A stretch of 64,000 nucleotides of DNA, from the IMG/VR virus record IMGVR_UViG_3300022602_000001; one strand, 5' to 3'. This DNA is from a virus. Numbering within the stretch: position 1 is the stretch's first letter; every line of letters begins with the position of its first letter. The notes beneath the pieces are model-generated. The model was not told the origin of the DNA. It did no database searches and worked only from the letters and a program-made list of their open reading frames with translations. Shown here piece after piece: positions 1 through 64,000 of this stretch. A program made the position numbers and the translations under genes.

Positions 1-6
1 AAAGTT

Positions 7-471
7 ATGTACCAAGAAGTATACGGAGACCTGATTAAATTGACAAAAGACGGGCATTTTGACGTCATTACCCACGGTTGCAATTGCATGTGCAAAATGG
101 GAGCAGGGATTGCTCCACAGATGGCCAGAGCATTTGGATGCAACGGATACCCACTGGAAGAATTATCAACAGAGGGAGACATGGACAAATTGGGAAGGAT
201 CGACTGGAAGTACTACCCAATCTCTCCCAATAAAAGCGTAGCGGTGGTAAACTCTTACACACAGTACTCTCCAGCGCCATGGCTTAAGCCGTTGGACTAC
301 GAAGCGCTGACGCTCTGCATGAGAAAAATCAATCACGCATTCAAGGGAAAACATGTTGGACTTCCGCAAATAGGTGCCGGCCTGGCAGGAGGAGATTGGG
401 AAAGGATCAAACAAATAATACAAACGGAATTGAAGGACTGTAACACAACAGTTGTCATATTCAAAAAATAA
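7..471 (+). CDS. Macro-domain (ADP-ribose-binding/hydrolase) protein
   Basis: GDL...ITHGCNCMCKMGAGIA and PQIGAGLAGGDW macrodomain motifs. Confidence 0.85.
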   Translation: MYQEVYGDLIKLTKDGHFDVITHGCNCMCKMGAGIAPQMARAFGCNGYPLEELSTEGDMDKLGRIDWKYYPISPNKSVAVVNSYTQYSPAPWLKPLDYEALTLCMRKINHAFKGKHVGLPQIGAGLAGGDWERIKQIIQTELKDCNTTVVIFKK

Positions 472-476
472 AAATA

Positions 477-1268
477 ATGCCAGTACTGAACACGTTGCAG
501 AGTTATGGAAATGGTTTCCAAATAAAAGTGCTGTCCAGCCTATTGAAGCACAAGGAGTTTTTGCAAAACGTCAACGACATACTCAGCACAGACATGTTTG
601 ACTCCCCTGCGCACAAGTGGATAGTGTCCGAGACGCTCAGGTACTACCACAAGTACCACACGACCCCAACCATGGAGTCGCTTCAGGTGGAAGTAAAAAA
701 GATCGACAACGAGATTCTTAAAGTGGGAGTAATAGACCAGCTCAAGGAGTCCTTGAAGGCAATAAACGACGACAGGGAGTACATAGAGCAGGAGTTTGCA
801 AACTTTTGCAGAAACCAACAGTTGAAGAACGCAATACTTGAGTCGGTTAAGCTCCTTGAGAAGGGCGAGTACGAGGACATAAGGAGCATAATAAACACGG
901 CCGCAAAGGCCGGTCAGGACAAGACGATAGGCCACGAGTACGAAAAGGACCTGGAGACCCGCTACAGGCAGGAGCAGAGGTCGCCTATTCCCACTGCATG
1001 GCCCCAGGTGAACGAGCTGCTAATGGGAGGGCTTGGAGTGGGAGACCTAGGAATCATATTTGGAAATCCTGGAGGCGGAAAGTGCATTGGGCCTAACTCC
1101 ATAGTAGAAATAGAGTACGAAGAAATAGGCGTCGATGTGAACAACAACGGAAAGACAACGACCATTTGGTTTGATTCTTTTGCTGAGTTCAACATAGACG
1201 GAACGCACATGTGGGGGCACGAAGTAAAAAAGTTCTTTGAATTTGTTGAGGCCCAAAAATTAAATTAA
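477..1268 (+). CDS. DnaB/gp41-like replicative helicase, N-terminal part, fused to split-intein N-fragment (from Cys at 1083)
   Basis: Helicase N-domain then Walker A GNPGGGK immediately followed by intein block A CIGPNSIVEI. Confidence 0.85.
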   Translation: MPVLNTLQSYGNGFQIKVLSSLLKHKEFLQNVNDILSTDMFDSPAHKWIVSETLRYYHKYHTTPTMESLQVEVKKIDNEILKVGVIDQLKESLKAINDDREYIEQEFANFCRNQQLKNAILESVKLLEKGEYEDIRSIINTAAKAGQDKTIGHEYEKDLETRYRQEQRSPIPTAWPQVNELLMGGLGVGDLGIIFGNPGGGKCIGPNSIVEIEYEEIGVDVNNNGKTTTIWFDSFAEFNIDGTHMWGHEVKKFFEFVEAQKLN

Positions 1269-1278
1269 AAAGTTACAT

Positions 1279-2457
1279 ATGCTAAAGACCAGAAAAGTCC
1301 AGAGAAAAATTTCAATGGAAAATTTGTTCATGAAGTTGGCAATAGATCCCAGACCAAACAATGTTAGGCTGATTGATTTTCCCCTAAAGGTGAAGACTCC
1401 CCACGGCTACAAACAAATAGTCAATTTGTTCACCACTGAAAAACAAAAGAGGGTCACAACCTACTTCTCAAATGGAAAAACTCTGACCAGTTCAAACCAG
1501 CACTTGCTAAAAGTGGGAGAGGAGTGGAAAAAAGTCGAAGAGCTGCACAAGGGAGACTATGTGACAACAGAAAAGGGAACAACAAAAATAACAAAAAAAG
1601 TGCACCTCAAGAATGACAAAGTCCTCTACGACATGTCCGTTGACGAGGTCCACTGTTATTATTCAAACGGGTTGCTCTCGCACAACTCCTGGTGTTTGAT
1701 AAATTTGGGAGCAGCAGCAGTTAAGGCGGGATACACGGTCTGCCACTACACTCTTGAACTGTCGGAGGACTACGTTGGAAAGAGGTATGACGCCATATTT
1801 ACGGGAATTGATGCTCAGCAGATACACCTACACAAGGACAAGGTGGCCGAAGCAATAGAAAAGCTTCCCGGAAAGCTGATCATAAAAGAGTACCCCATGG
1901 GAAAGGTTGGACCAAACACCATTGAGTCCCACATTCAGAAGTGCAGAGACCTCAAGCACCCTCCCAATCTCGTTATAATAGACTACGTGGACCTTTTGAA
2001 GAGCAAAACAAGGTCCATAGATCCAAAGGACGCCATAGATGACGTGTACACTGCGGTGAAGGGGCTGGCAAGAGAGCTAAAAATACCAATATGGACCGTT
2101 TCCCAGGTTAATCGCATGGGTTCTAAGGACGATGTTATTGAGGGAGACAAGGCTGCAGGATCCTACAACAAGATGATGATCGCGGACTTTGCCATGTCTT
2201 TGTCAAGAAAACGTCAGGACAAGGTGAACGGCACTGGCAGGATCCACATAATGAAGAACAGGTACGGTGGAGATGGAATGACGTACGGTGCAAGAGTAAA
2301 CACTCATAACGGATCGATTGAAATAAACAGCGAAGAAATTGGAGATGAAGATTTAACATTTGACACTGGCCAAAAACAGCCCTTTCAGGGAAAAACAATG
2401 TTCACCCTGGACGAGAAGAGCTACCTGAACAAAAAATTCACAGAGCTGATTGGCTAG
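1279..2457 (+). CDS. Split-intein C-fragment (1279-1686) fused to helicase C-terminal part
   Basis: Intein blocks B (TSSNQH), F (LYDMSV..HCYYSNG), G (SHN/S), then helicase motifs TLELSE, VIIDYVDLL, SQVNR, KNRYG. Confidence 0.88.
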   Translation: MLKTRKVQRKISMENLFMKLAIDPRPNNVRLIDFPLKVKTPHGYKQIVNLFTTEKQKRVTTYFSNGKTLTSSNQHLLKVGEEWKKVEELHKGDYVTTEKGTTKITKKVHLKNDKVLYDMSVDEVHCYYSNGLLSHNSWCLINLGAAAVKAGYTVCHYTLELSEDYVGKRYDAIFTGIDAQQIHLHKDKVAEAIEKLPGKLIIKEYPMGKVGPNTIESHIQKCRDLKHPPNLVIIDYVDLLKSKTRSIDPKDAIDDVYTAVKGLARELKIPIWTVSQVNRMGSKDDVIEGDKAAGSYNKMMIADFAMSLSRKRQDKVNGTGRIHIMKNRYGGDGMTYGARVNTHNGSIEINSEEIGDEDLTFDTGQKQPFQGKTMFTLDEKSYLNKKFTELIG

Positions 2458-2512
2458 AGGAGAGGCAATTTTCTGAGGGTAGATCATATTTATTACAACA
2501 AAACAAACTCGC

Positions 2513-2719
2513 ATGTTTTTAATAGACATATTCAAAAAAGCAACAAAGGGCGACGCCTTCAGGCCGTCAGCCTCACCGGACAGATACACAGACAAGATCG
2601 CTGCCATGAACTCTGGAGGATCTGCCACACAGAACAACAACAAGATCACCACTCCAAATTTGGCCAAAATATCGAATTCTTCTCCTGGCAACAGCGCAGG
2701 AATTCTGCCTTCGGCCTAA
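2513..2719 (+). CDS. Hypothetical protein
   Basis: ORF with ATATTTATT motif and A-rich leader upstream. Confidence 0.55.
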   Translation: MFLIDIFKKATKGDAFRPSASPDRYTDKIAAMNSGGSATQNNNKITTPNLAKISNSSPGNSAGILPSA

Positions 2720-2810
2720 TTTTTGAATTTTAATCTACTGTCAACCGTCAATGGGTGCCAAAAGCAGACCAAACGGTTATCTATTTTTCTTAACTAAAAA
2801 ATTATTTTAA

Positions 2811-3785
2811 ATGTCAGTTTTTGACAAGAGGATAGCGTTTAAGCCATTTGAGTATCCTGAACTGTACGATTTTGTAGATGCAATAAATCACAGCTATTGG
2901 ATCCATACAGAGTACTCCTACGAGTCGGACATTCAGGACTTCCACGTGAACCTGAACGACGTGGAAAAGAACGCAGTGAAGAATGCCATGCTGGCAATAT
3001 CCCAAATTGAAATAAATGTAAAGAGGTTTTGGAGCAATCTGTACACTCAGTTTCCCAAGCCGGAGTTTGATGCTCTTGGAAACACCTTTGGGGAGTCAGA
3101 GGTGAGGCACAGCCGGGCGTACAGCCACGTGCTGGAGCTGCTTGGGTTCAACAACGCATTCGACGAGATGATCGACAATCCAGTGATTCAGGGAAGGATC
3201 GACTACCTGACTAAGTACCTAAAAAATGCAGGGTCAAACAACAAGGAGCTGTACACGCTCACGCTGGCCCTTTTTTCTTTGTTTGTTGAGAACTGCTCCC
3301 TGTTCAGCCAATTTTACATCATAAAGTCATTCAACAAGCAGAAAAACACGTTCAAAGGAATCGACAACGTCATAGCTGCAACCATGAAAGAGGAAAAGCT
3401 CCATGGAATGGCAGGCGCATACATCATAAACCTAATAAGGAAGGAGAATCCAGAGTGGTTCAACGAGGACTTTTTTAAGACTGTGGAAAGGGCGTGCAAA
3501 AAGGCCTACGCAGCAGAGGAAAAAATAATAGACTGGATCTTTGAACTGGGAGAATTGACTTTTTTGTCCAAAAAAAATGTCCTAGAATTCACAAAGAACA
3601 GGTTCAATGAGTCGCTAAAGATGATAGGCGCACAAGAAGTCTTTGAGATAGACAAAAAGCTGCTGAAGGGATCTGAGTGGTTCAATGTGGAAGTGGACTC
3701 AGAGACTCACACTGACTTCTTTCACAAGACTCCAACTGCCTACCAAAAAAAGGCACAGTCAATAAACGCAGAGGACATTTTTTAA
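2811..3785 (+). CDS. nrdB: Ribonucleotide reductase class I beta subunit
   Basis: KPFEYP, ExRHSRAY, FVEN, EExLH di-iron ligands, C-terminal DFF...Y. Confidence 0.93.
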   Translation: MSVFDKRIAFKPFEYPELYDFVDAINHSYWIHTEYSYESDIQDFHVNLNDVEKNAVKNAMLAISQIEINVKRFWSNLYTQFPKPEFDALGNTFGESEVRHSRAYSHVLELLGFNNAFDEMIDNPVIQGRIDYLTKYLKNAGSNNKELYTLTLALFSLFVENCSLFSQFYIIKSFNKQKNTFKGIDNVIAATMKEEKLHGMAGAYIINLIRKENPEWFNEDFFKTVERACKKAYAAEEKIIDWIFELGELTFLSKKNVLEFTKNRFNESLKMIGAQEVFEIDKKLLKGSEWFNVEVDSETHTDFFHKTPTAYQKKAQSINAEDIF

Positions 3786-3797
3786 AAAAACAATACT

Positions 3798-5438
3798 ATG
3801 GAAATTAGATGGCTGAATGAGCACTCCAAAGCATTTTTGGAGAAGGACTACCTGCTTCCTGGACAAACGGTGCAGGAGAGGCTAAAGGTGATAGGAGACG
3901 CTGCAGAGAGGATTTTGGGGATGGAGGGGTATGGAGAAAAGCTTCAGAGGTACGTGTCAAATGGATGGATAAGTCTGAGCACTCCCATGTGGACGAACTT
4001 TGGAGTTGACAGGGGGCTCCCCATAAGCTGCTTTGGAGTTCACGTGGACGACAGCGTAGAGAGCATACTCAGCTCGGTCGCAGAGATAGGCACAATGAGC
4101 AAGCACGGAGGGGGCACGTCAGGATACTTTGGCGCTCTCAGGCCAAGGGGATCTGAAATAAAAAACAATGGCCACAGCAATGGATCAAAGGCGTTCCTTG
4201 AGCTCTTTCAATCATGCGCCCAGTCGATGAACCAGGGGTCCGTTAGAAGGGGATACTTTTCAGCATATCAGGACATAAGCCACCCAGACTTTGAGGAGTG
4301 GCTAAACATAAGAGCAGAGGGAGATCCAATACAGCACATCACCTGGGGAGCGTGCGTCTCAGACGAGTGGCTCAAGTCGATGAGGGACGGAGACGCCAAA
4401 AAAAGAAAGATTTGGGCAAGGGTGATCCAAAAGAAGTTTGAAACTGGTCTTCCTTACATATTTTTCACAGACAACGCAAACAATCATGAGTCCGTTCCAG
4501 AAGTTTACAGAGGAAAAGGCAAAATATTAAGTTCACAAATGTGCAGTGAAATCATGCTACCGGCTGACAACACCCAATCGTTTGTGTGCGACCTGGGCTC
4601 GATGAACGACTTCTACTACGACGAGTGGAAGGACACGGACTGCGTAGAGGTGCTGACATTCTTGCTGGACGCAGCAATGACAGAGTTCATAGAGAAGGCG
4701 TCAAAGATAAAGTTCCTTTCCAGGGCAGTTGAGTTTTCCAAAAAGCACAGAGCCATTGGAATAGGCAGGCTGGGGTACCACTCCATGCTGCAGAGCAGGA
4801 TGATTCCCTTTGAGAGCCTTCTGGCAAGAAATCTAAACATAGAAATCCAAAGGAACATCCAGGAAAATTCAATGAAGGCTTCCAAGAAGCTGGCTGAGCT
4901 GTTTGGAGAGTGCGAAATGACGAAAGGGCTGGGCAGAAGGAACACAACAACCCAAGCAATAGCTCCAACGACCTCGTCCGCCTTCATAATGCAAGTGTCC
5001 CAGAGCATAGAGCCGTGGATGAGCAACTACATGATCAAGGACCTTTCCAAGGGAAAGTTTGTTATTAAGAACGTGTTCCTGGAGAGGCTGTTGCAACAGT
5101 TGGGAAAAAACACCGACGAGGTCTGGGAGAGCATACAGAAGCAGCAGGGAAGCGTCTTGCATTTGGACTTCCTGACGGACGATGAAAAGCTAGTGTTCAA
5201 AACAGCAAGGGAGATCTCCCAGACGGAGATAGTGGTTCAGGCGGCCCACAGGCAAAAGTACATAGATCAGGGGCAGTCTCTGAACCTCCTCATAACTGCA
5301 GACACAAAGGCAAAGGAGGTAAACGAGCTCATCCTCCTTGCCCACGATATGGGACTCAAGTCGCTGTACTACCAGCACAACATATCAAAGGCTTCTGAGT
5401 TCGCAAAGAACTTCAACCACTGCGTTGCGTGCGAGTAG
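3798..5438 (+). CDS. nrdA: Ribonucleotide reductase class I alpha subunit (short, no ATP cone)
   Basis: PISCF, GGGT, CSEI, AIAPTTSS, DQGQSLN, KSLYY, C-terminal CVACE. Confidence 0.93.
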   Translation: MEIRWLNEHSKAFLEKDYLLPGQTVQERLKVIGDAAERILGMEGYGEKLQRYVSNGWISLSTPMWTNFGVDRGLPISCFGVHVDDSVESILSSVAEIGTMSKHGGGTSGYFGALRPRGSEIKNNGHSNGSKAFLELFQSCAQSMNQGSVRRGYFSAYQDISHPDFEEWLNIRAEGDPIQHITWGACVSDEWLKSMRDGDAKKRKIWARVIQKKFETGLPYIFFTDNANNHESVPEVYRGKGKILSSQMCSEIMLPADNTQSFVCDLGSMNDFYYDEWKDTDCVEVLTFLLDAAMTEFIEKASKIKFLSRAVEFSKKHRAIGIGRLGYHSMLQSRMIPFESLLARNLNIEIQRNIQENSMKASKKLAELFGECEMTKGLGRRNTTTQAIAPTTSSAFIMQVSQSIEPWMSNYMIKDLSKGKFVIKNVFLERLLQQLGKNTDEVWESIQKQQGSVLHLDFLTDDEKLVFKTAREISQTEIVVQAAHRQKYIDQGQSLNLLITADTKAKEVNELILLAHDMGLKSLYYQHNISKASEFAKNFNHCVACE

Positions 5439-5494
5439 TTTCTAACATGAGTTTTAAATTTTTATTGATAAATTTTAATTAATAAATTACAGTT

Positions 5495-5701
5495 ATGGAA
5501 AAACAGGACTTTTACCTTTTGATTGTCATCATTCTGTTCGTCATCCAATTGTACCAGATGATCTTAATAGACAGAATAAAGAAGGAGCTTGACCAGCTTT
5601 GGGACCAAATCAGTTTGTTGACGGCCATAACGTCGGCAAAATTGGTGGACGCACTGCTAAAAAAGAAGGAGGAAATAGATGGAAAAGGAAAAGAAGCCTA
5701 A
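5495..5701 (+). CDS. Small membrane-anchored hypothetical protein
   Basis: Hydrophobic N-terminal helix. Confidence 0.6.
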   Translation: MEKQDFYLLIVIILFVIQLYQMILIDRIKKELDQLWDQISLLTAITSAKLVDALLKKKEEIDGKGKEA

Positions 5702-5861
5702 GGGGCTTGGAGATACGGTGGCAAAGATAACACACGCACTCAAGTTGGACGAGCTGGCCCACACCGTGGCAGAGCTGACAGGAAAGGAGGACTGCGGCTG
5801 CTCAAGGAGGCAGGAGAAGCTAAACGAAATGTTTCCTTACAAGAGCAAGGAGTCGGAGTAA
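5679..5861 (+). CDS. Conserved phage hypothetical protein
   Basis: KGLGDTV...DCGC..RQEKLN..FPY pattern typical of small phage proteins. Confidence 0.65.
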   Translation: MEKEKKPKGLGDTVAKITHALKLDELAHTVAELTGKEDCGCSRRQEKLNEMFPYKSKESE

Positions 5862-5880
5862 AACAAACAAAAAAAAGGTC

Positions 5881-8184
5881 ATGCAAAAAAGTTACGTCCT
5901 TGTCAACACCATAGAATTGGCCCAGCAGATGACTCGTCACATTTTGGAGAACGACGTCATTGCATTTGACACGGAGACCACGTCCCTGAATCCAAGGAAG
6001 GGAGAAATTATAGGCTGGTCTATCTCTGCAGAGCCTGGAGTTGGGTACTATCTGCCAACAAAAATTTACCAAGACGGAGAACTGGTGGACGCTCTGATAG
6101 ACGGCCACTCTGCTCACGACATCTCAGTGAAGATGATCAAGATGCTGGTGGGCAAAAAAATAATTGGTCATAATTTTTCTTTTGACGTGAGATACGTCAA
6201 GAACTATTTTGGGGTGGACCTTCTGTCCTCTCTGTACGCGGACACCATTCTTTTGGTGCACACGGTGAACGAGGAGGGCGCTGGGTTTGGCACCAATTCC
6301 CCATTTGGCTTGAAGAGCATAGCAAAGTCCATACAGGAAGAGCTCGGGCTTGACCTTGACAAGGAGGCAAACGAGGAGCAGGTTGAGCTCAAAAACTCAA
6401 TAAAGCAGAACGGCGGGTCTGTGACAAAGGACGACTACGAAATATGGAAGGCAGACATAGACGTTCTTTCAAAGTATGCTGCTGCGGACACGGATCTAAC
6501 GCTTAGAATTTACAACCATTTCATAAAGGAACTGTACAGACAGGATCTTCAGGACTTCTTCTTTGAATCGGAGGTGATGCCCCTCTACAAAGAGGTCACC
6601 ATACCAATGGAGGAGAGGGGGATAAAGCTCGACATGGACCTAATTGTCAGAACAAGGGATGAAATTTCTTTGTCCCTGGAGGAGTACAAAACAAAAGTTG
6701 TCAATGGGCTGATGGACCTTGCAGAGGTCAAGCACTGGATAATGACAAAAGCCGCAACTGCATTTCCTGCAAACAACAGGGGAGCTTTTGCAGTTGAACT
6801 GATAAAGCAGAGCGGACTGGAGTTTCCAAAGTCGGAAAAGACGGGAAAGTATAACGTGTCCAACGCAAACATACACCGCATGGAGGAGAGCAGCGTAAAG
6901 CAATTCCTCCTGCACGGAGACAAAGAAATTTTGGACAGCGACACAGTTACAAAAGTTCAGTTGAAGCTGTGGAGGCAGTCCAACGACGACACTTGGTTCA
7001 ACATTCAGTCCAAGGACCAGATGGGGGAGATTGCGTTCAAGGCTCTTGGAATAAAGTACAAGTCCGTTACAAAGACCGGGAAGCCCCAGTTTGACGACGA
7101 CGTGATTCAGGAAATAGCAGATAAGGAGGAGTGGGCAAAAAACTTAAGAATATACAACAGGCTGCTGAAGATAAAGTCCACCTACGTGGACAGGTTTCTA
7201 GAGGGCCAAGAGGATGGTAGGTACTACTTCAGCTACAAGCAGCACGGCACAGTTTCGGGAAGGTATGGATCGGACGCCCAACAGCTCCCAAGAACCAAGG
7301 AGGAGGGGGACGACGATCCTATTGTGGTGGAGTACAACAATCGAGTGAGAGCATTTTTTGTTGCTGAAGAAAACAACGTATTCATAGACGACGACTACAC
7401 CTCGCTGGAGCCGGTGGTTTTCTCCCACGTGTCTGGAGACGACGGCCTAAAGGACATTTTCAGAAATGGGTGGGACTTCTACTCAACAATTGCAATAAAA
7501 ACAGAGAAGTTGAACGAGTACTCCCCAGACAAGAAGGCGGACAACTACCTTAGAAAGCTGGCTCCAAAGCTAAGAAACAAGGCAAAGGCGTACTCGCTGG
7601 GAATTCCTTACGGAATGTCCCCCTACGCCCTTGGAAAGACCCTTGAAATATCCACCAAAGAGGCAAAAAAGCTGGTTGACGGCTATCTGGGAGGATTTCC
7701 AAAGCTGAAGAAGTGGATGGAAGACTCAACTGCCTACGCAAAGGAGCACGGGTACATAAAGACTCAGGTCGGGCGAATAAGGCACCTACCAAAGGTGAAG
7801 GAGATATACACTGCAGTTGGAGACGCTCTTTTGGACTGGGACCTTAGAAAGCAGCTGTCGTACCAGTTCGGAGAGGAGAAGATTAAAAACTTGTACAGGG
7901 ACTACAAGAATGGCCTGAACAACTCTCTCAACGTTCAGATACAAGGACTGGCTGCTTCCATTGTAAATCGAGCGGCCATAGCAATAAACAGAGAGTTCAA
8001 GAGGATGGGAATCGACGGGTGGGTGTGCGCTCAGGTGCACGACCAATTGCTGATCGAGGTCCTTGAGAGCCAGCGCAAGGAGGCAGCCCAAATTGTCCAG
8101 GACAAGATGGAGAACACGACAAAGTTGGACATAGACCTGATCGCAGTTCCACAGTTCTCAAAGAACATGAGGGACGGCCACTAG
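5881..8184 (+). CDS. polA: Family A DNA polymerase with 3'-5' exonuclease
   Basis: Exo motifs DTETT, HNFSFD, YAAAD; TVSGR; motif A DYTSLE; motif B R..AKAYSLGIPYG; motif C QVHD. Confidence 0.93.
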   Translation: MQKSYVLVNTIELAQQMTRHILENDVIAFDTETTSLNPRKGEIIGWSISAEPGVGYYLPTKIYQDGELVDALIDGHSAHDISVKMIKMLVGKKIIGHNFSFDVRYVKNYFGVDLLSSLYADTILLVHTVNEEGAGFGTNSPFGLKSIAKSIQEELGLDLDKEANEEQVELKNSIKQNGGSVTKDDYEIWKADIDVLSKYAAADTDLTLRIYNHFIKELYRQDLQDFFFESEVMPLYKEVTIPMEERGIKLDMDLIVRTRDEISLSLEEYKTKVVNGLMDLAEVKHWIMTKAATAFPANNRGAFAVELIKQSGLEFPKSEKTGKYNVSNANIHRMEESSVKQFLLHGDKEILDSDTVTKVQLKLWRQSNDDTWFNIQSKDQMGEIAFKALGIKYKSVTKTGKPQFDDDVIQEIADKEEWAKNLRIYNRLLKIKSTYVDRFLEGQEDGRYYFSYKQHGTVSGRYGSDAQQLPRTKEEGDDDPIVVEYNNRVRAFFVAEENNVFIDDDYTSLEPVVFSHVSGDDGLKDIFRNGWDFYSTIAIKTEKLNEYSPDKKADNYLRKLAPKLRNKAKAYSLGIPYGMSPYALGKTLEISTKEAKKLVDGYLGGFPKLKKWMEDSTAYAKEHGYIKTQVGRIRHLPKVKEIYTAVGDALLDWDLRKQLSYQFGEEKIKNLYRDYKNGLNNSLNVQIQGLAASIVNRAAIAINREFKRMGIDGWVCAQVHDQLLIEVLESQRKEAAQIVQDKMENTTKLDIDLIAVPQFSKNMRDGH

Positions 8185-8234
8185 AATTTTAAATTTTTTT
8201 GCAGAGCAAATTTCTGTATATTTATTAGAAACAA

Positions 8235-8765
8235 GGTACTTGGTAGGCCTTAGGTTGCAAAAGAAACACTAACCGTTCACCGCAAGGGAACACAAAACTA
8301 AAAAAAAATGACTTACACACTGAGACCATTTGAACTGGATCCGTTTGATCTTCTGTGGAAGGACCTGCTGGACACCCAATCCCACTTTTCTTCCATCACG
8401 CAAAAAGTAACGCACCCCGTGGACATTTTTGAGACAAAAAAGGGCATTACCATAGAGGTTGCCGCAGTCGGACTTGAGAAGGACGACATAAACATAATCG
8501 TCGAGGGGGACCAACTAAAAATAACCTACGAAAAACCAAAGGACGAAGAATCCACCGCCCTGTACAGGGGAATAAAGAGGTCGTCGTTCAATCTGAGCTG
8601 GAAGATAGCTTCCAAGTTTGACCTTTCCAAGCTAACGGCTTCCCTGGACAAGGGGCTGCTAATCCTGTCGATACCAGTCGCAGAGGGCAAAGAGCCAAAG
8701 AGAGTTGAGATACACACAGCAAAGCAGCTGTTAAAGGACTAATTTAAAAGAGCCTGCCAAGTACC
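8235..8765 (+). repeat. 14-nt inverted repeat pair (8235-8248 / 8752-8765) bracketing the hsp20 gene
   Basis: GGTACTTGGTAGGC and GCCTGCCAAGTACC pair fully with one G-U. Confidence 0.8.
8308..8742 (+). CDS. Small heat-shock protein (Hsp20/alpha-crystallin)
   Basis: PVDIFE, A.VG..K.DI, YRGI..SSF, A.LDKGLL.LSIP. Confidence 0.92.
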   Translation: MTYTLRPFELDPFDLLWKDLLDTQSHFSSITQKVTHPVDIFETKKGITIEVAAVGLEKDDINIIVEGDQLKITYEKPKDEESTALYRGIKRSSFNLSWKIASKFDLSKLTASLDKGLLILSIPVAEGKEPKRVEIHTAKQLLKD

Positions 8766-8770
8766 AAGTT

Positions 8771-8962
8771 ATGTTTTCAATTTCAAAAAATTTCATCAGA
8801 GTCAACGACACTCTTTTTCACGTCAAAAAAACTTTCCTCGAAGAGAGAATAAAGAACGTAGACGCTGCAAAGGAGCTGTTCGGGTGCACGCACGTCTTCA
8901 AGAAGGACGAAACGCTTTATTTTACAGAAGAGGTGCCAGAGGCACAGACAACAACAGAATAA
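8771..8962 (+). CDS. Hypothetical protein
   Basis: ORF tightly packed between hsp20 and groES. Confidence 0.6.
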   Translation: MFSISKNFIRVNDTLFHVKKTFLEERIKNVDAAKELFGCTHVFKKDETLYFTEEVPEAQTTTE

Positions 8963-8966
8963 ATTT

Positions 8967-9260
8967 ATGAGTAAATTAAATCCAAAGAACGGTTTCGTTG
9001 TTTTGAAACCCATCGAGGAGCAGGAGCAGACCTACGGAAACATAGTGATCCCTGACCTCGGAAAAGAGCGCCCAGAAATGGGGGAGGTAATTGCAACCAG
9101 CAGGACCTACAACTGGCACAGGGGAGAGTTCGTGGAGTCGCAGTTTGAGGTGGGACAGAAGGTCCTGATACCAAAGATGGGCACCATGAAAATATCCATG
9201 GAAGGAGAAGAGTATTTTTTAACAAAAGACACAGAGATACTTTCTGTGGTGGAGAATTAA
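8967..9260 (+). CDS. groES: Co-chaperonin GroES
   Basis: LNPKNGFVVL, GNIVIPD..KERP..GEVIA, VGQKVL; adjacent to groEL. Confidence 0.9.
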   Translation: MSKLNPKNGFVVLKPIEEQEQTYGNIVIPDLGKERPEMGEVIATSRTYNWHRGEFVESQFEVGQKVLIPKMGTMKISMEGEEYFLTKDTEILSVVEN

Positions 9261-9264
9261 GACT

Positions 9265-10896
9265 ATGAGCACAACAACAAACGTTAGCGGGACAGAACTC
9301 AAGGAGAGGCTGCTTTCAGGAATCAACAAGCTGAACCATGCGGTGTCTTCCACTCTTGGGCCAGGGGGAAGAACAGTTCTCATCAGGGAGCAGAGCGGCG
9401 AGGTGAAAGTCACAAAGGACGGAGTCTCTGTTGCAAAGTCATTCCACAAGCTGGAGGACGACATAGAGGACCTTGGAGCAACGCTGGTGAAGCAGGTGAG
9501 CATAAAGTCTGCAACCGAAGCGGGCGACGGCACAACTACGTCCACTCTGCTGGCCACAAGGATTGTGGAAGAGGGACTGAAGAACATAAGACAGGGCACA
9601 AACGCAGTCGAGATAAAGATTGCAATTGACAAGGGCGTGGACGACGTCATAAAGCAGATAAGGAGCACTGCCAAGGAGGTGTCCTCCGAGGACCAAATAA
9701 AGCAAATAGCAACAATATCTGGCAACAACGACGAGGAGGTCGGAAGCCTGATAGCAGTCGCAATAGAGAAGGTGGGAAGAGAAGGAGTCGTGACGATAGA
9801 AGAGTCAAAGACCGGAGAGACCAGCCTAGAAATAGTGGAGGGAATGCAGTTCGACAGAGGGTACAAGTCCCCCTTCTTTGTAACAAACAACTCCAGCATG
9901 ACGGCCGGCCTGGAGAACCCATACGTACTGCTGTACGATGGAAGAATATCTACCGCAAAGGACGTCCTTGAGTCTCTAACAAAGGCAAACACTGACAACA
10001 GGCCTCTGCTGATAATTTCTGAGGACATCGGCGACGAGGCACTGGCCACGCTGATCGTGAACAAGATGAGAGGACTAGTTCAGGTGTGCGCCGTAAGGGC
10101 TCCAGACTTTGGGGACAGAAAGACCCTGATACTCGAGGACATAGCAGTTCTCACAGGGGGCCAAGTCATATCGAAGGACAAAGGCCACAAGCTTGACAAA
10201 CTCACTCCTCAACAGTTGAGTGGATTCTTGGGCTCGGCCCGCCTGGCAACCGTGTCAAAAGAGGAGACGACCATAGTAGACGGAAGGGGAGACGAGAGCA
10301 AGATTGCTGCCAGGGCCGAAGAGATAAAGGACCAGATCGACAAGGCCACCTCTTTCTACGAGAAGGAGAAGCTGCAGGAGAGGCTGGGCAAGCTCGTCGG
10401 CGGAGTGGCAATAATAAACGTTGGAGGAAACTCTGACATAGAGATAAGGGAGAAGAAAGACAGGGTGGAGGACGCTCTGTACGCAACAAAGGCCGCCCTT
10501 GCGGATGGAATAGTTCCCGGCGGAGGCGCAGCTCTCTACAGCGCGTGCAGTGCCATTGAGCCGAGCGACTCGGACAGCAGGAGCACTGCAATTGCAAAGG
10601 AGGTGCTAAAAAAAGCCCTGCAGTCTCCGTTCAAGACCATACTCTCTAACGCAGGCGTTGAGAACTGGTACGAGTTCGTTCCAAACGCGGAGGAGGGGAC
10701 AATATACAACGCAAAGAGCCACAGGATGGTGAATGCCCTTGAGGCTGGAATAATAGACCCTGCAAAGGTGGTGATCACGGCCCTGAAGAATGCTGCCTCT
10801 GTGGCAGGAACAATTTTGACGACAGAGTCTGTTGTCTACGAAAAAAAATCAAAGGACGAAAAGGAAGAGCCAAATCCAATGGCTGGACTGATGTAA
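9265..10896 (+). CDS. groEL: Chaperonin GroEL
   Basis: TLGPGGR, TKDGVSVAK, AGDGTTT, EGMQFDRGY, GIIDPAKV. Confidence 0.96.
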   Translation: MSTTTNVSGTELKERLLSGINKLNHAVSSTLGPGGRTVLIREQSGEVKVTKDGVSVAKSFHKLEDDIEDLGATLVKQVSIKSATEAGDGTTTSTLLATRIVEEGLKNIRQGTNAVEIKIAIDKGVDDVIKQIRSTAKEVSSEDQIKQIATISGNNDEEVGSLIAVAIEKVGREGVVTIEESKTGETSLEIVEGMQFDRGYKSPFFVTNNSSMTAGLENPYVLLYDGRISTAKDVLESLTKANTDNRPLLIISEDIGDEALATLIVNKMRGLVQVCAVRAPDFGDRKTLILEDIAVLTGGQVISKDKGHKLDKLTPQQLSGFLGSARLATVSKEETTIVDGRGDESKIAARAEEIKDQIDKATSFYEKEKLQERLGKLVGGVAIINVGGNSDIEIREKKDRVEDALYATKAALADGIVPGGGAALYSACSAIEPSDSDSRSTAIAKEVLKKALQSPFKTILSNAGVENWYEFVPNAEEGTIYNAKSHRMVNALEAGIIDPAKVVITALKNAASVAGTILTTESVVYEKKSKDEKEEPNPMAGLM

Positions 10897-10906
10897 AATT
10901 AAGATT

Positions 10907-11668
10907 ATGAAAAAATACAACACAACGGACCTGGATCCACAGACAACTTTTGAGCGACACGTGTTCCACAGGGACCAGTTTGCCCACTACCTGAGGTGGA
11001 CTCACATACTAAAAGAGGCCAACGAGGGGGACACAATTGTGGACTTTGGGTCAGGCAAGGGAGCGCTGCTGGAGGTTCTGTACAGAAACAGAACCAGGTG
11101 CAAGAGCTACACGGGCATAGACATAAGAAGCAAAACCATCGAGGCAGCCAGCAAAAAGTACGAAATGGTCGAGTGGGCAAAGTTCTATGCGGACGATTTG
11201 ATATACCCAAAGCTGAACTACGACGAATTTCAGGCGGACAGGGTGTGCTCGTTTGAGGTGGCCGAGCACGTGGGCAAGAACAACATACAGACGTTCCTAG
11301 CAAACTTCAAGCGCTGTGGCCATTCTGACGCAGTCTACTACCTCTCTACGCCCAACTTTGACTCGCAAGTGGGAGCTGCAGGCAACCACACCTACGACTC
11401 GGGAGACGGAAGAGGAGTTGCAGTGCAGGAGTTCGAGCACGAGGAGCTTGCAGCAGAGATCAGGTCGGCAGGGTTTGAGATCGTCAAAAAGTTCGGCACC
11501 TTTGCCAGCATAAAGGACTACAAGCACCTAATGAACGACTGGCAGACCAGCATGTTCAATGCTCTGAAGGAGTACTACGACGTAAATCTCATATCAAACA
11601 TAATGGCGCCAATGTTTCCGGAAAACTCAAGAAACACAATGTGGATTCTGAAGCAGGCAGGCAGCTAG
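10907..11668 (+). CDS. Class I SAM-dependent methyltransferase
   Basis: VDFGSGKG, YTGID, SFEVAEH, LSTPN. Confidence 0.85.
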   Translation: MKKYNTTDLDPQTTFERHVFHRDQFAHYLRWTHILKEANEGDTIVDFGSGKGALLEVLYRNRTRCKSYTGIDIRSKTIEAASKKYEMVEWAKFYADDLIYPKLNYDEFQADRVCSFEVAEHVGKNNIQTFLANFKRCGHSDAVYYLSTPNFDSQVGAAGNHTYDSGDGRGVAVQEFEHEELAAEIRSAGFEIVKKFGTFASIKDYKHLMNDWQTSMFNALKEYYDVNLISNIMAPMFPENSRNTMWILKQAGS

Positions 11669-11696
11669 TTCTTTTTGCAGTAAACGCTTTAATTAG

Positions 11697-11720
11697 GTCC
11701 CCCAGCAATGGGGGATTTTA
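11697..11720 (+). terminator. Intrinsic terminator-like hairpin
   Basis: GTCCCCCA-GCAA-TGGGGGAT followed by T-rich run. Confidence 0.7.
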
Positions 11721-11776
11721 TCTTTAACTGCAAAAATTAATTTTACAATACAAAACAATTTTCATACATTGTCCTT

Positions 11777-12073
11777 ATGAAAAAGGAAAATCACAAAAAC
11801 ATACTCGATCAGGCAAAGGACATCGTCTACGAGAGGAACGAAGAGGCCGAGAGAATGTACGGCCCGTTCGACCAGGGAATGGAAAGAGTGTCAAAGCTTG
11901 CAACCATCATGTGCTCAAAGGAGATAACCCCCAGCGACTGCTACAAGGTGCTGATAGCCCTTAAGCTGTCGAGGGAGTCCTACAACAGAAAGTACGACAA
12001 CCTCCTGGACGCAATCTCATACATGACCGGGCTGTACGAACACTACAAGGAGGAGTACGATGCAACACGATAA
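11777..12073 (+). CDS. Conserved phage protein (DUF6378-like, possible nucleotide pyrophosphohydrolase fold)
   Basis: IL.QA..IV..R....YG, LKLSR....K.DN.LDAISY pattern. Confidence 0.6.
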   Translation: MKKENHKNILDQAKDIVYERNEEAERMYGPFDQGMERVSKLATIMCSKEITPSDCYKVLIALKLSRESYNRKYDNLLDAISYMTGLYEHYKEEYDATR

Positions 12074-12326
12074 AATACAGTCGATCTCAGAGGAGATCCT
12101 AAAAATGGAAGCAATCGTTGAAAAGATGAAGGCTGACAGGATAGAAATCAACCACGCATACGGCACTTACTTTCATCTTCCAAAAATGGCAGGAGGCTAC
12201 GAGTGGGGAAGAAAGCATGGCAGCAAGTACATTCCATTCTACATCTCCTTTGAGGAAAAGCCCAGCTGGTTGAAGAGGACCATGGTGAAGTGGATTTTGG
12301 GCTTTGAATGGGTGGACAAAAAGTAA
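12060..12326 (+). CDS. Hypothetical protein
   Basis: ORF overlapping upstream gene. Confidence 0.55.
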   Translation: MQHDKIQSISEEILKMEAIVEKMKADRIEINHAYGTYFHLPKMAGGYEWGRKHGSKYIPFYISFEEKPSWLKRTMVKWILGFEWVDKK

Positions 12327-12342
12327 ACAAAACAAACAAAAT

Positions 12343-12639
12343 ATGTGCGTAGTATCAATGATCGGCGACCACTACCGTGACAAGTGGAGCGTGCCCCCTT
12401 ACCAAGGTTATTTGTCTCAGGCAGTTGAAGGAACCACAACCAACCTGTTTTCTTTAATAACGCGGCCAGAGTTCGAGTCTCTGAAAAAAGAGGTCAAAGA
12501 GATGAAGGCCCTTTTGATCAAGGCCAAGATCTACGACGAAAAGAACAACGAGCCCAACTGCGAAATGGAGGACAAGATCAGCACTCTAAAGAAGATGGCA
12601 GAGCTGATGGGCGTGAGCCTGGACGAAGTCTTTAAATAA
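12343..12639 (+). CDS. Hypothetical protein
   Basis: ATG at 12343 after A-rich leader. Confidence 0.6.
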   Translation: MCVVSMIGDHYRDKWSVPPYQGYLSQAVEGTTTNLFSLITRPEFESLKKEVKEMKALLIKAKIYDEKNNEPNCEMEDKISTLKKMAELMGVSLDEVFK

Positions 12640-12652
12640 AAAAACAAAACAT

Positions 12653-12793
12653 ATGAAAAAAATCTTATTGGTGCTATTGGCATCAACAGCAATTGTGAGC
12701 TGCTCAGTGCAGAGATACGGGTGCAACAATCCCACAGGACTGATTAAAAGAAACGGAGAGTACATTCATTTTAGAATAAGAGGAAAAAATTAA
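12653..12793 (+). CDS. Small putative lipoprotein (46 aa, not in ORF track)
   Basis: MKKILLVLLASTAIVSC signal peptide with lipobox-like Cys. Confidence 0.55.
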   Translation: MKKILLVLLASTAIVSCSVQRYGCNNPTGLIKRNGEYIHFRIRGKN

Positions 12794-12800
12794 ACAAACC

Positions 12801-13103
12801 ATGAACTTAACAAACGAATTTGACAGCATCAGGCAGTGGGCCCATGACAAGGGAATCCTCGAGAAGGGGGATCCAAAGACTCAGTACGCAAAGTTGATTG
12901 AGGAGGCAGGAGAGCTTGCCAAATCAATACTCGACGACGACGAAGAGGAGTTCATTGATGCCATAGGGGACTGCGTTGTGGTGCTCACAAACTTGGCCAA
13001 GCTCAAGGGCCACAACATCGAGGACTGCATAAATTCTGCCTACGGTGTAATTGCCAAGAGGACTGGAAAAATGATCAACGGTACCTTTGTAAAGGAGCAG
13101 TAA
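12801..13103 (+). CDS. MazG-like NTP pyrophosphohydrolase
   Basis: KLIEEAGEL...DAIGD. Confidence 0.85.
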   Translation: MNLTNEFDSIRQWAHDKGILEKGDPKTQYAKLIEEAGELAKSILDDDEEEFIDAIGDCVVVLTNLAKLKGHNIEDCINSAYGVIAKRTGKMINGTFVKEQ

Positions 13104-13114
13104 AAAAAATCAAC

Positions 13115-13618
13115 ATGCCAACACAGAAAGAGCTGGACACAGTTTACATAAACGTTGCAAAAGAAATATCTTCCCTTTCAAAGTGCAGAAGGGCAAAGGT
13201 CGGCGCCATAATTGTCAACAACGGCAACATAGTGAGCATGTCCTACAACGGCACAATTGCTGGAGAGGACAACTCCTGCGAGGACAAGCAGTACATGTCG
13301 GAGGACGCCGGTGGCTGGTTGGATCCAGAGATGGTTGACGAGATTTGGCCTTACGAGGACTCTGAGGGAAGGTACGCTCTTGTAACAAAGAAGGAGGTGA
13401 TCCATGCTGAGATGGGGGCAATACTGAAAGCTGCAAAGTCTGGATACCCAGTTGAAGGATCCACTCTGTACTTGACACTGTCTCCGTGCAAGGACTGCGC
13501 AAAGCTGATAATACAGTCGGGGGTGAACAGAGTGGTGTACTCTAAGGACTACAGGGACCTTTCTGCTGTTGAGTACTTAAAAAAATTCATACAAATAGAC
13601 AAGCATGATTTACAGTAA
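13115..13618 (+). CDS. dCMP deaminase
   Basis: SKC.R.KVGA, YNG, HAE, PCKDC. Confidence 0.9.
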   Translation: MPTQKELDTVYINVAKEISSLSKCRRAKVGAIIVNNGNIVSMSYNGTIAGEDNSCEDKQYMSEDAGGWLDPEMVDEIWPYEDSEGRYALVTKKEVIHAEMGAILKAAKSGYPVEGSTLYLTLSPCKDCAKLIIQSGVNRVVYSKDYRDLSAVEYLKKFIQIDKHDLQ

Positions 13619-14240
13619 TGCAACAAGCGCCTTTGAGTCTCTTTACGGGCGCATAATGTCTGACGGAGAGCTGTTTGCAGACACCAAGGCCCTGTTCAAC
13701 GAGTCATTTTCTCTGCTGAACCCAAAGGAGAGAATAATAATGACCCCACAAAGAAAGTTCAGCCAGGACTACGCAGAGTTAGAGTGGAAGTGGTACCTCT
13801 CTGGAGACAGGGATGCCACAGAAATTTCCGAAAGGGCAAAGATGTGGAAGAAGATGATGGTGCCTGGCACATCCAGCGTGGTCAGCAACTACGGCCATTT
13901 TTGGAACTATAACGACCAATTAAAAAGAGCAATAAATGAAATCAAAATCAACCCAGAGACCAGAAGGGCTATCGTCGTTCATTATCTACTACACGAACTG
14001 GATCTATATAAATACGATACACCTTGCAACCTGGCTCTTAACTTTTATGTGAGATCAGGACAATTGGACCTTACCGTCATGGCAAGATCGATTGACATTT
14101 GGTTTGGGTTCGGATGCGACCAGTACTGCTTCTCAAAGCTGATGGACATGGTGTCTGAGCAAACGGGACATCCAGTGGGACAGATGCATTGGCACGTGAC
14201 AAACCTGCACCTGTACCCCAGGCACTTTGGTCTACTGTAA
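13605..14240 (+). CDS. Short thymidylate-synthase-fold protein, dCMP-(hydroxy)methylase type
   Basis: TRRA, catalytic PC, RSIDIWFGFGCD with Asp at the specificity site, LHLY. Confidence 0.75.
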   Translation: MIYSNATSAFESLYGRIMSDGELFADTKALFNESFSLLNPKERIIMTPQRKFSQDYAELEWKWYLSGDRDATEISERAKMWKKMMVPGTSSVVSNYGHFWNYNDQLKRAINEIKINPETRRAIVVHYLLHELDLYKYDTPCNLALNFYVRSGQLDLTVMARSIDIWFGFGCDQYCFSKLMDMVSEQTGHPVGQMHWHVTNLHLYPRHFGLL

Positions 14241-14247
14241 AGATAAA

Positions 14248-14279
14248 TTTGCGGAAGTCTCACTAGTTTCCTATATTTG
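14248..14279 (+). promoter_or_regulatory. Bacteroidota primary-sigma promoter
   Basis: TTTG-N20-TATATTTG matches the -33/-7 (TTTG/TAnnTTTG) consensus; 14 nt upstream of ATG 14294. Confidence 0.75.
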
Positions 14280-14293
14280 TAAAAATAAAAGTT

Positions 14294-14752
14294 ATGAGAG
14301 CGTACTGCGACAGATCTTTCCTTGAGTCGAAACTTTCCTGCCTGGACAAAAAAACTTACAATCCCTACCAGTGGTGGAGGAGGTACGGGGCAAAGAAGGA
14401 GCTGAACAAAAAGACTCCTTTGTACGAAAAGATAAAGAACGGCGACTACGATCCGTCGAGCTACTTGTACCAGATGGAGCACGAGTTCTATTTGATGGAC
14501 GACAAGTTGTCCTCTCTGAAGGATCCCGAAAAGCTTCACGAGGCAAGGAGCCTATTTTTGGAGAGGGCCAGACGGCTCAACGAGGACTACCAAAAGAACG
14601 AGAAGGAGATCATGGACGGCCTGTGCACGGACTTCTGCAAAACTTTCAAAATGAGCAGGCAGGAGCTGACTGACATCATGGAGAGCTTTGACGGAACCCT
14701 GTTGGAGCTGTACGAGTTCGTAAAAAAATCGAAGAATGGAGACGTCGACTAA
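14294..14752 (+). CDS. Hypothetical protein
   Basis: ORF with promoter and AAAAGTTATG start. Confidence 0.7.
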   Translation: MRAYCDRSFLESKLSCLDKKTYNPYQWWRRYGAKKELNKKTPLYEKIKNGDYDPSSYLYQMEHEFYLMDDKLSSLKDPEKLHEARSLFLERARRLNEDYQKNEKEIMDGLCTDFCKTFKMSRQELTDIMESFDGTLLELYEFVKKSKNGDVD

Positions 14753-15035
14753 CAAGTACAGGCTGTACCTGTTCACCTATGGCATACTGTCTTTGCTGAA
14801 AGTTCTGGACCACTTTGTTTCAGAGGAAAAGTACGAGGAGTGCAAGAAGATAGTGGACGCAATAAAAGAGCAGAACAGCAGGCTTGGACTAGACCTGCCA
14901 ACAGCCCTGAACAAAGAAGTCTATGCCATGGTGATGGAAGAGTTCAACAGGACAGATCCGAAGGTGGACTTGGAGTGGCTGGAAAATTCAACTGATTATT
15001 ACAAAAAATTTAATATTAAAAGAAACAGACCATGA
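14736..15035 (+). CDS. Hypothetical protein
   Basis: Overlapping ORF; EEKYEEC UVR-like motif. Confidence 0.55.
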   Translation: METSTNKYRLYLFTYGILSLLKVLDHFVSEEKYEECKKIVDAIKEQNSRLGLDLPTALNKEVYAMVMEEFNRTDPKVDLEWLENSTDYYKKFNIKRNRP

Positions 15036-15619
15036 AGCACTACAATAAGCTGTGCATACCAACAGAATCATCTTGGAACAAGCGCACGTGGAGGAGATAC
15101 TCTCCCTACTGGATAATTAGCATTGTTGATGGCATTTCCAACCTCATCAGGTGGCTTCCAACCATCTGGAGGGACAGGGACTGGGACGACTTCTACATCA
15201 CAAAAATCCTGCAGAAAAAGATAGAGTTTCAGCGCGAGTATCTGGTTAAGCACAACAGGCACACTAGCACGGAGAGGGACAACAGGTACATGACGCTGGC
15301 GCTGAACCTGCTGGATAGGATCCACGAAGATTACTACTCGTTGGAGGCGTACGACTACCAAAAATTGGACATTGAGTTCGAGGATGCAGAGCATGGAACA
15401 AAGAGCTTGAAGATGGTGTCGGACGAAAAATTTAACCGGCTGGATGAGTACCTTGAAAAGTACAAGTCCTCAGTTCGTGCAGTAAAAAAAAGAAATCCAG
15501 AATTTGACCTATCCGACAAGCAGAGGCTGGCATTTTTTGTGTCGCACCACAACCAAAACAAGTGCGAGGACCTTCTTTACAGGATCCTGCGTGAGCACCT
15601 ATCGTCTTGGTGGGATTAA
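15032..15619 (+). CDS. Conserved phage hypothetical protein
   Basis: W.P.IW.DRDWD and terminal WWD pattern. Confidence 0.7.
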   Translation: MKHYNKLCIPTESSWNKRTWRRYSPYWIISIVDGISNLIRWLPTIWRDRDWDDFYITKILQKKIEFQREYLVKHNRHTSTERDNRYMTLALNLLDRIHEDYYSLEAYDYQKLDIEFEDAEHGTKSLKMVSDEKFNRLDEYLEKYKSSVRAVKKRNPEFDLSDKQRLAFFVSHHNQNKCEDLLYRILREHLSSWWD

Positions 15620-15640
15620 ACAAAAAAATTAAAACAGAGA

Positions 15641-15784
15641 ATGAAAAAGTACATCAATGCTGCGCTCAGCTTGGCCACCGTAGGAATGCTGTTCTACACA
15701 ATACACAATCAGAAACAGCAAATAAATTTCTACAGGAGCAAAATTGCAGCTGCAGACTCAACAAAAATAAACATCAAGCGATGA
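15641..15784 (+). CDS. Small membrane protein (47 aa, not in ORF track)
   Basis: MKKYINAALSLATVGMLFY..., ATGA overlap with next gene. Confidence 0.5.
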   Translation: MKKYINAALSLATVGMLFYTIHNQKQQINFYRSKIAAADSTKINIKR

Positions 15785-16257
15785 AAAAAATGATCCTCTG
15801 TCTTGCACTTTTGTCGTCTCCTGCCAGGAGTACCACCCAGTGCAGTTTTGTCGACACCTCAGAGCCAGTCAAGGCACAGGACACAATCACGGTCAAAAGT
15901 TTGAGGGCACTAGTGGATTCAACGCCGCTAAGATTCAAGAGCATTGTTGTTGCGCAGGCAGTCCTGGAGAGCGGTTGGTTCAAGTCAAAGAATTTTGTTC
16001 AAAACAACAACCTGTTTGGGATGAAGAGGGTTTCTCACAGGGGCACTCTGTCTGACACCTCAATAAACGGGTATGCCCACTACAGGGGATGGAGGGAGAG
16101 CGTGTTGGACTACTGCATGATGGTTCAGTCAAACAGGAGGATGTCAAAGATAATTACTGAGAGGGCCTACTACGACTACCTCGACAGGGTGTACTCTGGC
16201 ATGGGACTGAAGTACAGCACAGCAGTAAAAAAAATGATAAAAAAATATAAACTGTAA
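15781..16257 (+). CDS. Glucosaminidase-domain (GH73/FlgJ-like) cell-wall hydrolase with signal peptide
   Basis: AQAVLESGW, NNLFGMK, YAHY..W.ESV.DY. Confidence 0.8.
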   Translation: MKKMILCLALLSSPARSTTQCSFVDTSEPVKAQDTITVKSLRALVDSTPLRFKSIVVAQAVLESGWFKSKNFVQNNNLFGMKRVSHRGTLSDTSINGYAHYRGWRESVLDYCMMVQSNRRMSKIITERAYYDYLDRVYSGMGLKYSTAVKKMIKKYKL

Positions 16258-16443
16258 TTGATGAAAGAGGAAAAAAGGTTCAACTACGTGGTGGGCTTCT
16301 ACGCGGACAACGGAGCAGTGCTTCCTTACTCTTACGGATCTACTGTGTTTTTTGGCACGGATCAGGGAGCGGAGAGCATGAGAAAGTTCCTGTCCGAAAG
16401 AGCAAAAAAGGAGCTGAAAATCTTTAAACTAAAAGAGGCATGA
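16258..16443 (+). CDS. Hypothetical protein
   Basis: Packed ORF with ATGA overlap to thyA. Confidence 0.5.
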   Translation: MMKEEKRFNYVVGFYADNGAVLPYSYGSTVFFGTDQGAESMRKFLSERAKKELKIFKLKEA

Positions 16444-17567
16444 ACAGACTAGACCAGGACTACAAAAGTCTACTGAGCGACGTGCTTGTCAGTGGAACTG
16501 CAAAGGAGACCAGAAATGGCAAAGTTCTGAGCGTGTTTGGCAGGCAGATAAGGCACAGAATGAAGGATGGATTTCCAATTATAACAACAAGGAAAATTCA
16601 CTGGAATTCTGTTGTGGCTGAGCTGCTGTGGTTCTTGAGAGGGGACACAAACATAAAGTACCTCGTCGACAATGGGTGCAACATTTGGGTTGGAGATGCG
16701 TACAAGAAGTACGCAGACCACTGGGGAAGTCCAGTAGAGGACATAAATTTTGAACTGTACAGAGGGGAGTTCCACCACGAAAAAAGGCTGTTCACAAAGG
16801 AGGAGTTCTTGGAAATTGTGAAAGGAAAGGACTTTTTGTCCTCCAACAACTCTTGGTGGGGAGACATGGGACCAATATATGGAAAGCAGTGGAGGAGGTG
16901 GTTTTACGGAAACTGGTGGTACAACGGCACAAGGCCGATGCCGGAGTCGAAGAACATCGATCAGCTGGCCAATTTGATCACAGAGCTGAAGACGAATCCG
17001 GACAGCAGAAGGCTGGTGGTCTCGTCGTGGAACCCGGGAGAGCTGGACAGAATGGTTTTGCCTCCCTGCCACTACTCCTTTCAAGTCTACACTCGCAAGC
17101 TGAGCACGGATGAGAGAAAAAAAATCTACGAAGAATTGCACGTTGGTGGGCACGAGATTGAGTTTGACCACTGGCTGGAGGCAAAGTTAGCGACGCACAA
17201 CATTCCAACCAGGGCCGTGTCCCTCATGTACAACGCAAGAAGCCAAGACCTTCCGCTGGGCACTCCGTTCAACATTGCAAGCTACGGACTGCTGCTCAGC
17301 ATCATTGCAAAGATTGTCAACATGGTGCCAGACGAGCTCATTGCAAGCATGGGAGACTGCCACATTTACCAGAACCAAGTGGAAGCGGCCATAGAGCAGC
17401 TGGACAGAAGCCCGTATGACCTTCCCATCCTGATTCACAAAAAAGAAAACAGTTTTTACGAGTCAATTTTTGAGAACATGTCCCTGATTGAGAGCCTGAG
17501 TCCAAGCGACTTTCTGCTAGAGAACTACGAGAGCCACCCACCAATAAAAATTCCTCTATCAAACTGA
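16440..17567 (+). CDS. thyA: Thymidylate synthase
   Basis: ELLWFLRG, GPIYGKQWR, SRR, LPPCH, RSQD..LG.PFNIASY, GDCHIY. Confidence 0.95.
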   Translation: MNRLDQDYKSLLSDVLVSGTAKETRNGKVLSVFGRQIRHRMKDGFPIITTRKIHWNSVVAELLWFLRGDTNIKYLVDNGCNIWVGDAYKKYADHWGSPVEDINFELYRGEFHHEKRLFTKEEFLEIVKGKDFLSSNNSWWGDMGPIYGKQWRRWFYGNWWYNGTRPMPESKNIDQLANLITELKTNPDSRRLVVSSWNPGELDRMVLPPCHYSFQVYTRKLSTDERKKIYEELHVGGHEIEFDHWLEAKLATHNIPTRAVSLMYNARSQDLPLGTPFNIASYGLLLSIIAKIVNMVPDELIASMGDCHIYQNQVEAAIEQLDRSPYDLPILIHKKENSFYESIFENMSLIESLSPSDFLLENYESHPPIKIPLSN

Positions 17568-17593
17568 TTGTTAAATACAACATACTTATAACA

Positions 17594-18265
17594 ATGAAAA
17601 GAATACTAACACTGGTCTTGATGCTGTTCATCTGGTCCACGACCAGAGCACAGGACACAGTTCACATTGTGCACACAAACTACACTACAGTCTATTCAAA
17701 GTCTTTGAAGTATCCGCTGCTGGTGGAATGGTGGGACACAAGAGCAAAGGTGCAGTGCACAAATCCAGAGGCAAGAAAGGACCAGTTTGCTCCAGACCCT
17801 CAGGACGTAAACGACACAAAAATACAAGCAGACTACGATTCAGCAAACAAAGCGCACAAGAGGATGGGGCTGAAGGGGTTCGACAGAGGACACATGTGCC
17901 CTGCTGCTGACAACCTGTGCCAGACTCCAAAGGTTCAAACGGAGTGCTTCTACTTCTCAAACATGGCGCCGCAGTACCATGCACTGAACGCAGGCGACTG
18001 GAAGTCGCTGGAGACAGCTGAAAGGCAGTGGTCGATTCAGAACGACTCGGTCCACATTTGGTGCGGATCACTGGGAAGATCGGAGGTCTTTGGGCCCGAC
18101 AGCCTTGCAGTTCCCGTGAAGTGCTGGAAGGTGCTGTTCATAGTGAGGACCAATGAGTGGCTTGCATACTTGTTCAACAACCTGGACGAGAAGCAAACGG
18201 GAATAAACCCCCACAGAGTGGACGTCAAAGTCATCGTCCAGCTAACAGGATTCAAATTCAACTAA
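17594..18265 (+). CDS. DNA/RNA non-specific endonuclease with signal peptide
   Basis: DRGHMCPAAD, FYFSNMAPQ...LNAG.W..LE. Confidence 0.88.
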   Translation: MKRILTLVLMLFIWSTTRAQDTVHIVHTNYTTVYSKSLKYPLLVEWWDTRAKVQCTNPEARKDQFAPDPQDVNDTKIQADYDSANKAHKRMGLKGFDRGHMCPAADNLCQTPKVQTECFYFSNMAPQYHALNAGDWKSLETAERQWSIQNDSVHIWCGSLGRSEVFGPDSLAVPVKCWKVLFIVRTNEWLAYLFNNLDEKQTGINPHRVDVKVIVQLTGFKFN

Positions 18266-18278
18266 TAAACAAAATTTC

Positions 18279-18536
18279 ATGAGAACTGCGTACTATTTTT
18301 CCTCTAGGACTTGCATACCGTGCAAGACGTTCAAGCCCATATTCAAACAAGTCGCCTCTCAGGCGGGAATTACAGTCTCTGAGGTGGACGTTGACTCAAA
18401 CGGATCCATGGTTCAGCAACTTGGAATAAGCAAAGTTCCAACAATAGTCCTGACGGATGCGTTGACCAACAAAGAGCTGAAGAGGCACTCTGGAGCCATG
18501 AGCGCTCCAGCCCTTCTGCAGTTTTTAAAGTATTAG
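18279..18536 (+). CDS. Thioredoxin
   Basis: CIPC, VPT. Confidence 0.85.
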   Translation: MRTAYYFSSRTCIPCKTFKPIFKQVASQAGITVSEVDVDSNGSMVQQLGISKVPTIVLTDALTNKELKRHSGAMSAPALLQFLKY

Positions 18537-18590
18537 CAGGGTTGTTTTTTAGAGCTGTGCACATATTTATACTAAATTCACTGCACAGTC

Positions 18591-19106
18591 ATGGCAAAAT
18601 TTGATCAGTACTTTCCAAGGATATTGGACTCAGAGGGCAGAGTGTACGAAAACGTTCCAGGAGACTCCGGTGGGTGCACTCACTACGGTCTAATTCTTGA
18701 CGACGTAAAGAGCTTTTTTAAAAAATTGGATGCTACCTGCGAGGACGTAAAGTCCTTGACAGAGGATGATGCTTTTAAAATGTACAAGAGCTTATACTGG
18801 GACAAGTTCTTTGCAGATGAAATACTGAACCAGTCAGTGGCAGAGTATGCGGTAGACGGCGCCATCAACCAGGGAGTCAGGCTGATATCAAAGTACGTCC
18901 AGGAGATTGTGGGAATTGCAGTGGACGGAGTTGTGGGAAAAAATACAGTTGATGCAATCAATGCCCACGATCAGAAGGACCTCTTTGACAGGCTGAAGCA
19001 GAAGAGAATCAACAGGTATAACGAGATTGTTGCAAACAATCCAAGCCAACAGAAGTTCTTGAAGGGGTGGATGAACCGCGTGAATTGCATATCCTTTAAA
19101 GCATAA
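18591..19106 (+). CDS. Endolysin, glycoside hydrolase family 108 with peptidoglycan-binding tail
   Basis: EG..Y.N.PGD.GG.T.YG, Y...YW, DGVVG..T, F.KGW.NR. Confidence 0.88.
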   Translation: MAKFDQYFPRILDSEGRVYENVPGDSGGCTHYGLILDDVKSFFKKLDATCEDVKSLTEDDAFKMYKSLYWDKFFADEILNQSVAEYAVDGAINQGVRLISKYVQEIVGIAVDGVVGKNTVDAINAHDQKDLFDRLKQKRINRYNEIVANNPSQQKFLKGWMNRVNCISFKA

Positions 19107-19121
19107 CTAAAATAATATCCT

Positions 19122-19388
19122 ATGACATTTAAGGAGTGGATAGTTGACCTATTCAAGGACGAGAGAGGAAGAACTTCAATAAAGCCCGTAGTCGCTTTTT
19201 TGGGAGCGTTGTTCCTTTGCGCAACAATGTGCACAAATTCCTACAGCCAGAGCAAGGTGAATCCTTCCGACAAGCTGGTGGACGCAGTGATGATAATAAC
19301 CGCAGTGGGGATGGGAGCGGACAGCTTAGACAAGTTCACAAAGAAAGATGGTGGAGATTCTCAGCCACCCACAGACAAACAGAGCTGA
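19122..19388 (+). CDS. Putative holin / membrane protein
   Basis: Two hydrophobic segments, directly after the endolysin. Confidence 0.55.
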   Translation: MTFKEWIVDLFKDERGRTSIKPVVAFLGALFLCATMCTNSYSQSKVNPSDKLVDAVMIITAVGMGADSLDKFTKKDGGDSQPPTDKQS

Positions 19389-19391
19389 TTC

Positions 19392-19751
19392 ATGAAAGAC
19401 TTAACAAAGCTGACGAGCATCCTATTTGAGGCACTGGACGAAGACATGGGCTTCTTGGAGTTCTCCTCAAAGAGGCTTGCAGGTGCAACAAAGATAGCGG
19501 ACGACGCAAAAAAGAAGGGAGGGCCAGCAATGCTCACGTACCATCACTTTTCAGTAAAGCTCCCGTACTACAGCAGGGCAAAAGATGGAAAGATGGATCC
19601 AGAGAAGTCAAAAGAGGAGTACAAAAAGCTTGTTGAGAGGCTCTCAAAGGCTGGAGACTCCATTGACATGACCCAGACAGAGTTCCAAAAGCTTCTCGGA
19701 AGAATAGAGTGCATAGGAGAGCTGATAATAAAATCAAAGAACAACAAATAA
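19392..19751 (+). CDS. Hypothetical protein
   Basis: Packed ORF. Confidence 0.65.
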   Translation: MKDLTKLTSILFEALDEDMGFLEFSSKRLAGATKIADDAKKKGGPAMLTYHHFSVKLPYYSRAKDGKMDPEKSKEEYKKLVERLSKAGDSIDMTQTEFQKLLGRIECIGELIIKSKNNK

Positions 19752-19762
19752 AAACTACAGTT

Positions 19763-20014
19763 ATGACAGAAACAAGAACATTTTTGAGAGTGAGGTGCGC
19801 CAAGGAGGACCCACACGGCCTGACACAGGTGGGAGAGCACTATACGGTGACCTCCTTCACCAAAGAGGGGAACTTCCTGCTGATGGAGTGCGATCCGCCA
19901 GACCCGTACAACTGTTTTGATTCCAACAGGTTTGAGGAGGAGGGACTCGTCCACTTTGACGTGGACTACGACCAGGACCTGGCGTACGAGGAAGAGTACT
20001 GGCAGAACAACTGA
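19763..20014 (+). CDS. Hypothetical protein
   Basis: ATG at 19763 after CAGTT leader. Confidence 0.6.
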   Translation: MTETRTFLRVRCAKEDPHGLTQVGEHYTVTSFTKEGNFLLMECDPPDPYNCFDSNRFEEEGLVHFDVDYDQDLAYEEEYWQNN

Positions 20015-20109
20015 TTTGGCTGAAAGTACAGTGAGAAGACTGGGCGGATTTTGGCCCGCGATTGTAGAGCTTACGCTCCCGCACGCCAATGCGGGAAAAT
20101 TTAGCCAAA
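20015..20109 (+). ncRNA. Candidate multibranch structured RNA
   Basis: TTTGGCTGAA/TTTAGCCAAA closing stem with internal hairpins GGGC/GCCC, GCG/CGC, TCCCGCA/TGCGGGA. Confidence 0.4.
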
Positions 20110-20197
20110 CTAAAAAGATAAATTTTTCTTACAAAAGAATGTTGAGTACTTTTACTATGTAACAACAAAACAAGCATATTTATAAACAAACAGCAGA

Positions 20198-20350
20198 ATG
20201 AGGCACACAACATCACACAAATCAAATTGGAAGGCAGAATCCGTTATAAGAAATCAGCCGGAGTATTGCTTTATGCCCATTCAAAGTAACGACGGGATGA
20301 GCAGAGTCTCAAAGAGTTCGGAAAGTAATGAAGAGGACGATTGTAAGTAA
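20198..20350 (+). CDS. Putative attenuator leader peptide (50 aa) of the tRNA array
   Basis: MRHTTSHKSNWKAESVIRNQPEYCFMPIQSNDG...; lies between promoters and a terminator that precedes the first tRNA. Confidence 0.6.
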   Translation: MRHTTSHKSNWKAESVIRNQPEYCFMPIQSNDGMSRVSKSSESNEEDDCK

Positions 20351-20370
20351 ATTATAAATCTCAAATCATG

Positions 20371-20411
20371 AAAAGCCCCGAACCTAAAAAATTCGGGGTT
20401 TTTAATTTTTT
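20371..20411 (+). terminator. Intrinsic terminator (candidate attenuator) upstream of tRNA-Phe
   Basis: AAAAGCCCCGAA-loop-TTCGGGGTTTTT then AATTTTTT. Confidence 0.8.
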
Positions 20412-20413
20412 CC

Positions 20414-20486
20414 GGTGCTCAAGCTAACTTGGTAGAAGCGTAAGTTTGAAAAACTTAAGGACTCGGGTCGAAACCGAGGAGCACCA
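20414..20486 (+). tRNA. tRNA-Phe(GAA)
   Basis: GGTGCTC/GAGCACC acceptor; TAAGT-TTGAAAA-ACTTA. Confidence 0.85.
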
Positions 20487-20542
20487 CAAAAAAACAAACA
20501 TGAAAAAAATAACAATGCATTAGGTACCAAACCTAATGTAAA

Positions 20543-20725
20543 GTGAAAGTAAAAAAACTAAAAAATTCATCCTGCAGCAGAGAATACACAATAAGGATGA
20601 AGGGCTACAAAGTGTACTGTACAGTGTGCAACAGACGAGCAGGAGTGTTCAATGCATACTGTGGAAAGGAGAGCAAAAAACAAAACAGAAACTGGAAAAA
20701 CTACAGAAAAACAAAATGGAAGTGA
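20543..20725 (+). CDS. Small basic Cys-containing hypothetical protein
   Basis: ORF within tRNA array; CxxC and RNWKNYRK. Confidence 0.5.
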   Translation: MKVKKLKNSSCSREYTIRMKGYKVYCTVCNRRAGVFNAYCGKESKKQNRNWKNYRKTKWK

Positions 20726-20775
20726 AAAACTATAAACGAAAGCAGTAGGCTCCCCCTTGACAGAGGGAGCAGAAC

Positions 20776-20849
20776 TCCCTCTTAACTCAGCGGTCAGAGT
20801 ACTATACTTTTAATATAGGAGTCGCTCGGTTCAAATCCGGCAGGGGAAC
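20776..20849 (+). tRNA. tRNA-Lys(TTT)
   Basis: CTATA-CTTTTAA-TATAG; GGTTCAAATCC T-arm. Confidence 0.8.
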
Positions 20850-20882
20850 ACAGTTGATCTTTGACATAACAAAACCAAGAAA

Positions 20883-20956
20883 CACGTCTTAGCATAAGAA
20901 ATGCAGCAGGCCTCCAAAACCTTGCATGGACAGAGTTTGATTCTCTGAAGACGTGC
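20883..20956 (+). tRNA. tRNA-Trp(CCA), imperfect
   Basis: ACGTCTT/AAGACGT; CTCCAAA loop; CAGAG/CTCTG T-stem. Confidence 0.65.
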
Positions 20957-20961
20957 AGCAC

Positions 20962-21035
20962 GCTCTAGTAGCTCAATTGAAGAGAGCATTTGACTACGAA
21001 TCAAAAGGTTGAACGTTTGAGTCGTTCCTAGAGCC
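20962..21035 (+). tRNA. tRNA-Arg(ACG)
   Basis: GCTCTAG/CTAGAGC; TTTGA-CTACGAA-TCAAA. Confidence 0.88.
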
Positions 21036-21047
21036 AATTTTTTAAAT

Positions 21048-21120
21048 AGTCGAGTGGCCGAGAGGATTAAGGCACAGGGCTGCAAACCCTGCCACGTCAG
21101 TTTGACTCTGACCTCGACTT
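21048..21120 (+). tRNA. tRNA-Cys(GCA)
   Basis: AGTCGAG/CTCGACT; CAGGG-CTGCAAA-CCCTG. Confidence 0.88.
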
Positions 21121-21176
21121 CTAAAATAAATTTTTTTGTTTGATTGATTGTTTGTACATTTATCTGACTCTAATAT

Positions 21177-21249
21177 CTAGGTGTGGCCGAGTTGGTAAGG
21201 CACTAGCTTTGGGAGCTAGACCAAGCAGGATCGTCACCTGTCGCCTAGA
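21177..21249 (+). tRNA. tRNA-Pro(TGG)
   Basis: CTAGGTG/CGCCTAG; CTAGC-TTTGGGA-GCTAG. Confidence 0.85.
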
Positions 21250-21257
21250 CAAAATTT

Positions 21258-21330
21258 GGGGATGAAGCTCTAGTGGATGAGCGTGTGCTTTGCAAGCACG
21301 ATGGTGCGGTTTCGAGTACCGCCTTCTCCA
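21258..21330 (+). tRNA. tRNA-Ala(TGC)
   Basis: GGGGATG/CTTCTCC; GTGC-TTTGCAA-GCAC. Confidence 0.82.
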
Positions 21331-21335
21331 CCCTC

Positions 21336-21410
21336 GGGCGCTTCGCTTAGTTGGTTTTAAAGCCCTTGCCTTACAAGCAAGAGATCATTCGTTCGATTCG
21401 GAGCGCGGCA
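21336..21410 (+). tRNA. tRNA-Val(TAC), degenerate 3' acceptor strand (possible pseudo-tRNA)
   Basis: CTTGC-CTTACAA-GCAAG; GTTCGATT loop; acceptor pairs poorly. Confidence 0.6.
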
Positions 21411-21428
21411 ACAGTGCTTTTTGAAAAT

Positions 21429-21500
21429 TGCCTGATGGTGTAATGGTAAACATTCCAGATTTTGGATCTGGGGATTTTAGTTCGAGTCTAAATCGGGCAA
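21429..21500 (+). tRNA. tRNA-Gln(TTG)
   Basis: TGCCTGA/TCGGGCA; CCAGA-TTTTGGA-TCTGG. Confidence 0.88.
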
Positions 21501-21502
21501 CT

Positions 21503-21853
21503 ATGGAAATCAAATTTTACAAAGAGAAAAACGACCTTTGGTACGTAGACCTTCCAGAGTACATAGAGTCGGGAGGCACAAAGGAGGACTGTCAAATGGT
21601 GGCAGGAGCGGACGACTGGTTGGACGTGTTGTCCCAGGGAGAAAGCAGGGTGGTTCTCGAAATCCAAACGGTCCCATTCGACGGAGCAAACTCCCTAACC
21701 ATGGACGAGCTTCTAACAGATGCCTTTGGATACGGCGCCTACTACAAAGTGGAAAAGTACAACGGCGTGGACTATCCAGACCTTTCAATTTGGCTGTGCC
21801 CAGTGACAGTCTACGTGTTCGGAGAGTATCCAAAGACAATCTACTACAGGTAG
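21503..21853 (+). CDS. Hypothetical protein (DUF6717-like)
   Basis: True start likely ATG 21503 after tRNA-Gln; WYVDLP, MVAGAD..LD, WLCPVT..VFG.YP. Confidence 0.7.
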   Translation: MEIKFYKEKNDLWYVDLPEYIESGGTKEDCQMVAGADDWLDVLSQGESRVVLEIQTVPFDGANSLTMDELLTDAFGYGAYYKVEKYNGVDYPDLSIWLCPVTVYVFGEYPKTIYYR

Positions 21854-21858
21854 TTATT

Positions 21859-21942
21859 GGAAGAGTAATTCTAGCGGCCTAGAATCCAGTCTTGAAAACT
21901 GTGAGTGCCTCAGGGCATGGGGATCGACACCTCACTTTTCCG
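21859..21942 (+). tRNA. tRNA-Ser(TGA)
   Basis: GGAAGAG/CTTTTCC; CAGT-CTTGAAA-ACTG; long variable arm. Confidence 0.85.
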
Positions 21943-21944
21943 CT

Positions 21945-22015
21945 GGCCTAGAAGCTTTAAGGTGAAGCGCAAGTTTGTGGCACTTGAGAATCCGGATCGG
22001 TACCGGGCTTGGCCC
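21945..22015 (+). tRNA. tRNA-His(GTG)
   Basis: CAAGT-TTGTGGC-ACTTG; GGCC/GGCC acceptor. Confidence 0.82.
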
Positions 22016-22031
22016 CCCCCCCCACAGAAAT

Positions 22032-22118
22032 GGATGGTGAGCAGAGGGTTCTGCAGCTGGTTTGCTAAACCGGCGATCGTTCAAAAAGGCGGTTGAATTT
22101 CGATTATTCCGCCATCCG
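22032..22118 (+). tRNA. tRNA-Ser(GCT)
   Basis: GGATGG/CCATCC; CTGGT-TTGCTAA-ACCGG; long variable arm. Confidence 0.8.
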
Positions 22119-22133
22119 CTGAGTTTAAAAAAT

Positions 22134-22207
22134 GCTCATCTAGCTCAACTGGTTGGAGCACCCGCCTGATACGCGGGAGGTTGTTGGCTCGAATCCAACG
22201 ATGAGCA
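22134..22207 (+). tRNA. tRNA-Ile(GAT)
   Basis: GCTCATC/GATGAGC; CCCGC-CTGATAC-GCGGG. Confidence 0.88.
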
Positions 22208-22254
22208 CAGGTCAGTTTGCTATTTCTGCGTGGAGTTAAAAAATAGCTGTTTTA

Positions 22255-22326
22255 GCCTTCGTCGTATAAAGGTCAGTACGAAAGACTGTTAATCTTTTTG
22301 TCCAAGTTCGAGTCTTGGCGAAGGCG
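22255..22326 (+). tRNA. tRNA-Asn(GTT)
   Basis: GCCTTCG/CGAAGGC; AAAGA-CTGTTAA-TCTTT. Confidence 0.88.
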
Positions 22327-22500
22327 CTAAAAATAAAATGTGAAGACTAAAAAAATAAACTTTTTTCATTCATCCGCATTGTATACTTTTACTCTATAAT
22401 AGCAACTAATAGATCTTTGAAAATAAAGACAATAAACTTACACGTAAGGGATTGTGAGCCAGCCGAAAGGTTGCAATTACTCACTTTCCCAGGAAATTTT

Positions 22501-22608
22501 GATGAATAGCAAGGACCAGCGTTACTTCGCGTGCATGGTGCACAATTTTTATGTTAAAAAAATACAGAGGTTCAATTCCTCCTGAAACGCTACCAATTTT
22601 CTTTCATC
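22501..22608 (+). ncRNA. Scaffolded tRNA-like RNA, copy 1 (Y-RNA-like candidate)
   Basis: GATGAA/TTCATC and AGCGTT/AACGCT stems enclosing D-like, anticodon-like and GAGG-TTCAATT-CCTC T-arm hairpins. Confidence 0.6.
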
Positions 22609-22614
22609 TAAATC

Positions 22615-22687
22615 GTTCCCGTCGTCTAATGGTCAGGACAGCCCCCTTTCACGGGGCAAATTTCGGTTCGAGTCCGTGCGTGGAACA
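22615..22687 (+). tRNA. tRNA-Glu(TTC)
   Basis: GCCCC-CTTTCAC-GGGGC; GGTTCGAGTCC. Confidence 0.85.
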
Positions 22688-22696
22688 CAAAAATTC

Positions 22697-22770
22697 GGAG
22701 TAGTGGTTGAATGGTTTACAACACCGGCTTGTCGCGCCGTGAGGTGGGGGTTCGAGTCCCCCTTATTCCG
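22697..22770 (+). tRNA. tRNA-Asp(GTC)
   Basis: CGGC-TTGTCGC-GCCG; GGGGG-TTCGAGT-CCCCC. Confidence 0.85.
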
Positions 22771-22787
22771 CCTTGACTTTTTTAAAC

Positions 22788-22864
22788 GTATTCGTATAGG
22801 CTCTGTCTCATAAACAGTTGAAACCTTAACAGGTTACATGAGAGTTCGATTCTCTCCGAATACA
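22788..22864 (+). tRNA. Atypical tRNA(CAT): no D-arm, long variable arm
   Basis: GTATTCG/CGAATAC; CTGT-CTCATAA-ACAG; GAGAG-TTCGATT-CTCTC. Confidence 0.65.
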
Positions 22865-22889
22865 CTCTGGACTTTTTGAAATAAAGACA

Positions 22890-23024
22890 TTAGTCATAGT
22901 AATAGAAAGCGTTTCATCGTGTGGGTTCGATTCCCATTTTTTGCGACTGCAAAAATAGCCAAATGGTTAAGGCACCAAATTCGTAATTTGTAAAACAAAC
23001 ACGCTCCTAAAATTTCTTGACTAA
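22890..23024 (+). ncRNA. Scaffolded circularly permuted tRNA-like RNA, copy 2 (Y-RNA/YrlA-like candidate)
   Basis: Order T-arm, loop-closed 7-bp acceptor (TTTTTGC-GACT-GCAAAAA), D-arm, anticodon-like arm (CGT), inside TTAGTCA/TGACTAA and AGCGT/ACGCT stems. Confidence 0.72.
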
Positions 23025-23037
23025 ATTATTTGATCAC

Positions 23038-23110
23038 AGCTGGTGGGAGGTAAGGTATCTCGTTGGTCTCATAAGCCAAAATAACCCCGTTCGATTCGGG
23101 GACGCAGCAA
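23038..23110 (+). tRNA. tRNA-Met(CAT), possibly initiator-like
   Basis: TTGGT-CTCATAA-GCCAA; CCCCG-TTCGATT-CGGGG. Confidence 0.75.
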
Positions 23111-23129
23111 CTAAAGTGAAGTAAAGTAC

Positions 23130-23384
23130 AATCTAGAGCAGCAGTACCCATAGGGCAACATTGCGTACCCCTGAATTGACAGGCCGTTTATTGAAACAGA
23201 TAAGCGTGGTGGGATTTCTACCTGCGAATGGCCAGTCGCTACTACTGGTGTCTGAGTGGGTGTAATTAACCTTTCCTCCCGAAGTGGGAGGCTTACTGTA
23301 CGTGCTGGTACAGACAGGGATAATACCTTGATGGAAGGAGCCGGTTAATTACCGTATTACCGTAGCAGGCTGCTGCTCTAGATT
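23130..23384 (+). ncRNA. Large multibranch structured RNA of unknown family
   Basis: 16-bp terminal stem AATCTAGAGCAGCAGT/GCTGCTGCTCTAGATT; inner GTAATTAACC/GGTTAATTAC and several hairpins. Confidence 0.7.
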
Positions 23385-23385
23385 T

Positions 23386-23457
23386 GGCGCCGTAGTTCAA
23401 AGGCAGAACATTTGGCTCATATCCAAAAGGTTGAGATCTCAGAATTCTCCGGCGCCA
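23386..23457 (+). tRNA. tRNA(CAT) (Met or Ile2)
   Basis: GGCGCCG/CGGCGCC; TTTGG-CTCATAT-CCAAA; non-canonical T-loop. Confidence 0.78.
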
Positions 23458-23583
23458 CGAAGAGCATGAAGGCCACATGATCGTAGATCCTCTCAGCCTC
23501 TCAACGATGCACACTGTAGAGCCAGACCGTAGGCTGGATGAGTTGACAACTTACTCACTGACTTTAGAAAAGTTGTAAATTTT

Positions 23584-23656
23584 GCCTGAATAACTCAATT
23601 GGTAGAGTATCTCATTTGTAATGAGAAGGTTGCGGATTCGATTTCTGCTTCAGGCT
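23584..23656 (+). tRNA. tRNA-Thr(TGT)
   Basis: GCCTGAA/TTCAGGC; TCTCA-TTTGTAA-TGAGA. Confidence 0.88.
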
Positions 23657-23684
23657 CAAAAATAGCAGCATTGCTGCTTTTCAT

Positions 23685-23759
23685 GCGACAGTCGTATAAT
23701 GGTCATTACTCCATCCTTCCAAGTTGGAGATGAAGGTTCGATTCCTTTCTGTCGCTCCA
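23685..23759 (+). tRNA. tRNA-Gly(TCC)
   Basis: GCGACAG/CTGTCGC-TCCA; CTTCCAA loop. Confidence 0.88.
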
Positions 23760-23785
23760 GTGGACTTTTTTGAAATTGGTCAATT

Positions 23786-23859
23786 GATCCCATAGCTCAA
23801 CTGAACAGAGCAATTGCCTTCTAAGCAATAGGTTTCCAGTTTGAATCTGGATGGGATCA
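23786..23859 (+). tRNA. tRNA-Arg(TCT)
   Basis: GATCCCA/TGGGATC; ATTGC-CTTCTAA-GCAAT. Confidence 0.88.
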
Positions 23860-23874
23860 CTTTAAAAATGAAAC

Positions 23875-24201
23875 ATGACAGCAAGAGAGTTGAAGGACCA
23901 CATTCTAAATTACATGACGGCAGAGGAGGCTCTTGAGAGGCTCATTGCGTCCACTGTGAAAAATTTAAACGAAGAAGAGGAAAGTTCCCATGAAAGAATC
24001 TACCTCGAGGAGGACCAGGAATCTGAATTAGACGAGACAGACACCGAATTGCCCAACTACAATTCTCCCTACTTTGAAATAATTACTGCAGCAAAGAAGC
24101 TGGGCTGGGACATAGCGATTCAAGGGGACAAGGACTTTGTGAGAGGGATATCGATAGGCACGGCTGAGTACTTGGACGAGAACATAAAACATACAACATG
24201 A
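23875..24201 (+). CDS. Acidic hypothetical protein
   Basis: ORF within tRNA array. Confidence 0.65.
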   Translation: MTARELKDHILNYMTAEEALERLIASTVKNLNEEEESSHERIYLEEDQESELDETDTELPNYNSPYFEIITAAKKLGWDIAIQGDKDFVRGISIGTAEYLDENIKHTT

Positions 24202-24407
24202 TAATTTTATTCGTTTACCACATAATCGCTGTTGCGTATTGCATGTGGAGAATTCTAAAGAGGTACAAGAAGTCCTCCTTGGACGGAGTCATAGGAACCA
24301 GCCCTGGGTTGGACACCTTGGCGGTGGTTTTTTTGGCGCCGCTGCTGATGCCCCTGGATCTTCTGATCACTCTGGCAGGGCTCAAAAAGAAGAAGGAGTC
24401 CGCATAA
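24198..24407 (+). CDS. Small membrane protein
   Basis: Two hydrophobic segments; ATGA overlap. Confidence 0.6.
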   Translation: MIILFVYHIIAVAYCMWRILKRYKKSSLDGVIGTSPGLDTLAVVFLAPLLMPLDLLITLAGLKKKKESA

Positions 24408-24420
24408 ACTTTTTAAAAAC

Positions 24421-24547
24421 TGGCGGGTGGTGAAAAGCTACATGGTGGCTGGGTAAACACACCTCATAGTCTCTGAGGCGCGGAACAGGAAATAGATTGC
24501 AATTGCCGTTGAATCCCCGCTTGTTGGTTCAAGCCCAACCTCGCCAG
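24421..24547 (+). ncRNA. Enlarged tRNA-like RNA (GTC at anticodon position)
   Basis: TGGCGGG/CTCGCCA; hairpin inserted in D-loop; CCTCA-TAGTCTC-TGAGG; ~45-nt variable arm; GTTGG-TTCAAGC-CCAAC. Confidence 0.65.
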
Positions 24548-24551
24548 CGAC

Positions 24552-24626
24552 GCTCTTGTAGCCCAATTGGAAGGAGGCAACAGACTTAGGATCTGTGCAG
24601 TATCAGTTTGAATTTGATCATGAGCA
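24552..24626 (+). tRNA. tRNA-Leu(TAG), short variable region
   Basis: ACAGA-CTTAGGA-TCTGT; GCTC/GAGC acceptor. Confidence 0.8.
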
Positions 24627-24718
24627 CTGAACTTTTTAAGCCACAACAAAAAACAATTCTCTAAAATTCAACATGGAGCAAGTCGTGCCTTTATATTTAT
24701 TCTAAAAAGCTTTGTCTC

Positions 24719-25180
24719 ATGGATAGAACATTTAAAACACTGAGCAACAGCGCAGTTGTGGATTTGGTGCCCTACACAAAGCAGTACATTGAAAATTTTC
24801 CCGATACTGAAATACTAATAGGGTGCGACTCTCAAAACAGAAAAACTGAGACCGTCTATGCAATAGTTGTTGGATTTTACAAGCCAGGAAAGGGCGCGCA
24901 TGTGGTGTACTCAAGATTCAAAAATCAAAGAGAGAAGGACAACGTGGGAAGGCTTTTGAACGAGGTGTGGAACTCAGTTCAGGTTGCTGAAGTTTTAAAA
25001 AATGAAGTTGGAATCCACACAAAGTGGATAGACATAGACCTAAATCCCGACCCCAAGTACAAGTCGAACGCGGCGCTGTCCAGCGCAGTGGGAATAGTAA
25101 CAGGAATGGGGTACAACGTCAGGCACAAGGGCAATTCTCCAATAATGACGTACGCAGCAGACTCTCTCGTAAAATTTTAA
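24719..25180 (+). CDS. RNase H-like YkuK (DUF458) family protein
   Basis: IGCDSQ, GKGAHV, RLLNEVW.S, IDIDLN, ADSL. Confidence 0.75.
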   Translation: MDRTFKTLSNSAVVDLVPYTKQYIENFPDTEILIGCDSQNRKTETVYAIVVGFYKPGKGAHVVYSRFKNQREKDNVGRLLNEVWNSVQVAEVLKNEVGIHTKWIDIDLNPDPKYKSNAALSSAVGIVTGMGYNVRHKGNSPIMTYAADSLVKF

Positions 25181-25236
25181 ATGGGGGCAATCCACCGTTC
25201 TTTGCATATAGATATTTATTAGAAAATATTTGTATC

Positions 25237-27129
25237 ATGGCCCAATTTAACATATCCAATCCCAACTATGGGTTCAGCGGAACCTCTTTGGTTGACGGAG
25301 GATATTCTTTGCACACACAACCATCTGAAAAAACCTCCGACAACTTTGGCCGTCAGAAGGTGACAATACACCAAAACGTCTACGAGGCTGACTTTGAGTA
25401 CGGCACGCAGCCCCTTCGCTGGGAAGTGCTAACAAACGGATCTGCTTCCGTTCAACAGGTGTCAAGCCTGGGAGGCGTAACAATGATAGTAGGAACAGGA
25501 TCTAACGACATGGTGGTGAGGCAGTCGAGGCCCTACCACAGGTATCAGCCGGGAAAGACAATGTACATGTCGTGCAATGCCAACTTTGGTGGCCCTGTAG
25601 TGGGAAACTACACGAGGGTTGGATTCTTTGACGACTCCAATGGAGTTTTTTTTGAGCAGAGCATACCCACAACAAACAATCCGTCTGGAATGTACGTGTG
25701 CGTGAGGACCGATGCGAGTCTTACGGGAAGCCTTCCAAGCACCGTAAAGGTACCTCTGAACCAGTGGAACGGAGACCAAAACATAATTCCAACTCTAAAC
25801 TGGTACAACGTTCAGATGCTGTGGATAGAGTTTGCTTGGTACGGAGCAGGAACGATAAGATTCGGAGTGACCATGAACAGCGAGCAGTACGTGCTTCACA
25901 CAATAAACACTGGAAACGTAGGCAACGGTCCGTGGGCAAGAACCGGAAACCTCCCTGTGAGGTACGAGAACAGAAACAGCGGATCATGGATACCTGCCAA
26001 CACCGTAGTGACGTCGTCCTTTGGAGACGGATCCTACTTTCAGCTGAGCGGGTCTGTAAGCGCATCATTTTACGTAACGTCTAGCACCAGCCTGGTGAGC
26101 ACAGCGGCGGTGAAGTACGTGACCACGGGCTCAACTCTGTACGGAACCTATCAGAACATAGCAACAACAATAAACGCCTCCTCTTCACAGTTTGGAATAG
26201 TGGCATCTGCCTCTTCTGGAATTCCGTCCCTCTTGCTGTCGGCCAGCTCTCCAGTGGGAAACAACGGTCTTGGTCTGAACTACACATACGCATCGGGCGG
26301 CCTGAGCCAGTCGTTTGTGGCAATCACAGGGGGCACAACCCTAATCCACTACGGAGTGTCCGTTATAGTCGAAGGAGGCCGTGATGCTCAGAGAGGATTC
26401 ACCTACTCGTACGGAATAAACCCAACTACACCGAGAGGAAGAACAGTTCCAGCCGGATCGTTCAGGTACCCAGTACTGTCGATTCAGAACCGTGTAATGG
26501 GCACACAAGAGTACACAGGATCCATATCGTCAGCAACCACCTCCAGCATAACGACTGCGGGAAATCCATGGAGTGCGAACCAGTGGGTTGGAAAGTGCGT
26601 GTACGTGAGCGGAAGTGCAATAAACGGAAGGATACTGAGCAACACGACAAACACGATCAACTTTGTCGACGTGGTGACGGGGCTGGCCCAGACCGCATCA
26701 ATAGCAACAAGCGCAGCAACAAACTCATTCACTATAGGGCTTATAAACAGAGGGCAAATACTTCCCCTGCAGTTCATCCTTTCCGCGGACAACATCTGTA
26801 CTGTGGAGTTCATAGCAAGCGCTCCTGCGAATCCTGTGGTGCTGACCGGGTCGAACTTCGTTCCAATGACTCAGTTGGGATCCAATTACTCTTTTGCCAC
26901 AAGGGACATATCTGCAACGGGAATCAACTCAGGAAGCGGGGAGGTGGTTTACGCCTTCGTGTCACCAGCAGGAGGATCTGGCCTTCAGGTTATCGACCTG
27001 AATCAGTTCTTCCCTCTTTACAACACCATCCGCGGAAACATTCCTGACATTCTGACCGTTGCAGTGAGCACAGCAGCGACTGCGTCTAGCATAGGTTGCC
27101 ACCTGGTTGGACAGGAAGCAATGTCTTAG
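25237..27129 (+). CDS. Putative virion structural protein (Ser/Thr/Gly-rich, beta-rich)
   Basis: Start likely ATG 25237 after GATATTTATT motif; YQPGK and WYGAG.IRFG motifs seen in large-phage virion proteins. Confidence 0.65.
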   Translation: MAQFNISNPNYGFSGTSLVDGGYSLHTQPSEKTSDNFGRQKVTIHQNVYEADFEYGTQPLRWEVLTNGSASVQQVSSLGGVTMIVGTGSNDMVVRQSRPYHRYQPGKTMYMSCNANFGGPVVGNYTRVGFFDDSNGVFFEQSIPTTNNPSGMYVCVRTDASLTGSLPSTVKVPLNQWNGDQNIIPTLNWYNVQMLWIEFAWYGAGTIRFGVTMNSEQYVLHTINTGNVGNGPWARTGNLPVRYENRNSGSWIPANTVVTSSFGDGSYFQLSGSVSASFYVTSSTSLVSTAAVKYVTTGSTLYGTYQNIATTINASSSQFGIVASASSGIPSLLLSASSPVGNNGLGLNYTYASGGLSQSFVAITGGTTLIHYGVSVIVEGGRDAQRGFTYSYGINPTTPRGRTVPAGSFRYPVLSIQNRVMGTQEYTGSISSATTSSITTAGNPWSANQWVGKCVYVSGSAINGRILSNTTNTINFVDVVTGLAQTASIATSAATNSFTIGLINRGQILPLQFILSADNICTVEFIASAPANPVVLTGSNFVPMTQLGSNYSFATRDISATGINSGSGEVVYAFVSPAGGSGLQVIDLNQFFPLYNTIRGNIPDILTVAVSTAATASSIGCHLVGQEAMS

Positions 27130-27216
27130 AGACTGAATTTTAAAATTTTACGATTAGTGGGATACATCCTATATTGATGATGTATCCCATTTTTTATTTT
27201 AAACAAAGCGAACAAA

Positions 27217-27465
27217 ATGCAACAGCAAAAACAGTTGAACATTTCAATTGACAAGACGACTCCCGTCTTCTGCGAGTACTGCTCCAACCAAACATTCACT
27301 GAGGCTCTGATGCTTAGAAAGGTGAGCAAGTTTTTGACGGGACAGTCTCAGGATGCAATAACACCAATATCAGTGTTTCTGTGCTCTGAGTGCGGAGAGG
27401 TGAACAGGGACCTGCTTCCGCAGGAATTGTTGAACCAACTAAACAAGGAAAAGAATGTCGAGTAA
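27217..27465 (+). CDS. Zn-ribbon hypothetical protein
   Basis: CEYC...CSEC. Confidence 0.7.
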   Translation: MQQQKQLNISIDKTTPVFCEYCSNQTFTEALMLRKVSKFLTGQSQDAITPISVFLCSECGEVNRDLLPQELLNQLNKEKNVE

Positions 27466-27715
27466 GGACTTTGTAAACGACACGATCATCTATGACGAGG
27501 CGAATTCTAGAAAGGTTCTCAGGACGGATTCAGTTGTTGACTCGATTGTGGACAAGTTCATAGACAGGTCGAGGGTGGGAAAGCTGAAGTACGGAACTGA
27601 CCTAGACAGGCAGGACCTGTCCCTCTGCGAATGGCTCACCCACCTTCAGGAGGAGCTGATGGACGCCGTCAACTACATAGAAAAGGTAAAAATTTTAGTA
27701 GGGGGTAAAAAGTAA
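27455..27715 (+). CDS. All-alpha NTP-pyrophosphatase-like hypothetical protein
   Basis: G..KYGT.LDR.DL...W..HLQEELMDA..Y. Confidence 0.6.
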   Translation: MSSKDFVNDTIIYDEANSRKVLRTDSVVDSIVDKFIDRSRVGKLKYGTDLDRQDLSLCEWLTHLQEELMDAVNYIEKVKILVGGKK

Positions 27716-27718
27716 AAA

Positions 27719-28618
27719 ATGCCAAAGAGAGAATCCACTATTAATTACGCTTACCAAAAGTCGATCTCTTATTCGCAGTACTCAATGTACAGGCAGTGCA
27801 ATTTTAGGTGGTATTTGAGCTACGTCAAGAAGCAGAGGGTGTTCAAGCCGACTGTGCACTTGACGTTTGGCACCAGCTTTCACGAAACCATACAGGAGTA
27901 TCTGAGAATAATGTACGAAGAGTCCGTAAAAAAATCAGACGAATTCGACTATGAGACCTATCTGAAGGAGAGAATGGTTGCAAACTACAAAGAGGAGCTG
28001 GAAAAAAACAAGGGAGAGCACTACATAAAGAAGGAAGAGTTCAATGAGTTTGTTCAGGACGGGATGAACATAATGTCCTGGTTAAAAAAGAACAGGAAGA
28101 AGTACTTTACAACTAGAAAGGTCAAGCTGGTCGGAGTGGAAGTTCCTATGGAGCAGAGAGTTTTGGAAGACTTTCCCAACGTCATAATGCAGGGCTACAT
28201 AGACATAGTGTTCTACGACCAGGAGCTCAAAAAGTACCTGATCATCGACTTCAAGACATCCACCTCAGGGTGGAAGGACTCTGACAAGAAGGACGACCTC
28301 AAGCTCAACCAAGTTCTTTTCTACAAGCACTTCTACTCCAGAGCTCTTAAAATATCACCAGAAGAGGTCGACGTAATGTTTTTGGTGGTTAAGAGGAGGC
28401 CCTTCATAAGCGAGGACTTTCCAACAAAGTGGGCTCAGGAGATAAGGCCTGCTCAGGGAAAGATCAAGATGAAGAAGGTGGTCGAGGACCTTGAGAATTT
28501 TGTAAAAGAGTGCTTTACAAAGGACACCAAGTACGCCGAGCGGGAGTACAGCAAAAATTTTGACTCCTGCAAGTTCTGCGAGTACAGGGACAGGGACGAT
28601 CTGTGCGCAAAGTCATAG
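27719..28618 (+). CDS. PD-(D/E)XK nuclease (RecB/Cas4-like exonuclease)
   Basis: SYSQ..Y.QC, FGTSFH, GYID, IIDFKTS, Q..FY, CKFCEY. Confidence 0.85.
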   Translation: MPKRESTINYAYQKSISYSQYSMYRQCNFRWYLSYVKKQRVFKPTVHLTFGTSFHETIQEYLRIMYEESVKKSDEFDYETYLKERMVANYKEELEKNKGEHYIKKEEFNEFVQDGMNIMSWLKKNRKKYFTTRKVKLVGVEVPMEQRVLEDFPNVIMQGYIDIVFYDQELKKYLIIDFKTSTSGWKDSDKKDDLKLNQVLFYKHFYSRALKISPEEVDVMFLVVKRRPFISEDFPTKWAQEIRPAQGKIKMKKVVEDLENFVKECFTKDTKYAEREYSKNFDSCKFCEYRDRDDLCAKS

Positions 28619-28681
28619 AAATATTTTGTATACGCAAATATATTTATGCTGTTGTGAAGATATTTATATAAAAACAACGCA

Positions 28682-28885
28682 ATGACAACAAACGTAAAAA
28701 AAACGACCACGTCTCTTAAGCTTCCTGAGACTCTCTACGAGGACTTCAAAGTAACCTGCATAAAATCAAAGATGAATCTTCAGCAGGTTGTGGAGAGAAC
28801 TCTGTTTCTCTACATGACCGACGCAGAGTACAGAAACAAGATCTACAACCAGATAAACACTCACTACACCGGGTCTACAAACTAA
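28682..28885 (+). CDS. Small ribbon-helix-helix-like DNA-binding protein
   Basis: TTSLKLPETLYEDFK strand-helix pattern; heads the glycan island. Confidence 0.55.
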   Translation: MTTNVKKTTTSLKLPETLYEDFKVTCIKSKMNLQQVVERTLFLYMTDAEYRNKIYNQINTHYTGSTN

Positions 28886-28913
28886 AGATCAACAAAACAA
28901 CTAGAGTAAAGTT

Positions 28914-30365
28914 ATGCTAGAAGGTTACATACCTAGAGAAAAGAGAAAAAAGATACTGCTCCTGTCGGACGACATAAGAATGACGTCTGGGATATCCACA
29001 ATGGCAAGGGAGATAGTAGTCAACACTGCGCACGTGTTCAATTGGGTGAATCTTGGAGGAGCAATAAACCATCCGGACCAGGGGAAGAGGCTGGACATCT
29101 GCGCCGACACCAACACCATAATGGGAATAAGCGACTCCCACGTGTACATCTATCCAGTCAGTGGATACGGAACGCAGGAGATAGTGAGAAACATGATCCA
29201 GATGGAGAACCCAGATGCCATCATGATGTTCACCGATCCCAGGTACTGGATATGGCTATTTCAGATGGAGAACGAGATAAGGAGGAAGATTCCAATCATG
29301 TACATTAACATTTGGGACGATCTTCCTGCCCCTCTGTACAACAGGGCCTACTACGAGTCGTGCGATGCTCTGTTCGCAATATCCAAGCAGACCAAGAACA
29401 TAAACGAAATGGTGCTGGGAGAAAAGGCAAACAGCAAAATAATCAAGTACATTCCCCACGGAATAAACGAAAAGCACTTCTACCCAATAAATGAGTTCAT
29501 GCAGGAGGACTTTGCCAAGCTGAAGGAGTTCAAAAATAGAATTTTTAAGGGGAAGGAGTACGAATTTGTTCTGTTCTACAACGCAAGGAACATCAGGAGG
29601 AAGTGCGTTCCTGACTTGGTAGCTGCATGGTCCCACTTCTGCGACAGCGTTGGAAAGGACAAAGCCAGCAAGTGCGCCCTTCTTCTGCACACTCAGGGGC
29701 TGGACGAGAACGGCACAGACCTTCCCGCCGTTGTGAACCTTCTCTGCTCAGAGGACCACAAGAACGTGATCATCAACGAGGATAGGCTGTTGGTTGACCA
29801 AATGAACCTCATGTACAACTCCTGTGATGCTGCAGCTCTGATCTCTTCTAACGAAGGATGGGGACTGAGCCTCACAGAGGCCATGATGTGCGGAATGCCA
29901 ATACTTGGGACAGTCACTGGAGGAATGCAGGACCAAATGAGGTTTGAGGACGAAGAAGGAAACTGGTACACTCCAACAAGAGAGGTGCCATCCAATCACT
30001 TTGGAACTTACAAAAAACACGGGAATTGGGCGATTCCAGTCTTTCCAAACAACATGAGCCTGGTTGGATCGATCCCCACACCATACATCTGGGACGATCG
30101 TGTAGACTTCAGAGACGTTGCAGCTGCAATAGAAACTCTAGTGGACACAAAGAACCTGAACACTCCGTTGTGGGACGAGATGAAGAAGCAGGCCAGACAG
30201 TGGGTGACCTCAGACGAATCAATGATGAGTGCCAGGTGGATGGCAAAGAACATAATCGACGGAGTGAACGACACCTTCGACCACTGGAGTCCCAGGCCAA
30301 ATTTTGAGTTCATAAAAACAGAACCACTAAAACCAAAAAGCTTAGCTCACCCGCTAACATACTAA
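28914..30365 (+). CDS. Glycosyltransferase, GT-B/GT4-like
   Basis: IPHGI, RNIRRK, EGWGLSLTEAM..G. Confidence 0.88.
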   Translation: MLEGYIPREKRKKILLLSDDIRMTSGISTMAREIVVNTAHVFNWVNLGGAINHPDQGKRLDICADTNTIMGISDSHVYIYPVSGYGTQEIVRNMIQMENPDAIMMFTDPRYWIWLFQMENEIRRKIPIMYINIWDDLPAPLYNRAYYESCDALFAISKQTKNINEMVLGEKANSKIIKYIPHGINEKHFYPINEFMQEDFAKLKEFKNRIFKGKEYEFVLFYNARNIRRKCVPDLVAAWSHFCDSVGKDKASKCALLLHTQGLDENGTDLPAVVNLLCSEDHKNVIINEDRLLVDQMNLMYNSCDAAALISSNEGWGLSLTEAMMCGMPILGTVTGGMQDQMRFEDEEGNWYTPTREVPSNHFGTYKKHGNWAIPVFPNNMSLVGSIPTPYIWDDRVDFRDVAAAIETLVDTKNLNTPLWDEMKKQARQWVTSDESMMSARWMAKNIIDGVNDTFDHWSPRPNFEFIKTEPLKPKSLAHPLTY

Positions 30366-30373
30366 ATCAGTTT

Positions 30374-31681
30374 ATGAAGCAATACGTAGTTATATCGTGT
30401 CCAATAGACACAGTCAGCGGATACGGATTCAGGTCGAGGGACTTTGTAAAGGCCCTCTACGAATTAAAGAAGGACGAGTGGCAAATAGAGATACTCCCCC
30501 AGAGGTGGGGATCAACCCCGTGGGGGTACATATCGGAGAACAAGGAGGAGTGGGCGTGGGTAATTCCTTTGCTGAACACGACTGGACAGCTGAGGGCACA
30601 GCCGGACTGTTGGATTCAGATAACAGTTCCCAACGAGTTTCAACCGATAGGAAAGTTTAACGTAGGAGTGACTGCAGGCATAGAGACGAACATCTGCCAC
30701 GCGAGCTGGATAGACGGACTCAACAGGATGAACCTCAATTTGGTTTCTTCCAAGCACGCAAAGAACGTGTTTGAGCGATCGACCTTCCAGGAAAAGAACC
30801 CGCAGGGGCAGGTGGTGAGAGACATAAAGCTAGAAAGGCCCGTGGAAGTTCTGTTCGAGGGCGTAGACCTAAACAAGTACTTCCACTTAGAGGACAACGA
30901 CATACCGGAGACCAATCTGGTCGGTGTTCTTGACCAAATAAAGGAGGACTTCAACTACTTGGTCGTGGGACACTGGCTGCAGGGAGACCTGGGAGAGGAC
31001 AGAAAGAATATAGGACTCACGATAAAGACCTTCTTCGAGACGTTCAAGAACAAGAAAAGCAGGCCGGGGCTCGTGCTTAAGGTGTCTGGAGGCGGCGCAA
31101 GCATAATGGACAGGGACCTAATTCTCGAGAGGATAGACGCCATAAGAAAGTCAATAGACTCAAAGGACCTTCCGAGCGTGTACCTACTCCACGGAGAGAT
31201 GTCTGACACTGACATGAACCACCTGTACAACCACGGAAAGATAAAGGCAATGATCAGCCTCACCAAGGGCGAGGGATTTGGCAGACCGCTGCTCGAGTTC
31301 AGCGTCTCAAAAAAGCCGATAATAGCAACCGCCTACTCTGGCCACATCGACTTCCTGTACTCAGAGTACACGTCTTTTGTGGGAGGCCAGCTCAAACAGA
31401 TACACCCCTCTGCAGTTGTGGAAAATTTGCTGATACCAGAGTCTGGGTGGTTTTCCCCAGACGTCAAACAGGCAGAGTTCTACCTGAGGGACGTGTACGA
31501 AAAGTATCCAAAGTACCAGGAGAAGGCAAAGCAGCAGGCCCACAAGTCAAAGACGCTGTTCTCCTACGACGAAATGAAAAAGCTATTGGCCACCCACTTG
31601 GACAAAGTTCCAAAGCAGGTCTCTCTAAAGCTGCCTCAGCTGAAAAAAATTGAACTTCCAAAATTAACCAAAGTACAATAA
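30374..31681 (+). CDS. Glycosyltransferase, GT-B/GT4-like
   Basis: SGYG, RKNI, EGFGRPLLE. Confidence 0.85.
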   Translation: MKQYVVISCPIDTVSGYGFRSRDFVKALYELKKDEWQIEILPQRWGSTPWGYISENKEEWAWVIPLLNTTGQLRAQPDCWIQITVPNEFQPIGKFNVGVTAGIETNICHASWIDGLNRMNLNLVSSKHAKNVFERSTFQEKNPQGQVVRDIKLERPVEVLFEGVDLNKYFHLEDNDIPETNLVGVLDQIKEDFNYLVVGHWLQGDLGEDRKNIGLTIKTFFETFKNKKSRPGLVLKVSGGGASIMDRDLILERIDAIRKSIDSKDLPSVYLLHGEMSDTDMNHLYNHGKIKAMISLTKGEGFGRPLLEFSVSKKPIIATAYSGHIDFLYSEYTSFVGGQLKQIHPSAVVENLLIPESGWFSPDVKQAEFYLRDVYEKYPKYQEKAKQQAHKSKTLFSYDEMKKLLATHLDKVPKQVSLKLPQLKKIELPKLTKVQ

Positions 31682-32127
31682 TGACAAACACGTTACTGCA
31701 GACGTGCCCGCTGTGCAAACAAGAGGAGTGCTGCAACTCAGAGCCCATAAACGAATTCCACAGCCAGTACACCTGCCTGTCGTGCGGGTTTGAAACCAAC
31801 GACCTGATGAGAGAGGGAGAATTTGACTTCGAGGCCTACGAGTCCGACGACTCCTTTCCCCTTCTCTACAGGGACATAAAACAGACCGACGAAGAGGGAA
31901 GGGTGTGGTACCCAATAACCATAAACACCCCGGGAAGGGGAACAGTGTACGCATTTGGAAAATCTGCAGAGGACTGGAGGTGGAGGGCCACAAAGAGCGT
32001 TGGGCTGACGGAAGAGGAGAGGTCTCAGCCCAAGTTCAAAGGACAAACCCACAGGTCGGACCCAACCACAACTCAGGACTTTGGGAGGGACTTCTTTGGC
32101 GCAGTGGAGTACGTGGGAATTTTTTAA
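31681..32127 (+). CDS. Cys-containing hypothetical protein
   Basis: CPLC...CLSCG. Confidence 0.65.
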   Translation: MTNTLLQTCPLCKQEECCNSEPINEFHSQYTCLSCGFETNDLMREGEFDFEAYESDDSFPLLYRDIKQTDEEGRVWYPITINTPGRGTVYAFGKSAEDWRWRATKSVGLTEEERSQPKFKGQTHRSDPTTTQDFGRDFFGAVEYVGIF

Positions 32128-32140
32128 AAAAACAAAGACA

Positions 32141-32785
32141 ATGCCAACAATAAGTTACGCAGTTACCGCATGCAACGAAAGCGTTGAGCTGGGCAGGCTG
32201 CTGGAGCAGCTGTCCCGCTGCGCCGACAAGGAGGACGAGATCGTAGTCCAGGTGGACACGGAGACCGTCACCAAGGAGGTCTCTCAGGTCTTTCAGTACT
32301 TCAAAAAAGAGCACTATCCAAATGGAAATTTGTTTATCGTGTACAACTACCTAAACAAAAACTTTGCCAACCACAAAAATCATTTGAAGTCCTTCTGCAA
32401 AAAGGACTACATTTTCTTCATAGACGCGGACGAGTACCTGTCCTACGTCCTCGAGACCAGCCTAAAGGATCTTCTTGAAGACGACGGAGGGACAACGGAC
32501 TGCTTCCTTGTGCCAAGAGCAAACACGGTCGAAGGTCTTACGGACGAGCACGTTGCCAAGTGGGGATGGAGGGTGGACAACAGACGTTTTGTCAACTGGC
32601 CTGACTACCAGTCGAGGATCGTAAAGAACGACAGCAGAATAAGATGGGAGGGAAAAGTCCACGAGAGGATAACTGGGCACTCCACCTATGCGTTCCTTCC
32701 AGATGATGACGAAACGTGGGCACTTCACCACCCAAAGGACATAAAGAGGCAGGAAAAACAGAACAACTTCTACAGCAGCATATGA
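32141..32785 (+). CDS. Glycosyltransferase family 2
   Basis: ISYAVT..NE, FFIDADE, WPDYQ.R, W.GKVHE. Confidence 0.85.
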   Translation: MPTISYAVTACNESVELGRLLEQLSRCADKEDEIVVQVDTETVTKEVSQVFQYFKKEHYPNGNLFIVYNYLNKNFANHKNHLKSFCKKDYIFFIDADEYLSYVLETSLKDLLEDDGGTTDCFLVPRANTVEGLTDEHVAKWGWRVDNRRFVNWPDYQSRIVKNDSRIRWEGKVHERITGHSTYAFLPDDDETWALHHPKDIKRQEKQNNFYSSI

Positions 32786-33453
32786 CAAAAGAAATAGTGG
32801 TTGCGGCCTACGACAAGTACCTGGACTGGCTGGACGGCCTGGACTCTGACGTCAAGAGGACGGTCTACAGAAAGGGAATGGAGCCTGCGCAGAGGGACGA
32901 CGAAATTTTCATAGAACCAAACAGAGGCAGGTGCGTCCACACGTTCTTCAACCACATTTGGAAGAACTACGACTCTTTGTCGGACGTCACCTTCTTTGCC
33001 CAGGACTATCCATTTGACCACTGGGAGGACATAGTCGACGTGATAAACTCAGGCACACATGAATCAAAGTGCCAACTGAAAACTGCAGGCTACTACGGAT
33101 TTCACTACAACACAATAATGGTTCCCTCTCCTATGGGAGGGAGGATGTGGGACCTGTCTCCATCCAAACACCACGGCACGGGGAAGGTGTTGGTTTGTCA
33201 GAGCAACGGACGTCCTCAGGACTCCAATCCCGGCATTGACGTGGACAGGTACTGGAGGATGCTCTTTGACGATCCAACTCCAATGAACTACGAATTCATG
33301 CCGGGAGGGCACTTTGGAATCACAAGAGATCATGCAAGGCTGAGGACAAGGGACTTCTACGGCAGAGTGTGCAAAATTCTGCTGGAAGAGGACGCAGCCC
33401 CATGGAACATAGAGAGGCTGGAGTGCTACATATTCAATCCATCAATACAATAA
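32782..33453 (+). CDS. DUF3431-like protein
   Basis: IVVAAY..L.W, N.GR..HT..HI..NYD.L, F.Q..PFDH, ERL. Confidence 0.65.
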   Translation: MTKEIVVAAYDKYLDWLDGLDSDVKRTVYRKGMEPAQRDDEIFIEPNRGRCVHTFFNHIWKNYDSLSDVTFFAQDYPFDHWEDIVDVINSGTHESKCQLKTAGYYGFHYNTIMVPSPMGGRMWDLSPSKHHGTGKVLVCQSNGRPQDSNPGIDVDRYWRMLFDDPTPMNYEFMPGGHFGITRDHARLRTRDFYGRVCKILLEEDAAPWNIERLECYIFNPSIQ

Positions 33454-33454
33454 A

Positions 33455-34741
33455 ATGGTAAAAATAGAAAACATACAGGAGCTGGTGGGAAACCACGTGG
33501 CTCCCTACATCTACAACGCAAAGAACTTCGTGCCAGGCGCCACTCCCATCTACTACAGTGGGCCCTACTGGGACAACAAGGAGACCGAAGCCGCAATGGA
33601 CAGCTTCTTAAACGGAAAGTGGATCACTGCAGGAGAAAAGGTCTACAAATTTGAGAACAAGTTCAGCAAGAGGTTCAACGTGAAGCACTCCCACATGGTG
33701 AATTCCGGCAGCTCTGCAAACTTGGTGCTGATAGCCGCTCTAAAAAAAAGGTTTGGGTGGGAGGACGGAGATGAAATAATTGTCTCTCCAGTGGGATTTG
33801 CAACCACAGTGTCGGTTCTCTACCAGCACAGGCTCAAGCCAGTGTTTGCTGACATTGAGTGGGACACTTTGAATTTCGACCTTTCAAAGGTGGAAGAGAA
33901 GATCACCAGCAGAACCAGAGGAATCTTCGTTTCTCCTGTGCTGGGAAATCCACCCAACATGGACGTGCTCGTTCAGCTGGCTGAAAAGCACAACTTGAAG
34001 CTGATAGGGGACAACTGCGACAGTTTGGGATCAAAGTGGGACGGCAGGTACCTGAACGAGCACTACGTTGCGTTTTCAAACTCCTTCTATCCGGCCCACC
34101 ACATATCGACGGGAGAGGGAGGCATGGTGTGCTCCGACGACGACGAGCTGAAGAAGCTGTTCGTCAGCTTTAGCTGGTGGGGCAGGGACTGCTACTGCAT
34201 TGGGTCAGCAAATCTTCTGCCGTGCGGAACGTGCGGAAAGAGGTTCGATAACTGGCTGGAGAGCTACGACGGGGTCATTGACCACAAGTACGTGTTCAGC
34301 GAGATGGGGTACAACCTAAAGCCCCTGGATCTGCAGGGAGCGATTGGGCTGGAGCAGCTGGACAAGTTGGACACCATGGAACAGAGGAGAAGGACAGCAA
34401 AAAACAGGATTGAAAAGATATTTACCAGCAGCATACAGGATTTGAGGTCTCCAAGCGCATTGGACAAAGCAGACCCTTGTTGGTTTGGCACTCCTTTTAT
34501 ATGCGACGAGCCAGGGCTGAAGCACAGGTTGGTTTCATTTCTGGAGCAGAACAAGATACAGACCAGGAACTACTTCGCTGGAAACATACTGATGCACCCA
34601 GGGTACTCCTTCTTGGACGACTACAAAAATTATCCAGAGGCAAACAAGGTGCTGGACAAGGTGTTCTTCATAGGAGCGGCCCCACACTACACAGAAGAGG
34701 TGTTCGAGTATATAGAAGAAGTAGTAAAAAAATTCAAATGA
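33455..34741 (+). CDS. rfbH: CDP-4-keto-6-deoxyglucose 3-dehydratase (RfbH/E1-type DegT family)
   Basis: VNSGSSANL, SFYPAHHI.TGEGG (His in place of the PLP Lys), WGRDCYC...TCGKRF Fe-S motif, DHKY. Confidence 0.85.
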   Translation: MVKIENIQELVGNHVAPYIYNAKNFVPGATPIYYSGPYWDNKETEAAMDSFLNGKWITAGEKVYKFENKFSKRFNVKHSHMVNSGSSANLVLIAALKKRFGWEDGDEIIVSPVGFATTVSVLYQHRLKPVFADIEWDTLNFDLSKVEEKITSRTRGIFVSPVLGNPPNMDVLVQLAEKHNLKLIGDNCDSLGSKWDGRYLNEHYVAFSNSFYPAHHISTGEGGMVCSDDDELKKLFVSFSWWGRDCYCIGSANLLPCGTCGKRFDNWLESYDGVIDHKYVFSEMGYNLKPLDLQGAIGLEQLDKLDTMEQRRRTAKNRIEKIFTSSIQDLRSPSALDKADPCWFGTPFICDEPGLKHRLVSFLEQNKIQTRNYFAGNILMHPGYSFLDDYKNYPEANKVLDKVFFIGAAPHYTEEVFEYIEEVVKKFK

Positions 34742-35562
34742 TGATTGAAGTTTTCGGAGGCACAGGGTTTGTGGGGACAGAGTTCTGCAAGAGGCACAGC
34801 GGCGAGTGCAGAGCGGTCCCCAGGGAAACCCTGGAGGTGCCAAAAAATTCCAAAGTTCTATACTTGATCAGCACAGTGGACAACTACAACGTGCTGACCG
34901 ATCCCTACGTGGATATAAACACCAACCTGATCCACCTGATGAAGGTGCTGGATGCAAACAAGGCCAACGACGTTGAGTTTCACTTTGTGAGTTCGTGGTT
35001 CGTCTACGGAGAGGTTGCGCTACCGGCGAGGGAGGACTCTTGCTGCAGGCCAAAGGGGTTCTACTCAATAACTAAGCTGGCTGCAGAGCAGCTTTTGGAG
35101 TCCTACTGCAGGACCTACAAAATCAAGTACACGATAACCAGGCTTGGGAACGTTGTTGGGAGGGGCGACGAAAAGGCGTCAAAAAAGAAGAACGCAATGC
35201 AGTACTTGGTGGATGAGATGAGGGCCAACCGTGACATAGCGCTCTACGATTCTGGAATGTTCTACAGGGACTTCGTCCACGTTTCCGACGTGGCAGACGG
35301 GCTGAAGTTCATAGTGGAAAATGGAGCCAGCGGAGAGGTGTACAACCTGGGATCAGCCTCAGAGGATCCAACTCTCTTCAAGGACGTCATAGAGTACGCC
35401 CACAGAGAGCTCAATTCAACGAGCAGAGTGGGCACAATGAGCGCAACGGAATTCCACAGCATAGTCCAGGTAAAGAACATGCATCTGGACTGCAGCAAGT
35501 TGAAGAGCCTTGGGTGGAAGCCGTCTAGGACTGTGCTCCAGGCTATAAAAGAAATTTTATGA
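34738..35562 (+). CDS. NAD-dependent epimerase/dehydratase/reductase
   Basis: GGTGFVG, YSITK, RDFVHV.D. Confidence 0.85.
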   Translation: MMIEVFGGTGFVGTEFCKRHSGECRAVPRETLEVPKNSKVLYLISTVDNYNVLTDPYVDINTNLIHLMKVLDANKANDVEFHFVSSWFVYGEVALPAREDSCCRPKGFYSITKLAAEQLLESYCRTYKIKYTITRLGNVVGRGDEKASKKKNAMQYLVDEMRANRDIALYDSGMFYRDFVHVSDVADGLKFIVENGASGEVYNLGSASEDPTLFKDVIEYAHRELNSTSRVGTMSATEFHSIVQVKNMHLDCSKLKSLGWKPSRTVLQAIKEIL

Positions 35563-36389
35563 TCAGCTACAAAAGAATAGGCCACTTTGGACGATGTGGA
35601 AATCAGATGTTCCAATTTGCAGCAACTGTGGGAGCGGCAGAAAAGGCCGGCCTGCAGTTTTTGTTTCCGGTGGAAAACACAGAAGTTCCCAGCGTGGAGC
35701 ACTTCAAGGACGGAGCAGTGAGAGAAGTGTACTTCGACCTTCCCAAAATTTTTCCCAGAGTAAAATCTGTGCTGGCTCCGCTGGAAGAGATAGTGACTGT
35801 GCGGGACTTTCAAGAGCCCCACTTCCACTTTTGCCCAGACCTGTTTTCAGTGAAGGACGGAACAAACCTGGCAGGGTACTACCAAACTGAGAAGTACTTC
35901 GAGCACTGCTCAGAAAAGATCAGAGAATTGTTCGAGTTCGATCCACTAATTCTTTCGGACGCAGGGCAGAGGTTTCCCACTTTTTCTGTGGAAGTCGAGT
36001 ACGTCTCGATCCACCTCAGAAGAGGAGACTACGCAGGCCTGCAGCAGTACCACCCAGTGATGGACTCCGACTACTACTCATCAGCAATGTCTCACTTCAT
36101 GGACGGAAACTACTGCTTCATGATTTTTTCTGACGACATACCCTACTGCAAAAATATATTTGGAGATCAGGAGAACGTTGTTTATATTGATGGAAACAGC
36201 CAAGAGGTCGACCTGTGCATGATGAGCCTTTGCCACCACAACATAATAGCAAACAGCAGCTTCAGTTGGTGGGGAGCCTGGCTAAACAGTAACAAGCACA
36301 AGAAGGTTGTGGCACCAAAGAGGTGGTTTGGCCCTGCGTACAGCCACAACACAAAAGATTTATACCCACAATCATGGACAGTAGAGTGA
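35559..36389 (+). CDS. Glycosyltransferase family 11 (alpha-1,2-fucosyltransferase-like)
   Basis: GR.GNQMFQ, HLRRGDY, FSDD, IANSSFSWWGA. Confidence 0.88.
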   Translation: MISYKRIGHFGRCGNQMFQFAATVGAAEKAGLQFLFPVENTEVPSVEHFKDGAVREVYFDLPKIFPRVKSVLAPLEEIVTVRDFQEPHFHFCPDLFSVKDGTNLAGYYQTEKYFEHCSEKIRELFEFDPLILSDAGQRFPTFSVEVEYVSIHLRRGDYAGLQQYHPVMDSDYYSSAMSHFMDGNYCFMIFSDDIPYCKNIFGDQENVVYIDGNSQEVDLCMMSLCHHNIIANSSFSWWGAWLNSNKHKKVVAPKRWFGPAYSHNTKDLYPQSWTVE

Positions 36390-37090
36390 AACCTTTCTTC
36401 AGCATATCCATACCCACATGGGGAATTAGGGGAATGGGAGCCGAGTACCTTGAGTACTCGTTCAACATAATAGCGCAGCAGAGCTTCACTAGCTACGAAG
36501 TTGTGGTTTCTGACCACAGCGAGGACGACAGCATAAAAATTCTCTGCGACGACTGGAGGTCTTTGATGGACATAGTGTACGTAAAAAATGACAGAGGAAG
36601 GGGACGAATTGCTCCCAACCTGAACAACGCGATGAGGCACTGCAAGGGCAGCTACATAAAAGTCCTTTTTCAGGACGATTTTTTGTACGGCACAGAGTCC
36701 CTAAAGACCATCCATGACTGCGTGGAGAGGAATCCAGGCCGGGACTGGTTTGTCACTGCTTGCGTTCACACGGACGACTGCGTCAGCCTGTACGACAGAA
36801 TGACTCCCTACTACCACGACAGAATATACGCCGGTGTGAACACAATAAGCTGTCCAACAGTCCTTACTGTGAAAAATAGAGAAGGCATGCCAGAATTTGA
36901 CGAGACTCTGAACTGGTTGGTGGACGTGGACTACTACAAGAGGCTGCACGACGGCTGTGGGCTTCCTGTCGTCATAGATGAGGTGTGCGCCGTAAACAGA
37001 AACGCAGAGGTCAGGACGACCACGATGACCACAGAAAAACAAAAACAGGAAGAAATTCAGAGAGTGATAAAAAAGTATGAGGCTCAATAA
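36386..37090 (+). CDS. Glycosyltransferase family 2
   Basis: SISIPT, VVVSDHS.DD, LFQDD; start GTG 36386 or ATG 36374. Confidence 0.82.
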   Translation: MKPFFSISIPTWGIRGMGAEYLEYSFNIIAQQSFTSYEVVVSDHSEDDSIKILCDDWRSLMDIVYVKNDRGRGRIAPNLNNAMRHCKGSYIKVLFQDDFLYGTESLKTIHDCVERNPGRDWFVTACVHTDDCVSLYDRMTPYYHDRIYAGVNTISCPTVLTVKNREGMPEFDETLNWLVDVDYYKRLHDGCGLPVVIDEVCAVNRNAEVRTTTMTTEKQKQEEIQRVIKKYEAQ

Positions 37091-37733
37091 CGTAACAATT
37101 GTGGCTGTGGCAGGAACAAAGGCAGAGGAGACCCTCCTGGCCATGAAGTACAGCATGAGGGAGCTCGAGTTCGACAGGGCCGTGCTGATCACTCCCGCAA
37201 ACATAAAGGACGACGAGGTGGAGGTGGTGAAGTGCGAGCCGCTCAACTACGAGCAGTACAACCACTTTGTGGTGTACAGACTCCATGAGCACATAGGATC
37301 CACCCACTGCCTGCTTGTGCAGAACGACGGATACGTGGTGAATCCTGACAGTTGGAACGACCAGTGGATGCAGTACGACTACATAGGGGCAGTATGGCCA
37401 CAGCCAACGGACGGCTTTTCTTTCAGGGATCCCAAAGGAGGAATTCAGAGGGTTGGAAATGGAGGTTTCACCCTGAGGAGCAAGAGGCTATTGGAAGCCG
37501 CAACCGCACTCAACTTGGAGTGGAAGCAGTACTACGGCTTCTACCACGAGGACGGGTTCGTGTGCTGCCACAACAGGGAGGCATACGAGTCATTTGGGTG
37601 CAAGTTTGCCCCTGTGGAAGTGGCGTCAGAATTCAGCCACGAGGAGGCTGTAGAAGAGAACTACGGAAAGATACCATTTGGATTTCATGGAAAGAGCAAC
37701 TACTACTACAGCATAACACAAAAAAGCTTATGA
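37077..37733 (+). CDS. DUF5672-like glycan-related protein
   Basis: Q.DG, YDYIGA.W, VGNGGF.LRS, ED, FS.E, FGFH. Confidence 0.75.
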   Translation: MRLNNVTIVAVAGTKAEETLLAMKYSMRELEFDRAVLITPANIKDDEVEVVKCEPLNYEQYNHFVVYRLHEHIGSTHCLLVQNDGYVVNPDSWNDQWMQYDYIGAVWPQPTDGFSFRDPKGGIQRVGNGGFTLRSKRLLEAATALNLEWKQYYGFYHEDGFVCCHNREAYESFGCKFAPVEVASEFSHEEAVEENYGKIPFGFHGKSNYYYSITQKSL

Positions 37734-38305
37734 CAACAGAAGAAAAATTGGAGCAGCTATTCAACACGCCGAGAATGGGGCACGCGGCACTGGAACCTCA
37801 CAACAGCGTGAGGGGGCTGTACGAGCTGGTCAGAGAAAATTTTAAAGAGGACTTTAAAATTGCAGAGATAGGATCATTCCAGGGAGTGTCGACTATGCTC
37901 TTTTCTCTGTTTGTGGACACGGTCTACAGCGTGGACTGCTACGACTACGTTGTTCCTGAGACGGGAAGAATTCCATCCCACGACCAATTGTTCGTCGATG
38001 CAGAGACTCTGTTCATAGAAAGAACAAAGGACATCAAGAACATAGTCAAAATCAGAAAGACTAGCAAGGAGGCGTCCAATGACTTTGGAGACGGCACTCT
38101 AGACGCCGTGTACATAGACGCAGAGCACGATCCAGTCAGCGTGAGGACGGACGTCAACTCCTGGAAGAGTAAGGTCAAGAAGGGAGGAATCCTCTGCGGG
38201 CACGATTTTTATCTGCCGCACATCTACACAATACTCTACCAGGAGAATTTGATAAACAATTTACTAACCTACCCAGACAGCTCTTGGTCTGTGATAATTA
38301 AATAG
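37730..38305 (+). CDS. Class I SAM methyltransferase (Methyltransf_24-like)
   Basis: EIGSFQG.S, VYIDA.H, GGILCGHD. Confidence 0.85.
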   Translation: MTTEEKLEQLFNTPRMGHAALEPHNSVRGLYELVRENFKEDFKIAEIGSFQGVSTMLFSLFVDTVYSVDCYDYVVPETGRIPSHDQLFVDAETLFIERTKDIKNIVKIRKTSKEASNDFGDGTLDAVYIDAEHDPVSVRTDVNSWKSKVKKGGILCGHDFYLPHIYTILYQENLINNLLTYPDSSWSVIIK

Positions 38306-38306
38306 C

Positions 38307-39311
38307 ATGGGGAAAAAAGTACTAATAACAGGGGTGGCAGGCTTGTTGGGATCTAGGCTTGCAGACTGGATAGTGGAGAATCAACCAGAGGTGGAGATAG
38401 TTGGAGTGGACGACCTGTCCGGAGGGTACAGGGAGAACGTGAACCCAAGAGTTGACTTCTGGCCTCTCAACTTGGTACACGACTCAATTGAGGACTTTTT
38501 GTTCAAGCACCACAGGTTCGACTATGTGTTCCACTTTGCAGCCTACGCCGCAGAGGGGCTCAGTCCATTCATAAGACAGTACAACTACAACAATAATCTG
38601 ATTGCAACCGCAAGGCTGGTGAACAGCTGCATAAAGCACGGAGTTGAAAGGCTCGTGTTCACTTCCACCCTTGCAGTCTACGGCCATGGCCAGGGAGGCG
38701 TGTTCGACGAGACTCATATTCCAAGCCCAATCGACCCCTACGGAGTTGCAAAGTACGCCTGCGAGATGGACATCAGGATCGCTGGAGAGCAGCACGGTCT
38801 GGACTGGACAATAATCAGGCCCCACAACGTTTACGGAAGAAACCAGAACATATGGGACAAGTACAGAAACGTCCTCGGAATATGGATGTACCAGCGCATG
38901 AACGGAGAGCCCATGACCATATTCGGAGACGGAAAGCAGACCAGGGCGTTCAGCTGCATAGACGACATAGTTGAGCCTCTGTGGAATTCTGCAGTCAGAA
39001 AGGAGGCCTCCAAGCAGATCATAAACCTGGGAGGAACCGAGGAGTGGTCGATAAAGGACGCCAACGACCTGCTCATAGAAGTCATCGGAGCGGGCAAAGT
39101 CGAATACAGGGAGGAGAGGCACGAGGTCAAGCATTCGATACCAACGTGGAAGAAGTCAGTGGACTTGTTGGGCTTTGAGCACAGGACTTCGTTGAAGGAC
39201 GGACTGTCCGACATGTGGAGCTGGGCCCAACAGCAGCCCAAAAGAAGCAGGTTCGTGTGGCCCTCATACGAGCTCGACAAGGGAATCTATTCATTTTGGA
39301 AGCAGAAATAA
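38307..39311 (+). CDS. NAD-dependent nucleotide-sugar epimerase
   Basis: TGVAGLLG, H.AA, YGVAK, NVYG. Confidence 0.9.
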   Translation: MGKKVLITGVAGLLGSRLADWIVENQPEVEIVGVDDLSGGYRENVNPRVDFWPLNLVHDSIEDFLFKHHRFDYVFHFAAYAAEGLSPFIRQYNYNNNLIATARLVNSCIKHGVERLVFTSTLAVYGHGQGGVFDETHIPSPIDPYGVAKYACEMDIRIAGEQHGLDWTIIRPHNVYGRNQNIWDKYRNVLGIWMYQRMNGEPMTIFGDGKQTRAFSCIDDIVEPLWNSAVRKEASKQIINLGGTEEWSIKDANDLLIEVIGAGKVEYREERHEVKHSIPTWKKSVDLLGFEHRTSLKDGLSDMWSWAQQQPKRSRFVWPSYELDKGIYSFWKQK

Positions 39312-39316
39312 TCAGC

Positions 39317-40207
39317 ATGATATATTCGTCCTTCATGTACGGCCAGGGATTTGGAAATCAATTGGCCGTCTACGTAACAACAAGAGCAATAGCCAAGAGA
39401 AATGGGTACGAGTTTGGATACAATGGACTGGAGTACTTTGGAGACAGGAGGTACAATGACAGGGGAGTGTACTTCATGGACATAGACCTTGGATCGGAGG
39501 TGGTTGAGTCCGGCAGAGTCTACACAGAGAGGGAGTTCAGAGTGAAGTTCAACCACTCCCATCACGACATGACTCACGGCTGCGACGTACGGCTGATCGA
39601 CTACAACCTGCTCAACGTTCCAGACAACACGAAGATAATGGGAATCATGCAGGGGGAGGACTACTTCTGGGACTACCGAGACGAGGTGAAGGAGTGGCTG
39701 AAGGTAAAGCCCGAGCACGACTGCAGAGACTTCAGCAGCGACGACATCTGCGTTCTGAACATGAGGGACTACAGCGGAGACGACACACTGTTCCTTCACA
39801 GGGACTACTGGGTCAGGGCCGTGTACCACATGCTGAGCATCAATCCAAACATGCAGTTCTTGGTCATAACAGAGAACCCTTCCATGGCCAAGGACCAGCT
39901 TCCGGAGCTGGCAGACAACGTTTATCACTTCGACCTTGCAAAGGACTACTCAATAGTAAAAAATGCAAAGTGGCTCATACTTTCTAATTCCAGCTTTGCA
40001 TACTTTCCAGCGTTCTGTTCTGACGCCCATTTGATAATTGCCCCAAAGTACTGGGCACGTCACAACGTCAGCAACGGATACTGGTCGTGCGGCTACAACA
40101 TAAGCAGAAAATTCACCTACATGGACAGGTCTGGACTCCTTCAGTCCTACACGGACGTGGTGAGAGAGTTCGAACTATACAAAAAGGAGACTAAAATATA
40201 TGGCTAG
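39317..40207 (+). CDS. GT11-like glycosyltransferase (divergent)
   Basis: G.GFGNQL, ILSNSSF, IAPKYW. Confidence 0.72.
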   Translation: MIYSSFMYGQGFGNQLAVYVTTRAIAKRNGYEFGYNGLEYFGDRRYNDRGVYFMDIDLGSEVVESGRVYTEREFRVKFNHSHHDMTHGCDVRLIDYNLLNVPDNTKIMGIMQGEDYFWDYRDEVKEWLKVKPEHDCRDFSSDDICVLNMRDYSGDDTLFLHRDYWVRAVYHMLSINPNMQFLVITENPSMAKDQLPELADNVYHFDLAKDYSIVKNAKWLILSNSSFAYFPAFCSDAHLIIAPKYWARHNVSNGYWSCGYNISRKFTYMDRSGLLQSYTDVVREFELYKKETKIYG

Positions 40208-41066
40208 AGTATTCGACGTTTTCACCATGTACAACGAACTAGATTTGTTGGAGTTGAGGTTGGAGATGCTGGGCCCCCACGTGGACAAGTTCGTGCTGGT
40301 TGAGTGCATTGAGACTTTTTCGGGAAAGCAGAAGCCCCTCTACTTTCAAGACAACAAAGAGAGGTTCAAAGACCACCTTCACAAGATCCACCACCACGTA
40401 ACGATAGATCCCCCAAAGTCATTCGAGGACCTTCAGTCCATGATACTTGACGAGTTCGTTCCAAAGAAAGTAAAAGAAATATGCATCCAGGCTCTGACCA
40501 GCACCAACGTTCCAAAGGGAGAGGTGCACTGGCTGAAGGAGTTCTACCAAAAGGAGACCATAAGGACTGCAATAGAGGACGCAGGAGCTCAGGACGAGGA
40601 CCTGATCTTTGTGTCAGATCTCGACGAGTACTGGAATCCAGAGCTGGACTATTCAGCAATAGAGGACCACGGGATCTACAGGCTCAGGCAGCTGGCCTAC
40701 TCTGGGTACATGAACGTCAGGTCTTCAGAGGACTGGGCGGGAACGCTGCTGTCTAAGTACAAAAACATCCACGGCTCATGCCTGAATCATCTAAGAACTC
40801 CGTCAAAGACCAAGTACAAGTACATAGACAGTGCCGGCTGGCACTTCACCTTTATGGGAGGAGAACAACAGGTGAAGATGAAGCTGGAAGCGTACGGCCA
40901 CCAGGAGTACAACAACGACGGAGTTAAGAACAAGGTTGGAGATCTTCTCAAGCAGGGAAAGGACGTACTGGGCAGGATCGAGTTCAGCTTTTGGGTGGAC
41001 GACTCCCAACTCCCCAAGCACGTGCTGAAAGAGAGGCAGAGGTACTCAAAGTACTTCAAGGTTTAG
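40200..41066 (+). CDS. Glycosyltransferase family 17-like
   Basis: NELDLLELRL, TFSG..KPL, SDLDE, GWHFTF.G. Confidence 0.8.
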   Translation: MARVFDVFTMYNELDLLELRLEMLGPHVDKFVLVECIETFSGKQKPLYFQDNKERFKDHLHKIHHHVTIDPPKSFEDLQSMILDEFVPKKVKEICIQALTSTNVPKGEVHWLKEFYQKETIRTAIEDAGAQDEDLIFVSDLDEYWNPELDYSAIEDHGIYRLRQLAYSGYMNVRSSEDWAGTLLSKYKNIHGSCLNHLRTPSKTKYKYIDSAGWHFTFMGGEQQVKMKLEAYGHQEYNNDGVKNKVGDLLKQGKDVLGRIEFSFWVDDSQLPKHVLKERQRYSKYFKV

Positions 41067-41097
41067 TGATTTCAAAAAAACAAAAAAATAATTCAAT

Positions 41098-42240
41098 TTG
41101 CCAATTACATTTTGCATACCGTCAAAAAATAATTTGAGGTACTTAAAACCCTGCATAAAGTCCATAAGGGAAAATTCCTACTTTTTAAACAACGAGGTGC
41201 TCGTGTTCGTGGACCAGGACAACGATGGAACTATCGATTGGCTGAGGGAGCAGGGCATCAGGTTCATAGAGAACACAGGTGAATCCCCAAAGGGGATAGG
41301 ATTCGCCTACGACGAGATGTTTAGGGAGGCAGAGAACGACCTGGTCGTTGCTTTTCACGCTGACATGGTGCTGGGGCCCAGCGCAGACAAGCACCTGTTG
41401 GACTTAAAGACAGACAACAACGTTGTTTGTGCAACCAGGGTAGAGCCTCCCCTTCACCCGCCGGGGCAGGAAAAGATAGTGAGGGACTTTGGCATGTGGC
41501 CAGAGGACTTGAAGACGGAGGAGTTCAACCAGTTCGTCAGGAACATTGCATCCTCAAAGGTGACAAAGAGCATCTTTGCTCCGTGGCTCATACACAGAAA
41601 GCAGCACCTCGGCCACGATCCAATATTCAGGTCTGTGTTCGAGGACGCCGACCTATTCAGAAGGATGAAGCTGGCAGGGTACGACCTAATTCAGTCGTGG
41701 TCTGCAATGGTGTACCACCTGACGTGCAGAGGGGGACAGTTTGCCCACGCACAGACCATGGACGACTTTCAAAAGAAGGACCAGGGGTGGCAGATGAACA
41801 ACGTCGTGTCAATGTACGAGTACATAAGAAAGTGGGGAGGGTTCCTAAAGCAGACCGACACTCTTGAGCCCATACCAAACGTAAAGTACAACATAGGAAT
41901 AGAGATAAAGAACTGCAGGAGCGAGCAGGTGCTCAGCGTGGAGCCGTACTTCGACCACATAAAGGTCGGAATTGATCCGACCTCGTACTGCAACTACGTG
42001 AAGCCGTACACCTCCTTCGACGTAAGCTCAAAATTTGTTCAGGAGCTGGAGGACGACGTCATGCTTGAGGCGGACTTTCAGGACATGGTAAAACCAGAGA
42101 ACATGTTTCAGTCGTTGGTTGAGTCCATTCAGGACATTCTGCACAACGACGCAGAGGACCTGGGAACGTACGAGTTGGGACCGTTCAAACTGCACGTTAA
42201 AAAGAAAGAGCCAAAACATCCAAAATTAAAGCTATGCTAA
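41098..42240 (+). CDS. Glycosyltransferase family 2
   Basis: IPS.NNLRYL, HADM, TR.EPPLHP, EDAD. Confidence 0.82.
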   Translation: MPITFCIPSKNNLRYLKPCIKSIRENSYFLNNEVLVFVDQDNDGTIDWLREQGIRFIENTGESPKGIGFAYDEMFREAENDLVVAFHADMVLGPSADKHLLDLKTDNNVVCATRVEPPLHPPGQEKIVRDFGMWPEDLKTEEFNQFVRNIASSKVTKSIFAPWLIHRKQHLGHDPIFRSVFEDADLFRRMKLAGYDLIQSWSAMVYHLTCRGGQFAHAQTMDDFQKKDQGWQMNNVVSMYEYIRKWGGFLKQTDTLEPIPNVKYNIGIEIKNCRSEQVLSVEPYFDHIKVGIDPTSYCNYVKPYTSFDVSSKFVQELEDDVMLEADFQDMVKPENMFQSLVESIQDILHNDAEDLGTYELGPFKLHVKKKEPKHPKLKLC

Positions 42241-43421
42241 GTCAAAAGGACGTCACTTTTGTTGTGCCGTCGTACAACAACCTAAGGCACTTGAAGAACT
42301 GCTACGAGTCAATAAAGAAGAATGCACCAGCCTGCAAACTCGTTCTGCTGGACGATGGATCCACGGATGGAATGATGGAGTGGGTGAACTCTCTGCTGAG
42401 CGATCACGACGACCAGTCTCTGAAGGTCTACAGATCTGCAGAGAGAGTCGGGCACACGATCCTCTACGACAGAGGGATTGCACTGGCTGACACTTCCGTG
42501 GTGGGGATCCTCCACGCAGACATGATAGTCGGGCCCAACTACGCCGAGAACCTCCTCAAGCACCTCAAGCCGATGACGGTCGTGTGCGCAACAAGGATAG
42601 AGCCTCCACTGCACCCGGAGGGGAAGGAGAAGATAATAAAGGACTTTGGCATGGACTTCGACTCGCTGAACGTGGCTGCGTTCGAGGAATACGCGCTATC
42701 TGCACAGAAGGAATTTGAGGGCCAACGCACCAGCGGCATGTTCGCTCCTTGGGTTCTTTACAAGGAGGACTTCAACAGAGTGGGAGGGCACGATGCGCTT
42801 TTCGCTCCGTTTCCCTACGAGGACTCCGACATATTCCAGAGGTGGATGATGCAGGGATACGAGATGGTTCAGTCTAGGGACTCATTCGTGTACCACCTGA
42901 CGTGCAGAGGGCACAGGTGGGGGGAGAGAGTAGGAGTGGACGACGACTACTTCAAGAGGGCCAGCGCAAGGGCAGCAAGAAACTACCTGAGGAAGTGGGG
43001 AAGCTGGATAAAGAACGACGAGTACCAGCTTCCGATAGTTCCCAAGAAGCACAACGTGGGAATTGTCGTTGAGGGAAGTTCAGTGGACCCAAAGCTGGTG
43101 GAATTTCTGGAGCCGTGGTGCTCAGCTCTGTACCTTCAGGACAAATCCGCTGCAGAGAGGTACTCCAAAGCAGAGCAGCAGAACACGCTGTTACAAATGG
43201 CATCCAGGGTGAAATACGGGGCAGTTCCTGACAACGACGTTGTGGTTCATATTAACCCATTAAAAATAACAAACGACTCGATCTTGGTCATCCAGCAGCT
43301 CCAGGAGATAATCCAGGAGTCTGGAGGCATTGGAGAGTTCGAGCTGGCAGGAATGAGGGTGGAAATAAGCAGAATGGAGCCCACAAAAATTTCCATAAGG
43401 CCCCTATTTTCAACCGATTAG
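42234..43421 (+). CDS. Glycosyltransferase family 2 (paralog of preceding gene)
   Basis: DDGSTDG, HADM, TRIEPPLHP, EDSD, VYHLTCRG shared with 41098-42240. Confidence 0.85.
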   Translation: MLSQKDVTFVVPSYNNLRHLKNCYESIKKNAPACKLVLLDDGSTDGMMEWVNSLLSDHDDQSLKVYRSAERVGHTILYDRGIALADTSVVGILHADMIVGPNYAENLLKHLKPMTVVCATRIEPPLHPEGKEKIIKDFGMDFDSLNVAAFEEYALSAQKEFEGQRTSGMFAPWVLYKEDFNRVGGHDALFAPFPYEDSDIFQRWMMQGYEMVQSRDSFVYHLTCRGHRWGERVGVDDDYFKRASARAARNYLRKWGSWIKNDEYQLPIVPKKHNVGIVVEGSSVDPKLVEFLEPWCSALYLQDKSAAERYSKAEQQNTLLQMASRVKYGAVPDNDVVVHINPLKITNDSILVIQQLQEIIQESGGIGEFELAGMRVEISRMEPTKISIRPLFSTD

Positions 43422-43462
43422 TTTGTCGCAGATATTTATTACCAAAGACCTACTTTAAAAAT

Positions 43463-43789
43463 ATGGCAAATTTACCCGAGGGAGTTTACACTGTTAATTT
43501 GACGATGGACGGAGAGAGGGTGTCCATACCTCTGAGGTTCGTGCTGGAGGACTCGCCGACAAAGGCAGGAATAAACATGCAGTTCATCCTCCCAGACAAA
43601 AAAATAAAGGATCCCAGAAAAAAACAGGAGTACGCAAACAAAATATCCATAGCCCTTCAGAAGAAGTTCGGAGAGGCTGGAATTCCGGTGGACTACAACG
43701 AAAGAAATGCGTACACAAACGTGGCTTCATTTATTGTGCCCATCAGCGCCGTGTCCTCTTGGCTTTTAAAAACTCTAAAAGGTCAGTAG
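43463..43789 (+). CDS. Hypothetical protein
   Basis: GATATTTATT motif upstream. Confidence 0.65.
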   Translation: MANLPEGVYTVNLTMDGERVSIPLRFVLEDSPTKAGINMQFILPDKKIKDPRKKQEYANKISIALQKKFGEAGIPVDYNERNAYTNVASFIVPISAVSSWLLKTLKGQ

Positions 43790-43998
43790 TGGCAGAATTT
43801 TTGATAGACAAATACAAAAAGAACTCTGTGCTTTCGGGAAAAGGAAGCCAATTCTCAGGGACAATCGACCATTCAAACTACGTGGAAATGATGAGAAATT
43901 CTGTGAACGCAAAGAAGATCTCAAGTTCCGTAAACTCTGCAGCAAAGACCAAGTCTCCTGCAGATTCGTACTACTCAACAAAGGGATTTGGATCTTAG
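43789..43998 (+). CDS. Hypothetical protein
   Basis: Probable GTG start overlapping the upstream stop. Confidence 0.5.
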   Translation: MAEFLIDKYKKNSVLSGKGSQFSGTIDHSNYVEMMRNSVNAKKISSSVNSAAKTKSPADSYYSTKGFGS

Positions 43999-44029
43999 TT
44001 GAAGGACAAACAAAAAACACCAAAGCAAT

Positions 44030-45184
44030 ATGTCCAACGTAAAAATATCTCAACTTCCATCAGTGTCTTCTGTGGCTCAATCGGATTTAATTCTGGTGGT
44101 TGCCTCTGGGGTCACATCAAACATATCCACGGCCAACCTGGGCAGCTCAATCACCGCCTCAGGCGTTTTGGGAGGAGCTGCCAACTACGTTCCAGTTTGG
44201 AGCGGTTCAACAAACTTTACCAGCAGCGCTCTGTACCAAACAGGACAACTCGTGGGTGTTAACACCAGCTCTCCAAGCTACAGCCTCGACGTGAGTGGCA
44301 CGGCCAACTTCAGGTCTGGCACCGTGGCCACTGGATCTTCGGTGATCACCGGCAGCCTTCAGGTGATAGGAAATATCATCGGATACAACAGCTCTTCCTA
44401 TGTGGGAAACTTGGCAGGAGCAGCAGCCTCTGCAATTTCCTACTCAGTGTTTTTTGGAGAGCAGTCGGGACTTAGCGCATCCTACTCCGCCAATGCAACC
44501 TTCTTGGGAGCTTTTGCCGGCCTGAATGCGTACAGCTCCTCTTTTGCTACCGCTGTGGGATACGGAGCCGGGATATCCATGTCAAATGCAGGGAATTCTT
44601 CTGTGTTCGGTCCTTACTCTGGCTATGGATCCATGGGGTCCATAGGATCGGTAGCCCATGGGATTTACGCAGGAGCGGCCACTTCTGGGTCTGTCTACTC
44701 AATCTTCATAGGGCCCTACGCGGGGTACCAAATGTCGGGGTCGTCGTACAGTACAGTGATTGGATACAACGCAGGATTCGCCAACACGCTTGGAAACAAC
44801 AACATTCTGATAGGGACTGAGGTGGGGCTGCCAAGCGGAAGCTCTAACTCAGTCAACATAGCAGGCCTTATATTTGGATCAGGGTCCTACTTTAGCACTG
44901 GCTCAATCAGCTCTGGATCCGCCAACGGAAGAGTCGGAATAAACCAGCCGAACCCCAGCTACTCGCTGGACGTCAGTGGGTCGGGAAAATTCAGCGGCGG
45001 ACTGACAGTCACAGGAAGCGTGATCGTAACAGGGTCTGTGTCGCTGTACTCTGTAATGACACTGGTTCCACTTGGAGCACTTCCCACTTTTGGGGTGAGC
45101 ACTGGGTCGTTGGCAACCTCTGGATCCCACTTGTACTTCTACAATGGATCAGGCTCTCTGAACGGTTGGGCCCAGGTAATATAA
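44030..45184 (+). CDS. Putative tail fibre/virion adhesin-like protein
   Basis: N-terminal KISQLP, G.xAG beta-roll repeats, repeated VG.N...PSYSLDVSG. Confidence 0.7.
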   Translation: MSNVKISQLPSVSSVAQSDLILVVASGVTSNISTANLGSSITASGVLGGAANYVPVWSGSTNFTSSALYQTGQLVGVNTSSPSYSLDVSGTANFRSGTVATGSSVITGSLQVIGNIIGYNSSSYVGNLAGAAASAISYSVFFGEQSGLSASYSANATFLGAFAGLNAYSSSFATAVGYGAGISMSNAGNSSVFGPYSGYGSMGSIGSVAHGIYAGAATSGSVYSIFIGPYAGYQMSGSSYSTVIGYNAGFANTLGNNNILIGTEVGLPSGSSNSVNIAGLIFGSGSYFSTGSISSGSANGRVGINQPNPSYSLDVSGSGKFSGGLTVTGSVIVTGSVSLYSVMTLVPLGALPTFGVSTGSLATSGSHLYFYNGSGSLNGWAQVI

Positions 45185-45200
45185 TTATAAATCTACAGTT

Positions 45201-45530
45201 ATGAAAAAAAAGCAGAAGGAAATAGTCAAGGCAGTGTTTGACAATCTGGATCAACTGACCAAGGAGGACATAATCAGCTCACAGATGTTCAAGGACGTGC
45301 TAAAGAGGCATGTGCCAAGGGCAATAGAGGAAGCAATTGCAGGCAAGAAGGCCTTTGCCACGGTGTTCGAAATAAATTCCACCAACAGCTTCATAGACAT
45401 ACACAAGAATTATTGGGCGGACTCCCTGTCCGTCTGTTTGAATTGGTACTTGGAGGACGGATCAGAGGACTACGAGACCTGCAACCGCATATCAAAAATG
45501 ATAGAGTCCCTAAAACCAAATAAAAAGTAA
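45201..45530 (+). CDS. Hypothetical protein
   Basis: ORF; EDYETC motif. Confidence 0.65.
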   Translation: MKKKQKEIVKAVFDNLDQLTKEDIISSQMFKDVLKRHVPRAIEEAIAGKKAFATVFEINSTNSFIDIHKNYWADSLSVCLNWYLEDGSEDYETCNRISKMIESLKPNKK

Positions 45531-45533
45531 AAT

Positions 45534-45947
45534 ATGCTTCAGCACGATCAGTACAGAAACATACAGGATTCGGTAGACCACCTCTTGGGAATAAAATCAA
45601 CAATCAGAAGGAAAAAAAAGACTCAGTCGGAAAGAAAGAAGGAGCTGTTCTTTTTCATAATGACCCTCATGGAGGAGAGCATAGTGAGGTCAAACCTCGC
45701 TTACCACGAGCTTCAGCTGGACCTGTTCAAGTTCGAGGAGAAGTACGTCCAGATAATTGACATGCTCATGGCGATGAACTTTGGAGAGGAGCTGATGGAC
45801 ATCATAGGATTCTACCTGTACGACAGGATGCTGGAGGACGGAACTATCATTCCAATAACCACAGAGGACGGCCAGGAGATACTCCTAAAGACTCCGTACG
45901 ACCTGTGGAACTTGCTTGTTGCAATAAACCCAAAGATAGACGAGTAA
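45534..45947 (+). CDS. Hypothetical protein
   Basis: Packed ORF. Confidence 0.65.
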   Translation: MLQHDQYRNIQDSVDHLLGIKSTIRRKKKTQSERKKELFFFIMTLMEESIVRSNLAYHELQLDLFKFEEKYVQIIDMLMAMNFGEELMDIIGFYLYDRMLEDGTIIPITTEDGQEILLKTPYDLWNLLVAINPKIDE

Positions 45948-45953
45948 ACGAAC

Positions 45954-46799
45954 ATGAAAGGAAAGAGGGCAAAGTACCAGAAGAAGCTCCCGCGCGAGGT
46001 GTCCAAGGAAATAGGATTTCCCCACCTGGGCCTTCAGCTGACCGAGGACGAGATCAGGGAGTCGATGGTGAACTCCAAGAACATAACCGACGCGTGCCGC
46101 TACATGGGAATCTCCCTAAAGACTTGGGTGCACTACGCAAAGAGGTACATAGACCTAGAGACGGGAAAGACCCTCTACGAAATGCACAGGAAGTACGGCA
46201 ATCCAAACGTCGTTCGCACAAGAAAGAACAAGGAGAACCTTCCAAGAAAGTACAAAAAACAGATAGACAAGCTTCTCACCTACAGGAAGTGGACCAGCCC
46301 GGCCAGGGTGGCAATACTCAAGAAGATGCTCATCCTCCACGAGATGCACAAGGAGCAGTGCGAGCACTGTGGGTACGAGGACAGGAGAATAAAGGACGGC
46401 AAGCAGCCCCTGATGCTCCACTTCGTGGACGGCAACAGAAGGAACTGGGAGCTGTCCAACATACGGTGGCTCTGCTACAACTGCTACTTCATCCAGGCCA
46501 CGGACCCCTTCAGCGGAAGAATGCTCAGAAACATGGAGTCCAGCCCAATAGCAGGACACGAGACTTCGTTTGAGTCCAACCTTCTTTTCTACGACTTCGA
46601 TGAGTCTGTGCTCAAGGAGATACAGGTCATGCAGAACTTCTTGGAAGAGGGGAGGTACACGGAGGAGGAGGACCTTGTGGACTTCAAGAGCAAGCAGGAG
46701 AGGGAGATGGACGCAATCAAGAGTGCCATCAGCGAGATACAGTACACAAAGCTGGAGTTGGACGACGACGAGGAGTCGCTCATAGACAAAAGAATTTAG
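45954..46799 (+). CDS. HNH-like protein with N-terminal HTH-like segment
   Basis: CEHCG...LHFVDGNRRNW..SNIRWLCYNC. Confidence 0.7.
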   Translation: MKGKRAKYQKKLPREVSKEIGFPHLGLQLTEDEIRESMVNSKNITDACRYMGISLKTWVHYAKRYIDLETGKTLYEMHRKYGNPNVVRTRKNKENLPRKYKKQIDKLLTYRKWTSPARVAILKKMLILHEMHKEQCEHCGYEDRRIKDGKQPLMLHFVDGNRRNWELSNIRWLCYNCYFIQATDPFSGRMLRNMESSPIAGHETSFESNLLFYDFDESVLKEIQVMQNFLEEGRYTEEEDLVDFKSKQEREMDAIKSAISEIQYTKLELDDDEESLIDKRI

Positions 46800-46892
46800 C
46801 CTAAATACAATTTCTCACTTAAAAATTAAATTTCTTTGTTCGGGATTAAAGTGGTATTTTTACCATCTAAAAAATCTATTTAATTGAAAGTC

Positions 46893-47099
46893 ATGGTAGA
46901 AAAACTGAACATTGCAAAGACTGTGCACCCGACGGACCCATTGAGCATCAACAGCTGGATGAGAGAATTCAGGGTGGGGTGCAACTACGTAAAGGCCGCC
47001 TCCTGCAACGCAACCGACATAATGCACCAACAAGAGTCCAAAAACTCAAACTACTCGAGGCTGCTCAAGAGGTCATTGCAAAAATTTTCTTTGGCGTAA
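46893..47099 (+). CDS. Hypothetical protein
   Basis: ATG 46893 after early-type promoter motif. Confidence 0.5.
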   Translation: MVEKLNIAKTVHPTDPLSINSWMREFRVGCNYVKAASCNATDIMHQQESKNSNYSRLLKRSLQKFSLA

Positions 47100-47207
47100 T
47101 TGCTGCCACTTTAGTTTGTTGTTTGTATTGAATTTGGCCGTGTTCAAAATATTTATTGTAGTAAATTGCCCTGCAGAAAACATTAACATATTTACACAAC
47201 CAACAAT

Positions 47208-47522
47208 ATGAAAATCTTAACTTTAGACCCAACAGACCAAATTGTGAACAATTCTTTTTTGCAGTACGGACTTCTTGGAGTGATTGCTCTTTTGCTGGGA
47301 TACTTCGCATTTCTTCAGTACAAGAGGCTGGTGGAAAGAAACGATGCACTGGAGAAGAAGGTGGACAACCTTCAAAGGGACATGATGGGAATACTTGTGG
47401 AGGAGAGGGACAGGCTGTCAAAACTGATCAGCGACAACACGGCAGCTCTCAGCGACCTTCAGAAGACTATATACAGAGTTCTTTTGATGTCAAACAACAG
47501 AGGAGGAAATTCAGAATCTTAA
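47208..47522 (+). CDS. Membrane protein with coiled coil (holin-like)
   Basis: QYGLLGVIALLLGYF transmembrane helix then coiled coil. Confidence 0.6.
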   Translation: MKILTLDPTDQIVNNSFLQYGLLGVIALLLGYFAFLQYKRLVERNDALEKKVDNLQRDMMGILVEERDRLSKLISDNTAALSDLQKTIYRVLLMSNNRGGNSES

Positions 47523-47537
47523 TAAAAAATAAATGTT

Positions 47538-47735
47538 ATGTTGCGCAAATTAAAAAGGTCACTTTTTGCAAAAAAGATATTCTCTAAGCCCTGCAGCCCC
47601 AACCAATCCAGCTGCGACTACCACTATTCCATATTTGGAAGCTTCTGCAGTTCGTGCCCAACGCTGCAAGAAAAAAAATTAACAAAAGAAAGCAGGGTGA
47701 AAAAGTTTGCAAAGCAAGTCTCCTGTTTTCTCTAA
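47538..47735 (+). CDS. Cys-rich hypothetical protein
   Basis: Packed ORF. Confidence 0.4.
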   Translation: MLRKLKRSLFAKKIFSKPCSPNQSSCDYHYSIFGSFCSSCPTLQEKKLTKESRVKKFAKQVSCFL

Positions 47736-47802
47736 ACTGGAGTCCAACACTTTTTTATTTCAACCCAAATTACTACATTTACAAACAAAAAGGTTGCATT
47801 TT

Positions 47803-48972
47803 ATGGAAAATTTAAACAGCTGCTGCTTTATTTCCACAGTGGACGAAATAAGGCCAATAGAAGGGGCGGACAAGATAGAGCTCGCCCTCGTAAAGGGATG
47901 GAGCTGCATCGTCAAAAAGGGATCCCACTCAGTGGGAGATCTTGTCGTCTGCGCCACCACCGATGCCGTCATACCGGAGTCAATCTCCACCGACCTCAAC
48001 GTCAAGGATTACCTAAGAAGCGGCACCAGAGTAAAAACCATCAAACTGAAGGGAGTGTACTCAGAGTGCTTGATAATGCCAATGAGCGTTCTTCAAGGAA
48101 AGCTGACCATGGGCCACAGCGAGAAGGACGGAATGGACGTGATGGAAATCTTGGGCATCCACAAGTACGAGCCACCTGCAAAGATGGTGCAACTGTCCTC
48201 TGGCAGGAAGGTAAGGTACTTTGAAAACCAGAACTTTAGGATCTACTACAAATTTCCCAACATCAAAAACGTGAAGGGAATGTTCACAGAGGAGGATACG
48301 GTGCAGATCACCAGAAAGATTCACGGCACCAACGCCAGGTATGGAATAGTAAAAAAGACAAGGGTCTCCTGGATGGACAGTGCAAAGAAGTTCATCAGAA
48401 GGAACTTCAGGCTGTTTTCTTTGGAGTCCTGGGACTGGGTGGACTACGAGTTTGTTATTGGATCCCACAATGTGGAAAAGGGATCAGACTCCCAGGGGTT
48501 CTACGACACCAACGTGTGGTTCGAGATCGAAAAGAAGTATGGCATAAAGGAGCGACTTTGGAACTACGTGAAGAACGATTTGGTATTTCCCTATGGAATA
48601 GGGTCAGGCGTGATCCTGTACGGGGAGATATACGGCCACGGAATACAGAAGAACTACGACTATGGGCTCAAGGACAAGGACTTCGTTGCCTTTGACGTAG
48701 AGGAGAACGGGGAGTACCTCACCACCAGCATGACAAAGAGCGTGGTGGAGCTGATCCTTGGCCTTCCCCACGTGGAGGTGCTGTACTACGGAAAGTGGAG
48801 CCAGGAAGTCCAGGACTCTTACGTGTTTAAAAATTTCGTAGAGGGAACGAAGGTGCCCCACGAGGGAGTCGTTGTCAAGTCTTCGGACGGCAGCAGGAAC
48901 AAGGTGGCAAAGGTCATCAATCCGGACTACCTTATATTCTCTGAAAAGAACCACGTTGGAGACTCCCACTAG
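47803..48972 (+). CDS. ATP-dependent RNA ligase (DRB0094/Rnl2-like) with N-terminal OB-like domain
   Basis: PIEGADKIE, KIHGTN (motif I), YGEIYG, FDV, EGVVVK, KVINPDYL. Confidence 0.88.
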   Translation: MENLNSCCFISTVDEIRPIEGADKIELALVKGWSCIVKKGSHSVGDLVVCATTDAVIPESISTDLNVKDYLRSGTRVKTIKLKGVYSECLIMPMSVLQGKLTMGHSEKDGMDVMEILGIHKYEPPAKMVQLSSGRKVRYFENQNFRIYYKFPNIKNVKGMFTEEDTVQITRKIHGTNARYGIVKKTRVSWMDSAKKFIRRNFRLFSLESWDWVDYEFVIGSHNVEKGSDSQGFYDTNVWFEIEKKYGIKERLWNYVKNDLVFPYGIGSGVILYGEIYGHGIQKNYDYGLKDKDFVAFDVEENGEYLTTSMTKSVVELILGLPHVEVLYYGKWSQEVQDSYVFKNFVEGTKVPHEGVVVKSSDGSRNKVAKVINPDYLIFSEKNHVGDSH

Positions 48973-48993
48973 ACAGTATTTTTACACAGAAAA

Positions 48994-49209
48994 ATGATAG
49001 ACAGAATGGCAAAGAAGTGCAAAATTTGCAAGCAGGACTTACATCCAGTGAGGGCCAAGTACGGCTACGACACGTGCGTGAATCACTCGAATGCAGACAG
49101 GTACAGCGGCATAATATCAGGGACGGGAGAGGACAGCTTTGAGCTGAACATAATAAAGGACAGGGAAGCTGCCGCATATTTGAAGAGCCTTTCTCATGTG
49201 TACGAGTAG
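48994..49209 (+). CDS. Zn-finger hypothetical protein
   Basis: CKIC...HP.R...GY.TCV. Confidence 0.6.
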   Translation: MIDRMAKKCKICKQDLHPVRAKYGYDTCVNHSNADRYSGIISGTGEDSFELNIIKDREAAAYLKSLSHVYE

Positions 49210-49238
49210 GACATATTTATTGTATATACACAAAAAGC

Positions 49239-49694
49239 ATGAACTACGTAAGCTACGCACAGTACACAGACTCACTGAACAATTTCAAACAGGCAGAAGG
49301 GCTTTTAAAAGAGTCCAAGGAGGACGACCTGTGCCCAAATGCTTCCCACCACGAGTGGAAGAAGGTTGGATCAGAGAAAGCCAAGTGCGAGCACTGCGGG
49401 ATGACAAAGGCGATTGCATACGGGTACGAGCCGGAGAGGTCCTTTGAGTACGGAGAGAAGAACAAAATGAGAGAGGGAGTTTCAAGGATGAGCGAGTCAA
49501 GAAGGAGGTTCGAGTCAATCAGACAGAACCTGTCCCCAGAGGACCAGGAGCAGCTGAGAGAGTACATGGACACCTTGAAGGAGGTGAAGAGGACCATAAA
49601 AGAGCTTCTATTGAAGGGGTCCAAGAGATCATCCGACGAGCACAGAATTGAGGAGGGAGGAGACATGATGCACAAGAGACTGAAGATCAAGTAG
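49239..49694 (+). CDS. Hypothetical protein
   Basis: CATATTTATT motif upstream. Confidence 0.6.
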   Translation: MNYVSYAQYTDSLNNFKQAEGLLKESKEDDLCPNASHHEWKKVGSEKAKCEHCGMTKAIAYGYEPERSFEYGEKNKMREGVSRMSESRRRFESIRQNLSPEDQEQLREYMDTLKEVKRTIKELLLKGSKRSSDEHRIEEGGDMMHKRLKIK

Positions 49695-49726
49695 ATGAAG
49701 TCTTAATCACAACAGAAACAAATTTT

Positions 49727-49755
49727 AGAGGCCTTTTATTGGGCCTCTTTTATTT
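49727..49755 (+). terminator. Intrinsic terminator
   Basis: AGAGGCCT/GGGCCTCT followed by T-run. Confidence 0.7.
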
Positions 49756-49772
49756 TAAAAAATTAAGTTTGC

Positions 49773-50174
49773 ATGAAATCAGAGAAAAAACCAGACCTGG
49801 TAGTGTGGTCGGAGGAAAGGAACTACTACGCTCGGGAGCTGGAGTACGGGTCCAACCTCTCAGCACCTTCCATAAGGGCAGATAACGTCGACGGATGGAA
49901 GCGGGCAAGGGTGGAGGACTTCAACAGGGAGTTCAAAGCGAGGTATGACGAGCTCGTCGAACAGGCAAAAAGGCTGAAGAGCGAGTACGAGTGGAACGAA
50001 CTGCTATACACAAGGGTTCATTACTCTTTTCAGCCGATGGCCGGAAGGACGTACCATCTCTACTCAAGGAGGGACGGAACCATGTTCCTGTCCATCGTGG
50101 AACCAGGGCAGTGGAGGATGGACCACGTGGGAAGCTTTAAAATGGATTCTTCAGGCAGGTGGATTAAAATCTGA
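49773..50174 (+). CDS. DUF2452-like protein
   Basis: Y...LSAP.I, F.P..G..YHLY, FLS.VEP..W. Confidence 0.65.
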   Translation: MKSEKKPDLVVWSEERNYYARELEYGSNLSAPSIRADNVDGWKRARVEDFNREFKARYDELVEQAKRLKSEYEWNELLYTRVHYSFQPMAGRTYHLYSRRDGTMFLSIVEPGQWRMDHVGSFKMDSSGRWIKI

Positions 50175-50246
50175 AAAAACCAAAAATAAATTTTTTTTAT
50201 TTCGAGGATTTGTTGTACATTTACTATCTAAAAAATAATAAAAGTT

Positions 50247-51179
50247 ATGGCAAGCAAATACTACTCAATCCACAAGCAGCGGGCCAAGGAGCTCGGAATC
50301 AAAGTGTCAGAATACTACAAGAGGGGACTGAACAGGGATTCAGCAGTTCAGAGCTCCAGAAAATCAGAATCTTCAGCAAAGGAGATAGACTTCTCAATGG
50401 TCAAAAGGATGGACGACTTCCACGTGGACGAGAGGATGTTCAAGGTTCACAAGTCGGGGGTTGCCATAGACGACATGATCTCCTTCGAGGGAGGAATTCC
50501 CGTGTCGACCAACATAATGGTCACCGGGGATCCCGGCAGCGGAAAAACCACAATAATGCTGCACACCCTCTCCCACCTGCAGACCAACAACAGCCACCTC
50601 AAGTGCCTGTTCGTTTCGGCCGAAATGGGAAGGAAGGGGATAGTGAACTACAAGAAGAGGTTCCCAATCTTTGGGTGCCTGGAAACCATATTCACCTCCG
50701 AGTTCGTGGAGCACAACATGAAGGACGTCATAGAACAGCTCTTCGACAGGGGCTACGACTACGTTTTGATCGACAGCCTGGCAGAGCTGCTGGACATGGT
50801 GAGGGACCACTCAGGAATGTCTCAGGCGCAGGCGGACAAGTGGATGCTGGACCTCTGCGTTAAGCACAACAGGGGGGAGAACAAAAGGGGCGCCTACACC
50901 ACAATGATCATGATACAGCAGGTGACCAAGGGAGGCAAGTTCATAGGCTCCAACAAGGTAAAGCACATCTGCGACGCCCACATGGAGCTCAAGAAGAGGA
51001 AGAGGGAGAGCCCAGAGGACGTCCAGAGGACCTACATGTTCTTCTCAAAGAACAGGAACGGGAACGTCTTCGTTGAGTGCGAGTACGTGCTGGGAGCCAA
51101 CGACGTGGTGTACGGGCAGTCCCACCAGGAGGCGCCCGAGGACGAAGAAGAAATCAGATTCGAACTTTCAATTCAATAA
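50247..51179 (+). CDS. RecA-superfamily ATPase (RadA/Sms-like)
   Basis: GDPGSGKTT, SAEM, VLIDS, Q.TK.G...GS...KH..DA, KNR.G. Confidence 0.82.
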   Translation: MASKYYSIHKQRAKELGIKVSEYYKRGLNRDSAVQSSRKSESSAKEIDFSMVKRMDDFHVDERMFKVHKSGVAIDDMISFEGGIPVSTNIMVTGDPGSGKTTIMLHTLSHLQTNNSHLKCLFVSAEMGRKGIVNYKKRFPIFGCLETIFTSEFVEHNMKDVIEQLFDRGYDYVLIDSLAELLDMVRDHSGMSQAQADKWMLDLCVKHNRGENKRGAYTTMIMIQQVTKGGKFIGSNKVKHICDAHMELKKRKRESPEDVQRTYMFFSKNRNGNVFVECEYVLGANDVVYGQSHQEAPEDEEEIRFELSIQ

Positions 51180-51190
51180 AACTGAAGACC

Positions 51191-51439
51191 ATGGCAGACA
51201 CAAAAATTTTGGACAAATTCAAGAGCAGGATGGACCGACTGGGAATACAGGTGGAGTACACCATTAACTTTCCATTCGTCTACGTGGGCAGCGTGGATGG
51301 AAGAAAGGTCAAACCAGAGGACTACTACATGGCGAACCACGGGTTCACCATCGCATTCTACCCAACAAGAGGACAGGCAATGGAAATAACCAATGTAAGA
51401 AAGCTGTTTCAGCTGATCAGGAAGTACAAAAAAAATTAA
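51191..51439 (+). CDS. Hypothetical protein
   Basis: ATG 51191. Confidence 0.6.
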   Translation: MADTKILDKFKSRMDRLGIQVEYTINFPFVYVGSVDGRKVKPEDYYMANHGFTIAFYPTRGQAMEITNVRKLFQLIRKYKKN

Positions 51440-51526
51440 ACAGCGCATTTTTGAATTTACCTGATAATTAATTTTTAAAATTAGGAAAAACTAATTTATA
51501 TTTGTTTAAACAATAAAACAAAAAAA

Positions 51527-52033
51527 ATGAAAAAGACGTTCAGTGTTTTAATTTTGTCAATTTTAATTTCAATTTTTATTTCTGGCTGCGATGAGCAACC
51601 GACAGCAGACGAAAAGGACAGGGCCCAGCAGGAGCAGCTGCTCAAGGAGGCGCAGCGACAGACTGGCATGCCGGCCATACACAACTTTCAGGAGAAGAAG
51701 CTTCTAAAGATGATATACGAGCTGAGGGACGACGAAAAGATCGTCAACTATGCCTACCTCTACAACGAGTATAATGGAAAGCTCATACTTCTTGGCAAGT
51801 GCCTAGGATACGGAATTCCATACAGCACTCAGTACAGCAATCCAGAAAAGGACGTATACGAAGGAGACCACTACAAGGGCTTTGGTGCCCTTCCACAGGC
51901 AGAGCCCAACGGGCTGTTCATGCCTGCTTCCAGCGATGGAACGTGGGTCATGCTGCTGGACAAAGACGGCAATCCCCACCCAGTCTACATCGAACCAAAG
52001 GTGGTTGTGAGCCCTATTCCACTGAGCATTTAA
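51527..52033 (+). CDS. Phage lipoprotein
   Basis: Signal peptide ending ISGC; GYGIPY.TQY.NP, QAEPNGL. Confidence 0.75.
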   Translation: MKKTFSVLILSILISIFISGCDEQPTADEKDRAQQEQLLKEAQRQTGMPAIHNFQEKKLLKMIYELRDDEKIVNYAYLYNEYNGKLILLGKCLGYGIPYSTQYSNPEKDVYEGDHYKGFGALPQAEPNGLFMPASSDGTWVMLLDKDGNPHPVYIEPKVVVSPIPLSI

Positions 52034-52054
52034 TCAATTCAAAAACAATATACA

Positions 52055-52378
52055 ATGAAACAGATAGTTGGACTAGTAATTTTATTTTTGGCCCTGGGAG
52101 TGGTAGTGTCGTTCTCAGCAGGCTGGTTCCAGGTGGCCTACACGTCAACCGTTGAAAAGGCACAGCAGAATGCAGAGAGGAAGGTTTTTGAACAGTCCCA
52201 ATCTTACGTGGAGGGAAAGAGGCAGGAGGTCACCAAGCTGAGGTACGAGTACCTGACCACAAAGGATCCACAGGAGAGGGCTGCAATAAGGGCCACTCTT
52301 AGGTCCTCTCTGGCAAACTTTGACCTGACCAAGCTCGACCCAGACCTTCAAGCATTCGTGGACTCTACGGCCCACTGA
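52055..52378 (+). CDS. Membrane-anchored hypothetical protein
   Basis: N-terminal TM, R.VFEQSQSYVEG. Confidence 0.7.
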   Translation: MKQIVGLVILFLALGVVVSFSAGWFQVAYTSTVEKAQQNAERKVFEQSQSYVEGKRQEVTKLRYEYLTTKDPQERAAIRATLRSSLANFDLTKLDPDLQAFVDSTAH

Positions 52379-52392
52379 TAAAAACAGAAAGC

Positions 52393-52599
52393 ATGACAGC
52401 AAAGCTAATTCAAGTCGACTACACGTTCAGCGTGGATGACCCAGAGTCTGGAGCCTCATACACAGTCACCCTAATGGAGGACATCTCTCTCGAGGGCCAG
52501 TACGTTAGCTATGGGATATTCGACGACGATGGAAACGAGGTCGAGGACGAGTGGATCGCCCTGTCCATAATGACAGCGGTGGAAAATTTAAGGGAGTAA
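52393..52599 (+). CDS. Acidic hypothetical protein
   Basis: Packed ORF. Confidence 0.6.
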   Translation: MTAKLIQVDYTFSVDDPESGASYTVTLMEDISLEGQYVSYGIFDDDGNEVEDEWIALSIMTAVENLRE

Positions 52600-52615
52600 A
52601 CTAAAAAATACAACA

Positions 52616-52891
52616 ATGCCAACTTTTACAGTCGATGCAGAGCTGGACATGCAAGTCGTCCACATAGACGTAAACGAGTTCATAAGCAAGTGCTCTATAA
52701 AGGAGATAGGGGGATTGGTGCAGATTCTCAAGGATGAGGGCCATTTGGGAGAACCTCCGGAGTACTCATTTGAGGGATCAGGATACGACGCAATGGAGTT
52801 TTTTCATGCTGCAAAAAAGCTGCTGAACAACTACCTGAGGCTGTCCAAGGAGGACTCAGACGCCGTCGTTGCCATTGCAAAAAAGCTCTAA
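52616..52891 (+). CDS. Hypothetical protein
   Basis: Packed ORF. Confidence 0.6.
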   Translation: MPTFTVDAELDMQVVHIDVNEFISKCSIKEIGGLVQILKDEGHLGEPPEYSFEGSGYDAMEFFHAAKKLLNNYLRLSKEDSDAVVAIAKKL

Positions 52892-52909
52892 CAAAAAAAT
52901 AAGCAAAAA

Positions 52910-53161
52910 ATGAAGTGCCTAAAAAACAGAACAACAAAAGAGATCGTAAGGGTGGACGACGTTCAGGCAGAAAAGTATGCCAAGAGCGGCTGGGACTTCA
53001 TCAAGAAGTCTGAGTGGAAGGAGGGGCGTCCAAGGGAGGACGCGGACTCAGCAGCCGCGCGGGAGAAGAAGCAGGAGACCATAAGTGAAAAGGCCCTCAG
53101 AAGGTCAAAGATAAAGTCTAAGCAGAGGCAGCCCTTCATGTCGGACGTTGCCATGGCCTAA
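52910..53161 (+). CDS. Basic hypothetical protein
   Basis: I.RV.D..A......W.FI.KSEWK pattern. Confidence 0.6.
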   Translation: MKCLKNRTTKEIVRVDDVQAEKYAKSGWDFIKKSEWKEGRPREDADSAAAREKKQETISEKALRRSKIKSKQRQPFMSDVAMA

Positions 53162-53175
53162 AAAACAGAACCACA

Positions 53176-53604
53176 ATGACGAGAATAAATGCTCACTTAA
53201 GGCCGAGCCAGCTGTGCGACCAGCACTTGATTGCAGAGTACAGAGAGATACTCAGGGTCTTTAAACTGGCCAGGCCATTGCCTCCGTCAGCGTCCAGCCA
53301 GTTCAGGCTTGGAGCGGGCCACGTTGCTTTCTTTTACGACAAACTGAAGTACGCCCATAAAAGGTTCTTGGAACTGAAGTCGGAGGCGGCCAGCAGGGGC
53401 TTCGAGGCAAGGATGGAATTCGACGAAGGCGCTCTCGAGGGAAAGCGGGGGCTATACAACGACTGGGAGGGAAGCCCAGCTGCCAACGAGCTCGTGGTAG
53501 ACAGAATCCTTGAGAGGGCAGCCGGCATGAGGTCGATCAGGTACAAAGGGGAGCGGATGAGTCTAGAACAGTACAAACAACTCCTGACCAATGGAAGTCG
53601 TTAG
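53176..53604 (+). CDS. denV: Pyrimidine-dimer DNA glycosylase (T4 endonuclease V-like)
   Basis: MTRIN, L.DQHL.AEYREI.R, F.LG.GHV.FFYDK. Confidence 0.92.
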   Translation: MTRINAHLRPSQLCDQHLIAEYREILRVFKLARPLPPSASSQFRLGAGHVAFFYDKLKYAHKRFLELKSEAASRGFEARMEFDEGALEGKRGLYNDWEGSPAANELVVDRILERAAGMRSIRYKGERMSLEQYKQLLTNGSR

Positions 53605-53766
53605 GGCGTTCCACTCCCTGTCCCTTTGGGCCAGCTCTCTTGCAGTCCGCTGCTTCGTGAGACTCAGGTGGTGGAGGTGCACCAAGGCGGTGCTGGAGTT
53701 CAAGAAGGACCGGCTGTCCGCCTCGATGAGAAAAACAATTGCAGAACAAAAAAACAAATCAAAAAA

Positions 53767-54264
53767 ATGACAAGACTAGTAAGAGCGGTAATACTTCTGG
53801 CGCTAGTGACGCAGGTCACTCACGCAGCTTGGGTGTTCAACAACATATCGCAAACCAAGGGGCCACTCCTGGACACGGTGATGTCCTACGTGTTCGCCGC
53901 CAGCCTTGAGCTTTCAATATTCATATTCACCATAAGGGGAAAGGTGAGGATAGCCACCTTCTTTGCCGTGGTGTCCACCCTGATAAACATCCTGTACTAC
54001 TGGTTCGAGGTTGGATTCTCGCTGCAGTTCTGCTCCATGGTGGTCATATCCCCAATAATACCAACAACAATATACTTCTACTCGGACCTGATCATGGAGG
54101 ACGTCAGGATCGCTCAGAATCCACCGCAGAAGAAAGAATCAATTGGTGCACCCCAAGCAGCAGTCAGCGCAGAAGAGGACCTCGTAGACTACAGGCTTCC
54201 AAGTGCTCCAGCCCAGCCTGCAAAGAGGCCGGTGGGTAGACCAAGAAAGATACAGCAAATATAA
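53767..54264 (+). CDS. Multi-pass membrane protein
   Basis: Several hydrophobic helices; C-terminal RPVGRPRK AT-hook-like motif. Confidence 0.65.
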   Translation: MTRLVRAVILLALVTQVTHAAWVFNNISQTKGPLLDTVMSYVFAASLELSIFIFTIRGKVRIATFFAVVSTLINILYYWFEVGFSLQFCSMVVISPIIPTTIYFYSDLIMEDVRIAQNPPQKKESIGAPQAAVSAEEDLVDYRLPSAPAQPAKRPVGRPRKIQQI

Positions 54265-54270
54265 TACAGG

Positions 54271-54528
54271 ATGAAGCACACAGTCATAAACGATCAACTC
54301 AGAGATTCTTTGCACGAGTATCAAAAGTCCAATTTATCATTCGAGTACTACGTGGACAGTCTTGTCAGGAAGGATCTAATCAGTTCAGATCTTCTTAAGC
54401 ATCTTCATTTCCATTTGAGACGGCCTCTTTGGAATAAATTGCTAGGAGTCTATCATGCACTAAGCGAAATAAAATCGAGGAGGTCCCTGTCAATAGTGAT
54501 GAAACCACTAATCCAAAAACAAAAATGA
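54271..54528 (+). CDS. Small MKH-type helical protein
   Basis: MKH start, periodic Leu. Confidence 0.55.
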   Translation: MKHTVINDQLRDSLHEYQKSNLSFEYYVDSLVRKDLISSDLLKHLHFHLRRPLWNKLLGVYHALSEIKSRRSLSIVMKPLIQKQK

Positions 54529-54746
54529 AAGTGAGAACTCTAAATCATGATGCACTGTGGCATGGAATGGCTGTAAAGTTCAGAAAATACTCCATGCAAG
54601 TGCCATTTGGGATTGAGTTGCGTGAATATTGCATGGACAGTCTTTTTTATCACCTTCATTTTAGGCTTTATTCTCAGATGTGCACTACTGTAGGCAATCA
54701 AGTTGAGTTTGAACTTAAAAATACGGAAATTCATGAAAAAGAGTAG
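54525..54746 (+). CDS. Small helical hypothetical protein
   Basis: ATGA overlap; LHFRLYSQ. Confidence 0.5.
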   Translation: MKVRTLNHDALWHGMAVKFRKYSMQVPFGIELREYCMDSLFYHLHFRLYSQMCTTVGNQVEFELKNTEIHEKE

Positions 54747-54951
54747 AAGGCACGAATCCATTAAAGTGTTGGCAAAGATAAGAGACGAAATGGATCTTAA
54801 ATTTAATGTAGAGATTGAAAAGTTTAATATTGACCAGAGAGAACTCTACGAGGAGTCCAACAAGAATTTGTACAATCCTCTTGTTGAGAGTCTTGTATTT
54901 AAGCTGAGATCTCCTATAGAAATTCAGTTTTACAGGTATTTTCTATCTTAA
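54733..54951 (+). CDS. Small helical hypothetical protein
   Basis: ATG 54733. Confidence 0.5.
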   Translation: MKKSRRHESIKVLAKIRDEMDLKFNVEIEKFNIDQRELYEESNKNLYNPLVESLVFKLRSPIEIQFYRYFLS

Positions 54952-54964
54952 TTAAACTAAAAAA

Positions 54965-55198
54965 ATGTCAAATCATCCATTGAGACACGAGTCTAACACC
55001 GGCTTCATAAACAGTTTGCTGTGCTCAAGATTCTCATCTTCCGCAGAGGAGCTGGACAAGATAAACGTTTGTGGGTACGAGATAGTCGATGCAATACTCC
55101 ACCCAGGATTCTTCAGGCTGGTTCTTCAGCTGAGAATGGTTCTTAAAGAGAGGACTTCAGAATCACACACAAAATTAATAGAGTCTCTCAAAAAATGA
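54965..55198 (+). CDS. Small helical hypothetical protein
   Basis: Packed ORF. Confidence 0.5.
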   Translation: MSNHPLRHESNTGFINSLLCSRFSSSAEELDKINVCGYEIVDAILHPGFFRLVLQLRMVLKERTSESHTKLIESLKK

Positions 55199-55437
55199 AA
55201 CACAGGACAATAGAGCGAAAGCTGTCTCTGACGATCAACGACAAGGTGTACACCGAATGGTGGTTCTCTGGTATTAGAGATCACTTTGAGGAGGGTGTTT
55301 ACCAAAAAGTAAGAGAAGAAGTGTACACAGAGTTGTCAGAGATGGTGTACCACAATTTTTGGCAGGTTCAACACTCCAAATTGAGATACGGCTACCTGGA
55401 AAAATTACCAGAAATTATTGATCAACAGGAAAATTAA
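55195..55437 (+). CDS. Small MKH-type helical protein
   Basis: MKH start, ATGA overlap. Confidence 0.55.
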   Translation: MKHRTIERKLSLTINDKVYTEWWFSGIRDHFEEGVYQKVREEVYTELSEMVYHNFWQVQHSKLRYGYLEKLPEIIDQQEN

Positions 55438-55487
55438 ATGGCCATTCACCGTAGTTTGTTTGTATATTTACATAAATAAACAATAAA

Positions 55488-55649
55488 ATGTTGAAAAAAA
55501 TAAAAACTGCACTCATTTCCTTTGCGTGCTTTTTTGACTACCACAGCTACGATCCTGTGCACGCCAACCATGACTGTACCATAGTAAAGTGGGAGTGCAA
55601 GCACTGCCACAAGACTCAGCTGACCATGTGGGGCCAAAAGCCTGAGTAG
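55488..55649 (+). CDS. Small Cys/His-rich protein (53 aa, not in ORF track)
   Basis: C....H.Y...CKHC. Confidence 0.5.
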   Translation: MLKKIKTALISFACFFDYHSYDPVHANHDCTIVKWECKHCHKTQLTMWGQKPE

Positions 55650-55683
55650 CCTTTCAATTCAAAAAAACCAAAAACACAGTGAT

Positions 55684-55947
55684 ATGCATCCAACAGAATT
55701 CTTAACTAACTTGTCTCCAAGGGCCTCGGCTACTGAAAAGACAGCCACTCCCACTCCTTTGGTATTTACACAAGAAATTTTGTCTGATCTTCGAGAAAGG
55801 GCTGTAAAAGCTGCACAGGCAAAAAACATAGGATATCTTGCAGAATTTATGGTGACCTCAGTTGGAATCACCAACTATGGAACCATAATGGTAGGATACA
55901 GGGGCTATGGCTTCGGAGGCCCAACGACGGAGTACGAGGAGTTGTAA
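55684..55947 (+). CDS. Hypothetical protein
   Basis: ORF. Confidence 0.4.
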   Translation: MHPTEFLTNLSPRASATEKTATPTPLVFTQEILSDLRERAVKAAQAKNIGYLAEFMVTSVGITNYGTIMVGYRGYGFGGPTTEYEEL

Positions 55948-56098
55948 GCTGAAGATCTGAACAAGACTCCAGAGGAGATGCAGAAGGAGGCAAAAGAGAG
56001 GGAGGAGGAGATGGAGCTGTACAGAAAGCTACACGCAAAGTACGGAAGCATCGATAGCTGGCATTCAAAAATGTAGTTAAAATAAAAAACGATCCAAC

Positions 56099-56350
56099 AT
56101 GATAACTCTGTCAATTGTGCTGATTCTGGTGGGAGTCCTTGGAATGGTGAGAATGCATCCCAAGTACGACAAAGGTGGGCATTCAGGAGACTTCAAATCA
56201 TTCTCCTCTGAGCTACTGTTCTTGGGCCTGGCCATGCTGGCCACCACTGGAATCTGCTCCCTGCTTTCTACAGTGGGAGAGAGGTGGGGCACTGAAATTT
56301 CAGACTTTTTTGACAGAATCATCAGAAGGGTGCCCTGGGAAAAATTTTAA
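56099..56350 (+). CDS. Membrane hypothetical protein
   Basis: Two hydrophobic segments. Confidence 0.5.
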   Translation: MITLSIVLILVGVLGMVRMHPKYDKGGHSGDFKSFSSELLFLGLAMLATTGICSLLSTVGERWGTEISDFFDRIIRRVPWEKF

Positions 56351-56375
56351 ATTTCTTACAACAACACAAAATAAA

Positions 56376-56684
56376 ATGAAATACGTATTTAACAATCTAA
56401 TAACCCGCACTTGCATTGCAATAATCACTTGTGCAGCAGTGTGGTCGCTGTTACTGGTCAGAGCAGTTCTGTTGACCCTTTGGTTCGTAAAACCAAAAAG
56501 GGAATGGTGGATAGACGATTTTATTGGATCTTTGTTCTTGGATTTTAATCCATCAGAGGTGATAGAGTATCACATAGAACAGGGAGATGCAAGCAAAGTA
56601 TTCCTCAGCCCATTTCACTGGGCCTTCAATAGGCCTGTCACCAGAGAGGAACTAAAAGAGACTGGACTTTCACACTACAAATAA
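56376..56684 (+). CDS. Membrane hypothetical protein
   Basis: ATG 56376 after A-rich leader. Confidence 0.55.
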   Translation: MKYVFNNLITRTCIAIITCAAVWSLLLVRAVLLTLWFVKPKREWWIDDFIGSLFLDFNPSEVIEYHIEQGDASKVFLSPFHWAFNRPVTREELKETGLSHYK

Positions 56685-56695
56685 ACCAAATTACC

Positions 56696-56995
56696 ATGCG
56701 CTGGATAAAGATAACATCAGAAGCAGATCTTCCAAAAGAGGACGGTTTTTATATTGTAAAAACAAAGCAAGGCTTTTGGAACGCACATAAGCAGCAGAGG
56801 TACGTAGGGTTGGACAATTACTGGCTGACTGAAATTGATTGCTGGCTGGACGAAACCGAGGAACGAATGTTTACAATTGAGGAAATGCGGAAAGCATTTT
56901 TTGACGGGGAATATAATGGGGCAATAGGAGAATTTGGTGGCGTTCCAATACACGAAACAGACTATTTTAAAGAAACATTTAATATTGATTTATGA
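56696..56995 (+). CDS. Hypothetical protein (DUF551-like N-terminus)
   Basis: M.WIKI..E.DLP...G.Y.V. Confidence 0.55.
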   Translation: MRWIKITSEADLPKEDGFYIVKTKQGFWNAHKQQRYVGLDNYWLTEIDCWLDETEERMFTIEEMRKAFFDGEYNGAIGEFGGVPIHETDYFKETFNIDL

Positions 56996-57261
56996 CCATA
57001 CAAGAACAAGCAAAAGAACTGGCAAATCAGTTTCACAATTATATACATATTACCCGTGAGGATTTTGATGAAATGGTTGAACACGATACGGGCATGGTTA
57101 GATATTCAGTTCGGGCAGCTATATTTCATTGTCAATCTATTAAAAAAATTTGGGAGAATGATTTTTACGGTATGGTGCTTATTCAAAAATACAGAGATAG
57201 ATGCCTAAAAAACGCCGAGCATTACACCGAATTACTCAACGAACTAAACAAAATGTTATGA
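56992..57261 (+). CDS. Hypothetical protein
   Basis: MT..E.AKEL...F family pattern; ATGA overlaps. Confidence 0.6.
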   Translation: MTIQEQAKELANQFHNYIHITREDFDEMVEHDTGMVRYSVRAAIFHCQSIKKIWENDFYGMVLIQKYRDRCLKNAEHYTELLNELNKML

Positions 57262-57513
57262 CAGCACAACAACAATGAGCAGAAGAGATGCATCCTTACA
57301 GCAATCAAGAGCCTTACAGCGAAAAACGTGAAGCATGCATTTATTGAAGGCCACAAAGAGGGAGCCATTGCATTTGCAGAGTGGATACATACGGAGGCAT
57401 TTGCAACATTTAGTTACGATACTCAGAAGTGGATACGTTGGATCGATCCAAAAGGAAAATTTTATTTAACAACAGAAGAGCTCTACGAACAATTCAACAA
57501 AACAACACAATGA
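57258..57513 (+). pseudogene. Disrupted small phage gene
   Basis: In-frame TGA at 57276 and GCATGCAT 4-bp duplication at 57333-57340 break MTAQQ..AEEMHPY..KREAFIEGH.. Confidence 0.55.
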
Positions 57514-57794
57514 GGCCAATAAGCAGGAGGTACAGAAAGAACGGCTACATATACTCCCAAGAGTCGAGGGAGGGAGACGTGGCCGTCTACAGCCAGTCCA
57601 ACGACGACAACACAGTTGTGGCCTATGAGGTCTTCAGGATAAGAAAGCTGGAGGAAGGAGAGTTAATGGGCAAGCACATCCAGGCCACAGAGCGCCCTCC
57701 CAAGAATGAGGAGTGGGGGAAAGATGCATACACTGTAAGGACGCATGCAGAGGCCCTGCAGAGGATGAGGGCCCTAGTCAATAAAACACAATAA
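57510..57794 (+). CDS. Hypothetical protein
   Basis: ATG 57510; YEVF, P..E.WG..A.T. Confidence 0.6.
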   Translation: MRPISRRYRKNGYIYSQESREGDVAVYSQSNDDNTVVAYEVFRIRKLEEGELMGKHIQATERPPKNEEWGKDAYTVRTHAEALQRMRALVNKTQ

Positions 57795-57806
57795 AACGAC
57801 AATACA

Positions 57807-58067
57807 ATGAAAAAGTCCCTAAGAGAGCGAGAGCTGCTGGAAGCCATAAAACTAAAATCAACAGCAGAAGTAGAGGAAACGACGGCAGCCACGATAAACA
57901 GAGGAGAGCCAGCCCACAGCGTCCACTGCTTCGAGAGGAGCACTTTGGAAGAGCTGGCCGCTGCCGTAAAAGAGCTCTCAGGAGGAAAAAATATAGTGGC
58001 CCTGAGCCACTCCTCCAACAGAACGAGAGGAGCCAACTACACAGCAATCCTCGTCCTTTCAAAGTAA
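57807..58067 (+). CDS. Hypothetical protein
   Basis: Packed ORF. Confidence 0.5.
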   Translation: MKKSLRERELLEAIKLKSTAEVEETTAATINRGEPAHSVHCFERSTLEELAAAVKELSGGKNIVALSHSSNRTRGANYTAILVLSK

Positions 58068-58080
58068 ACAAAACAACGCA

Positions 58081-58602
58081 ATGAAAACAGCAGAGCAAAT
58101 ACTGAACGAGAACTTCCTTTCAGACTACTTCAGTGATGACGCATTCGGCCTGATCCTGGAGTGCATGGAAGAGTACGCAGAACAACAGAACCAAGAACAA
58201 GAAAGTGGTTGGATAGAGCTCAATCCAACAACAGAAAAGGACGTAAAGAACTGGAAGACCTACCTGGTGTGCAACTCAACAACACAAAAGCAGAGCCTCG
58301 CCTACCGCACCAACGGAGGAAAGTGGATGGTCTTGGACTCCGACGAACAGGTCCACGGAGTCACCCACTACTTGGACTACTTGGATCTCAAGCCACCCCC
58401 CAACAACAAAAAACAAGCTATGACAAGAACAGAAGAGCCGACCCTCTCCGTCGATCAGCTGTACCAGTCAGCAAAGACCCTTGCCCTCCTGACAGGACTG
58501 AAAACAAACAAAGAAATAAAGGAGATGGAGGAGAGGCACGAAAAGCTGAAGGCAAGGAACATGAACGAAGAACCAACAAGAACAAAACAACAAAGCAAAT
58601 GA
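58081..58602 (+). CDS. Hypothetical protein (DUF551-like; may be two fused ORFs)
   Basis: MKTAEQIL...MEEYA, VTHY; possible internal start near 58420. Confidence 0.5.
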   Translation: MKTAEQILNENFLSDYFSDDAFGLILECMEEYAEQQNQEQESGWIELNPTTEKDVKNWKTYLVCNSTTQKQSLAYRTNGGKWMVLDSDEQVHGVTHYLDYLDLKPPPNNKKQAMTRTEEPTLSVDQLYQSAKTLALLTGLKTNKEIKEMEERHEKLKARNMNEEPTRTKQQSK

Positions 58603-59012
58603 ACAAAAATGAGCTCAGGGTGGGAAACACGGTCCGCGTAAAGGGAGTGGACCTGCCTGCAAAGGTAGGAGAGATAAAGGAGACGTACTGCCGCCTGCAC
58701 ACCACAACAAGCACAGAATCCTCCACCATGACGGTGGACTTCTACGCGCCGTACAGCGGCCTGGTCCCAATACCACTGACGGAGGAGGACCTGGTTGGGT
58801 TCCAAAAGGAAACACGGGAGGACTGGGGGTTCAAGAAGTTCACCGTGCACCACCGGGACGGAGTAGACATACACGAAGGAAACCACCCAACAGAGTTCCT
58901 GTACGCAACCTACATGAAGGGAACTCAGAGGTCCTTCAAGGCGGGAAGGAGGATAGAGCACTTGCACGAGCTGCAGAATCTGATGTTTGCACTGACCGGA
59001 AGGGAGCTGTGA
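58599..59012 (+). CDS. Hypothetical phage protein
   Basis: ELRVGN, PIPLTEE.L, HELQNL.FALTG.EL family pattern. Confidence 0.7.
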   Translation: MNKNELRVGNTVRVKGVDLPAKVGEIKETYCRLHTTTSTESSTMTVDFYAPYSGLVPIPLTEEDLVGFQKETREDWGFKKFTVHHRDGVDIHEGNHPTEFLYATYMKGTQRSFKAGRRIEHLHELQNLMFALTGREL

Positions 59013-59140
59013 TCATCTGCAAGCTCTCTGTTGATCAGATTTGATCATTTACTCTCTCCCGGTTGATCGATCCTGATCATCTGCAAGCTCTCTGATCAGA
59101 TTTGATCATTTACTCTCTCCCGGTTGATCGATCCTGATCA
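59010..59140. repeat. GATC-dense tandem repeat (64-bp + 61-bp units)
   Basis: TGATCATCTGCAAGCTCTCTG..ATCAGATTTGATCATTTACTCTCTCCCGGTTGATCGATCC x2; 11 GATC. Confidence 0.9.
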
Positions 59141-59520
59141 GTTTTGAGAGATTTTTTATGTGGTAGAATTCCGCGCATGAAAAGAGTTTTCAGTAGGCTG
59201 GAAATCAATCCCTTAGATAAAGAACACCCAGGAGAACTATAGCGCCTCTCCTAGATTGACGCATCTCCGAAAATCTGAAAAGGGCTACACCTTGTGCACC
59301 AGAGCTCATTCTGCGTACCCCTCTGCATCAACCGTGCATGCTCAAAACTGAAAAGAAAAACTTTTTAGAGTCGACAACTTTTTCTACATTTGATGATATT
59401 TATGATGGTACCACGAGGTTAAACTCCAAGTCTCCTAATTAGGTCAGGCCGCACCAACAGCGGCACAAACGAGTAGCAAGGGCCTGGCGCCACCGCAAAA
59501 GTTTATAGGGAAGACTTGGA

Positions 59521-59943
59521 ATGTAATCAAGGGTATACCGCCGGCGAGAAGAAGGGAATGGGATGGGCTACGAGTGCCCAAGCGCTATTTGACCAACTTC
59601 ATGGCAGCCAATGGAATGTAATCGAACCCCGTGCAGAGCATCGAGGGCCGACTGAAGGGGACCGCCTCATAGCAGTTGGCACCAATGTAATCAAGGAAGC
59701 ACAAGAAACAAGGTGAGGTTGGAAAATTGGTGGAAAGAAACCATCCCTCAATTTAAAAAAAGGAGCAAAAGACTCGGAGCTAGAGGTGCGCTCAGGGCCC
59801 TGGACAAGGGCCATTGAAGTTTGCACTGGATGGATGTAATCGAGAGCACAGATATCTGTCTGATGCTTTGTTGTATTTATTAGAAGAGCATTTTTCCCTC
59901 CCAGAACTACGGGATGTAATCGAAGCGCCCAGTATGTAATCGA
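59521..59943 (+). repeat. Six dispersed ATGTAATCRA boxes
   Basis: Copies at 59521, 59616, 59685, 59834, 59914, 59934. Confidence 0.85.
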
Positions 59944-59996
59944 GGGCAAGATTGCTACCTAAAAAGAAGAAAGAAAAGAAACCAAAAACAACTCAA

Positions 59997-60329
59997 ATGA
60001 CCAAGTGGACAGTCTGGAAGATAACCAACCACCGGCACAAGAAGGGGGCCCACGCCAGCGACAAGATCTACTACTTCTGCTCGGGGCAGTTCAAGGACCC
60101 GCACGACGCCCTTACTAGGGTCAGGGCCATGGTGCACTCCAGGACCATAAGGGGAGGGGCCAAGAGGGCCGCCTCGGACATGGAGGACGACCCCGACTAC
60201 GACAGGCACTTCAGCATCAAGGCTGTTGCTAGAGGGCTCACCAAGGAGAAGGCGCTCGAGCTCAGGTCGAGGCTGAAGAGCCAGAGGAGCCTGGCCAAGA
60301 AGATATACAACAAGCCCAGGAAGACTTGA
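59997..60329 (+). CDS. Basic protein, degenerate GIY-YIG-like
   Basis: VWKITN...KIYY, KEKALEL, terminal YN; ATG 59997. Confidence 0.5.
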   Translation: MTKWTVWKITNHRHKKGAHASDKIYYFCSGQFKDPHDALTRVRAMVHSRTIRGGAKRAASDMEDDPDYDRHFSIKAVARGLTKEKALELRSRLKSQRSLAKKIYNKPRKT

Positions 60330-60400
60330 CGCCTGTTTAATCCCTTTCCAGGAGCCTGTCGTATTTTTGTTTTTTTACATGTGATTTATTTTTAATGTTT

Positions 60401-60441
60401 AAGAGGTTGGCTGCCAATGGCGGTCGGCCTCTTGCTGTTTT
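60401..60441 (+). terminator. Hairpin/terminator
   Basis: AAGAGGTTGGCTGCC-AAT-GGCGGTCGGCCTCTT. Confidence 0.6.
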
Positions 60442-60535
60442 AGTAAGATAAATTTACTTTTGTTTGTGGAATTTTTGAAAATAAATTTTTTTGTTTAAAA
60501 AATTAGTCCTACTTTTACTCCGAAATCAAACTACG

Positions 60536-60748
60536 ATGAAGCACGAAAACTTGTTCAACAAGCTTGCAGGCCAAGAGATGTCCTACTACCGCATCCGAAG
60601 TAAGCTAATGCATTTCATGGAAAGGGGCATGTACACGCGGCTAAACGCAAGCCTCCTCGCCCCTATGTACAGGAGGGTGGAGAGTCAGCTGCACAACAGT
60701 ATTATAGATGCATCCCATTCACAGCTAAAAAACTTCAAACAGCTATGA
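60536..60748 (+). CDS. MKH-family small protein (diverged)
   Basis: MKHENL..., SQLHNS...SQL. Confidence 0.6.
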   Translation: MKHENLFNKLAGQEMSYYRIRSKLMHFMERGMYTRLNASLLAPMYRRVESQLHNSIIDASHSQLKNFKQL

Positions 60749-60996
60749 AGCACAAAAATATACGCAGCCAGCTCGACAACCAGCTCTGGTACCAGCTCTA
60801 CAGTCAGCTCGACAGTCAGCTCGACAACCAGCTCCGCAGCCAGCTCCGCAGCCAGCTCCACATCCAGCTCTACGGCCAGCTCTACAGCCAGCTCTACAGC
60901 CAGCTCTACAGCCAGCTCGACAGTCAGCTCCGCAGCCAGCTCTACAGCCAGCTCGACAGTCAGCTCTACAGCCGGCTGAAAAAAAGTCCAAAATAA
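60745..60996 (+). CDS. QLxx tetrapeptide-repeat mini-protein (17 units)
   Basis: 12-bp unit CAGCTC-NNN-NNN; MKHKNIRS...RLKKSPK. Confidence 0.7.
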   Translation: MKHKNIRSQLDNQLWYQLYSQLDSQLDNQLRSQLRSQLHIQLYGQLYSQLYSQLYSQLDSQLRSQLYSQLDSQLYSRLKKSPK

Positions 60997-61055
60997 ATTT
61001 TTTAGTTTGAATATAATTGCCTAATTTTACTCCATAATCAAAAACAATAAAAGTT

Positions 61056-61298
61056 ATGAAAATTGTTAAATTAAGCCAGTTAGACTTTGACTTAGATTTT
61101 AATGACTCAAGACTGCCAGAAATGTTTGAATTTTTAAGAATTTCAAAAATTTCAATCTTGATTGAAGGTTATGCTATGCCGCGCGGCAGAATTGAGCTGG
61201 TCGGCGAAAAAGACTTGATTGTCAAGTTTTTGTTAGACTATGAAATTGTCAATGATTTTGAGATTGACGACTATGTCGACATGATGACTGAAATTTAA
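61056..61298 (+). CDS. Hypothetical protein
   Basis: Cassette gene after promoter module. Confidence 0.65.
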   Translation: MKIVKLSQLDFDLDFNDSRLPEMFEFLRISKISILIEGYAMPRGRIELVGEKDLIVKFLLDYEIVNDFEIDDYVDMMTEI

Positions 61299-61398
61299 AA
61301 AATCAACCCTAAACCCTTAACATTTTTTTAACAAATAATATTTTCTACTTAAAAAATAATTTCCTACTTTTACTCCATAATCAAAAACAATAAAAGTT

Positions 61399-61836
61399 AT
61401 GCAAAATCAAAATCAAATTGCCAGTCTAACCTTTAGAGCAACCCCGGCCTCTCTTAGAGAAATGTTTGGCCAACCAGCCTACGAGGACAATTCCGGAAAT
61501 AACAAGGGAAATATGGAGTGGGAGTTGGAAGACAACGATGGAGACGTGTTCTACCTAAACGACTGGAACACCGGCCGGCCCTTGGACGAGAACGAGCCCG
61601 TTTATTGGCATATAAGAGCCACGAGCGACTACTATGCCCAAAAGGCTCTTAACTTCCTAACGGACAAAGAGGAAGAGCGCCTGGAAGACCTGTCCACCAG
61701 GCTGAGAGACTCTGACCTTAAAAGAACCGTGACCCTTGGGCAGATTTTAGAGTGCTGGGGCGATGCTTACGGAGAGGACTTAAGTAAGGAGTACTCCTGG
61801 TTTGTTCAAAATCTTTTGGGTGTTTCCAAAGGCTAA
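61399..61836 (+). CDS. Hypothetical protein
   Basis: FG.P, K...EW.L, F.L.DW, WHI pattern. Confidence 0.7.
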   Translation: MQNQNQIASLTFRATPASLREMFGQPAYEDNSGNNKGNMEWELEDNDGDVFYLNDWNTGRPLDENEPVYWHIRATSDYYAQKALNFLTDKEEERLEDLSTRLRDSDLKRTVTLGQILECWGDAYGEDLSKEYSWFVQNLLGVSKG

Positions 61837-61943
61837 AAAATCAACCCTAAACCCAAAATAAATTTTTTACTTTAAAGATAATTTCCTAATTTTACTCCAT
61901 AATCAAAAACAACAAACTCATGACATAGCAAGAAATCAGGGAC

Positions 61944-62282
61944 ATGGCAAGCGAAATCGTTGGAGACGGCTGCCCAGACAATGCGCCCAACCTGTTCTTC
62001 GTGACCCTGGGCCCCTACTACAAAGAGGTGGGAGAGGAGGACGAAACGGACTCAGTCCTGGACGGCTTCAACGAGGAGAGCGACGTCACCACCTACGGCC
62101 CGTTCAGCACCTACGACGAGGCCCTGGAGAAGTACAACGAAATCGACTTGGACCCAGACTACGGGGTGGGCCAGGTGTTCATTGAGGACAGGCTGTCCGG
62201 CACCATTGCAGAGAAGTGGCTGACCGCCAGGAAGAGCATTGTGTGGGACACGGACGAGTACATATTCAAGAAGCGCAGGTAG
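61944..62282 (+). CDS. Acidic hypothetical protein
   Basis: ORF; upstream in-frame ATG 61920 is cut by TAG. Confidence 0.6.
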   Translation: MASEIVGDGCPDNAPNLFFVTLGPYYKEVGEEDETDSVLDGFNEESDVTTYGPFSTYDEALEKYNEIDLDPDYGVGQVFIEDRLSGTIAEKWLTARKSIVWDTDEYIFKKRR

Positions 62283-62330
62283 TCCCCCTCCGACCCTAAA
62301 CCCTCAATTTTTAACACAAAGCCAATTGAC

Positions 62331-62564
62331 ATGAGGCACACAATCATCGACCACATCCTACAGGATTTTACTTCCCTGCTGAACAATCAATTGAACACAC
62401 AGCTGTGCATTTACCAGCCAGTTGACAGCAGCCTGCACAACCGCCTAATTGACGTCCTGTGGAGGCCCATATTCGACAAGTGCAGTGGGATGTTTGGCGG
62501 TACGGGCTTGTTTGAAAACGAAGAAAGATTAGAACTGCTGCTGAAAAAAATTAACACAAAATGA
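62331..62564 (+). CDS. MKH-family small protein (diverged)
   Basis: MRHTII...NNQLNTQL. Confidence 0.55.
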   Translation: MRHTIIDHILQDFTSLLNNQLNTQLCIYQPVDSSLHNRLIDVLWRPIFDKCSGMFGGTGLFENEERLELLLKKINTK

Positions 62565-62764
62565 AGCACAAAAATATACGCAGCCAGCTCAACAACCAGC
62601 TCGACAGCCGGCTCTACGACCAGCTCCACAGCCAGCTCGACAGCCAGCTCGACAGCCAGCTCGACAGCCACCTCCGCAGCCAGCTCGACAACCAGCTCTA
62701 CAGCCAGCTCGACAGTCAGCTCGACAACCAGCTCTACAGCCGGCTGAAAAAAAGTCCAAAATAA
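62561..62764 (+). CDS. QLxx tetrapeptide-repeat mini-protein (13 units)
   Basis: Same head and tail as 60745. Confidence 0.7.
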   Translation: MKHKNIRSQLNNQLDSRLYDQLHSQLDSQLDSQLDSHLRSQLDNQLYSQLDSQLDNQLYSRLKKSPK

Positions 62765-62815
62765 ATTTTTTAGTTTGAATATAATTGCCTAATTTTACTT
62801 CGAAATCAAACTACG

Positions 62816-63043
62816 ATGAAGCACAAAGACATACACAGCCAACTCTACGGCCAGCTCTGCAACCAGCTCTACAGCCAGCTCGACAGCCAGCTCGACAGCC
62901 AGCTCAGCGACCAGCTCGACAGCCAGCTCTACGGCCGGCTCCGCAGCCAGCTCGACAGCCAGCTCTATGGCCGGCTCCGCAGCCAGCTCGACAGCCAGCT
63001 CGACAGCCACCTCCGCAGCCGACTGAAAAAAAGTCCAAAATAA
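62816..63043 (+). CDS. QLxx tetrapeptide-repeat mini-protein (15 units)
   Basis: MKHKDIHS...RLKKSPK. Confidence 0.7.
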   Translation: MKHKDIHSQLYGQLCNQLYSQLDSQLDSQLSDQLDSQLYGRLRSQLDSQLYGRLRSQLDSQLDSHLRSRLKKSPK

Positions 63044-63096
63044 ATTTTTTAGTTTGAATATAATTGCCTAATTTTACACCACAAAACAACAAAGCC

Positions 63097-63324
63097 ATGA
63101 ACAACTTTTTTGAGGACGACCTGTCCCTGAAGGACACAGAGAGCCTTCCCAACTTCTTCGAGCTCTCAGAATTCGACGACTACAAGCAGCTGGTGAGGGA
63201 TGAGGAGCTCCTTGCCGCAGGAAAGATAGCACAGACTGAGATGGTAGATGAGGCCTCGGACGAGGACCTGGACGCCACCTACTGGGTGGATGAGGTGCTC
63301 GAGGAGGAAGAGGATGAAGACTAA
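63097..63324 (+). CDS. Highly acidic small protein
   Basis: ATG 63097; D/E-rich. Confidence 0.6.
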   Translation: MNNFFEDDLSLKDTESLPNFFELSEFDDYKQLVRDEELLAAGKIAQTEMVDEASDEDLDATYWVDEVLEEEEDED

Positions 63325-63382
63325 AAAGGTAAATTTCCTTGGTTCAAAATTATTTTGTACATTCAACAAAAGAAAACCAGTT

Positions 63383-63613
63383 ATGAACAGACCGAGCAAG
63401 TACAACAAGCTGAGCTACCTACAAAAAATGAGCCAAATCAACCGAAGGCTCCGCAGAGGCGACATTACTAACATAGCCAACGAGATGGGCTACAGCGTCG
63501 CTCACGTTTCGGACGTGGTGAACGGCAAGCAGGTGAACGAGCGCATCGTCAACAGGGCCTACGACTCCACCCGCGGCCGCATGGAGAATTTAGAGAAGCT
63601 GCTTAAGCAGTAG
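63383..63613 (+). CDS. Small basic HTH DNA-binding protein
   Basis: GDITNIANEMGYSVAHVSDVVNGK helix-turn-helix. Confidence 0.7.
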   Translation: MNRPSKYNKLSYLQKMSQINRRLRRGDITNIANEMGYSVAHVSDVVNGKQVNERIVNRAYDSTRGRMENLEKLLKQ

Positions 63614-63642
63614 AGTGCACTCGGGAATTAGGCTTAGGCGTG

Positions 63643-63672
63643 AAAGGGGACCGTTCTCGGTCCCTTTTTTTA
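63643..63672 (+). terminator. Intrinsic terminator
   Basis: AAAGGGGACCG-TTCT-CGGTCCCTTTTTTT. Confidence 0.8.
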
Positions 63673-63742
63673 TTTTTGAAAATAAATTTTTTAGTTTGAA
63701 TATAATTGCCTAATTTTACTCCATAACCAAAAACAAAAAACA

Positions 63743-64000: not shown

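Follow-up and report, generated by a model that had tools for sequence, protein, structure and literature searches.

The tRNA array of this phage is probably entered through a ribosome-mediated transcription attenuator, in which a short leader open reading frame (ORF) would serve as a test track for nearly every type of tRNA. The phage is represented by the window, a stretch of 64,000 nucleotides that forms the IMG/VR record IMGVR_UViG_3300022602_000001. The evidence computed from the window and its relatives consists of the layout of the locus, the conservation of this layout, a covarying alternative pairing between the end of the leader ORF and the terminator that follows it, the coding constraint on the leader, the presence of codons for all tRNA types in the leaders of the relatives, and the match of these codons to the arrays. 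A bolder form of this reading, on which our own opinion is evenly divided, is that the leader of about 46 codons has been selected to hold a codon for each tRNA, so that shortage or cleavage of any tRNA, or slow decoding in general, would switch on the replacement set.

The features of the locus are collected in Table 1. All genes around the leader lie on the + strand. An earlier note, made from the letters of the window, had placed promoter motifs, a 50-codon ORF and a strong terminator in succession with tRNA-Phe 3 nt beyond, and every element was found where it had been placed. The terminator is composed of a 5' arm (20371-20382), a loop (20383-20391) and a 3' arm (20392-20403) that form a 12-bp stem, followed by the T tract TTTTTAATTTTTT, which runs to 20411. 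Its predicted fold of -15.7 kcal/mol (z -3.6) was equalled by none of 200 shuffled sequences. The leader ORF ends 63 nt before tRNA-Phe and the terminator ends 3 nt ahead of it. Since this leaves no room for a promoter between the terminator and the tRNA gene, the leader and tRNA-Phe are presumably carried on one transcript, and because the terminator abuts tRNA-Phe, this conserved tRNA would be made only by read-through.

Table 1. Features of the leader locus and of the array entrance in the window.
Feature	Position	Strand	Remark
Upstream gene	ends at 20014	+	followed by a structured spacer, 20015-20110
Composite promoter-like motif (A/T-rich ATAAATTTTT box, spacer, TACTTTTA)	20119..20148	+	copy with one mismatch, identified by eye
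Second conserved box (CATATTTATAAA)	20175..20186	+	11 nt ahead of the leader ATG
Leader ORF, 50 codons	20198..20350	+	from the ORF list; diverged member of a family of 41-51-aa peptides
Proposed sensing zone, codons 1-36	20198..20305	+	carries all 21 codon-box groups of the window leader
Antiterminator 5' strand (AG.GUUCGG)	20313..20321	+	inside the ORF, 27-35 nt 5' of the stop codon
Intrinsic terminator, hairpin and T tract	20371..20411	+	hairpin 20371-20403
tRNA-Phe (GAA), first gene of the array	20414..20487	+	ARAGORN; Rfam 51.5 bits
tRNA-Lys, Trp, Arg(ACG), Cys	20776..21121	+	remainder of the block preceding the first internal promoter-like motif
Internal promoter-like motif, tRNA-Cys/tRNA-Pro gap	21126..21162	+	motif scan
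Second internal promoter-like motif	22355..22391	+	motif scan

When ARAGORN was run with relaxed settings, the array of the window was found to begin with the tRNAs for Phe, Lys, Trp, Arg(ACG) and Cys, to continue with Pro, Ala, Val, Gln, Ser, His, Ser, Ile and Asn, and to go on with an Asn-like gene, Glu, Asp, Met, Thr, Gly and Arg(UCU), with Leu(UAG) lying further on; tRNA-Tyr was not found in the array by this search. The array is broken up by ORFs and by two promoter-like composite motifs. The phage also encodes PolA, ribonucleotide reductase, GroEL, ThyA and a GH108 lysozyme. Because its nearest cultured relative is Flavobacterium phage immuto, with 54% identity in PolA, the host is probably a member of Bacteroidota.

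The promoter-like motifs pointed out in the earlier note are real and recurrent. The composite motif ATAAAYTTTTT-N15-32-TAYWTTTA occurs at 21126, 22355, 50186 and 60481, that is, four times in 64 kb where none is expected, and it also stands 5' of the leader in the relatives L074/L076, L084 and L086. The TACTTTTA box ahead of the leader resembles the Bacteroidota -7 box TAnnTTTG, and the composite motif presumably acts as a promoter. Boxes similar to TATATTTATAAA lie at 14272, 20175 and 45180, each 9-11 nt 5' of a start codon, and matches to this type of box number 13 in the window against 2.6 expected. The copy ahead of the leader (CATATTTATAAA) is kept before the leader ATG in nearly all relatives. 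The two composite copies inside the array suggest that only part of it is gated, as the earlier note had surmised from its internal promoter motifs. Because of these copies, control by the leader of the window probably extends no further than the first five tRNAs (Phe, Lys, Trp, Arg and Cys). No internal promoter-like motif turned up when the arrays of the relatives L072, L081 and L095 were scanned in the same way; there, the 23-24 tRNA genes behind the leader are tightly packed.

Relatives of the leader were gathered by several routes. A neighbouring gene encodes a 119-aa protein with 61 relatives in IMG/VR, and synteny is kept in one genome only (L001-L004), where the counterpart of this gene (L001) is 76% identical to that of the window and is followed in the same order by an ORF of 49 codons, a GC hairpin unlike that of the window, and tRNA-Phe. 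An exact-pattern search with an N terminus of the window type recovered one relative only, and the search with a pattern of the tRNA-Phe anticodon arm was the step that opened up the family. A word-indexed search for the leader peptide returned 17 proteins. An exhaustive profile search of 50%-identity cluster representatives returned 27 matches, one of which is an unrelated repeat protein, and the true members measure 34-57 aa except for two longer calls from upstream starts. From the viral loci and contig look-ups, a set of 25 distinct phage or metagenome loci with DNA was assembled, with ORFs of 44-50 codons. The peptide of the window aligns to the family at 21-33% identity, occupies the syntenic position before terminator and tRNA-Phe, and holds all of the invariant columns of the family (M, H7, W11, E14 and Y-C-F).

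Equivalent leaders before the tRNA arrays of related phages, which the earlier note had proposed to look for, are present with the same layout. In 24 of the 25 loci, a hairpin with a T tract lies 20-31 nt past the stop codon and tRNA-Phe begins 55-68 nt past it. The lone exception, L101, has lost both the terminator and tRNA-Phe, and its peptide is without His and Pro. The arrays of the relatives run in the order Phe-Lys-(Trp)-Arg-Cys-Pro-Ala-Val and then onward, so that the order Phe-Lys-Trp-Arg-Cys-Pro of the window array is conserved. Beyond this family, no leader-peptide match below E = 0.06 was obtained from Pfam or PHROGs, and homologue searches yielded no longer or fused forms of the peptide. 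Searches against 50,697 phage records returned only tRNA matches for the region (blastn) and no homologue for the leader peptide (tblastn), and Flavobacterium phage immuto was absent from the results of both. No leader or riboswitch family of Rfam reached its threshold on the window region; the best matches, Thr_leader (26.2 bits, threshold 55) and ohsC (27.2 bits, threshold 50), covered the terminator only. AlphaFold, run on the peptide alignment, predicted a single low-confidence helix (pLDDT 58.6), which is weak evidence either way. We thus have no evidence that the predicted leader peptide is a folded protein or belongs to a known family.

The leaders are unusually complete in their amino-acid content. 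Among 43 distinct peptides of 41-51 residues, 36 hold all 20 amino acids, six are without one and L101 is without two, whereas the full set is reached by only 0.4-1.7% of random windows of these lengths drawn from 319 long ORFs of the same phages. When the comparison was restricted to representatives with less than 60% identity, 17 of 22 held the full set, and shuffling of residues within columns lowered this number to 9.4 +/- 2.1 (P = 6e-4); the P values for completeness are optimistic, the sequences being related. Completeness exceeds that of the column shuffle and is therefore kept by compensation, not by conserved columns alone. The content was also scored at finer resolution, with 24 codon-box groups in which Leu, Arg and Ser are split by box and Ile is split into ATA and ATH. 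All 24 groups are present in 17 of 22 leaders (44-49 codons), against a background of 2e-4 to 1e-3. In the relatives, the 32-36 codons that lie at least 12 nt 5' of the antiterminator strand carry 21-24 of the 24 groups, with a Pro codon at the border of this proposed sensing zone, the limit of which assumes a ribosome footprint of +12 nt chosen by ourselves. The leaders also match the arrays that they precede. All 24 tRNAs of the L072 array have a strictly cognate codon in the 46-codon leader before it (16.6 +/- 2.1 under the null; P = 7e-5), and the corresponding counts are 19/19 in L076, 21/21 in L089, 22/23 in L081 and 23/24 in L095.

The earlier note had pointed to the diversity of the first 33 codons of the window leader, with 19 amino acids and 28 different codons. 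Compared with 33-codon windows from the 43 long ORFs of the window, these values are uncommon (P = 0.011 for at least 19 amino acids and P = 0.009 for at least 28 codons), but the cut at 33 codons was chosen after the fact and the whole ORF of 50 codons, again with 19 amino acids, is unremarkable (P = 0.19). The comparison with random windows that the earlier note proposed thus places the family far above chance, whereas the complete ORF of the window is ordinary. The leader of the window has no Leu and no CGN codon and holds 21 of the 24 codon-box groups. It samples 18 of the 21 tRNAs of its array (P = 0.08), and the correspondence is imperfect in both directions, with a Tyr codon although no tRNA-Tyr was found and no Leu codon although tRNA-Leu is present. 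Taken by itself, the window gives values that are not significant for the whole-ORF amino-acid count, for the leader/array match and for the antiterminator fold described below. Its statistics are only partly beyond chance, and the case rests on the relatives. The window copy is the most diverged and weakest member of the family, and selection on it may be relaxed. We considered whether the C terminus of this copy is frameshifted and rejected this, as both other frames stop at once (by eye).

We then turn to the pairing on which a switch would depend. In 21 of 24 loci, the longest perfect complement of the terminator 5' arm within the ORF lies 19-34 nt before the end of the ORF. When the locus was folded without the terminator 3' arm, the 5' arm paired with this segment, referred to here as the antiterminator strand, in 23 of 24 loci, and folds of the nascent RNA usually add an inner helix that holds the stop codon. 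Covariation was examined on a MAFFT alignment (A4) in which the antiterminator segment and the terminator arm stay in register. In this alignment, 89% of the cells are paired, and at four of the seven pairs both partners have changed (11 cells). Of 500 shuffles, none reached the paired share, the number of double-change cells or the covariation score and 23 reached the count of four double-changed pairs, bearing in mind that the members of the family are related and the shuffle P values therefore overstate independence. Slid controls paired at 9-55%. Judged by eye, the double changes arose several times: A-U was replaced by G-C in three groups, G-C by A-U in L094 and in L089/L091, and C-G by U-A in the window and L095. 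In addition, the duplex of each arm with its own antiterminator strand is more stable on average than that with a swapped one (-12.7 versus -10.3 kcal/mol; permutation P < 1e-4). The covarying terminator and antiterminator that the earlier note had suggested seeking in related phages are thus present.

The antiterminator has a short core helix of 5-9 bp, and its state is 1-10 kcal/mol less stable than that of the terminator, therefore the antiterminator helix must win kinetically, before the 3' arm is made. In folds of the nascent RNA, no protector (1:2) hairpin for the antiterminator strand was consistent across the relatives. For the window, the earlier note had proposed an antiterminator made of GTTCGG (20316-20321) and CCGAAC (20378-20383). 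This pairing stands in the homologous position, since the strand at 20313-20321 pairs with 20378-20385 once the terminator 3' arm is omitted and aligns with the covarying segment of the relatives (columns 31-37 of A4). However, the window pairing is not significant on its own: the helix comprises 6 bp plus 2, its own duplex of -6.1 kcal/mol ranks 12 of 16, and the fold of the nascent leader (z -1.7) was matched by 10 of 200 shuffles.

The constraint on the leader ORF changes along its length. In columns 1-39 of the alignment, pN is 0.25 and pS is 0.53, and in columns 40-52, which contain the antiterminator strand, pN is 0.51 and pS is 0.56. As pN about equals pS there, the tail is constrained as RNA and not as protein. 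At the conserved Gly, Leu, Glu, Cys, Pro and Asp columns, the residue is encoded by several synonymous codons. The order of residues is itself conserved, with a W-Q-x-E-R-R-N-T-L-x-L-G-Y-C-F core followed by D-V-Q-G-K-P, beyond what composition would need. Part of this conservation acts at the RNA level, and the peptide may have a role of its own. CGT (Arg) and ACG (Thr) are fixed beyond expectation and build a small hairpin in codons 15-20 of most relatives, which could be a pause site; it does not involve the antiterminator strand and is absent from the window copy. This hairpin together with an outer GGCAA/UUGCU helix was rejected as a firm structure, with a consensus of -2.1 kcal/mol and little covariation.

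That the C-terminal codons are neutral as protein yet covary with the terminator arm bears directly on whether the ORF is simply a small phage protein gene of the usual kind, equipped with a promoter and a terminator of its own. In such a case, the tRNAs would be made through leaky read-through or from the internal promoters of the window, and the hairpin would mainly end the small mRNA or stabilise it after RNase P cleavage. This reading would accommodate the conservation of the peptide family at the amino-acid level, the promoter-like motifs inside the array of the window, and the weak antiterminator and non-significant leader/array match of the window copy. It offers no reason, however, for the presence of all 20 amino acids, for both boxes of Leu, Arg and Ser, or for the match of leaders to arrays in the relatives. 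Nor is the ORF found away from the module of terminator and tRNA-Phe, except in one decayed copy, and the searches of Pfam and PHROGs, the search for fused or longer forms and the low-confidence fold prediction given above also speak against it. We consider it unlikely.

It is likewise improbable, in our estimate, that the locus is a real attenuator with a specific signal, where the nascent peptide (with its G-Y-C-F and Q-G-K-P blocks) would arrest on one ligand or factor, or where one codon, for example Phe, would be monitored. The leaders contain one Phe codon only and no tandem regulatory codons, they sample all tRNAs of the array, and their amino-acid completeness is kept by compensation beyond column conservation. 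In favour of this reading, the first gated gene is always tRNA-Phe. Arrest peptides such as TnaC, SpeFL and SecM are typically conserved in sequence, and the leader conserves its order even at residues that recur in the peptide (Leu, Gly, Asn and Thr); yet the window and L084 have lost much of the conserved core and keep the layout. From the geometry of the leader, moreover, a ribosome stalled at K-P would be expected to mask the nearby antiterminator strand and favour termination.

A conditional terminator that works independently of translation is very improbable. On this reading, the alternative helix would be stabilised by temperature or by a factor, for example a tRNA or an antiterminator protein of the phage, and the ORF would be incidental. 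In its favour, a covarying helix alone does not prove the involvement of a ribosome, and one family of transcription antiterminators among the PHROGs gave a weak, non-significant similarity (E = 0.23). Against it, conservation across 43 peptides extends to the frame, the start codon, the length and the coding constraint, the antiterminator strand always lies in the last 6-11 codons with the stop codon 20-31 nt before the hairpin, a geometry that only a ribosome would explain, and neither a T-box nor any other Rfam family reached threshold, so that T-box-like binding of tRNA was rejected for want of an Rfam match.

The attenuator that we favour would work as follows. Transcription would start at the phage promoter-like motif just 5' of the leader, and the polymerase would make the leader, then the antiterminator strand near its end, and then the terminator. 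A ribosome that keeps pace would cover or unwind the antiterminator strand and the stop-codon helix while the terminator emerges. With the antiterminator strand masked, the hairpin would form and transcription would end just before tRNA-Phe. If the ribosome were held within the first 32-36 codons, because a tRNA is scarce or damaged or an amino acid is limiting, or if it had never loaded, the antiterminator strand would be free to capture the terminator 5' arm as the arm emerges, no terminator would form, and the polymerase would read through into the tRNA genes. From the read-through transcript, tRNA-Phe would be released by RNase P. The outcome would be a negative feedback of decoding capacity on tRNA supply. 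As no protector hairpin was found, the default of an untranslated leader would be read-through, that is, ON, and efficient decoding would turn the array OFF. The succession of sensing codons first and antiterminator strand late, the stop codon within the inner helix and the 20-31-nt gap fit a ribosome-mediated switch.

Translation of the leader, the coupling of transcription and translation, the direction of the switch and its natural trigger are the parts of this scheme that we infer. For the model to work, transcription and translation would have to be closely coupled in the host, which is probably one of the Bacteroidota, and as to the trigger we can only speculate on starvation or anticodon nucleases. 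With the mechanism read from sequence features in this way, the generalised attenuation put forward in the earlier note is supported, mainly at the level of the family.

If the leader does hold a codon for each tRNA by selection, it would act as a homeostat of decoding capacity and possibly as an automatic answer to host defences that target tRNAs. If the element works as we propose, attenuation would be used for tRNA genes besides amino-acid and synthetase genes, and a single leader of about 46 codons would extend its logic from one amino acid to the entire code. Two predictions follow: read-through should increase when any single amino acid is limiting or any one tRNA is cleaved, and a leader that has been stripped of its sole codon of one type should lose its response to that type and to no other. 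Such a leader would be a compact natural sensor of decoding, usable as a reporter of translation stress in Bacteroidota, and it would link phage tRNA arrays, in a testable manner, to tRNA-targeting defence systems.

The reason for large phage tRNA sets has been debated for some fifty years (PMC10264068), and one proposal is that large arrays stand in for host tRNAs lost to depletion or cleavage (PMC10264068, PMC11555353). In their abstracts, both papers treat the function of phage tRNAs and not the control of their expression (PMC10264068, PMC11555353). Full-text literature searches returned no account of leader or attenuator control of phage tRNA genes.

In architecture, the locus is like trpL, hisL, pheL, leuL, thrL, ilvL and pheST (pheM), which combine a short translated ORF, a terminator and an alternative helix with the terminator 5' arm, the choice between the two structures being set by where the ribosome stands. 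The multivalent leaders thrL and ilvL already sense two or three amino acids. Unlike the leaders of amino-acid operons, the phage leader precedes tRNA genes and not biosynthetic or synthetase genes, and in place of tandem codons it offers each of about 24 tRNA types one codon or a few. Such an arrangement, most of it lying at least 12 nt 5' of the antiterminator strand, would suit a generalised form of attenuation and departs from the classical definition. It also differs from trp-type attenuators in having no 1:2 protector hairpin, so that its untranslated default would be read-through. The phage leader is much longer than trpL and hisL, is conserved in sequence, and has no sequence homology to known leaders.

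Attenuators that respond to translation stress precede antibiotic-resistance genes at bmrCD and at lmo0919 of Listeria. The vmlR gene of B. subtilis, also a determinant of antibiotic resistance, is preceded by another attenuator of this kind (PMC9226507). The vmlR-type attenuators are the closest in logic to what we propose, as any slowing of ribosomes on the leader gives read-through (PMC9226507). They respond to drug-stalled ribosomes and control resistance proteins, their leaders are not known to be under selection for a full set of amino acids, and they are not known from phages or in front of tRNA genes. In E. coli pyrBI, a leader of 44 codons is used, and the coupling of its translation to the polymerase decides whether the terminator forms. 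There the ribosome reads into the terminator and coupling leads to read-through, whereas the phage leader has its stop codon 20-31 nt ahead of the hairpin, and its translation should promote termination. The phage locus has the architecture of leader-peptide attenuators, and it differs from those known in its tRNA target, in a leader with one codon or a few for every tRNA type, in the lack of a protector hairpin and in its phage setting.

Phages can carry a closely similar tRNA-Phe and yet lack the leader module: another phage locus, L066 (5930-6400, the same as L071), has such a gene with neither a leader of the family nor a terminator ahead of it. A Cys-rich ORF of ~68 aa takes the place of leader and terminator there. 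In two relatives, L079 (2900-3144) and L095 (290-738), another tRNA gene lies directly 5' of the leader, which retains the conserved box ahead of its ATG; therefore the module can occupy an array-internal position. The only copy of the leader family without a terminator or tRNA-Phe was found in the relative L101 (1235-1378), where the leader is apparently followed, as judged by eye, by a different tRNA-like gene. Its peptide also lacks His, Pro and a CGN Arg codon, and this copy therefore looks like a decaying module.

Within the leaders of the relatives, codons 15-20, which encode E-R-R-N-T-L, form a small conserved hairpin (AACGUA / UACGUU, e.g. L072:3043-3060) that is absent from the leader of the window. 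CGT and ACG are invariant, and one pair varies among relatives as an A-U, G-U, G-C series. The hairpin may make the polymerase pause and thereby keep the ribosome in step with it, but its consensus energy is weak.

Two further structures flank the module in the window (see the table). The spacer between the stop codon of the upstream gene and the leader promoter adopts a closed fold of four hairpins inside a 10-bp closing helix (-35 kcal/mol, z -3.2, equalled by 1 of 200 shuffles). Its final hairpin, CCCGCA/UGCGGG, is followed by AAAAUUU, and the structure might terminate the upstream operon or represent a small structured RNA. Just 3' of tRNA-Phe lies a 10-bp hairpin (-12.1 kcal/mol, z -4.2), and the slot between tRNA-Phe and tRNA-Lys holds a small Cys-rich ORF. 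The equivalent slot of the relative L001 is occupied by a 217-aa ORF whose product, judged by eye, looks like a zinc-finger or homing-endonuclease-type protein.

Positions of structures, ORF and sequence boxes in the window
Feature	Position	Remark
Closed multi-hairpin fold	20015-20110	
Hairpin 3' of tRNA-Phe	20516-20540	
Small Cys-rich ORF	20588-20725	~45 codons from ATG at 20588; after the hairpin
Composite promoter-like motif	21126-21162, 22355-22391, 50186-50223, 60481-60517	matches to ATAAAYTTTTT-N15-32-TAYWTTTA
Near-copy of composite motif	20119-20148	
TATATTTATAAA-like boxes	14272-14283, 20175-20186, 45180-45191, others	9-11 nt 5' of start codons

Two classes of recurrent boxes were also enriched in the window. 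TATATTTATAAA-like boxes occur 13 times against 2.6 expected, and could either direct translation initiation or belong to a second promoter type whose transcripts have very short 5' leaders. The composite motif is present in four copies where none is expected and probably represents a class of promoter used by the phage; its second box is similar to the Bacteroidota -7 box, TAnnTTTG.

What the first reader, a model, noticed from the sequence alone, without database searches (positions are those of the whole stretch)
22501..23024. Two RNAs share a covarying scaffold that displays different tRNA-like cargo, one circularly permuted
Seen: E1 (22501-22608) reads GATGAA-TAGCAA-GG-ACC-AGCGTT-ACTTCG...AACGCT-A-CC-AATTTTCT-TTCATC. 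E2 (22890-23024) reads TTAGTCA-TAGTAA-TAG-AA-AGCGTT-TCATCG...ACGCT-C-CTA-AAATTTCT-TGACTAA. The outer stems differ in sequence but still pair, while the internal loop (TAGYAA / AAWTTTCT) and the AGCGT/ACGCT helix are conserved, as expected for a protein-binding site. E1 holds D-like, anticodon-like (GTT) and T arms, with the scaffold replacing the acceptor. E2 holds a T-arm, a perfect 7-bp acceptor closed by GACT, a D-arm and an anticodon-like arm (CGT), with the scaffold replacing the variable arm. Known: bacterial YrlA Y RNAs have a T-acceptor-D order on a Ro60-binding stem, and permuted tRNA genes exist in some algae and archaea. Inference: a modular family of Y-like tRNA mimics or decoys, or a permuted tRNA-Thr matured by ligation. 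No Ro60/TROVE gene is in this window.
Basis: partly seen in the sequence, partly recalled or inferred. Interest (0 to 1): 0.85.

Follow-up and report, generated by a model that had tools for sequence, protein, structure and literature searches.

The report
Phage Y-RNA-like handles carrying tRNA bodies
The two elements are real small-RNA genes of a large, uncatalogued phage family in which one conserved base-paired "handle" carries different tRNA bodies (one in scrambled order), and because this family sits beside phage genes for the RNA-binding ring protein Ro60 it is most likely a new branch of the known Y RNAs.

Summary
E1 (22501-22608) and E2 (22890-23024) share a three-helix closing stem with different cargo. 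E1 carries a tRNA-like body in normal order. E2 carries a complete circularly permuted tRNA, which ARAGORN reads as tRNA-Thr(CGU) once rotated.

Both belong to a large phage family:
- A covariance model built from E1 relatives found 52 hits at E<=0.01 in related viral loci and none in 32 control loci.
- 21 of 23 modelled pairs show compensatory changes.
- The invariant parts are UAGUAA/UGGUAA, GUUAC(U/A)UCG and ..UUCU/..UUCC. The AGCGU/ACGCU helix itself covaries.
- The same handle carries normal-order tRNAs, permuted tRNAs with or without an anticodon arm, or no cargo.

The family is tied to Ro60 (TROVE) genes:
- Sister phages carry a Ro60 gene about 1.1 kb downstream of the E1 orthologue.
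- Arrays of handle RNAs end 100-400 nt upstream of Ro60 in several lineages.
- 19 of 56 loci found with a handle-only pattern hold TROVE.
- Both near-complete genomes among the ten further contigs tested have it.

This window has no TROVE. Rfam YrlA does not match E1 or E2, and the published Ro60 motif (GNCGAA) is absent.

Verdict: a new variant of phage Y RNAs. Ro60 binding is inferred, not shown. Maturation by ligation is disfavoured. Earlier notes of this scan describe the same family on other genomes.

The parts
22501..22608 (+). E1: handle RNA with a normal-order tRNA-like body (mini D hairpin, anticodon-like hairpin, T arm)
   Evidence: Scores 111.7 bits, E 3e-26, with family model R1. 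Orthologues lie at the same place, before tRNA-Glu, in sister phages L052, L007, L017, L041 and L002.
22501..22506 (+). E1 P1, 5' strand (GAUGAA); pairs with 22603-22608
   Evidence: In the 9-sequence alignment A4, P1 is 100% paired and 4 of its 6 pairs show compensatory change. In A5 all 6 do.
22507..22512 (+). E1 5' internal loop UAGCAA. The U is bulged and AG pairs with CU at 22601-22602.
   Evidence: Across the family, AG pairs with CU in 37 elements and GG with CC in 4.
22518..22529 (+). E1 P3 5' strand AGCGUU (pairs with 22586-22591), overlapping the conserved junction motif GUUACUUCG (22521-22529)
   Evidence: P3 covaries across the family. The motif reads UUACUUCG in 37 of 52 hits, UUACAUCG in 7 and UUUCAUCG in 5.
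22531..22581 (+). E1 cargo: mini D-like hairpin 22531-22543, anticodon-like hairpin 22545-22563 (loop AUGUUAA, GUU at 22553-55), T arm 22567-22581 (loop UUCAAUU)
   Evidence: Read from the sequence. The D-like and T helices keep pairing in relatives. The anticodon-like loop differs between close relatives: GUU, UGG, GCA, CAA, and 8-nt loops with UAGG.
22595..22608 (+). E1 3' internal loop AAUUUUCU (22595-22602) and P1 3' strand (22603-22608)
22890..23024 (+). E2: handle RNA with a complete circularly permuted tRNA; the handle leaves from the variable-loop position
   Evidence: Scores 39.6 bits, E 3e-8, with R1, which was built without it. After rotation, ARAGORN calls tRNA-Thr(CGU). A syntenic orthologue lies at L052 10255-10392, with changed P1, P3, acceptor stem and anticodon UGU.
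22890..22919 (+). E2 5' half of the handle: P1 22890-96, UAGUAA 22897-902, P2 UAG 22903-05, P3 AGCGU 22908-12, motif GUUUCAUCG 22911-19
   Evidence: RNAalifold on 11 permuted members recovers P1, P2 and P3 de novo.
22921..22991 (+). E2 cargo: T arm 22921-37; acceptor 3' strand 22938-44; loop GACU 22945-48; acceptor 5' strand 22949-55; U8 A9 at 22956-57; D arm 22958-73; anticodon arm 22975-91 (loop UUCGUAA, CGU at 22982-84)
   Evidence: In A6, 27 of 32 predicted pairs show compensatory change. U33, A37 and A38 are invariant while the anticodon varies. As encoded, Rfam tRNA gives only 24 bits, below the gathering score of 29.
22992..23024 (+). E2 3' half: A/C-rich linker 22992-23000, P3' ACGCU 23001-05, P2' CUA 23007-09, loop AAAUUUCU 23010-17, P1' 23018-24

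Best explanation
E1 and E2 are two genes of a widespread family of small RNAs in phage tRNA gene clusters. The family is built on one conserved 'handle'.

The handle is formed by the 5' and 3' ends of the transcript:
- P1, 5-7 bp.
- A bulged U followed by two pairs (RG with CY).
- An asymmetric internal loop, UAA opposite about six A/U-rich bases.
- Helices P2 and P3.
- The invariant junction GUUAC(U/A)UCG.

Different bodies are plugged into this handle:
- tRNA bodies in normal order. E1 is a reduced one.
- Complete tRNAs in circularly permuted order, with the acceptor stem closed by a loop. E2 is one, reading as Thr CGU.
- YrlA-like bodies without an anticodon arm.
- Nothing at all.

The family is encoded next to, or in the same genome as, phage Ro60 (TROVE plus vWA) genes. 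I therefore read these RNAs as Y RNAs. On this reading the handle is the Ro60-binding module and the tRNA body is the effector module. The body would present a tRNA shape, with a realistic anticodon loop, to tRNA-recognising enzymes or nucleases. This could serve RNA surveillance or repair of the phage's tRNA supply, or act as a decoy.

Shown: the structure, the family, its modularity, and the gene linkage to Ro60. Inferred: Ro60 binding to the handle, and the role of the cargo. In this window the RNAs stand without a Ro60 gene, so the partner must lie elsewhere in the phage genome or come from the host.
For: Family and structure:
- Homologues were found by pattern scans.
- Model R1 gives 52 hits at E<=0.01 in related loci and none in 32 control loci.
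- 90% of cells pair, against 60% in shuffles, and 21 of 23 pairs show compensatory change.
- AG/CU versus GG/CC covariation in the loop.
- RNAalifold recovers the handle plus the permuted cloverleaf, with 27 of 32 pairs compensatory.

Modularity:
- The cargo classes are listed.
- 11 of 14 rotated permuted cargos are called as tRNAs, with 7 different anticodons.

Ro60 link:
- The sister phages' 513-aa TROVE gene lies inside the tRNA cluster, about 1.1 kb downstream of the E1 orthologue.
- It carries a DxSGS MIDAS motif.
- Its best solved relatives are the Thermus phage phiLo Ro60, which binds phage Y-like RNAs (9L5Y/9KOP, E 4e-18), and Xenopus Ro60 (PMC12135203).
- Every R1 hit in 35 TROVE loci lies on the TROVE strand, and arrays of them end 100-400 nt upstream of the gene in several lineages.
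- A TROVE-blind handle pattern gave 56 complete handles, 19 with TROVE in the same locus of 15 kb or less. For comparison, 86 of 50,697 GenBank phage records hold the gene at all.
- 6 of 10 further contigs hold TROVE elsewhere, including both that are at least 97% complete.
- In the GenBank phage csAssE-Sib, three handle RNAs lie directly upstream of the 'Ro sixty-related protein'.
- A scaffolded element in L105 is hit below threshold by Rfam YrlA.

Published Y RNAs are modular, and both tRNA-arm orders are known: YrlA has T-acceptor-D, while Yrn1 has the T arm last (PMC4201824).
Against: - No TROVE gene lies in this 64-kb window, by tblastn or by a profile search.
- At the syntenic slot after tRNA-Leu(UAG), the TROVE gene and tRNA-Leu(UAA) of the sister phages are missing.
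- The rest of this genome could not be read.
- The handle lacks the published Ro60-contact motif GNCGAA(N)G / CGAA.
- Rfam YrlA does not match E1, E2, L013 or L055.
- No binding or expression data exist.
- Handle RNAs, tRNA arrays and TROVE all sit in the same gene clusters, so part of the linkage could be shared location rather than partnership.
- In L105 a terminator-like hairpin separates the RNA array from TROVE.
Confidence: 0.65

Rival explanations
1. The handle is a leader-trailer processing stem for tRNA genes. It pairs the flanks of a precursor so that host nucleases (RNase III, E, P or Z) release the embedded tRNA. E1 and E2 would be unusual or decayed precursors, and the Ro60 linkage would be incidental to living in tRNA arrays.
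For: Several cargos are full-scoring tRNAs with 6-7 bp acceptor stems whose G1 is the G of UUCG (L118 4767-4839 at 72.8 bits; L119 5813-5884; L105 7423-7495). In GenBank record OR575929 two such elements are annotated as tRNA-Tyr and tRNA-Lys.
Against: Many members have no cargo at all (L006 twice, L073, L091, L099, L118 7833, and others). Many cargos have only a 2-bp acceptor stub or, like E1, none. In permuted members the handle leaves from the variable loop, where removing it would split the tRNA. The invariant loop nucleotides are not what a double-strand nuclease needs.
Confidence: 0.12
2. E2 and its class are true permuted tRNA genes, matured as in red algae and some archaea. The handle would be cut out, the ends ligated into a circle, and the acceptor loop then opened by RNase P and 3' trimming, giving a normal tRNA-Thr(CGU).
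For: After rotation the body is a complete tRNA with a 7-bp acceptor stem, U8, GG in the D loop, U33 and A37. In two relatives the acceptor loop even encodes G-CCA (L105, L118). A sister record has an Rnl2-type RNA ligase.
Against: The handle is not a bulge-helix-bulge motif: its loops are 6 and 8 nt, not two 3-nt bulges separated by 4 bp. The same handle flanks normal-order and empty members. RtcB is absent from 5 related records, including ones 100% and 97% complete. That 100% complete record also lacks the Rnl1 and Rnl2 ligases. To my knowledge no bacterial splicing endonuclease is known; preprint 10.1101/312249 makes the same point.
Confidence: 0.05
3. The handle is the core of an RNA machine unrelated to Ro60. 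It could be a new small self-cleaving ribozyme, or the binding site of another protein or RNA of the tRNA island such as GOLLD-type RNAs, with the variable bodies as passengers.
For: About 20 invariant nucleotides sit in loops and junctions of a three-helix stack, as in small ribozymes. GOLLD RNAs lie inside the same arrays in three lineages (277-288 bits). This window has handle RNAs but no TROVE.
Against: No Rfam ribozyme or other family matches at E<=10. TROVE enrichment around handle RNAs is very strong. GOLLD is present in only some lineages.
Confidence: 0.08

Closest known systems
YrlA, the bacterial and phage Y RNA-like A family (Rfam RF02553; Chen et al. 2014, PMC4201824; structure preprint 10.1101/312249)
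   Same: The 5' and 3' ends pair into a long stem with an asymmetric internal loop. A tRNA-like module follows in the order T arm, closed acceptor stem, D arm, which the authors call 'circularly permuted tRNA'. A YUAY-type sequence (here UUAC) follows the inner helix. The genes sit beside Ro60. A partner RNA without a tRNA part also occurs (YrlB).
   Different: Rfam YrlA gives no match to E1 or E2. The GNCGAA(N)G motif is absent; UAGUAA, GUUACUUCG and UUCU are conserved instead. E2-class members keep a full anticodon arm, which YrlA lacks, and the handle leaves from the variable loop rather than the anticodon stem. One handle serves several cargo topologies. The genes lie in multi-copy arrays inside tRNA clusters. 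No Ro60 gene is in this window.
Deinococcus radiodurans Yrn1 (as described in PMC4201824)
   Same: As in E1, the tRNA-like arms are in the normal order, with an anticodon-like arm between D-like features and the T arm, and the Ro60-binding stem takes the place of the acceptor.
   Different: I compared with the paper's description only, not by sequence. E1 carries the phage handle motifs and a 5-bp, 3-nt mini D hairpin.
Thermus phage phiLo Ro60 with Yrl1/Yrl2 (PMC12135203; PDB 9KOP, 9L5Y)
   Same: A phage-encoded Ro60 with Y-like RNAs encoded just upstream. It is the closest solved relative of the sister phages' TROVE protein.
   Different: The Yrl RNAs were identified by a CGAA motif in a large bulge and are not described as carrying tRNA bodies. 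The protein is only a distant relative (E 4e-18, 68.8 bits).
Circularly permuted tRNA genes of Cyanidioschyzon merolae and Thermofilum (cited in 10.1101/312249)
   Same: The 3' half (T arm and acceptor 3' strand) is encoded upstream of the 5' half. The acceptor stem is at first a closed hairpin, and the transcript ends pair.
   Different: Those are cut at a bulge-helix-bulge motif and ligated. Here there is no such motif, no linked endonuclease or RtcB, and the closing stem is a conserved module shared with non-permuted and empty RNAs.
Mycobacterium smegmatis YrlA (Chen 2014, as summarised in 10.1101/312249)
   Same: It has a 7-bp closed acceptor stem like E2. It is cut by RNase P, trimmed, and given CCA. 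This is a precedent for opening the E2 acceptor loop.
   Different: It has no anticodon arm. Processing of E2 is untested.

Membership tests
YrlA (Rfam RF02553) | Match to the covariance model at or above the gathering score of 69 bits | tested here: not met
   No YrlA match to E1 or E2 even at E<=10, nor to the handle RNAs of L013 and L055 at E<=1. Classical-looking elements in TROVE contigs score 32-45 bits. One handle RNA, L105 7573-7648, scores 33.8 bits over its tRNA-like part.
YrlA (Rfam RF02553) | tRNA-like module in the order T arm, closed acceptor stem, D arm, closed by the 5'/3' stem | tested here: met
   E2 has this order plus an extra anticodon arm. E1 does not: it has the normal order.
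YrlA (Rfam RF02553) | 5' motif GNCGAA(N0-1)G, proposed as the Ro60 contact (PMC4201824) | tested here: not met
   E2 has UUAGUCA-UAGUAA. E1 has GAUGAAUAG, which only resembles the motif, and the P1 part of that stretch covaries freely in relatives.
Y RNA (functional class: Ro60 partner RNA) | Encoded next to, or in the same genome as, a Ro60/TROVE gene | tested here: inconclusive
   Met for the family: sister phages about 1.1 kb away, 19 of 56 unbiased loci, and 6 of 10 further contigs, including both near-complete ones. Not met inside this window. The rest of the genome is not available.
Y RNA (functional class: Ro60 partner RNA) | Long stem formed by the 5' and 3' ends, with a conserved internal loop or bulge, plus a separate variable module | tested here: met
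   P1, loop, P2 and P3 are supported by covariation. The cargo varies.
Y RNA (functional class: Ro60 partner RNA) | Physical binding to Ro60 | not testable with these tools
   Needs EMSA or co-immunoprecipitation.
tRNA (Rfam RF00005) | Cloverleaf with a free acceptor end, scoring at or above 29 bits | tested here: not met
   As encoded, E2 scores 24 bits and E1 has no hit. Only after in-silico rotation does ARAGORN call E2 as tRNA-Thr(CGU). The acceptor is a closed hairpin and no CCA is encoded.
Permuted tRNA genes (algal/archaeal type) | Bulge-helix-bulge motif formed by leader and trailer, with splicing endonuclease and ligase | tested here: not met
   The handle loops are 6 and 8 nt with a 2-3 bp P2, not a 3-nt bulge, 4 bp and a 3-nt bulge. 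RtcB is absent from 5 related records and ATP-dependent RNA ligases appear in only 2 of 5. Host enzymes are unknown.

The most novel reading that the evidence does not exclude
E2-class RNAs are working two-piece tRNAs. RNase P would open the 7-bp acceptor hairpin, as shown for M. smegmatis YrlA. The 3' end would then be trimmed and given CCA. The handle duplex would hold the two halves together in the place of a long variable arm. The phage would thereby make chargeable tRNAs, or nuclease-resistant spare tRNAs, that carry a built-in Ro60-binding tag. They would carry real anticodons: Thr, Ile, Cys, Ser, Lys and Phe in different phages.
Probability: 0.12. Interest if true: 0.9.

Novelty: new variant of a known kind. 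Interest (0 to 1): 0.62.

Why it matters
Y RNAs and Ro60 are conserved from bacteria to humans, yet what the tRNA-like module of bacterial Y RNAs does is still open. This phage family offers several things.

- It shows a different handle sequence for a divergent Ro60 clade.
- It shows that the module is exchangeable. The cargo ranges from nothing, through YrlA-like bodies, to complete tRNAs in normal or permuted order.
- In those tRNA bodies the anticodon-loop framework is conserved while the anticodon varies.

These points make the question testable. One can ask which anticodons are carried, and whether the RNAs are cut, charged, or targeted by anticodon nucleases.

The family also has practical consequences. 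Some 'tRNA' annotations in phage genomes are probably handle-embedded RNAs, for example tRNA-Tyr and tRNA-Lys of csAssE-Sib. An Rfam model for the family is missing.

Tried and rejected
- **Rfam.** Apart from a sub-threshold tRNA match on E2 and a chance-level plastid UTR match antisense to E1, no known family, ribozymes included, matches E1 or E2 at E<=10.
- **Own genome.** No whole genome is held. E2 is not in the viral contig collection. I therefore could not look for TROVE outside the window.
- **The 701-aa ORF at 25024-27129** as a hidden Ro60. It has no Pfam hit, is rich in Ser, Thr and Gly, and gives no profile hit. Rejected.
- **My first search patterns** demanded AGCGTT, and so wrongly suggested that this helix is conserved. 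The model search showed that it covaries.
- **Plain tRNAs.** Many pattern hits were ordinary tRNAs, in which AGCG is the D-stem 3' strand plus G26, or coding DNA. These were discarded.
- **crAss001.** An earlier scan note says the family occurs there. In the first 50 kb I found only weak hits driven by the tRNA part, without the handle motifs. Not verified; the second half was not examined.
- **Hammerhead reading** of GAUGAA / CUGAAAC in E1. Rejected because GAUGAA is P1 and covaries.
- **Bulge-helix-bulge reading** of the handle. Rejected on geometry.
- **Metagenome and bacterial-genome scans.** Not run. A handle pattern specific enough for those collections could not be written.
Full report
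**Observation**

The window holds a phage tRNA island, with 17 ARAGORN tRNAs and further Rfam tRNA hits between 20.4 and 24.6 kb, all on the + strand.

Each is closed by an outer stem: GAUGAA/UUCAUC in E1 and UUAGUCA/UGACUAA in E2. Next comes an internal loop, UAGYAA on the 5' side and AAWUUUCU on the 3' side. A 2-3 bp helix and the helix AGCGU/ACGCU follow.

- E1 then holds a 5-bp hairpin with a UGG loop, a hairpin with the loop AUGUUAA, and a T arm with the loop UUCAAUU.
- E2 holds a T arm, a perfect 7-bp acceptor helix closed by GACU, U8-A9, a D arm with GG, and an anticodon arm with the loop UUCGUAA.

Folding the single sequences is not by itself convincing (z -1.4 and -1.9). Apart from a sub-threshold tRNA match on E2 and a chance-level plastid UTR match antisense to E1, no Rfam family matches either element at E<=10. 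As encoded, E2 gets only 24 bits from the tRNA model.

**Homologues**

A pattern from the shared 5' half found true relatives in uncultured viral contigs, among chance hits in coding DNA. All relatives lay in tRNA clusters on the tRNA strand. Two further patterns added more, along with a set of classical-looking elements.

A covariance model, R1, was built from nine E1-like sequences. It found E2 at 39.6 bits although E2 was not in the model. It also found the E2 orthologue in the closest sister contig (L052 10255-10392), at the same place after tRNA-Asp. In all it gave 52 hits at E<=0.01 in family and TROVE loci, and none in 32 unrelated control loci.

On the 51 distinct hits:
- 90% of modelled cells form pairs, against 60% after shuffling and 38-45% with slid partners.
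- 21 of 23 pairs show changes on both sides.
- P1 shows this at 6 of 6 pairs and P3 at 5 of 6.

That alignment is fitted to the model, so I also ran RNAalifold on a plain MAFFT alignment of 11 permuted members. It recovered P1, P2, P3, the T stem, the acceptor, the D stem and the anticodon stem. Of 32 predicted pairs, 27 have compensatory change.

**Anatomy of the family**

The AGCGU/ACGCU helix that looked conserved in the window covaries widely. Variants include ACAGUU/AACUGU, AGAGU/ACUCU, GUGU/ACAC, AGUCU/AGACU and GCCU/AGGC.

The truly constant parts are three:
- UAGUAA (32 of 52 hits) or UGGUAA (8).
- GUUAC(U/A)UCG directly after P3 (49 of 52).
- ..UUCU or ..UUCC before the 3' strand of P1.

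AG goes with CU in 37 elements and GG with CC in 4. The loop therefore begins with a bulged U and two further pairs. An A/C-rich linker usually precedes the 3' strand of P3.

The cargo falls into classes:
- Normal-order tRNA bodies with a true D arm and an acceptor stub of 2-7 bp. Some score as full tRNAs, for example L118 4767-4839 at 72.8 bits.
- E1-like bodies with a mini D hairpin.
- Permuted bodies with T arm, closed acceptor, D arm and anticodon arm, as in E2.
- Permuted bodies without an anticodon arm, as in L013, L024, L102, and L105 7535-7676.
- Cargo-less RNAs of about 70-90 nt.

When the permuted cargos are rotated in silico, ARAGORN of 14 as complete tRNAs. The anticodons are Thr CGU (the window), Thr UGU, Ile UAU, Cys GCA, Ser UGA, Lys CUU and Phe GAA. 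In this class U33, A37 and A38 are invariant while the anticodon varies.

**Link to Ro60**

The elements with the same junction motif but another outer stem all lie in contigs with a TROVE gene. They are hit below threshold by Rfam YrlA, either directly or in an adjacent copy.

Two of the first five records tested that carry the UAGUAA handle (L007 and L031) hold a 513-516 aa TROVE gene. tblastn places it inside the tRNA cluster in L017, L025, L048, L041 and L002, directly after tRNA-Leu(UAG) and about 1.1 kb downstream of the E1 orthologue. The protein has the DxSGS MIDAS motif. Its best solved relatives are the Ro60 of Thermus phage phiLo and Xenopus Ro60. The phiLo protein binds two phage Y-like RNAs encoded upstream of its gene and forms complexes with host PNPase (PMC12135203).

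Taking 35 viral loci that encode relatives of this protein, every R1 hit lies on the TROVE strand. Arrays of two to five handle RNAs end 100-400 nt before the gene in several lineages. Examples are L117, L118, L119, L105, L113-115 and L124.

A TROVE-blind pattern for the handle returned 80 loci:
- 56 have a complete handle.
- 19 of those hold TROVE within the locus of 15 kb or less.

Of ten further contigs, six hold TROVE elsewhere, including both that are at least 97% complete. The four negatives are 15-62% complete. For scale, TROVE relatives occur in 86 of 50,697 GenBank phage records.

In the GenBank phage csAssE-Sib, three handle RNAs lie directly upstream of the annotated 'Ro sixty-related protein'. 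Two of them are annotated as tRNA-Tyr and tRNA-Lys. A 634-kb uncultured phage has a cargo-less one 400 nt upstream of its TROVE gene.

**This window**

There is no TROVE gene in the 64 kb, either by tblastn with the sister protein or by a profile of 12 phage TROVE proteins against all six frames.

In the sister phages the order is tRNA-Leu(UAG), TROVE, tRNA-Leu(UAA), a 153-aa ORF, then an RNase H-like gene. Here tRNA-Leu(UAG) at 24552-24627 is followed directly by the RNase H-like gene at 24719-25180 (PF04308). The TROVE segment is thus absent at the syntenic site.

The phage genome is larger than the window, and I could not read the rest. Handle RNAs lie far from TROVE in several large genomes, so a distant gene is plausible but unproven.

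**Comparison with what is known**

Chen et al. 2014 described YrlA RNAs beside Ro60 in more than 250 bacteria and phages. Those RNAs have a T arm, a closed acceptor stem and a D arm, a YUAY sequence at the start of the variable region, and a 5' motif GNCGAA(N)G. Yrn1 of D. radiodurans has the other arm order (PMC4201824). The structure preprint calls YrlA a circularly permuted tRNA with a closed acceptor and no anticodon loop. It also reports that M. smegmatis YrlA, with a 7-bp acceptor stem, is cut by RNase P and given CCA (10.1101/312249). Jumbo-phage TROVE proteins with a tRNA-like partner are mentioned in PMC7824862.

The general kind is therefore known. The following features are not described in the papers I could search:
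- The handle itself (UAGUAA, GUUACUUCG, UUCU), which lacks the CGAA motif.
- Its use as a common socket for several tRNA topologies.
- Complete anticodon arms with varied anticodons.
- The multi-copy arrays inside tRNA clusters.

Earlier notes of this scan describe the same family on other genomes. I reached the structure and the Ro60 link before reading them. Their claim about crAss001 I could not verify in the first 50 kb of that genome.

**Rivals**

- A processing stem for tRNA precursors fits the members that carry full tRNAs. It does not fit the cargo-less members, E1, or the permuted members.
- Maturation of E2 by cutting and ligation lacks its defining parts. There is no bulge-helix-bulge motif. 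RtcB is missing from five related records, two of them near complete. One complete record has neither RtcB nor Rnl1 or Rnl2.
- A new ribozyme, or a partner other than Ro60, cannot be excluded, but nothing points to either.
- The most novel reading left open is that RNase P opens the E2-class acceptor hairpin. This would give a two-piece, chargeable tRNA that carries the handle as an extra arm.

**Verdict**

E1 and E2 are members of an uncatalogued phage Y-RNA-like family. Ro60 binding and the role of the tRNA bodies remain to be shown.

Noticed in passing
L117 3519-3933; L118 5913-6328; L119 6489-6905: Full-length GOLLD RNAs (277-288 bits, gathering score 150) lie inside the same tRNA / handle-RNA / TROVE arrays in three phage lineages.
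   Followed up: no
window 24552-25180: The sister phages' TROVE gene and tRNA-Leu(UAA) are missing here. tRNA-Leu(UAG) is followed directly by the conserved RNase H-like (PF04308, YkuK-type) gene.
   Followed up: partly
window 25024-27129: An ORF of 701 aa (probably about 630 aa from the internal Met), rich in Ser, Thr and Gly. It has no Pfam match and no homologue in any fetched sister locus. It may be a structural protein.
   Followed up: partly
window 22416-22431 and 22875-22889: A repeated motif, UUUGAAA(A)UAAAGACA, precedes both elements. It abuts P1 of E2 and lies 70 nt upstream of E1. A similar UUUUGAAAU follows tRNA-Gly near 23765. It may be a spacer or processing signal of the array.
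   Followed up: no
L105 7815-7836; L118 about 6545-6565: In two permuted members the acceptor loop reads G-CCA after the acceptor 3' strand, as if a discriminator base and a CCA end were encoded.
   Followed up: no
L110 5892-6010 versus L107 5883-6001 and L109 5882-5999: Near-identical handle-embedded tRNAs differ in the anticodon loop: UUUUAAU against UUUUGGU. That is anticodon UUA instead of UUG, which would read the stop codon UAA.
   Followed up: no
L127 (OR575929.1 72756-72828 and 72901-72974): The GenBank tRNA-Tyr and tRNA-Lys of phage csAssE-Sib are embedded in handle RNAs directly upstream of its Ro60 gene and have shortened acceptor stems. The tRNA annotation may be misleading.
   Followed up: partly
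L062 about 5876-5929 (- strand); L059 5470-5540: Two odd tRNAs turned up as chance pattern hits. One has a 17-nt stretch in place of the anticodon loop, possibly an intron. The other is tRNA-like with no anticodon arm.
   Followed up: no
L055 7577-7637: A sub-threshold match to the freshwater-1 RNA motif (50.7 bits, gathering score 72) lies in the same tRNA cluster that holds five handle RNAs.
   Followed up: no
L058 (Halogranum tailed virus 1, 143,855 bp): An archaeal virus carries a TROVE gene and an element with the AGCGUUACUUCG junction followed by a T arm. Related RNAs therefore reach haloarchaeal viruses.
   Followed up: no
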